Shown here piece by piece: positions 1 through 26,175 of a stretch of DNA of 26,175 bases (the first letter of the stretch is position 1; every line of letters begins with the position of its first letter). The notes beneath the pieces are model-generated. The model was given only the letters and a program-made list of their open reading frames with translations. It did not search any database and was not told the origin of the DNA. The stretch comes from an uncultured virus (IMG/VR IMGVR_UViG_3300030331_001986) (taxonomy: Duplodnaviria > Heunggongvirae > Uroviricota > Caudoviricetes). The stretch lies in IMG/VR virus record IMGVR_UViG_3300030331_001986; one strand, written 5' to 3'. A program made the position numbers and the translations under genes.

Positions 1-2357
1 CCAATCGCTAAATTTTTCTCTGCTCTAGGCAATGAACCCCCTTCACCAAATACATCGGGGTCACGTTTTGGCGCACCTGCTCTATAACTACTAATGCCAA
101 AGAAGGCCGTAAACTCTGGAAGATTAATAGCGTGTCTTAACATATCTATTGGGTAATTTTTACCTCTTCTATCTTTATCAGGTTTTAAATCACCAAAAAA
201 TCTTTGCATTGCCTTTGTTTGATTTTTTATATCAGCGGTGGGCATAGCACCTTTAATTACATTTAGAACAGAAATTTTATTCTTTTTATCGAACTGTTGA
301 CCAAATATTTCATTTAATGCTTTTGAAGCCCTTCTAGCGGCTCTAAATAAACTACTTTCATCATCTACTAAAGTTCCCCTTGTTGCTAAACGCATGAAGG
401 CAATTAATGACTCAACATCTTTCTTCCTTATATCATCCATTCCTTTATCTAATAGAGAACCAATAGGACTTACTAATTGCTCTTGTTTATCTCTAACCAT
501 TTTAGATAAATTTAACCAAGCGTTTCCTGTTGACCATCTTGGCCTTTCTTTTGCCTGAACATAAAATTTTCCAGATAAAGGCTCAATATAATATTCATAC
601 ATAGCCTCCATTAAATTATTCCAAGATTTAGTTAGTTCGGTTGGTAATTTTCTATTAATACCTTGAGAAGTTATTTGTTTTATAGCGCCAAAAGTGCCAC
701 CTAATGCGCTATCTCCTTGGTCCTTTTCTGATATTTTTTCGTTATAAACATCAAACGCATCTCTAATTTCTTTCCCAAATATAGTAAGAACTTCTAAGAA
801 ATCTTCAGTCATCTCATTGACTTCATCAAGATATTCTTCACTAACTATATTTCGTTGTTTCTTACCCTTTTTACCTCTAGTAAATTCTTGAAAGAAAAGT
901 TCACTATCTTTTGGCTTTTTAGTAGAAGTTTCATATATTTCTCCTGTTCCTGTTTTTACTTTCAATTCTATAACTTCTTTAGGCTGTTGCCTTGCGTAAT
1001 ATTCATCTTCTATAAATGGAGATATAGGCAAATAATAAGGAGCCTTTTTCCTAGTCATAGATATGTTATTTTCCCACTCATCGAACTTAGAAATAAACTC
1101 ATCAGTTAATTGTTGGTTTTCTTTAAATATAGGCATCATTGATAATAAAGACCTATATTCTCCGCCACCAATAAGTAAATTTCTAAGTTTTCTTAAATCC
1201 CCCATAGGTATAGGCATATCTTCATACTCATCACTGTATTTGTACCAAAAGATAGGGTCAACTGGTAAGGCTTTAGTTTTCTTAGCAGTTAATTTTATCT
1301 TTTCAGTTTCATCAACTACTTCTTGCACTGCTGGATTCATAGAAGCAGTTTCTACAAACGTAGGACGGTCTTCTTCGTGTAAAGTATCGAAGACATCCTC
1401 ATGTTCTACGTTTTCTCCTACTCTTTCATCTTCTTTACCAGCAACTTCCACTTCTGCGCCACTTATATCTTCATCTTCGGATATACCTTTTAACTCCATA
1501 AACTTACCAATTAACTTTAGAGCAAGTGGAAGTCCTTCTTCTATCTCCATAGAAAAACTATTTAATTTTAAAACATAGTTAGGTATAATTATATCTCCTT
1601 GTAAATATTTTTTCTGATATAATTCTCGAACTTCACTTAATGCCTCTTTTAAAGTTTCATCATCTTCACCATTTCTTTTCTTATCATCAAGTAATGCGTT
1701 TGCATCTTTATTAAATTTATCAAAAGCAGTGATAACTTTATCGTGTTTTTTATGTATTCCTTCCCAGTAATCGTATATCCTTTCTCTAGTTTCCCATCTA
1801 CCAAAAGGTAAATTACCAATCTCTTCTATCCAACCTAAATCTATTTTTTTCCTTGTATCTTTGACTCTAGCCTGTTCTAATTTTAACTTTCTTTTATCTA
1901 ATAATTTTTTTAGTAAATTAATATTATTATTTATATCTCTTTTCTGAGCATCATCTTTAACTGCTGGATGACCAGATTGTGACAAATCCGTTAAAATATT
2001 CTTAACTTGCTCAATCTCTCTTTCGTTATCAACTCTATTTTTAACTTTAACATTATCCAAATCAAAACCTGAAACAAATAAATCTTCATAATTAACGGCT
2101 CTTGTTTTATCTCTCCAATTAAAATATTTACTTACTTTCTTATTAAATTCTTCGAATGGGTTTTCATCCTTTGTTTTTCCCTCTGGAAGTTGGGCGGCGA
2201 GTTCATCTCTCAGTTCATTAATCTCTTTATCTATTGCTTCCTCAGACGCATCAGGATTAGTTGTTTCTAAATGGTCAAATAAGTCATCTGAAAAATTATT
2301 CCATTGTTGATTATTCCACGCTTCTTTTGCCTTTTCTTTCCAATCTTCAGTTATCAT
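1..2357 (-). CDS. Large hypothetical protein, at least 785 aa, truncated at the window edge (MITEDWKEKAKEAWNNQQW...); possibly virion-associated
   Basis: Not in the ORF track because it has no stop inside the window. ATG at 2357 overlaps the TAA of the upstream gene (TAATG), with GGAGG upstream. The parts translated by hand are open and the frame is still open at position 3. E/K-rich; no motif recognised. Confidence 0.85.
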   Translation of the reverse strand, partial: MITEDWKEKAKEAWNNQQWNNFSDDLFDHLETTNPDASEEAIDKEINELRDELAAQLPEGKTKDENPFEEFNKKVSKYFNWRDKTRAVNYEDLFVSGFDLDNVKVKNRVDNEREIEQVKNILTDLSQSGHPAVKDDAQKRDINNNINLLKKLLDKRKLKLEQARVKDTRKKIDLGWIEEIGNLPFGRWETRERIYDYWEGIHKKHDKVITAFDKFNKDANALLDDKKRNGEDDETLKEALSEVRELYQKKYLQGDIIIPNYVLKLNSFSMEIEEGLPLALKLIGKFMELKGISEDEDISGAEVEVAGKEDERVGENVEHEDVFDTLHEEDRPTFVETASMNPAVQEVVDETEKIKLTAKKTKALPVDPIFWYKYSDEYEDMPIPMGDLRKLRNLLIGGGEYRSLLSMMPIFKENQQLTDEFISKFDEWENNISMTRKKAPYYLPISPFIEDEYYARQQPKEVIELKVKTGTGEIYETSTKKPKDSELFFQEFTRGKKGKKQRNIVSEEYLDEVNEMTEDFLEVLTIFGKEIRDAFDVYNEKISEKDQGDSALGGTFGAIKQITSQGINRKLPTELTKSWNNLMEAMYEYYIEPLSGKFYVQAKERPRWSTGNAWLNLSKMVRDKQEQLVSPIGSLLDKGMDDIRKKDVESLIAFMRLATRGTLVDDESSLFRAARRASKALNEIFGQQFDKKNKISVLNVIKGAMPTADIKNQTKAMQRFFGDLKPDKDRRGKNYPIDMLRHAINLPEFTAFFGISSYRAGAPKRDPDVFGEGGSLPRAEKNLAI

Positions 2358-4642
2358 TATTTATCCTCCACTATTATTTTTTGTCTCACTAATAAATTTA
2401 GAATACTGGTTTTGCCTTTAGTTTTACCAGCAAGGGCTTTTCGTCTAGTTTCTTTATCTAAATGTTTAGCGGGGTTTTCTAGTATCTCTTTTACTTTCTT
2501 TTCCGCTTCTTCTTTCAAAAAATTTCTAACTTTAGGTATATCTTGTTCTACAGCCGCTACTAAATCCTTCACTATACTTTTTACTTCGGCATCGGATTTT
2601 GGGTTTTCTTCGTCATACTTCAAATCGTCTATGAATTCAGTATAATTGTTAACACCTAATTGAGTGGTAAACGCTCTACCTAATTTAGTTAAAATTGCAA
2701 ATAACTCACCAAATGATGGTGCACTTGCACTTGAAGATTGAAACCTTAAAACATCTTTAAAATCCTTTTTATTATCAAGCGCTGAAAACACAACAAGTGC
2801 AACATCTCTTTCTTTTGGATTTAATCCTTCGGTTCTTTCTTTCATAACTGATTGTATTTGTGGCGTTATTGTAACTTTTGGTTTTGCTTTCTTCCTAAGT
2901 GAATTTATCATTCTAGCATAAGTGTCACCAAATCTATCTCTTACTTGTTGTATAGTGTCTAAGACTTTAATATTAGCAATAAATTCATCTAACCTATCTC
3001 GATTACCTTTAGTAGTAAAATGTTTTATTCCAGATGTTTCTTTAACAGGATTAACAAAAAGAGGTCTTAATATTTGAAAATCCTCTACTCCACCCTCATC
3101 TGTAGTTTCTTCCTCTATTTTTTCTATTGTCTTATCATAGTCCTTTAATTTCTCAACAAATTTTAATTCTACATCTGAAAGAGATAAAGAAAGATAAGGA
3201 GTTACTTTTCTATCATCATCTACCATTTTATTTAAAAAAGGATAAAGAGAAGAATCAGGATTAGTAAACTGTTGTTTTAGATATAATCTTTTTTCTTTAT
3301 CATTTTTTGACTGAAATTCGCTCAATTCTATATCTGAAAGTCTACCAACATCTTTCCCAAACAAACTTTTAAAATCTTTTCCACCCGATTCTATTATTCT
3401 CTCAATATAGTAATTCATAACAGCATTTCTATTTTTATAGAGTTGTTGTGTGGTATTCGTCATAAAATCAGAATACAGAGTAGAAGTATCAGAATACTCA
3501 TCATCTAATAATTGCAACACAATAGGATTAGCCCCTTTAGGACTTTTTGTTCCCGATGTTCCAGTTATTAATTGAGAACCCTTTAATCGCTCTGGTACAA
3601 ACTTAGCACCTTTACGAACTATATACCCATAATAGTATTGAGCATGGTCAAAAGTGAAATTCGGGTTTACCTTATATTTTTCAAATTCTTTCTCTTGTTG
3701 CTGTAATAGTTCTGCTTGAGATAATCTAGTTCCCTCTTTCTTTGGCGTTGTTTTATAATCTTCTTCTGTTTGCGCTGTAATTAATTTACCAACACCAAAA
3801 ACCCTAACAACTGGTAACGGTTTAGTCGAAATTTTTAGGTTTCTAGTTTTAAGTTTCTCCATAATTTTTTCTTTTAAATTTGCAAATTTATCTTTGTCGA
3901 TAGGACTAGAAATAATTTCTGCTTTTTCCTTTTTAAAAGTAATACCATCTATTGAATCTAATCTTACACTATTCCATTGTTCAAGAGGCATTCCTTGATT
4001 AGATATGATTATTTTTCTTTTATCTAATAAACCTACATTAGAAAGAATAGTCCTAATATTGGGTTTAAGTTTTAATCCGAAACTTTGCAGTTTATCATTT
4101 ACTTTAGTTTTATCTCTAATATTAGAATTGAATTCCTCTAAAAGTTTTAATTGTTCCCCTTTAGATAATTCAGTTATACCTGTTAAAGCCTTAATAGCAG
4201 ACTCAGTGTTATTCCAATCTGTTTTGCGTTTAAATTGAGTACCTTTAGTTCTTTTAGAATCTATATCTCCTATATTCTTTTTTAGTATAGGCAAAACCTC
4301 TTTAACAAATCTATCAATAATAGCACGTAGATGTTTTGGTCTAGTAACTGGATTACGCCCTGAAGCCAAACTACCAATTACAGTTCTATTCCAAGCATTA
4401 GGATTTTCTTTCCATTCTTCTAGTTGTTTAATAGTTCCTCTAATACCCTTTTGTGGATATGACCCACTTTTTATATCGTTAATGAATGCATCATTATCTA
4501 AAGGTATATTTTTATTTCCTTCTTTATCTTGAGTGAGACTATGGAATCTAATAAGTTGCGCCCATTGTATAGGGTCATCCGCTGGTAACTGAGTAGTCCA
4601 GTTTTTAGGAACTTGTTTAAGAAGAAGCAAAGACCAACTCAT
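2357..4642 (-). CDS. Hypothetical protein, 761 aa, K-rich, N-terminal MSWSLLLLK tag
   Basis: Long ORF, ATGA-coupled to the upstream gene; no family motif recognised. Confidence 0.85.
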   Translation of the reverse strand: MSWSLLLLKQVPKNWTTQLPADDPIQWAQLIRFHSLTQDKEGNKNIPLDNDAFINDIKSGSYPQKGIRGTIKQLEEWKENPNAWNRTVIGSLASGRNPVTRPKHLRAIIDRFVKEVLPILKKNIGDIDSKRTKGTQFKRKTDWNNTESAIKALTGITELSKGEQLKLLEEFNSNIRDKTKVNDKLQSFGLKLKPNIRTILSNVGLLDKRKIIISNQGMPLEQWNSVRLDSIDGITFKKEKAEIISSPIDKDKFANLKEKIMEKLKTRNLKISTKPLPVVRVFGVGKLITAQTEEDYKTTPKKEGTRLSQAELLQQQEKEFEKYKVNPNFTFDHAQYYYGYIVRKGAKFVPERLKGSQLITGTSGTKSPKGANPIVLQLLDDEYSDTSTLYSDFMTNTTQQLYKNRNAVMNYYIERIIESGGKDFKSLFGKDVGRLSDIELSEFQSKNDKEKRLYLKQQFTNPDSSLYPFLNKMVDDDRKVTPYLSLSLSDVELKFVEKLKDYDKTIEKIEEETTDEGGVEDFQILRPLFVNPVKETSGIKHFTTKGNRDRLDEFIANIKVLDTIQQVRDRFGDTYARMINSLRKKAKPKVTITPQIQSVMKERTEGLNPKERDVALVVFSALDNKKDFKDVLRFQSSSASAPSFGELFAILTKLGRAFTTQLGVNNYTEFIDDLKYDEENPKSDAEVKSIVKDLVAAVEQDIPKVRNFLKEEAEKKVKEILENPAKHLDKETRRKALAGKTKGKTSILNLLVRQKIIVEDK

Positions 4643-5301
4643 TGTAATTGCTCCTGTAATTTAGATTTGATGTCTAACCAAACTTGGGGGTGTTGCTGTG
4701 CTAATACTTCTTGGACTACCTGCATTTGTGCGACAATAATGGTGTCCTGTCTTTTATGAACAAGTTGGCCTTTAAACTCCAACATGTATTTTAATGACTC
4801 ACGTATTTCTTTAGCGAGTTTGGTTAGACTGTCAATGTATTTTGGATTTAAGTCGTCTTCATCAAACAACATTTCTATTTTATCTTCTAATCTATGAATA
4901 TTATCAGCAAGCATATCTACTTCATTTAGTTCTCTTTTTGCTATTTCCATTGCCGCAGATTTTTGTACAATAGGCTTCAAATGCTTATTCATATGTTTCA
5001 TTACTTGCTGGCGAGTAACTCCTAAATCTGCCGCAACAGTTGTAGGAGATATTTCTCCTTCATGAATGGCTAACTCTAATGTTTGTCTATCAGGACTAAC
5101 ACATAATGCACATCTAGGATTGGATTGGTCGGTATATTCTGTATCCATGTGATTTCTTAAATGTCTTGAAGAAACACCACTAGGCCATTGCATTTCAGCA
5201 TCCAGTTCATCGGGAGTAATTTGTAAAGAAGTTAACCTTTCTTCTAATTGCTCTCTATCAGGGTGTTGACAGAGCCTACAGCGTTTTCTTGTTTTAGCCA
5301 T
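4639..5301 (-). CDS. Protein with two tandem Zn-binding/HTH-like repeats and a helical C-terminus; possible terminase small subunit or DNA-binding protein
   Basis: Two repeats: CRLCQHPDREQLEERL...SRHLRNHM and CALCVSPDRQTLELAI...MKHMNKHL (CxxC...HxxxH around a helix-turn-helix-like segment). The function is inference. Confidence 0.5.
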   Translation of the reverse strand: MAKTRKRCRLCQHPDREQLEERLTSLQITPDELDAEMQWPSGVSSRHLRNHMDTEYTDQSNPRCALCVSPDRQTLELAIHEGEISPTTVAADLGVTRQQVMKHMNKHLKPIVQKSAAMEIAKRELNEVDMLADNIHRLEDKIEMLFDEDDLNPKYIDSLTKLAKEIRESLKYMLEFKGQLVHKRQDTIIVAQMQVVQEVLAQQHPQVWLDIKSKLQEQLQ

Positions 5302-5305
5302 TGAA

Positions 5306-6598
5306 TCAACTCCATAAACTAGCGGCCCAACTTTTCTTAACTGGTTTCGGTTTTAATTTCTCTGGAATTTTATTACTCCAATTTCTTAGTACTCCTTTTA
5401 CACCACCGTCATCAGGAGTATAAAATAATCTACCATCGGGGGCTTCGAAATCGCCTCTTTCTCTCATAACTTTATTGATAACTCTAAATAATAAAGGACG
5501 TGTAATTTTAATTCTAAACTTTTTAATATTTTCATGACCTACTATATCTTGAAAACCACCGATAGCGGTTATAAATTTAGAACTTAATCTATTAACATTA
5601 AACACTTTACCATTTATATTATCTAATATTCTACTTGGGCCTCCACTGTAAATAACTTTATTAGAAGCATTACCAGTTCCATAAGTTCCAGTAGATTTCA
5701 TTATTCTTCTTACATAATTAGCGAACAGTTTCCAGTCTGCTAATTGTTGCGCTTTTTTATCCATATTAATTCCACCACCACTTGTAGCAAAATCAATAAT
5801 TACTTCATCTATTTCAGCACCTTCTATTTGTTTATCGAATTTTTCTAATAAGCCTAATAAACCAGTTGTGATTAATGTTCCTTTTTTAGATACACTTGAA
5901 TTAGCAAACATGGCTTGATGCATTGGTGGGGTTTGATTACCATTTTCTGCACCATACCAAGAAGAGGGAACAGCGGGCATTTCATCACCTGCTTCTTTAA
6001 CCTTAGTTCTCATTTCAACATATTTAGGTGTTCTATAATGACCATGAACAACAGTCATTTCGTCAACCTCAAAGCCACCGCCTTCTTTCGCTGATATAGA
6101 AGCGGGAACTGTAAAAGGAATATTTTTAGGGTCATCTTTTCCACCAGCAAATCCTTTTATTGTTGCTGTAAATTCTTTCATATCTTCTGCATCTTCTTCT
6201 GTAATTAACCCATCTTCCCCTCCCAATATTCTTTCGAAATCGGCTAATTGTTCTTTAAATAAACGCTTTGCTTGTCCTTTACGAGAAGCGGCGGAAGTTA
6301 CATGGTTGTCCAAATGCTCATATAAAGTATCAAAATATTTTTTACCTTTAGGTGTGCCTTTGCTCCCAATTGCCGCAGAACCGACAACTCCGATATCCTC
6401 ATTGCTTAATCCTTTACAGGTGTCAGTCCATTTAGCAAAATCCGCTTTTAATTTAGAATGTATTTCCCCTACATCTTGGTCTATAAAAGAAATTACCCCA
6501 TCTGGTCCTTTAAACCTAACTAATTGTTTTTTCTTTAATGATTTCTTTTTAGCCTTTAAAATTGGCTCTCTTTTCCATAGTTGACTTGTCCAACTCAT
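5306..6598 (-). CDS. Hypothetical protein, 430 aa, with SW-type motifs at both ends
   Basis: Long ORF coupled to its neighbours; starts MSWTSQLWK and ends KKSWAASLWS. Confidence 0.85.
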   Translation of the reverse strand: MSWTSQLWKREPILKAKKKSLKKKQLVRFKGPDGVISFIDQDVGEIHSKLKADFAKWTDTCKGLSNEDIGVVGSAAIGSKGTPKGKKYFDTLYEHLDNHVTSAASRKGQAKRLFKEQLADFERILGGEDGLITEEDAEDMKEFTATIKGFAGGKDDPKNIPFTVPASISAKEGGGFEVDEMTVVHGHYRTPKYVEMRTKVKEAGDEMPAVPSSWYGAENGNQTPPMHQAMFANSSVSKKGTLITTGLLGLLEKFDKQIEGAEIDEVIIDFATSGGGINMDKKAQQLADWKLFANYVRRIMKSTGTYGTGNASNKVIYSGGPSRILDNINGKVFNVNRLSSKFITAIGGFQDIVGHENIKKFRIKITRPLLFRVINKVMRERGDFEAPDGRLFYTPDDGGVKGVLRNWSNKIPEKLKPKPVKKSWAASLWS

Positions 6599-6885
6599 TC
6601 TTCATCTTCCTCCTTTTTCTTTTTCTTTTTTCCGTATATGGGTTTACTTTCAATTCCAGCGGTTGTACTAGTAACCGCACCTGCAAGTTTTAACATTCTA
6701 GTCCAACGGCCTCCGCCACTTTTACCTCGTAACTTAGACAAAATAGGTAGACGGTATTTCTTAGCAACTTTAAGTTCTGCCTCAGGTTGGTCCATATTTC
6801 TAAATTTCATTTCCTCTTTCATTTCAGTAACGTATTGTGGATAATCTCTAACAAATTCTGTTTCTATAATAGCCTTATTTAACAT
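6595..6885 (-). CDS. Hypothetical protein, 96 aa, internal RWTRMLK motif, K6-EEDEE tail
   Basis: ATGA overlap with the downstream gene; fits the operon packing. Confidence 0.7.
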   Translation of the reverse strand: MLNKAIIETEFVRDYPQYVTEMKEEMKFRNMDQPEAELKVAKKYRLPILSKLRGKSGGGRWTRMLKLAGAVTSTTAGIESKPIYGKKKKKKEEDEE

Positions 6886-6886
6886 T

Positions 6887-7084
6887 TTAATACACCATAT
6901 AATTTGAAACTTTCATCGGACAATAAGGGGCCACTGAAGTTTCTCCCTTTGCTGGTAATTTTAATGGACAAAAACCAGTTAAAGTAGCAATAAATTCTTT
7001 ACATTTAGGACATGTTCCAGAGTATTGAGTTTTTCTTTTATAGATAGAGTCTTTGTTGTTTTTAAGTAACCCTGTCCATGTCAT
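6887..7084 (-). CDS. Small Cys-rich protein (MTWTGLLK...CPKC...CP...CP)
   Basis: Start moved to ATG 7084 (GGTGG upstream, gives the shared N-terminal tag). The ORF-track start at 7120 is also possible. Confidence 0.6.
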   Translation of the reverse strand: MTWTGLLKNNKDSIYKRKTQYSGTCPKCKEFIATLTGFCPLKLPAKGETSVAPYCPMKVSNYMVY

Positions 7085-7116
7085 AATACCACCCAATGTC
7101 CAACCGTAACTATATC

Positions 7117-8367
7117 TCATTTAATATTATATTGTTTCTTTAATATACTTTTCCATAATTCTCCACTAAACTTAGACTTAGCACGTTCAAGTAAGAAACT
7201 TTTGTTATTTTTACCAGTTTTAACTGCTAATTCTAATAAAAAGTCTAAAATTTCTCCAACTTTTCTTCCACTCAGTCCCTTATCTAAAAGGTCTTGCCCA
7301 GAGATAGCCAATTCTTTCAAATTTGTCGGTTTTCCTTCACTTTTCATTGATTTTAGTTGTTCACTTAGAGTTTTTTGATTTTTGGCTTTCTGTAACGCAT
7401 CAATATTACGAATAATATCATTTTTATCAGTCATTTTAGATAAAAATTTAACAATATTAAGGTCATTTATATCTAGTTTTTGAAAATCCATAACTGCTTT
7501 AACTATTTTAGCATCTTTATTAGATAATTTCATTAAATCTTGTAACTTCTCACTACTTGAATCTTCGCCAAATAACGCCAAAAACGCTGGAAAAGCATTT
7601 TTATCCAATTTATCCATTAAAGGATTAACTTTTCCATTACTAAGTATATGTTTCATCAATCCAGTCTCGACTAAAAGTTTAACTCCTATGGTGGGCTTCA
7701 GGGATTTTTCGAACATTTTTCGAAATTCTTCTTGGAATCGTTCATTAGAAACAGTTTTAATTTTTTGAGCATTTTTCTTTATTTCTTTCATTGTTTCTTC
7801 TTCTATTTTAAACTCAAATCTAGCCGCAAATTGAACAGCCCTTAACATCCTTAATGGGTCATCTTCAAACGCTTTTGGATTAATTACAGAAATTTGTTTG
7901 TTTTTTATATCAAGTTGACCTCTACCTTCAATATCTACTAGTTCTCCAGTTTCAATATCCTTAGCAATTGCATTCATCCAAAAATCTCTACGCAATTGTT
8001 CTTCTTCTAAAGTAATATCTTTACCCAACTTAACTTCAAAATCCTTGTGACCCTCCCCAGTGCTTACTTCTATTCTAGGAACAACAATATCTACAGGCTC
8101 TCCTTTCTCACCAGTAGGATTAAATTTTAACACTCCAAAACTTTTACCAACTAAATTGACTTTACCATGTTTACTCAACAATTCTTGTAAATCCTCTATA
8201 TCTATACCAGTAATTATCAAATCTAAATCTTTTGACACTTTACCTAGAAACTCATCTCTAACTGCTCCACCAATTTGATATATTTTACCGCCCATAGATT
8301 TTACATCTTGACGCAACTCACTAGTGATTATATCTAATGAAGCCTTTAAAATTTGCATCCATCCCAC
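7117..8367 (-). CDS. cca: Class II tRNA nucleotidyltransferase (CCA-adding / poly(A) polymerase family), no HD domain
   Basis: Motifs GGAVRD, KDLD, LRRDFWMNAIA, DDPLRMLRAVQFAARF, VSNERFQEEF and C-terminal LAISGQDL..G..VGEIL. Probable GTG start at 8367 after GGTGA (MGWMQILK). Confidence 0.9.
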   Translation of the reverse strand: MGWMQILKASLDIITSELRQDVKSMGGKIYQIGGAVRDEFLGKVSKDLDLIITGIDIEDLQELLSKHGKVNLVGKSFGVLKFNPTGEKGEPVDIVVPRIEVSTGEGHKDFEVKLGKDITLEEEQLRRDFWMNAIAKDIETGELVDIEGRGQLDIKNKQISVINPKAFEDDPLRMLRAVQFAARFEFKIEEETMKEIKKNAQKIKTVSNERFQEEFRKMFEKSLKPTIGVKLLVETGLMKHILSNGKVNPLMDKLDKNAFPAFLALFGEDSSSEKLQDLMKLSNKDAKIVKAVMDFQKLDINDLNIVKFLSKMTDKNDIIRNIDALQKAKNQKTLSEQLKSMKSEGKPTNLKELAISGQDLLDKGLSGRKVGEILDFLLELAVKTGKNNKSFLLERAKSKFSGELWKSILKKQYNIK

Positions 8368-8371
8368 AATA

Positions 8372-8725
8372 TCACCTATTAGGAACTTCTTCCACAACTC
8401 CACTTAACTTACCACTGTATTTTTTAAAATCCTTAATCTGATTCGAATGAAATGGTTTACCACCATCAGGGCTAGTTGCAATCGTTACATGAGCAAACTT
8501 ATCATCATCTCTCTCAGCATCTACTTTAACAGCCATTGCCCTATCATCAATACCAATAGCAGTAATATTCATTGAAACTTTATCTCCCACCTTATATTTT
8601 GAATCTCGCAACGGTCCAAGTTTAATTGTCATATGATGAGCAATAGGTTTCCATCCTTTGGGAACTAACTCTAACAATTTATTTCTGGATTCCTCATCAA
8701 GAACAACAGCAGAATAACTAATACT
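8372..8725 (-). CDS. 2H phosphoesterase, tRNA-ligase-type 2',3'-cyclic phosphodiesterase-like; 5' end lost in the gap
   Basis: Two HxT motifs (HHMTI, HVTIA). The frame extends upstream of the ORF-track start to the gap as SISYSAVVLDEESRNKLLELVPKGW. Confidence 0.75.
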   Translation of the reverse strand, partial: SISYSAVVLDEESRNKLLELVPKGWKPIAHHMTIKLGPLRDSKYKVGDKVSMNITAIGIDDRAMAVKVDAERDDDKFAHVTIATSPDGGKPFHSNQIKDFKKYSGKLSGVVEEVPNR

Positions 8726-8735
8726 NNNNNNNNNN
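8726..8735. other. Assembly gap (10 N)
   Basis: N run; the reading frame shifts across it, so the true length is probably not 10. Confidence 1.
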
Positions 8736-9237
8736 ATTCTAACTCCTGTCCTCTATATGCAGAGTTATCTTCTAATGTTGTATTCCATCCTCGGTTTCTC
8801 TTAACTGCTTCACTAACAGGTTCTCCCCAAATATTTACAAAATCTTTCAATGGAAAACTTCTGTCTTCATTTTTTCCTAAATAAGTATTGAAGGTAACTC
8901 GACTACCTTTTCGAGAAAAAGAAATCATTTCTATATTCTTTGTATCGGGAAATCTCCAAATCCATCCTTCGGATTTATTCTTAGTCATAATTTTATCAGC
9001 AAGGTTTTCTATTTCATCTCTAGGGGATTTACCTCTTTCTGGACTTCTATTAGTAACTGCCCATAAATAATGAGGTCTAGCAAAAATAGTTCCATCTTCA
9101 TTTATAGCACCAGTAAACCTACCCCAAACTTCTCCTTCAACCTTTACTTCTTTAAACGTTTTATCACTAGTTTCTTGATAAGCAATACCTACATAATCTT
9201 TTGGAGGCAACAATTTAAGAATATCTTTCCAACTCAC
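8736..9237 (-). CDS. Hypothetical protein starting MSWKDILK, interrupted by the gap; may be fused to the 2H domain
   Basis: GTG start overlaps the stop of the HMG-CoA lyase gene, with AGGTGG SD; open up to the gap. Confidence 0.7.
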
Positions 9238-10073
9238 GCTTCCACCTTATTCTTCAACCAATTAGCCAGCCGAGTTAATTCCGCCAAATTAACTCCTGTC
9301 TGATACCCACGACTATGAGCCCACTCAATTAATCTATTCGTTGAAAGGTTATTTCCGCTATTTGGCATAAAGGGACATCCTCCCAATCCACCAACACTCG
9401 CATCAAAAGTAGTTACACCCCATTCTATTGCCGCCTCTACATTTCGAAACATATCATTAGCACCCTCATGTAAATGCAATGCAATCTCAACAGGTAAACC
9501 CCTAGTCAACTCCAACGTCTGTAACAACTTACTTGGATAACATGCTCCAACCGTATCACACAAAACAACCGTATTGCCTAATTCAGAAGCCATCTTTAGA
9601 ACCCTTAGCATCTTATACTCATTTGGAAGTCCTTCATACGGACAACCAAACGCACAAGAAACATAAACCCTAACATTCTCTTTATCGACCCCATCCAACA
9701 TCTCAATATACTCGGCATAAAGCACATCTAAACACTTCCCCCAATTCCTAACATTAAATTCCTCAGAAGGAGAAAAGCACACATTAAATCTAGTAGCCCC
9801 AACATCTTTTGCTCTTTCAAATCCTTTTAGATTCGGCACAAGAACTCCAAAATCTGCTAAACCCTTGGTCCCACTAACTACATTCTCAGCATCCGCTAAG
9901 TTAGGAACTCTTTTTGGATGAACAAACGATGTAATCTCAATTTCAGTTAACCCTGCATCATATAAATCATTTATCAACTTTATTTTTTCATCTGTACTTA
10001 AACTTCCTTTCCAATTTTGCAATCCATCTCTAGGTCCAACTTCGTAAATACTTATGGGGGTCATTTCTATCAC
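9234..10073 (-). CDS. hmgL: 3-hydroxy-3-methylglutaryl-CoA lyase (DRE-TIM metallolyase)
   Basis: IYEVGPRDGLQN, TSFVHPKRVP, YVSCAFGCPYEG, DTVG, metal-binding HLH, and GGLGGCPF with the catalytic Cys. Confidence 0.92.
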   Translation of the reverse strand: MIEMTPISIYEVGPRDGLQNWKGSLSTDEKIKLINDLYDAGLTEIEITSFVHPKRVPNLADAENVVSGTKGLADFGVLVPNLKGFERAKDVGATRFNVCFSPSEEFNVRNWGKCLDVLYAEYIEMLDGVDKENVRVYVSCAFGCPYEGLPNEYKMLRVLKMASELGNTVVLCDTVGACYPSKLLQTLELTRGLPVEIALHLHEGANDMFRNVEAAIEWGVTTFDASVGGLGGCPFMPNSGNNLSTNRLIEWAHSRGYQTGVNLAELTRLANWLKNKVEA

Positions 10074-10493
10074 CTAACTTTTTCAAAAAATGGGCGGTAA
10101 TTTGTGTGGGACTAGCAAAAAAAAATTTTTCGGTTTAAATCTATTTCCAGCCAATACCCGTTTAACTCCTATCCTCCATCAATAGCAGTATATCTTCTTT
10201 CGTAAATAACTCGCTTAGTACTTTAGACTTTAAAGTACTAGCAGTGTATTCTTTATAACTTACAGGGGCAACATTATGTATATCTTTTAGCGTTAAAAGT
10301 AAGCCTTTTTTGTTAGTTTTAGCCGTAGCGTTTAATATATTTTTATTTATGTCAAGTAAATTATTAATAGTCATAAGATAACCTGTTGAGAAGCATGCAG
10401 AATGGTATAATTAATAGATATACCGTATAAAGTGTTACTTTTAACCATAAAAGCACTCAGTTAATCGTTTTACCATAAAATAAAAAATTTGTG

Positions 10494-10535
10494 CAAAGCC
10501 ATATGGTTGTGTGCTTTGCATACACGACCTCATAA
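10494..10535 (+). promoter_or_regulatory. Palindromic element copy 1 plus ACCTCAT box
   Basis: CAAAG-CCATATGGT-tgtgtg-CTTTG (core 10498-10507). ACCTCATAA starts at 10527, 30 nt before ATG 10557. Confidence 0.75.
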
Positions 10536-10556
10536 CATAATTAGGATTCTATAGGT

Positions 10557-10769
10557 ATGCACGTAGTAAATTCATACGGAGATATGGTCTTTGAGAGTGG
10601 AGAAATAATGAAAAAAACAACATATTGGTTTGAAAGTTTAAAAGAATTGTTAGACTTTAGAGAAACAATGACTGAAAAACACATAGTACTTTTTCATAAT
10701 TTAACTATAAGAGTAGAGAAATATGTAGAGTTTGAAAGGTATATGGTCGAAGGTGGTGAAGAAGAATGA
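10557..10769 (+). CDS. Small hypothetical protein, leaderless
   Basis: ATG 30 nt after the ACCT box; ATGA-coupled to the next gene. Confidence 0.7.
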   Translation: MHVVNSYGDMVFESGEIMKKTTYWFESLKELLDFRETMTEKHIVLFHNLTIRVEKYVEFERYMVEGGEEE

Positions 10770-11026
10770 GTGATGAATTAGTAATTATATGTGACTCATG
10801 TAATAGACCAGCAGAACTGATAACTTGGAAAGATTGCGAAGAAGTCTGTTATGGGCATGGACAAATATCAACTGAGTGGTTTGAATGTGAAGGCTCACAG
10901 TGTTGTGGTTCAGACACTACAGAATGGCCTATAGGATATTGGGCAAAAGAATATCCTGAAATAGCATTAGAATTCGGCTATATAACACAAGAAGAATATA
11001 ATCGAATATTGGAGGAATTAGAATGA
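10766..11026 (+). CDS. Small acidic Cys-rich protein, putative Zn-binding
   Basis: CDSC...SQCCG; GGTGG SD; coupled at both ends. Confidence 0.75.
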   Translation: MSDELVIICDSCNRPAELITWKDCEEVCYGHGQISTEWFECEGSQCCGSDTTEWPIGYWAKEYPEIALEFGYITQEEYNRILEELE

Positions 11027-11241
11027 ATGGACATTTCACTTATGATAGAGATTGGGAACAGATAGAAAACATGTTAGACAAAGCAGAAAGGAAACAAAAC
11101 TTTCATTCAATTGAAATGAGTAAGAACCTACCTAAAAAAGAACGTATATTTCATATGCGTCAATTTAAAGCCTTAGAAGGAGTAATTAAATCACTTAGAT
11201 GGGTTTTAGGTGATAAGGACATTAAACACCCTTTGGAGTAA
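11023..11241 (+). CDS. Small helical hypothetical protein
   Basis: GGAGG SD, ATGA overlap; ends ..KSLRWVLGD.. Confidence 0.75.
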   Translation: MNGHFTYDRDWEQIENMLDKAERKQNFHSIEMSKNLPKKERIFHMRQFKALEGVIKSLRWVLGDKDIKHPLE

Positions 11242-11258
11242 TCCATCGGGGTAGTCGT

Positions 11259-11290
11259 CAAAGCACTACCATATGGTAATACATGCTTTG
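11259..11290. repeat. Palindromic element copy 2, between convergent genes
   Basis: CAAAGCA-ct-ACCATATGGT-aataca-TGCTTTG; core 11268-11277; no ACCTYAT box. Confidence 0.85.
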
Positions 11291-11298
11291 CGGGTATT

Positions 11299-11308
11299 GC
11301 CCGAAGGC
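11299..11308 (-). terminator. C(UUCG)G mini-hairpin just after the stop codon
   Basis: Minus strand reads GCC-TTCG-GGC, 1 nt past the stop at 11310. Confidence 0.5.
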
Positions 11309-11309
11309 G

Positions 11310-11570
11310 TTATTCTTCTTCATCGAAGCCGTCCCACTCACCCATGAATGACTCATAATAACTATTGTAAATGTGTTTAGTCATTACATACCAAATAGTA
11401 TTTCCCACATCGTCAGCCGTTATTAATTCGGTCATATCATTAAAGGCCTCTAATATCTCATTATAATAAACAGGCACTAAACCCTCAATAAATTCAGGTA
11501 TTCCGTCTTCGTCATCATATTGTTTCTTATATTCTTTAACCATATCTTCCCAGTGTTCATAATTAGTCAT
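11310..11570 (-). CDS. Small, highly acidic hypothetical protein, leaderless
   Basis: ATG 30 nt after the minus-strand ACCTCATA at 11600; D/E/Y-rich. Confidence 0.8.
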   Translation of the reverse strand: MTNYEHWEDMVKEYKKQYDDEDGIPEFIEGLVPVYYNEILEAFNDMTELITADDVGNTIWYVMTKHIYNSYYESFMGEWDGFDEEE

Positions 11571-11592
11571 ACTCTATTATTGATTAATTCTC

Positions 11593-11653
11593 TATGAGGT
11601 ATTCTTCAAAGTATCATACCATATGGTGTTATACTTTGTAAATACACCTTATA
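11593..11653. promoter_or_regulatory. Palindromic element copy 3, fully symmetric bidirectional promoter
   Basis: TATGAGGT-N6-CAAAGTAT-cat-ACCATATGGT-gtt-ATACTTTG-N7-ACCTTATA. ATGs lie exactly 30 nt from each ACCT box (11570 minus, 11676 plus). Confidence 0.85.
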
Positions 11654-11675
11654 GCAATTGACTAATTATACTAAT

Positions 11676-11801
11676 ATGCACATAGGAGTAGTATTAGCAG
11701 AGATAGCATTGGATGAATTTGATGGATGTGAAAGAAGAATGTTTGAATTAATGGGAATGAGGAACGGATGCAGATGTCCTCGATGTGAGGTGGTAGAATG
11801 A
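11676..11801 (+). CDS. 41-aa peptide MHIGVVLAEIALDEFDGCERRMFELMGMRNGCRCPRCEVVE
   Basis: Below the ORF-track cutoff. ATG 30 nt after the ACCT box; the stop overlaps the next ATG (ATGA); CxCxxC motif. Confidence 0.65.
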   Translation: MHIGVVLAEIALDEFDGCERRMFELMGMRNGCRCPRCEVVE

Positions 11802-11983
11802 AGAAACAACACATTAAGATATTGGCTACTGATGAAGAACGTAAGTGTAGTAATCATACTTATTGTGGAAATACCACTAAGAACTATCCATATTTTTACT
11901 GGCGACCATTTAATCAGATAGCATGTGGTTGCTGTATGCAAGATTTGATGGATGCACTCAATGAGGTAGACCATTGGGGATAA
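11798..11983 (+). CDS. Small Cys-rich protein, putative Zn finger
   Basis: CSNHTYC...CGCC; GAGGTGG SD. Confidence 0.7.
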   Translation: MKKQHIKILATDEERKCSNHTYCGNTTKNYPYFYWRPFNQIACGCCMQDLMDALNEVDHWG

Positions 11984-11984
11984 C

Positions 11985-11996
11985 GACCTTCGGGTC
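11985..11996 (+). terminator. C(UUCG)G hairpin after the stop codon
   Basis: GACC-TTCG-GGTC. Confidence 0.55.
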
Positions 11997-12003
11997 ACTA
12001 CCT

Positions 12004-12052
12004 CAAAGTTATGACCATATGGTATGATGCTTTGTAACTTATATACCTTATA
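12004..12052 (+). promoter_or_regulatory. Palindromic element copy 4 plus ACCTTATA box
   Basis: Core 12014-12023; CTTTG 12030-12034; ACCTTATA at 12045, 30 nt before ATG 12075. Confidence 0.8.
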
Positions 12053-12074
12053 TGCACTAGTTATTAATATTAAC

Positions 12075-12557
12075 ATGGACGAACTACCTAGTTATATTAG
12101 CGATAAAGAAGAAATAAACAATATTAGTGTTTTACATGTTTGTAGAACTGGTAAAAAAGAGCAGTTTTATACGTTGTATCATGAAGGAGTAATTAAAAGA
12201 GAATTTGGTACTAATGGTTTCTGCGACTTCCGACAGAACTTAGCACATTCCCTAACCGATGCTCTTGAAAAGGCTACAAGTGCGTTTAACCAGTTAGTTG
12301 AAAGTAACTTTTGGGATGCGGTTTCAATTCAATACCATGAAACCCCTAGAATGAAATATAACAAATGGAATGCATTTGGAGCAGAATTCAAAACTGCTAA
12401 ATCTGGTAAAGTCATGTGGGCTCATGCTACACCTGCTTTTTGGGATTTTTGGAAAGCAGAAAAACAAACCATCAAAGATGCAGGGTTTTGGGTTAAAAAG
12501 ATGGATTCAGGATGGATGATATTTTGCAGACAAGAGGCAAAATATGATTATTCCTAA
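12075..12557 (+). CDS. Hypothetical protein, 160 aa (MDELPSY...), W-rich C-terminal domain
   Basis: Start reassigned from 12024, which lies inside the repeat, using the 30-nt promoter spacing. Confidence 0.8.
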   Translation: MDELPSYISDKEEINNISVLHVCRTGKKEQFYTLYHEGVIKREFGTNGFCDFRQNLAHSLTDALEKATSAFNQLVESNFWDAVSIQYHETPRMKYNKWNAFGAEFKTAKSGKVMWAHATPAFWDFWKAEKQTIKDAGFWVKKMDSGWMIFCRQEAKYDYS

Positions 12558-12565
12558 TCGTTAGC

Positions 12566-12577
12566 GCCCTTCGGGGC
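12566..12577 (+). terminator. C(UUCG)G hairpin followed by a T tract
   Basis: GCCC-TTCG-GGGC-cattttt. Confidence 0.6.
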
Positions 12578-12585
12578 CATTTTTA

Positions 12586-12617
12586 CAAAGTTAAGACCAT
12601 ATGGTAATGAATATTTG
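12586..12617. repeat. Palindromic element copy 5
   Basis: CAAAG-ttaag-ACCATATGGT (12596-12605)-aatgaat-ATTTG. Confidence 0.75.
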
Positions 12618-12690
12618 TAGTTATTACTAACTTTTCAACATTAATTGTCACATGTTACAGAAAACCAGATATTCACTACATTTTTCACGA

Positions 12691-12724
12691 ACCATATGGT
12701 AGGTAACTTTGTGAACTACCTTAT
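12691..12724 (+). promoter_or_regulatory. Palindromic element copy 6 (left arm missing) plus ACCTTAT box
   Basis: Core 12691-12700; CTTTG 12707-12711; ACCTTAT at 12718, 30 nt before ATG 12748. Confidence 0.8.
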
Positions 12725-12747
12725 GTATAACTTAGTTTACAAATGGT

Positions 12748-12951
12748 ATGAACGCAAGTGATTTAGTAAAGGGAGAGTGGTACATAATCAATAACTTTGG
12801 TTATGACTTAAGAGCGCAATTGATTGAAAGTCCAAAACAAGGACGAGGATTTAAGACAGCAGTTTTAATGCATGTCTTCGGTTCTGACATTGGCTTTTAT
12901 GATGAAATGGGCTCAGTATATGTGAGTGACATCGTAAGGAGGTTGGAATAA
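12748..12951 (+). CDS. Small beta-rich hypothetical protein, possibly SH3-like
   Basis: Leaderless ATG at the promoter spacing; the fold is a guess. Confidence 0.75.
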   Translation: MNASDLVKGEWYIINNFGYDLRAQLIESPKQGRGFKTAVLMHVFGSDIGFYDEMGSVYVSDIVRRLE

Positions 12952-13191
12952 ATGGGAAAATTTGAAATGGCACAATATAGAACAACCATAGAAGAATTTA
13001 TCGGCCTAAAGAAATTATACCCTACGGGTGAATATAAAGTGACTTCGGGGGATTATACAAATAGAACAACTTGGTTTGAATTTAATTTGCCTATTAATGG
13101 AATAACTATAGATGTAACATGGTTTTTAGACTCACATAATATATGTGAGCAATCTTGGAGAGAAACATGCGAAGAACTCGAATTAATATAA
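12952..13191 (+). CDS. Small hypothetical protein
   Basis: GGAGG SD; abuts the upstream stop. Confidence 0.75.
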   Translation: MGKFEMAQYRTTIEEFIGLKKLYPTGEYKVTSGDYTNRTTWFEFNLPINGITIDVTWFLDSHNICEQSWRETCEELELI

Positions 13192-13329
13192 CGGACTATG
13201 GCCTTACTCAAGCCATGGACCGCCGAGATGGACGGGCAAGCACATAGGCAGGGTTCTCACGCTAACTTGAATGTTAACTATGTGTATAATATCCTAAGAT
13301 GTGGGGGATATAGGGGGGAGCCCCTATAT
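13192..13329 (+). ncRNA. Candidate structured RNA, about 140 nt
   Basis: GC-richer than its surroundings. Stems at 13192-13202/13212-13222, 13240-13247/13278-13285 and 13308-13316/13321-13329. Confidence 0.45.
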
Positions 13330-13360
13330 TCTCTGCTATTATTTTACAAGGTAATTACTC

Positions 13361-13392
13361 CAAAGTATTCATTACCATATGGTTGCACTTTG
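13361..13392. repeat. Palindromic element copy 7, at a convergent junction
   Basis: CAAAGT-attcatt-ACCATATGGT (13374-13383)-tgc-ACTTTG. Confidence 0.85.
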
Positions 13393-13433
13393 TCTGAACC
13401 CCACATAAGGGGGTGGAGGCCAAACCGTTAGGT

Positions 13434-13967
13434 TTAACCTTCGACCTCCTTAGTTGGTATTACAATTGTAGGTAATCCGTTTTTATTTAGAGTACCGTCC
13501 CATTGTTTTTTATCTGTAACGTTATCTCTGTGATTCTTATACATTTGAGTCATCGAATCAGCGAATAACGCTACCATTGCACTCACGTACGATTCACTGT
13601 CACCGTATGGTGTTGAGTAAGCACCTCTTTTTGATTCGTACTCACCAAAGAGGGGGTGAGTCGCAAAAAGAGCAGAGTGACCTTCGGCATAAATCGCCTT
13701 TAATGTCGCTAGTGAATCTTGTACTACTTGGGGGAGTGTTGATTGTTTACCAAATTTAATTGGTGAGTTGTCAACAGTAGCGTAAAGATTGGAAACGTTA
13801 GTCCAATATCTTTTACGGTTTTCCACATCAGTAGTACCTGTTTCTATATTCCATCTTAGAACTGCTTCCATGCTACCTCTATCGTTGATTGATAAATCAT
13901 TCTCAATTAGGGCAACTCGGGCATTCCATTTTTCTTCATCCATTGTATAATCTGCCATATTTTTCAT
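13434..13967 (-). CDS. Hypothetical protein, about 174-177 aa
   Basis: Long ORF. The true start may be ATG 13958 (MADYT), with AGGAGA as SD. Flanked by a 15-nt inverted repeat. Confidence 0.85.
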   Translation of the reverse strand: MKNMADYTMDEEKWNARVALIENDLSINDRGSMEAVLRWNIETGTTDVENRKRYWTNVSNLYATVDNSPIKFGKQSTLPQVVQDSLATLKAIYAEGHSALFATHPLFGEYESKRGAYSTPYGDSESYVSAMVALFADSMTQMYKNHRDNVTDKKQWDGTLNKNGLPTIVIPTKEVEG

Positions 13968-14027
13968 CTCCTGTCTAATAAGTTAATTTAACTTGTTTGA
14001 CCTCCACCCATTGCAAGTATAATTGGT

Positions 14028-14073
14028 TATAAGGTGCGACTGACAAAGTGCCTTACCATATGGTTGCGCTTTG
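14028..14073 (-). promoter_or_regulatory. Palindromic element copy 8 plus minus-strand ACCTTATA box
   Basis: TATAAGGT 14028-14035; CAAAG 14044; core 14055-14064; CTTTG 14069-14073. Confidence 0.8.
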
Positions 14074-14111
14074 CCCGAACCTTACATAACAGAACTCGCC
14101 CAAAAATGGGG

Positions 14112-14315
14112 TCATTGTTCTGTTGCCTTCAAGACTTTGAAATCTTGCAAGGCCAATTGTAAATCAGCAATACATTGTTCTAAATTGTCACCACTAACTC
14201 GCATCTTCTTTATTATTAATTCATTGTTTCGGTTGTGACCAACTTCTATTACAAATCTCTGCTCGGTATTTTCAACTACTTCTTCAACTGTATTTTTTCT
14301 GTTAAACCATTTCAT
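14112..14315 (-). CDS. Small hypothetical protein (MKWFNRKNT...)
   Basis: AGGTGA SD 5 nt before ATG 14315. Confidence 0.7.
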   Translation of the reverse strand: MKWFNRKNTVEEVVENTEQRFVIEVGHNRNNELIIKKMRVSGDNLEQCIADLQLALQDFKVLKATEQ

Positions 14316-14603
14316 ATATTTCACCTTTTAAGTTTAAGCCGAACAGTTTAGGTTTATGCGCATCTATCCTTAGTAACTTACTTTTAATCGCAATCGGAGG
14401 GACGGCTCTACAAGTATTTCCTTCTCGAAAAGTGCATCTATAACTTCCTAGGAAAATTATAGCAATCTTACGGGTTATCCTGTGATACATCGTGTCGCAT
14501 TGGTTAATTTCGTTTACCCTGCTCTAATCGCATGATGATATTCCCCCTCATATGTTTTTGAAGGTTCAATCACCACTTGACTATCTATTGGAATTCAAAT
14601 TAG

Positions 14604-14640
14604 TATTAAGGTCTGCGGACAAAGTGCCAAACCATATGGT
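14604..14640 (-). promoter_or_regulatory. Palindromic element copy 9 plus minus-strand ACCTTAATA box
   Basis: TATTAAGGT 14604-14612; CAAAG 14620; core 14631-14640; right arm degenerate. Confidence 0.75.
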
Positions 14641-14695
14641 AATACATTTTCGTTTCGCTTAATGAAGGCTTTGCAAGAAAGAAGTGAAGCGAGTA

Positions 14696-14866
14696 TTACC
14701 CCGCAACTTCGTCATTTTCCACCTTACAGGCTTTCAGAAAACGACCCCTATTGAAATTAGGGTTATCTTTTTCGAACATTTGCATTAAATATTCTAAAGT
14801 GGTGCTATCAGGTTTAGTTTCTGCTAAAACTTCAGCGATTTTAGTATAATGTCTTCTTTGAAACAT
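14696..14866 (-). CDS. Small viral protein with a DNPNFNRGRFLKAC motif, function unknown
   Basis: ATG 14866 overlaps the upstream TAA, with GGAGGTGG SD. The motif resembles small phage proteins of the RxHY..IA...DNPxFD..RF..AC type (from memory). Confidence 0.75.
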   Translation of the reverse strand: MFQRRHYTKIAEVLAETKPDSTTLEYLMQMFEKDNPNFNRGRFLKACKVENDEVAG

Positions 14867-15141
14867 TAATATCCACCTCCACAGATTAAAGTCGCCTTTT
14901 TCCATAAAGTTCTTTCATCATCGTCTGAAATACCCCCTACATTTTCTTGATTTTTACATAAATACTCAAAGGTTTCTTCAATTGAGAAAGCCAATAAATC
15001 ACTATAACTCGTATAATCAATACTCATAATGAGTAAATTTCTATTACTAGCATTGGATATAACTGCTTCTTCGCTAGTGCCTAAAATTATTTCCTGTCTG
15101 TTTCTGTTTTCATCTGTTGCTAATGCCCAATAAATCATCAT
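14866..15141 (-). CDS. Small hypothetical protein (MMIYWALAT...)
   Basis: ATG at 15141 or 15138, 28 or 31 nt after the ACCTTAA box at 15169. Confidence 0.7.
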   Translation of the reverse strand: MMIYWALATDENRNRQEIILGTSEEAVISNASNRNLLIMSIDYTSYSDLLAFSIEETFEYLCKNQENVGGISDDDERTLWKKATLICGGGY

Positions 15142-15162
15142 ACCTATGGTAAGCAAGATTAG

Positions 15163-15207
15163 TTAAGGTCCTCCTTAACAAAGTAACTCGTACCATATGG
15201 TTGTTAC
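15163..15207 (-). promoter_or_regulatory. Palindromic element copy 10 plus minus-strand ACCTTAA box
   Basis: TTAAGGT 15163-15169; CAAAG 15179; core 15192-15201; GTAAC/GTTAC arms. Confidence 0.75.
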
Positions 15208-15439
15208 GCAGTTAAACTTGAATGGATTTTTCATTAAAGTTGTAAATTTGCAAAATCCGACCATGCGCCACCTTTATAAATAATTTAACATCCCGTAGGT
15301 AGACAAAAGAAATGATTATCCATTACAGTATATCTCACATGGAGAGTGACCTCTTTTATCTAAGTAAAACCTAACACTAATATAATTACTACCACCCAAA
15401 ATGGTAATAGTTATACCTACCTAAATAGTTAGCCATTTT

Positions 15440-15812
15440 ACTATATTAAATTCAATTGGTTATATATTATATAATATATTATATTAATATAAATATTAGT
15501 ACCTAGTATAAAATATTCATAAGATTCGTATTATTCTCAATTATTCTCAATGCATTTGAGAATTATCATTGCGATTCTGAGTCATATAGTATGATTTTTT
15601 TATTATTCTCATTATTATTATTATTATTATATATTTATTATTATTATATTACATACTATACTTCTATTACACTGTATATATAGAGTGAGAAGTGAGAATA
15701 ATGATAATAATGAGAATAAGTGAGAAACATTTGATTGTGTTGAAATTTCCAACATAATTGGTGAAAAAATTTGAGAAAGATGTGAGAAACATCTGAGAAT
15801 AATAAATTATAT
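15440..15812. repeat. AT-rich region with TGAGAA iterons; candidate replication origin
   Basis: TTCTCA at 15534, 15544 and 15606. TGAGAA at 15557, 15686, 15693, 15711, 15721, 15772, 15783 and 15794. A (TTA)n tract at about 15611-15650. Confidence 0.55.
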
Positions 15813-15860
15813 TTCAATAAGGTTTGCAAAGTAATAAAGGGAGAACATCTCCTTTCAAGC

Positions 15861-15960
15861 AGAGAACTAATCCGTAGAAATGTCGTAAAGGTGAGAGTCT
15901 TTATTGTAAATGCGGTATGATGAGTTGGCGACATTACAGAATTCATGACATTGGTTCTTT
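15861..15960 (+). ncRNA. Structured RNA motif, copy A
   Basis: Outer stem AGAGAACTAAT/ATTGGTTCTTT, inner stem AATGTCG/CGACATT, hairpin TAAAG/CTTTA; three sequence blocks identical to copy B. Confidence 0.7.
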
Positions 15961-16038
15961 CCCTTTTTCCTTATTGATTTTATATTCAAGGGTTCTAGTA
16001 TATCTATTAATGTTGCAAGATAGATTACTAGGTAATTA

Positions 16039-16132
16039 GGTATCACCCGTAGAAATGTCTTGAGGTCCAGTAACCCTCACCTAATTGCGGTATGATGTGT
16101 TTGAGGCATTACAGAATTCATGTTGTGATACC
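16039..16132 (+). ncRNA. Structured RNA motif, copy B
   Basis: Outer stem GGTATCAC/GTGATACC, inner stem AATGTCTT/GAGGCATT, hairpin TGAGG/CCTCA; three sequence blocks identical to copy A. Confidence 0.7.
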
Positions 16133-16171
16133 ACCCCAACTTTATTAACTATCAATTATTAGTGATTAAAG

Positions 16172-16350
16172 TCCACACTGGATTTCACAAAGGAGTGTGG
16201 GGAGAGTGTGGATAGGCTTCCTTATATGCCTTGATTTACTCCCCACATTCCGCTTATACTCCTTAATTTACAGGGGAGGTAGGGTAGTAGATTAAGGTGC
16301 TCCGTTAAGACTAACACCATGAGATGTTATGTCGTCATCCCTACCTTCCC
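16172..16350 (+). ncRNA. Candidate structured RNA: H-type pseudoknot plus a long-stem domain
   Basis: Stems 16172-16179/16205-16212 and 16192-16204/16239-16251 cross each other; 12-bp stem at 16273-16284/16339-16350. Confidence 0.5.
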
Positions 16351-16367
16351 ACTTACAGGTGATTAAC

Positions 16368-16631
16368 ATGAAAGAAACGCAAGATAAAATTAGAAAAACA
16401 ATGAAAGAAGTATTAGACTTACTTATCGCTAAAAACAAACAATATGGCGATTCAGCGCTAAACCCAACTGGTATATTTGCTAAGGGTTCAGCAGAGGATT
16501 TAATCCGAATAAGAATTGATGATAAGTTGAATAGGTTGTTACAAGGTGACGATTCTATAGAAAGTGATGAGGATGTTATATTAGATTTAATAGGCTATTT
16601 AGTATTATTACTGATAGCAATTAGAGGTTAA
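16368..16631 (+). CDS. DUF1599-like / nucleotide-modification-associated domain 1 protein
   Basis: KNKQYGDS, IRIDDKLNRL, EDVILDLIGY. Start moved to ATG 16368 after AGGTGA. Confidence 0.75.
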   Translation: MKETQDKIRKTMKEVLDLLIAKNKQYGDSALNPTGIFAKGSAEDLIRIRIDDKLNRLLQGDDSIESDEDVILDLIGYLVLLLIAIRG

Positions 16632-16648
16632 AATAAGTTATGCCACCA

Positions 16649-16732
16649 CTTATCTATAGAACGAGTAACGGAAAAGGATTGAAAGGCGTTAAAACTGAGT
16701 AATGAATAGCAGTAAAACATTCTATAGATAAG
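16649..16732. ncRNA. Candidate three-way-junction RNA closed by a perfect 13-bp stem
   Basis: CTTATCTATAGAA/TTCTATAGATAAG enclosing the stems TAACG/CGTTA and ACTG/CAGT. Confidence 0.4.
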
Positions 16733-16850
16733 GTACAAAACTATTGTTTAGGAATAGATAATCTTGATTGCACCTAAAACCTTTTGGTTGACCAATTGGA
16801 CCTCTGCATGAAAGGGCGGTATTAACTTCTATAGAAAAAGGTGAGACAAA

Positions 16851-17492
16851 ATGAATATATTTGCACTATCGAAAAATCCAGTAAAAGCGGCTAAAGAAAT
16901 GTTAGATAAACATGTGGTTAAAATGCCAACAGAGACTTGTCAGATGTTACACACAAATGCGTTGTTTAACGAGTATGTAGATAAGTTTGGCGAAGAACCA
17001 TCACTGAGACAATTAAAACAATATCACACAGATACGGAATCTATACTGATGAAACCAGCAATGCTTAATCATCCTAGCACTATATGGGCTAGAGAAAGTA
17101 GACATAATACTGAGTGGTTATTTAGACATGGTTTAGCATTATGTAGAGAATTCTTTTTTAGATATGAGAAAGTTCATGGTAGCGAGAAAAGAATAGAAGA
17201 TATATCTAAGTTAGTAAATGGTAACATACTACATGCAACTCCAGTTAATATAGCAATGCTAGATAAATACAGAATACCTAATAACTATGGTAATCACTGT
17301 TGGGAATATGTTATAGACTCCTATCGGCATTACTATTTAGAAGGTAAATGGGAGTTCGCAGAATGGAGAAAAAACAGAATGCCTGAATGGTGGCCTAAAG
17401 GACATAAGTTCCATAAACTAATAGAAAGACAAAACAAATTACATTTAGAAAATGAAAGATTAAAACAAATACAAAAGGAGAAATTGAAATGA
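16851..17492 (+). CDS. Pyrimidine-dimer DNA glycosylase (T4 DenV-related) family protein
   Basis: MNIF.L...P..AA....DKHVVKM..E..QML.T, NHPSTIWARES, YRHYY...K..FA.W...R.P.W; GGTGA SD. Confidence 0.75.
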   Translation: MNIFALSKNPVKAAKEMLDKHVVKMPTETCQMLHTNALFNEYVDKFGEEPSLRQLKQYHTDTESILMKPAMLNHPSTIWARESRHNTEWLFRHGLALCREFFFRYEKVHGSEKRIEDISKLVNGNILHATPVNIAMLDKYRIPNNYGNHCWEYVIDSYRHYYLEGKWEFAEWRKNRMPEWWPKGHKFHKLIERQNKLHLENERLKQIQKEKLK

Positions 17493-17728
17493 GACAAGAA
17501 TACTTTGAGAATATAGAAATGGAACTTAATTCCATGATACAACGACTAGCAGAAAACATGGTGAATGCCGTAAATGATAAAGAATGGGAAGCCGTTCTTT
17601 TATCAGCAGGTGCAATAATGGATTGCGTTAAAACAGTTCATCCAACAGCATCGGGTAACTTACACAGAATTATGAGTGGTAAGTTTAATGGGCAAAAAGA
17701 AATGGATAATTCACAATTGTTTGGGTGA
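17489..17728 (+). CDS. Hypothetical protein
   Basis: ATGA coupling, AGGAG SD. Confidence 0.7.
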   Translation: MRQEYFENIEMELNSMIQRLAENMVNAVNDKEWEAVLLSAGAIMDCVKTVHPTASGNLHRIMSGKFNGQKEMDNSQLFG

Positions 17729-17985
17729 TTAAAATGGAAAGACAAATAGAATTTAGATTAATAGATGAAGCAGATATGCCTCCAATAGTTATTACCATTG
17801 GAGATGACTTAGAACCTAAAGTTATCCTTAATTCCCACCATAAAATTTGGATGGGTTGGAAAAGGAAAATGATAGGTGGAGTGGCTAAAAGCCTTTATGA
17901 TAAAATAGATGAGTTACTAGATGCTTACTTATCAGACCAACACGCATTTCATGTGATGGACACTGAATATGGAGAGGATGTTTAA
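17725..17985 (+). CDS. Hypothetical protein (probable start MERQIEF)
   Basis: GGTGA SD before the internal ATG at 17734; packed in the operon. Confidence 0.75.
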   Translation: MIKMERQIEFRLIDEADMPPIVITIGDDLEPKVILNSHHKIWMGWKRKMIGGVAKSLYDKIDELLDAYLSDQHAFHVMDTEYGEDV

Positions 17986-18128
17986 TGGCTAAATATATAC
18001 TAACAGATTGGAAAGGATGTGATGAAGATGATGAACCCCATGTTCATATTTTCAGAAATAAAGATGCATTAATTCAAAAGTTATTAGGATACTTAGATGA
18101 TGATATTAGATTAGAGGTGATTAAGTAA
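17985..18128 (+). CDS. 47-aa peptide MAKYILTDWKGCDEDDEPHVHIFRNKDALIQKLLGYLDDDIRLEVIK
   Basis: Not in the ORF track; TAATG-coupled at both ends. Confidence 0.65.
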   Translation: MAKYILTDWKGCDEDDEPHVHIFRNKDALIQKLLGYLDDDIRLEVIK

Positions 18129-18556
18129 TGGGTAAAAATAGACATGCTTATACTGATGCAAGAGGTGATTTAATATATTATTCTAGTAAAGAGGGAAAGA
18201 CAGGTTCGGGTTCTAAATACTGTAAACAAATAGCAAAGACCCTTCCTAAAAAAGATAAAAGATTTACTANNNNNNNNNNGGGCAAATACTCTTGGAACGA
18301 ACCACATAAATTTAGAGTAGTTGAAATGGATTTACAAGCAAGTAGTTCCTTCAAAAGTGGTTTCCATTTTAGGATATGGTTAAAATGCGACAAATGTGGA
18401 TTAGAAGTAACTGGCGATATACCAACTGATAAATTCTTTTTACATAGAGGTAAAGATTACGAAGGTGACTTTGTAATAAAGGATGGTTCTTGGTCAGAAG
18501 ATGGTGGATTAACTTGGGAAGTGGATGATACACCCCATGAAATGAGAGGCGAGTAA
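18128..18556 (+). CDS. Hypothetical protein with a CxxC motif, spanning the gap at 18270-18279
   Basis: GAGGTGA SD; CDKCG; the frame is open on both sides of the gap. Confidence 0.6.
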   Translation: MGKNRHAYTDARGDLIYYSSKEGKTGSGSKYCKQIAKTLPKKDKRFTXXXXGKYSWNEPHKFRVVEMDLQASSSFKSGFHFRIWLKCDKCGLEVTGDIPTDKFFLHRGKDYEGDFVIKDGSWSEDGGLTWEVDDTPHEMRGE

Positions 18557-18871
18557 ATGATGAAATGGAATGATAGAAAAGGTAAATATGTCAAAGATGT
18601 TATTGATGAACAGTTAACACCATTAAAAGGTATTCAGATTATAAGATGGTTATATTTTGATGGGCGCAAGTTATATTGGGATATACCCGAACCGTCTAGC
18701 GATATAGAAAATGCCTCCCCTTTATGGAAAAATAAATATGAGAATACTAGAGGCTACAAAATACATCTAAGGTTAAAAAAGTATAATAAAATGCAAAAAT
18801 ATCTAAACAAGATATTGTCAGCATTACCTTACATACCATTAACAGGATTAATATTAGGAGTGATAATATGA
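18557..18871 (+). CDS. Hypothetical protein with a C-terminal hydrophobic anchor
   Basis: Ends ILSALPYIPLTGLILGVII; coupled to the next gene. Confidence 0.65.
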   Translation: MMKWNDRKGKYVKDVIDEQLTPLKGIQIIRWLYFDGRKLYWDIPEPSSDIENASPLWKNKYENTRGYKIHLRLKKYNKMQKYLNKILSALPYIPLTGLILGVII

Positions 18872-20280
18872 CAACAGAAAATGAATTAAATGAATTAAGA
18901 GGAATAGCAGAAAGAGTTGGAGCAAATGACCACATAGATGTAGGTCAAATTCTTAGAGATGTAGTAGATGAAAAGTGGGTTAATCCTACTGGCGCATATA
19001 ATATTGCATTGAAGGAAAGACTAACTAATCTATCTGTATCAGATAATTGGGCAGAGGCAAAACTTGAATGGAAAGCAACTGGTAATATTTGGTATGTCCC
19101 AATGCGAGAATCAGCAGATGATATACTACCTTCTATCCATCAAGAAAAACATCCACACGAATGTGTTTGTGGACATAAAATTGCTTGGCATTTTGAGATA
19201 GTAAATACTGAAAACAACACAAGAGAAATAGTAGGCAGTGAACACATTGGTTTTTGGATGGTCGCAAGACATCTATTAGCCGATTTGAATGTACCTGCTG
19301 ATATGATTACTCAAGAAAGAATCGGAGAATGGATTAAGGAATCAGTGAAAACTATGAAGGCAGAATGGTGGTGGAATCAATGGGGAGAACAATTCGAAGA
19401 ATGGTTCAATGCCGTTAAGGAAACAGATTTACGGATTAATGTTAGAAATGGTAACTCCTATTGGGATAGCGACACTAACAGATATGAATATCAACAGTTA
19501 ATTCGTAAAAAGGCTGTAAGTCAGATGGGTGAACCTGATTACGCTATGGCTTCTATTGTTTGGAGATGGAATCATCCCGATAATAAGAAATGGTTTTATT
19601 ATCATGATGAAACTGGAGAAAGAATTAAAGAATCCAAATATGCTGAATTATCTTTCTCTGAAAAACGTGATTATTCAATGGGCGATGAAAAAGAAAGTGT
19701 TGCACAAAAAGATACAAGAGGATGGCCTAATCAAAGATTATGGAATGACTTACAGATTTTCTTCTTTGATTTAGAAAGACAAAAAGAAATACTTGCGGCC
19801 AAGGATAAAGAAAGGGTAGAAAGAATTGCCTTTATTACTAAAGAAAGAGAAGAACAAGCGGAGAGAAGACGCAAAGAACAAGAAGAATATGAGGCTAGAG
19901 AGGCCATTCGTAGAGAAAAAAGAAGAATAGAAAAAGAAGAGTACCAAAAGAAATTAGATGAGGCGTTTGAAGTATTTTGTGATGAAAACAATTTACCATT
20001 ATTTAACTCCGAATACGGAGAAAATAATTGGGAGAAAACATTCTTGAGAGATATGATTCGTAAAATAAATAATTTACGAACAATGTCCACAAAACAAAAA
20101 TTAAGAGTTATTAAAATAGTTAATAGAGTTTCTGAACCTGCTACAGAAAAACAACTTGCGTATGTAAGAAGTTTAGGGGGCCAACCAAATAAAGATTGGA
20201 CCAAGAGAGAAGCAAGTAGAGAGATTGGACGATTGAAAAATCTCCCCAAAACTGAAACTGAAACAGGGGGAGAAGAATAA
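18868..20280 (+). CDS. 470-aa protein with a Zn-binding CxCGH...GSEH domain, a coiled coil and a C-terminal PATEKQ..TKREAS helical module
   Basis: Long ORF, GGAGTGA SD; motifs read directly; function unknown. Confidence 0.85.
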   Translation: MTTENELNELRGIAERVGANDHIDVGQILRDVVDEKWVNPTGAYNIALKERLTNLSVSDNWAEAKLEWKATGNIWYVPMRESADDILPSIHQEKHPHECVCGHKIAWHFEIVNTENNTREIVGSEHIGFWMVARHLLADLNVPADMITQERIGEWIKESVKTMKAEWWWNQWGEQFEEWFNAVKETDLRINVRNGNSYWDSDTNRYEYQQLIRKKAVSQMGEPDYAMASIVWRWNHPDNKKWFYYHDETGERIKESKYAELSFSEKRDYSMGDEKESVAQKDTRGWPNQRLWNDLQIFFFDLERQKEILAAKDKERVERIAFITKEREEQAERRRKEQEEYEAREAIRREKRRIEKEEYQKKLDEAFEVFCDENNLPLFNSEYGENNWEKTFLRDMIRKINNLRTMSTKQKLRVIKIVNRVSEPATEKQLAYVRSLGGQPNKDWTKREASREIGRLKNLPKTETETGGEE

Positions 20281-20310
20281 AGTTAAAAGTCTATATTATA
20301 ACTTGGATAC

Positions 20311-20466
20311 ATGAACTGTTACATTTGTAAACATAACATCGAGTGGGCCGAAAAAAGATATACAATATTCGGTAGAGTCATGTGTTCTAGGAAATGTATG
20401 GAAATATTTAGAAATAAAAATCCAATAGGATGCAAATTAAATATACAAGAGGAAATAATATGTTAA
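20311..20466 (+). CDS. 51-aa TRASH/MYM-type Zn-finger-like peptide
   Basis: Not in the ORF track; MNCYIC...GRVMCSRKC pattern. Confidence 0.55.
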   Translation: MNCYICKHNIEWAEKRYTIFGRVMCSRKCMEIFRNKNPIGCKLNIQEEIIC

Positions 20467-20696
20467 AAAAAGATATGAAAATAAGAATAGAAGAACTAGA
20501 GGCGTTAAACTCTAATCTTGAACAAAACAACCAAACCCTTACTTTATATGCTAAACAGTTACAGACTAAAATGCAAGAAGTAGGGACTATCATAGAACAT
20601 TATGAGAAAACAATATTAGTAATGGGTAAAAGATTACAAGAAAAGGGTACGCTTATAAACGAACAAAACAGTGAAATAAATAGGAGGGTTGATTGA
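20460..20696 (+). CDS. Coiled-coil protein (MLKKDMKIRIEELE...)
   Basis: GAGG SD before ATG 20460; heptad pattern. Confidence 0.7.
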   Translation: MLKKDMKIRIEELEALNSNLEQNNQTLTLYAKQLQTKMQEVGTIIEHYEKTILVMGKRLQEKGTLINEQNSEINRRVD

Positions 20697-20899
20697 ATAT
20701 GAAACTAAGAATATTAAACGAAACAGGACACACAGAAATATCAGTAGCAACTACTGAAATCATGGACCACATAAATGAACACGCAACACATTGGGTGTTT
20801 GTTGATGGTGAAATGATTAATCGTAGCGACATAAATGCTGTAAACTGGGATAATGTTTCAGATGTAGAATTAGTTCCCGCAATCGTTGGCGGTAACTAA
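20693..20899 (+). CDS. Ubiquitin-like beta-grasp modifier (ThiS/MoaD/SAMP-like) ending GG-N
   Basis: 68 aa; VFVDGEMI and DVELVPAIVGG, as in ThiS/MoaD-type C-termini; one extra residue (Asn) after GG; AGGAGG SD. Confidence 0.8.
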   Translation: MNMKLRILNETGHTEISVATTEIMDHINEHATHWVFVDGEMINRSDINAVNWDNVSDVELVPAIVGGN

Positions 20900-21074
20900 A
20901 TAAAATAAAATTCGACACGTTCGTGTCTCACCAAAAGAAGTGGTTTTTCCGAGTAATAAAACTGAATCTTATTAATTCAATAAGTCTCTTGCATTTCCTT
21001 GCGGACTAGGAAAAGGGGTCTTCGCTCCTTAGTTTTTCCACTAACTTTATTTTTTACACCGCTATCGGCTAGTT

Positions 21075-21245
21075 ATGTCCACATTAATTATAGCGGGAAC
21101 AATTGCATTAACGCTGTTATTGGTAGCATGGTATGTAGTTTATCAAGCGATTACTTTCGAAATAGGCGAAATATCATTTACTGAAGCAGAAATAGAACAA
21201 ATGAATAAAGATTTTACAAACGGATTAAGAAATTACGGAAGATAA
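21075..21245 (+). CDS. 56-aa membrane peptide (MSTLIIAGTIALTLLLVAWYVVYQA...)
   Basis: Not in the ORF track; N-terminal hydrophobic helix; the stop abuts the next ATG. Confidence 0.6.
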   Translation: MSTLIIAGTIALTLLLVAWYVVYQAITFEIGEISFTEAEIEQMNKDFTNGLRNYGR

Positions 21246-21246
21246 T

Positions 21247-21453
21247 ATGAATGTACCAGATTACGAAATGGATGTTAAATTCTCCGATTTCTGTATGGAG
21301 TTCGAAGGATGTCTAAATGGAGACATCTGGAAATTTGGTAATACCGTTGGTATTACATTGATAACAATAGAAATATTATTTTGGTTAGGATTAAGTTATT
21401 ATCTAGGTAAGAAAATACTTAAGCGTTATAAACCTAAAGCGAATTTAGGTTAA
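21247..21453 (+). CDS. Small single-pass membrane protein
   Basis: Hydrophobic segment VGITLITIEILFWLGLSYYLG followed by a basic tail. Confidence 0.65.
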   Translation: MNVPDYEMDVKFSDFCMEFEGCLNGDIWKFGNTVGITLITIEILFWLGLSYYLGKKILKRYKPKANLG

Positions 21454-21516
21454 CATTAATATAGACGAAATTAAAGACTAATTTCACCTCTCTATAATAG
21501 AGAAGGAAGTGAAGAT

Positions 21517-21846
21517 ATGAAGAAAGAATATACAATTAAAATAGATAATTATAAAATAACATTCGAAACTAAACCTAAGAACGTAGCCATAAAAAGGGCT
21601 TTAGTTGAAGCATTATGGAATTCTCCACTAAGTACAATTCATACATTAATGGATATAATTACAACTAACGGAAGTAAAGTTGTATCCGATACTGCTAGTT
21701 ACCAGAAATTAGGTAACATAATGAGAGGTGAAAAATTCATACATGTAGTAGATACTACTACTGTTAAAGGAGTACATGGTTCAACTTATGAATCATATTC
21801 CTATAAATTAAATCATGATTTTATAAAATTAGAGATGATTAAATGA
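21517..21846 (+). CDS. Hypothetical protein, possibly winged-helix
   Basis: 109-aa ORF coupled to the next gene; the fold is a guess. Confidence 0.65.
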   Translation: MKKEYTIKIDNYKITFETKPKNVAIKRALVEALWNSPLSTIHTLMDIITTNGSKVVSDTASYQKLGNIMRGEKFIHVVDTTTVKGVHGSTYESYSYKLNHDFIKLEMIK

Positions 21847-22136
21847 CAATATTTAAAGATATAAATGAATTAAAAAATTGTGTTATGGAATGGGTAAAAA
21901 TATTATCTAACGATGATTACATAGAGTTATTACAAAGAATAGATAATTCTAAAACTTATGATTTAGATGATATAGATAAACAACATTTATGTATAAAATG
22001 GATAAGACATTTTATATTGAAAAATGACATAACTAAAAGTTATAAATTCAAAGATTGGCTAATAGACGAAAGGAATAACTATAGGGAATTAATGGCTTAT
22101 ATTGAGAGGGAATCCAATTGGATAAATTCCGAATAA
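21843..22136 (+). CDS. Hypothetical protein
   Basis: ATGA coupling. Confidence 0.65.
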   Translation: MTIFKDINELKNCVMEWVKILSNDDYIELLQRIDNSKTYDLDDIDKQHLCIKWIRHFILKNDITKSYKFKDWLIDERNNYRELMAYIERESNWINSE

Positions 22137-22282
22137 GCATATGTAAACAAAACGGTAGCGTTTGGATGGAAGAATATGAAGATATCAAATCTGTCTCAAA
22201 TGCTCTAAAAGAGTTACTTCTTAAACATCCGCATCTATTAGTATCACGACAGAGAGTGATTAAAGATGACAAAGAACCCTAA
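22118..22282 (+). CDS. 54-aa hypothetical protein (TTG start; MDKFRISICKQNG...)
   Basis: Not in the ORF track; GAGGG SD; fills the gap in the operon. Confidence 0.5.
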   Translation: MDKFRISICKQNGSVWMEEYEDIKSVSNALKELLLKHPHLLVSRQRVIKDDKEP

Positions 22283-22418
22283 ATATACAAAGGATAGAAA
22301 AGGCAATAATATAGCAACAAGTTGTCGAATTTGTGGTGGTCAACTAACCCATCCAAAAGACATTAAAGAGGAAGTACACCCTAAATGTGTACAAAATTAT
22401 AAGAGTAAATTAAGGTGA
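22266..22418 (+). CDS. 50-aa Zn-finger peptide (CRICGGQLTHP...HPKC)
   Basis: Not in the ORF track; CxxC...HxxC; the stop overlaps the SD of the next gene. Confidence 0.65.
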   Translation: MTKNPKYTKDRKGNNIATSCRICGGQLTHPKDIKEEVHPKCVQNYKSKLR

Positions 22419-22422
22419 TAAA

Positions 22423-23662
22423 ATGACAGAATTATTAATACAAAGACCTGATGATTCGAGGGAATACGATTCAACAATAGTAAGGTTTTCAGAAGATGAA
22501 GAATATAATACTACCAATATAAACCCTAGAAATTTTAGAAATGCTAACAATCCTATGATTGAAGCAGTAAAAAGTTGGCTTAGTAGCAAACTAAAAATAT
22601 CTAGGAGAAATATGTATAGAAATACATATCGTAGAAGTAGAGGATACTATACTCCATCTTGGGAACAACCAAAAGAAGATGTTAAGGAGGGAGAACAATT
22701 TGCATATAATATTTATATCGGCGAAGAAGGCTATATGGTTCACTTCAATAAAGTAAAAACTAGATATTANNNNNNNNNNCAACAAATCAGTTCTTCTTGC
22801 CGCATTAGCAAGGACTATATTCAAATCTTGTTTTACTGATGATACAGTTGAACTAGAGAAGTTCTTGTATAAACATATTCATATTCCAGAGAATGTTTCT
22901 TATGCACTAGAGAATAGAGCGCCCTATTACTTCTACTTAGAAGATGAAAATGGTAATTATGGTAAGAGAATAGAATGTAGATTAAAGGTTAATTTGATTG
23001 GCGAAAAGAATGTAGCCATAGAAATATCGGACGGTGTTTGGGGTGAACTAACTATTAAACAGATGAATGTTTATATGAATAGTTATCTCAAGAAAAAGAA
23101 ACAAGGTAATTGGTCTAATCTAAGTCCATCAGAGTTATGGGCTAAAACCATGAATGGAGAAAAACCCACCCCTGCTGAAGAAGCATTAATGGTAGCATTC
23201 TTAAATCAGAATAGAACATCTAAAGTTGTTAAAGAAAGAGCAAGAGATTTAATGATTCATATTGGTAGAAGGTTCCCCGATAGAATTGCTATTAATTGGG
23301 GTAGTCCCGACAAACTATTAGATGTTTCAGAGAATCCAACTGTAATGTATATTAGAGGTAAATTGGCAGATTGGAAATTAACTGATAGAGGTCTTAAATC
23401 TCAAGGACAGCAGAATGTATCTACTTATGTTTGGGTTAAAGGTGAAGATAAAGGTAGATGGGCAGGTCCGATTTGTGTAGATAACTTGGATAATAAATCG
23501 CCTACTGGCGACCAATTTGTAACTAGAGCAATGGGACTATTGAATGATAATATGTTAGTCAGTAGAGTTTCAACAATCAAAGGTTACTTAGGAGATGTCC
23601 ATAAAGAAAATCAAACACAATGTAGAATACCCGACCGAACCTTTAGGGTCAGAGAACTTTAA
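22423..23662 (+). CDS. One gene of about 410 aa split by the gap at 22770-22779; C-terminal divergent E2 (ubiquitin-conjugating)-like motif
   Basis: After the gap the downstream frame is open from 22781 (NKSVLLAALARTIFK...) into the 22865 ORF. QNVSTY...GPICVDNL resembles the E2 motif HPN..GxICLDIL, with Cys at 23474-23476. Confidence 0.5.
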
Positions 23663-23742
23663 GTACCATAAACATAAGGAATTGTCAGACCAAACAATTC
23701 GCTGTTCCAAAAGGTTCAGAGAAATAAAACGGTCACTTTCGG

Positions 23743-24606
23743 GTGACAAAAATGAAATGCGATGAATGTAATATAGATGTTGTGAGAAACGATATTCAAT
23801 ATGAATGCCCTAATTGTGGGTTAATTTGTAGTGATATATTAGAGAATGAAGTGCTGTTGAAAGACAGACATAAAGATAATAACAATTTAGGAAGCACAAT
23901 TGGTAAGGAAAAGGGGTCATACAAATTGAGAAGACTTGCTGTTACTAGTAGAATGTCGTCAGAAGAAAGGACGATGAAAAAAGCCGAGTTTTATTGTAAT
24001 GTAGCCTGTTGCGAATTTTCAATGTGTGAGGCGTCTAAATTAACTGTTATACAATATTATAATAAGTTAAAGAGTAAAGGTGTTTTTACTTCTAAAATGG
24101 AATTAGAAGAAAGAAGTTCGGCTATAACTTATTTAGTATTAAGAGAGTATAACTACAGTTATACTTTATTAGAAGTTGCTAAACGTTTAGAAGTTACTCC
24201 CAAGAGAGTGAGTAAACTTTCAAGATTGTTTGCTAGACATCTGGGAAAAAGTCATGTTTTTTCAATGGGCAATGCAAACGCTTTACTTAGAAAATTCTGT
24301 CAGAATTTAGATAAAGACCTTTCTTTTACTAATGATTGTATTAGTCTCTACACATACTTAGATGGCATAGAAACACGTTATCCCACTTCTGCTTATTTAG
24401 CGGGAATAGTATATTGTGTAGAAACAACACAACCAAGTAAAACAACAACACAAAAAGAAGTGGCAACGGCTTTCGATATTAAGGAAGCAAAAACAGTTAG
24501 AAATAACTATAAAAATATATTATCCAAATTAGGAATTAAAAGCACATTTGGGTTAACAATAGGGGATATAATAGAGGGAATAAGATGGCAAGACCACGAA
24601 GTATAA
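23743..24606 (+). CDS. tfb: Transcription initiation factor IIB (TFB) homologue
   Basis: N-terminal Zn ribbon CDEC...CPNCGLI, LGSTIG linker, two cyclin-like repeats (SAITYLVLREY..TLLEVA; TQKEVATAF..KTVRNNYK). Confidence 0.85.
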   Translation: MTKMKCDECNIDVVRNDIQYECPNCGLICSDILENEVLLKDRHKDNNNLGSTIGKEKGSYKLRRLAVTSRMSSEERTMKKAEFYCNVACCEFSMCEASKLTVIQYYNKLKSKGVFTSKMELEERSSAITYLVLREYNYSYTLLEVAKRLEVTPKRVSKLSRLFARHLGKSHVFSMGNANALLRKFCQNLDKDLSFTNDCISLYTYLDGIETRYPTSAYLAGIVYCVETTQPSKTTTQKEVATAFDIKEAKTVRNNYKNILSKLGIKSTFGLTIGDIIEGIRWQDHEV

Positions 24607-24893
24607 AAGAAGTAGAATATGAAATTTTAAAATATATAATGTTTAACGAATACGGAAACTTTCAAGGGTTAACTGATTTATTCAAAAGTTTAGGCGCTGT
24701 CTGTAGCGATAAAGGTCATTTACTAAAACCTGAAAATAATAAAGTAAAAGATAAAGCATTACAAAAGAGAATTATTACTGCTAGAAAAGCAGTACAGAAT
24801 GTTTTAGGTAATATGATTGATAGTAGAATTAAATATTTAACAGAGGAACATGTAGATTATGGAATAGAAAATTATAAAGAAATAGGTGGATAA
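24585..24893 (+). CDS. Hypothetical protein, 102 aa
   Basis: GAGGG SD; overlaps both neighbours. Confidence 0.75.
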   Translation: MARPRSIKEVEYEILKYIMFNEYGNFQGLTDLFKSLGAVCSDKGHLLKPENNKVKDKALQKRIITARKAVQNVLGNMIDSRIKYLTEEHVDYGIENYKEIGG

Positions 24894-25458
24894 AATGAAA
24901 AGGAAAATAATGATAATAGGAACGGGAGGAATTGGAAGTTTTCTAATCCCTCTTTTAGACAAAACAGGACTGTATAAGATAACGGCTTTCGACCCCGATA
25001 TTGTCGAAACTAAGAACTTAACTTATCAGAATTATGAACAAGACGAAGTAGAAGATAAGAAAGTTTATGCTATGAAAAACCGCTACAAATCAGTAGTTAA
25101 AGCAGAACCATATTTAGTGCTAACACAAAGACAAATTGATGGATATGATTTAGTAATTTGTTGTGCAGATAACTTAGATGTAAGAAGGTTACTTTATAGG
25201 TCATCAGTGCAATGGTTAGATTTGAGGGCTCAAGCAAGGAATGGCGCTTTGATTAGTTATAAGACACCAAAGAATATGTTTGATACAGTATTAACAGGAC
25301 CAGATGGAAGTTTTTCATGTCAAGGAGATAGTTGGGAAGGTAAGAAAGAAGGGATACATTTTACTCATGTAGCAATAGCAGGTATGGCCGCAGAATGGAT
25401 GCAAAGATGGTTTGTAGATAATGATGATGTTTGTGATTATAAGGTTGTGAATATATGA
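24886..25458 (+). CDS. ThiF/MoeB/E1-family adenylating enzyme
   Basis: IIGTGGIGS, FDPDIVETKNLTYQNY, DLVICCADNLDVRR; candidate catalytic Cys in GSFSCQ; no Zn CxxC pairs. Confidence 0.9.
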   Translation: MDKMKRKIMIIGTGGIGSFLIPLLDKTGLYKITAFDPDIVETKNLTYQNYEQDEVEDKKVYAMKNRYKSVVKAEPYLVLTQRQIDGYDLVICCADNLDVRRLLYRSSVQWLDLRAQARNGALISYKTPKNMFDTVLTGPDGSFSCQGDSWEGKKEGIHFTHVAIAGMAAEWMQRWFVDNDDVCDYKVVNI

Positions 25459-25940
25459 TAATATTAAATGGAAATTGGAAAGAAGAAATCATTAAAGCGT
25501 TTGAAGATGGTGAGGCTTTAAGAAGTATATTTCAAAAACCAAAAGGTACAGAAGTTTACAGGAGACACTTTTTTCTTGAAAAAATATGGGAAATGAGTAT
25601 GGAAGCATTCGATACCCCAAGAGAAGTTCAAGTTGTAATAGATTCGAATAATAGATTGTTCATTAGTTTTGGAACTTTCTCTTTCGTGGAATTCAGTGAA
25701 GACCCAGTAGGAATGAAGTTACCAGTTAAGTGTTGGATTCATACTCATCCTTTTGGCAAGGCGTACTTTAGTGGGACGGATATGAGAACAATTAATACAT
25801 GGAAAACTAGAATGCTTAGTGCTATTGTATTAGGAGATAATGAACATCAAACTTGGTTTAAGAATGTAGATTATATGGAACATCATAGTTACCAAAAAAC
25901 CGAGTATATAGAATTTAAAGAATTAAAGGAGGAAGAATAA
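25455..25940 (+). CDS. JAB/MPN+ (JAMM) metallopeptidase
   Basis: Upstream Glu (PREVQ) and WIHTHPFGKAYFSGTD, matching HxH-x7-S-x2-D. Confidence 0.9.
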   Translation: MIILNGNWKEEIIKAFEDGEALRSIFQKPKGTEVYRRHFFLEKIWEMSMEAFDTPREVQVVIDSNNRLFISFGTFSFVEFSEDPVGMKLPVKCWIHTHPFGKAYFSGTDMRTINTWKTRMLSAIVLGDNEHQTWFKNVDYMEHHSYQKTEYIEFKELKEEE

Positions 25941-25941
25941 A

Positions 25942-26169
25942 ATGAAATTAGAAGCGATAGGAGAGTTTGTAGTATTACAGGAAACTAAAACAAATATGGG
26001 TCAGTTCACTATGACTGAAACTCATAAAGGTAAAGTTATCTCTGTAGGAAAAGATGTAGAAGAAATAGAAGTTGGTGATGAGGTATATTATCAACCTAAT
26101 AAGATAATTAAGTTAGGCGATTATTTCGCTGTACATATGAATGTAATATGTTGTAAGGTGATAGAATGA
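25942..26169 (+). CDS. groES: GroES/Cpn10 co-chaperonin
   Basis: LEAIGEFVVL, KGKVISVGKDV..IEVGDEVYY; size and pattern of Cpn10. Confidence 0.8.
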   Translation: MKLEAIGEFVVLQETKTNMGQFTMTETHKGKVISVGKDVEEIEVGDEVYYQPNKIIKLGDYFAVHMNVICCKVIE

Positions 26170-26175
26170 TAGTGA

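Follow-up and report, generated by a model that had tools for sequence, protein, structure and literature searches.

Here we describe a structured RNA motif of about 96 nt (range ~85-125 nt) that is carried once or twice per genome by uncultured viruses of the ocean. As judged from sequence comparison, it is a genuine RNA domain, read from the plus strand and without an earlier description, and by every test applied it represents a new RNA family with a fold supported by covariation. The window, that is, the whole stretch of 26,175 nt analysed here, is virus-like, with a G+C content of ~33% and two diverging gene blocks. Between these blocks lie ~1.2 kb without a credible gene, the last minus-strand gene ending at 15156 and the first plus-strand ATG standing at 16368, and both copies of the motif are found inside this gap. 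Their parts are as follows:

15861-15960, plus strand: motif copy 1, from the sequence and the covariance model (100.8 bits)
15861-71 AGAGAACTAAT with 15950-60 ATTGGTTCTTT, plus strand: closing stem P1 of copy 1, read from the sequence
15872-75 (CCGU) with 15912-15 (GCGG), plus strand: pseudoknot helix PK1 of copy 1
15879-86 AATGTCGT with 15928-35 GCGACATT, plus strand: inner stem P2 of copy 1
15886-15903, plus strand: optional hairpin P3 of copy 1
15916-20 (UAUGA) with 15943-47 (UCAUG), plus strand: candidate pseudoknot helix PK2 of copy 1
16039-16132, plus strand: motif copy 2, from the sequence and the covariance model (95 bits)
16039-46 GGTATCAC with 16125-32 GTGATACC, plus strand: closing stem P1 of copy 2, read from the sequence
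16047-50 with 16087-90, plus strand: PK1 of copy 2
16054-61 AATGTCTT with 16103-10 GAGGCATT, plus strand: P2 of copy 2
16061-79, plus strand: P3 of copy 2
16091-95 with 16118-22, plus strand: candidate PK2 of copy 2

An earlier note on this DNA had reported three identical blocks repeated at an offset of 175 nt, and the repeat finder recovered them, with 15872-15884 equal to 16047-16059 at 13 of 13 positions and 88% identity over 41 nt between 15907-15947 and 16082-16122. The outer and inner stems that had been read by eye are all found in the sequence of both copies, as are the two versions of hairpin P3 (TAAAG/CTTTA and TGAGG/CCTCA). A covariance model from relatives also finds both copies (E ~1e-28 and ~1e-26); since they score 100.8 and 95 bits against only 10.4 bits for the next best site in the 26-kb window, chance is excluded. 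The two copies share their core but not the sequences of P1, P2 and P3, and each type is found again in relatives; the duplication appears to be old and maintained.

The plus-strand reading, which rested on G-U pairs, was confirmed in an alignment of 52 sequences, in which 98.9% of the cells are paired on the plus strand against 86.5% on the minus strand, and 167 of 1348 pair cells are G-U pairs that would become A-C mismatches on the minus strand. Minimum free energies of single sequences were no better than those of shuffles on either strand (z of -0.51 and -0.97). Because the folding energies are unremarkable, the support for an RNA fold comes from covariation.

The same gap holds other unusual sequences. 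Some 250 nt of non-coding DNA at 15270-15530 are almost 100% identical in four relatives that are otherwise 82-93% identical. At 15293-15330, CCGTAGGTAGACAAAAGAAATGATTATCCATTACAG echoes the 5' and 3' blocks of the motif around a short AAUG/CAUU hairpin, without the GCGGUAUGAUG block; this could represent a third copy, minimal or decayed, or else a different RNA, and the region was found solely in the same three viral contigs. The A+T-rich stretch at 15500-15810 contains numerous copies of ATTATTCTCA/TGAGAATAAT, direct as well as inverted, that flank a tract of pure A/T and, from its sequence, looks like a replication origin, with iterons around an unwinding element; in the relative L004 other A+T-rich repeats stand in its place.

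Homologues were gathered by exact-pattern scans of viral contigs, metagenome contigs and one genome per species, each scan leaving one or more conserved blocks free, and the covariance model then picked 62 matches in 55 sources, 58 of them distinct. About 45 core positions hardly ever change, an invariance partly imposed by the searches, which required exact matches to parts of the core; every conserved block nevertheless returned unchanged when left free in at least one scan. Two matches were not counted as members, L086 (21.8 bits) being coding sequence and L090 (23.8 bits) being without CCGUAG and GCGG. L024, L026 and L079 were left out as chance pattern matches, and so were L044, L062, L069 and L073, for which the covariance model gave no match.

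The covariation seen between the two window copies extends to this set. Standard pairs fill 98.6% of the 1504 pair cells in the alignment of the 58 homologues, a share that falls to 24-49% when the partners are slid by one to three columns, and the covariation score was reached by none of 500 shuffles. Both sides vary at all eight pairs of P1 and at three of the eight pairs of P2; moreover, in L058:556-639 P2 is shorter by one base pair, deleted on both sides (AAGUCG/CGACUU). The P3 hairpin is present in 32 of 37 sequences and absent in five, and on this alignment it is a real but dispensable hairpin.

In the fold that these comparisons indicate, P1 closes the domain and P2 lies inside it; the CCGU that flanks P2 on the 5' side pairs with GCGG in the P2 loop to form PK1, and the UCAU on its 3' flank can pair with the adjacent AUGA, forming PK2. 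The earlier note had drawn PK1 with five pairs. The first four (CCGU/GCGG) stood, with covariation, but the fifth, A-U, did not, being unpaired in 10 of the 58 homologues. Pair 3 is G-C in 39 of the 58, C-G in 19 and unpaired in none, and pair 4 is U-G in 56, C-G in one and U-A in one. PK1 was invariant among the first 38 sequences, and freeing its positions brought in a second clade, with CCCU...GGGG. Since the swap from G-C to C-G was probably a single evolutionary event, the support for PK1 is good, not overwhelming. PK2 ((U)AUGA/UCAU(G)) fits the data and is invariant apart from a change of U-G to U-A in four sequences; because it otherwise never varies, the double-pseudoknot core is only half supported. 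An alternative 3-bp helix given by RNAalifold, G15-R16-A17 with U89-U90-C91, is as compatible as PK2, and A/G variation at position 16 also fits it.

Known RNA families do not account for the motif. The scan for which the earlier note had called gave no match at the gathering threshold over the whole window (Rfam 15, 4227 models), and at E<=10 there was nothing on the motif in 15400-16500; the sole match at that level, SAM-SAH with 12.3 bits (gathering threshold 40), falls outside the motif, on the minus strand (16298-16329). Eight homologous loci (13,043 nt) gave no match at E<=1. The failure to recognise a self-cleaving ribozyme by eye was repeated with the Rfam models, none of the hammerhead, twister, twister-sister, pistol, hatchet, HDV or hairpin models giving a match on the motif; the same is true of the glmS, xrRNA, GOLLD, ROOL, pRNA and Y RNA models and of all riboswitch classes.

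Several identities were also compared by eye. The hammerhead consensus places invariant boxes, CUGAUGA and GAAA, in a set order about a junction of three stems; in the motif, AUGAUGN has A and not C as its first base, its last base varies (A/U/C) and the order of stems is wrong. Positions required to be invariant in the hairpin ribozyme vary. K-turns have tandem sheared G-A pairs beside a 3-nt bulge, and one can be drawn here from P2, a bulge ACA and G86-A87 against G15-A16. However, position 16 is G in five of 52 sequences where A is required, and the upper stem, P3, is missing in five of 37. Box C/D RNAs have a C box (RUGAUGA) and a D box (CUGA), and the motif has no CUGA box. For H/ACA RNAs, with their ACA box and pseudouridylation pocket, for bulge-helix-bulge structures and for tRNA mimicry, either the order of helices does not fit or positions that ought to be invariant vary. 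A tRNA or tRNA-like structure was rejected as well: ARAGORN found no tRNA gene in the window, P1 bears two arms, not three, and there is no T-loop.

In the window lineage, the motif copies are embedded in additional structure:

15814..15977, plus strand: extended domain around copy 1, made up of P0, the motif and, at about 15837-55, a small hairpin on the 5' side
15814-22 UCAAUAAGG with 15969-77 CCUUAUUGA, plus strand: outer helix P0, from minimum-energy folds of relatives
15819-40, plus strand: invariant stretch AAGGTTTGCAAAGTAATAAAGG, inside the extended domain of copy 1
15995..16031, plus strand: spacer hairpin between the copies, CUAGUAUAUCUAU ... AUAGAUUACUAG, read by eye in the alignment and flanks
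16170..16355, plus strand: G+C-rich leader structure that follows copy 2 and precedes the first gene, from inverted repeats
16192-16204/16239-16251 and 16273-16284/16339-16350, plus strand: leader hairpins of 13 and 12 bp
16368..16631, plus strand: first downstream gene, 87 aa, phrog_1485, with AGGTGA upstream of its ATG

In 10 of the 11 relatives folded, the minimum-energy structure contains P0, whose sequence is changed in L064 and L078. A further helix, AAGGAUA/UAUCCUU, is found in L058, L075, L064 and L078, and P0 and this helix stack on P1, so that the P1 of copy-1-type members is enclosed by 9-16 bp more of stem. The earlier description of copy 1 was thus right in its contents but not in its boundary, since P0 encloses the copy. 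In these folding models the closure of copy-1-type members would be stable rather than switchable. The invariant stretch AAGGTTTGCAAAGTAATAAAGG occurs once per locus, always just upstream of a copy-1-type motif. A promoter reading of AAGGTTTGCAAAGTAATAAAGGGAGA (T7-like or archaeal BRE/TATA) was rejected: this element occurs once per locus and, because it lies inside the outer helix P0, it is taken to be transcribed as part of the RNA.

Pairing in the spacer hairpin is kept in L017 and L058, where by eye UCGGG/CCCGA replaces AUCUAU/AUAGAU. The hairpins of 16170-16355, which precede the ribosome-binding site in an A+T-rich genome, have conserved stems and variable loops in four relatives, and this leader structure has no Rfam match. 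The protein encoded at 16368..16631 gave no match in Pfam, NCBIfam or PDB.

Three of the viruses carrying the motif are complete, as linear contigs of 92-96 kb (G001-G003). They have a family-B DNA polymerase split into two genes, and around the motif they encode an ATP-dependent ligase, an RFC-like clamp-loader ATPase, an ERCC4 nuclease and a PD-(D/E)XK nuclease. Among archaeal viruses, a split polymerase is described as so far unique to group B magroviruses; magroviruses were assigned by their authors to Marine Group II Euryarchaeota, and in the same account both the viruses and these hosts are abundant in the surface ocean (PMC5434244). Our sequence comparisons suggest that the carriers are magrovirus-like viruses and their kin, probably viruses of marine archaea. 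The archaeal host is what we infer, and a counterpoint to it is the CCA-adding enzyme of the window, which belongs to the bacterial/eukaryotic class.

A close relative of the window, G004 (43 kb, 47% complete), is 92-94% identical to it over most of the window length. Ten of the 41 window ORFs of at least 70 aa match G001, at 23-62% identity, and structural genes are common to G004 and G001; on this evidence the window lineage is kin of the 92-96 kb viruses. The core blocks of the RNA are identical between the window and G001 lineages despite this protein identity of 23-62%, which suggests that the primary sequence of the RNA is under far stronger constraint than the surrounding proteins, with the caution that the core blocks were partly selected by exact-match searches.

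Some other features of these genomes deserve mention. A possible RNA-repair module, as read from the sequence, occupies 7117-9237 of the window:

7117-8403, minus strand: class II CCA-adding enzyme
8372-8677, minus strand: 101-aa protein with the cyclic-phosphodiesterase domain of fungal tRNA ligase (tRNA_lig_CPD, E 1.5e-6)
8671-9237, minus strand: 188-aa protein

At 24886-25940, genes for a ThiF-like E1 and a JAB-like protein adjoin, a ubiquitin-like modifier pair; both proteins have homologues in G001, with 60% and 49% identity. A short masked run (N) at ~18265-18280 falls within the ORF 18128-18556 and is translated as XXXX.

A pattern scan of one genome each of 185,579 species gave a single true match in cellular genomes, on a 22-kb virus-like contig (L093) binned into the MAG of a 'Euryarchaeota archaeon' (G005). 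Within the order of G005 the motif is in one of 151 genomes, G005 itself, on that contig alone. Because this sole match is on a virus-like contig, we regard the motif as virus-borne. The contig also carries a ThiF gene and, ~1.1 kb from the motif, a tRNA-Leu (GAG) gene (L093:8927-9010); tRNA-Leu and tRNA-Arg genes are among those reported in group B magroviruses (PMC5434244).

Isolate phages gave no DNA match to the region or the motif beyond a 29-nt chance match in Agrobacterium phage Atu_ph07, and no protein match for two window proteins. In the literature, the motif strings turn up solely as cloning primers. No paper among the best 12 matches listed joins magroviruses with riboswitches, ribozymes or structured RNA, and magrovirus together with 'secondary structure' leads to two papers, which by title and abstract deal with polymerases and with virus taxonomy.

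The motif is always on the sense strand of the flanking genes, in an mRNA leader or in intergenic non-coding RNA. The 92-96 kb viruses and similar fragments have one copy, on the sense strand, which begins 8-16 nt past the TGA of a ~400-aa gene ending in ...DFDWF (11 of 13 loci in the first set and 13 of 13 in the second clade) and lies ~85 nt ahead of the next start codon. About 10 nt after the motif comes a conserved H-type pseudoknot, followed by the hairpin AUAGG-UGCGAAG-CCUAU and then by a small gene with its Shine-Dalgarno sequence. The pseudoknot consists of CAAGU/ACUUG crossing AGUNU/ANNCU (L001:1587-1678 and 12 other loci), and its second helix covaries by eye (AGUAU/AUACU, AGUGU/ACACU, AAUGU/ACAUU, AGUUU/AGACU); neither it nor the hairpin has an Rfam match. 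The ~400-aa protein (L091:11325-12533) belongs to no family, with weak OB-fold/SSB-like leads for its C-terminal third (Atlas, TM <0.5).

In the window the motif forms the leader of the rightward gene block, and the window lineage has one or two copies in the long leader of this other operon, some relatives with copy 1 alone. In L093 the motif is between a 79-aa gene and a DUF3846 gene. The genes that follow are, according to lineage, the phrog_1485 protein, proteins of 74-88 aa or the DUF3846 protein. Neighbouring genes are thus unrelated between lineages, and the motif appears to be mobile between operons. No RNA run was listed with the locus among 24 runs, and 15150-16900 matched no contig from three metatranscriptome runs of samples that contain the DNA, a result that is neutral either way.

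We tentatively favour a reading of the motif as a cis-acting knot directed at host machinery in motion on the viral transcript. The knot would act on the very transcript that contains it: a rigid, sequence-specific structure would be recognised by, or would block, a conserved host machine travelling along the RNA, for which a 5'-to-3' exoribonuclease (as for flavivirus xrRNAs), RNA polymerase (as for put) and the ribosome are candidates. The knot would thereby determine how stable the downstream part of the operon is, or to what extent it is read through, whatever gene comes next, and the two copies in the window leader would provide redundancy or a stronger effect. Strong constraint, mobility between operons, restriction to viruses and duplication make a conserved macromolecule a better-fitting target than a metabolite to be sensed.

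A new class of self-cleaving ribozyme that processes viral polycistronic transcripts is possible though doubtful, and nearly as likely as the cis-acting knot. The cut would fall between the ~400-aa gene and the downstream genes, or would trim the leader in the window lineage, and the intergenic position suits such a role. Small self-cleaving ribozymes combine invariant unpaired bases and a pseudoknot core with an optional hairpin and a variable closing stem, and the motif resembles them in its size, its double-pseudoknot core, its many invariant unpaired bases, the optional P3 and the variable P1, as well as in its virus-only spread, its varied gene contexts and its possible tandem copies. The window also encodes a 2H/cyclic-phosphodiesterase-like protein and a CCA-adding enzyme, which could heal 2',3'-cyclic phosphate ends, but the CCA enzyme (PF01743) is found in none of the three complete 92-96 kb motif-bearing viruses, so that the repair genes are not linked to the motif. 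Moreover, no ribozyme model of Rfam 15 matched at E<=10, and the resemblances to hammerhead and hairpin ribozymes fail by eye.

We consider it rather unlikely that the motif is a riboswitch aptamer, paired in tandem in the window, whose sensing of a small molecule would control the downstream genes. Its anatomy is aptamer-like, with a variable P1 closing a highly conserved core and an optional hairpin, its copies are in sense-strand 5' leaders or intergenic regions, and tandem aptamers such as the window copies would form are described for other riboswitch classes (PMC9481103). These features have to be set against downstream genes that are unrelated between lineages and against the cellular genomes searched, where no copy was found except on the one virus-like contig. 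In copy-1-type members P1 is locked inside the further 9-16 bp contributed by P0 and the additional helix, and this long closing stem weighs against a riboswitch working by P1 opening. By eye, no lineage-wide alternative pairing with a terminator or a ribosome-binding site was found, and in the 92-96 kb viruses the ribosome-binding site is set apart from the motif by a distinct pseudoknot and a hairpin.

A small RNA that stands alone or is processed and acts in trans seems unlikely; it might, for instance, sequester an RNA-binding protein or nuclease of host or virus as a decoy or sponge. The P0 helix around copy 1 looks like a processing stem, a sequence-reading protein would find a suitable target in the invariant core, and two copies would give a double dose. 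However, in the 92-96 kb viruses there is no flanking stem and the motif sits tightly between two genes of one operon, no protein gene near the motif co-occurs in both lineages, and the K-turn, C/D-box and H/ACA readings fail by eye. That the motif does something else altogether we hold to be quite improbable.

Very improbable and largely refuted are a DNA-level element by a replication origin, despite the A+T-rich stretch with inverted TGAGAATAAT repeats, origin-like, beside the window motif and the replication gene block around it in the other lineage, as the G-U covariation confined to one strand and the covarying pseudoknot point to RNA and the 92-96 kb viruses have no flanking A+T-rich repeats, and a short peptide gene (MMxxRHYRIH) in the frame starting ATGATG in both window copies, as P1 covaries outside the peptide frame, a one-base deletion in L058:556-639 breaks it and residues change (S/C, W/L, R/Q).

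Taking the cis-acting knot and the ribozyme together, the motif may define a new catalytic or machine-hijacking RNA class of marine archaeal viruses that processes or protects polycistronic mRNAs, a view that we hold as not far short of probable. Archaea have so far yielded very few structured RNAs with regulatory or catalytic roles, and Marine Group II archaea have yet to be cultured. To our knowledge, no structured RNA is known from archaeal viruses, nor any element analogous to a machine-directed cis-acting RNA knot. If this view is correct, the motif would represent a new self-cleaving ribozyme or else the first xrRNA-like or put-like knot of an archaeal virus, blocking an exonuclease or a polymerase. 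With ~45 near-invariant positions, a covarying pseudoknot, identity across lineages whose proteins share 23-62% and moves between operons, these 96 nt make a well-defined and easily synthesised candidate for a new ribozyme, aptamer or nuclease-resistant fold. The motif can also serve as a sequence marker for this virus group in metagenomes.

Several known systems resemble the motif in part. The 92-96 kb viruses recall the dicistrovirus intergenic-region IRES in having ~190 nt between two co-directional genes with three consecutive pseudoknotted helices, formed by the motif and the H-type pseudoknot downstream of it; the sequences are not similar, the host domain is another one, and the genes downstream of the motif have ordinary Shine-Dalgarno sequences and start codons. 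Riboswitches built on a three-way junction (purine, THF-I, glutamine-I) come to mind when PK1 and PK2 are taken as arms, which gives a three-way junction with linkers of 0-2 nt whose two loops are connected through the 8-bp P2; a variable P1 and, in one lineage, a tandem arrangement add to the likeness. Unlike them, the motif has no Rfam match, no consistent regulated gene and no copies in the searched cellular genomes, and its P1 is locked by extra stems in one lineage.

Twister ribozymes share with the motif a closing P1, two pseudoknots made of the most conserved bases, optional stems, size and occurrence in phage-like DNA. The twister model gave no match at E<=10, however, and the A/U-rich core of the motif (CCGUAGAAAUG, GCGGUAUGAUG, CAUUACAGAAUUCAUG) is unlike the twister consensus. 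Flavivirus xrRNAs are likewise compact, virus-only, non-coding elements of ~70-100 nt, with a helix junction, two pseudoknots and a conserved core, and often form a tandem pair of diverged copies. They are located in 3' UTRs, whereas the motif belongs to a DNA virus and lies in its 5' leaders or between genes; there is no sequence or model match (Rfam), and the order of helices along the strand differs. The resemblance to xrRNAs is topological alone, in the junction, the two pseudoknots and the tandem copies. The put sites of phage HK022 are two simple stem-loops without pseudoknots, and the host of the motif is probably archaeal. Nevertheless, put and the nut sites of lambda are, as the motif would be, cis-acting RNAs of operon leaders, present in two copies per genome and indifferent to the gene downstream, and by this analogy the motif, too, would be conserved through the binding of a host machine.
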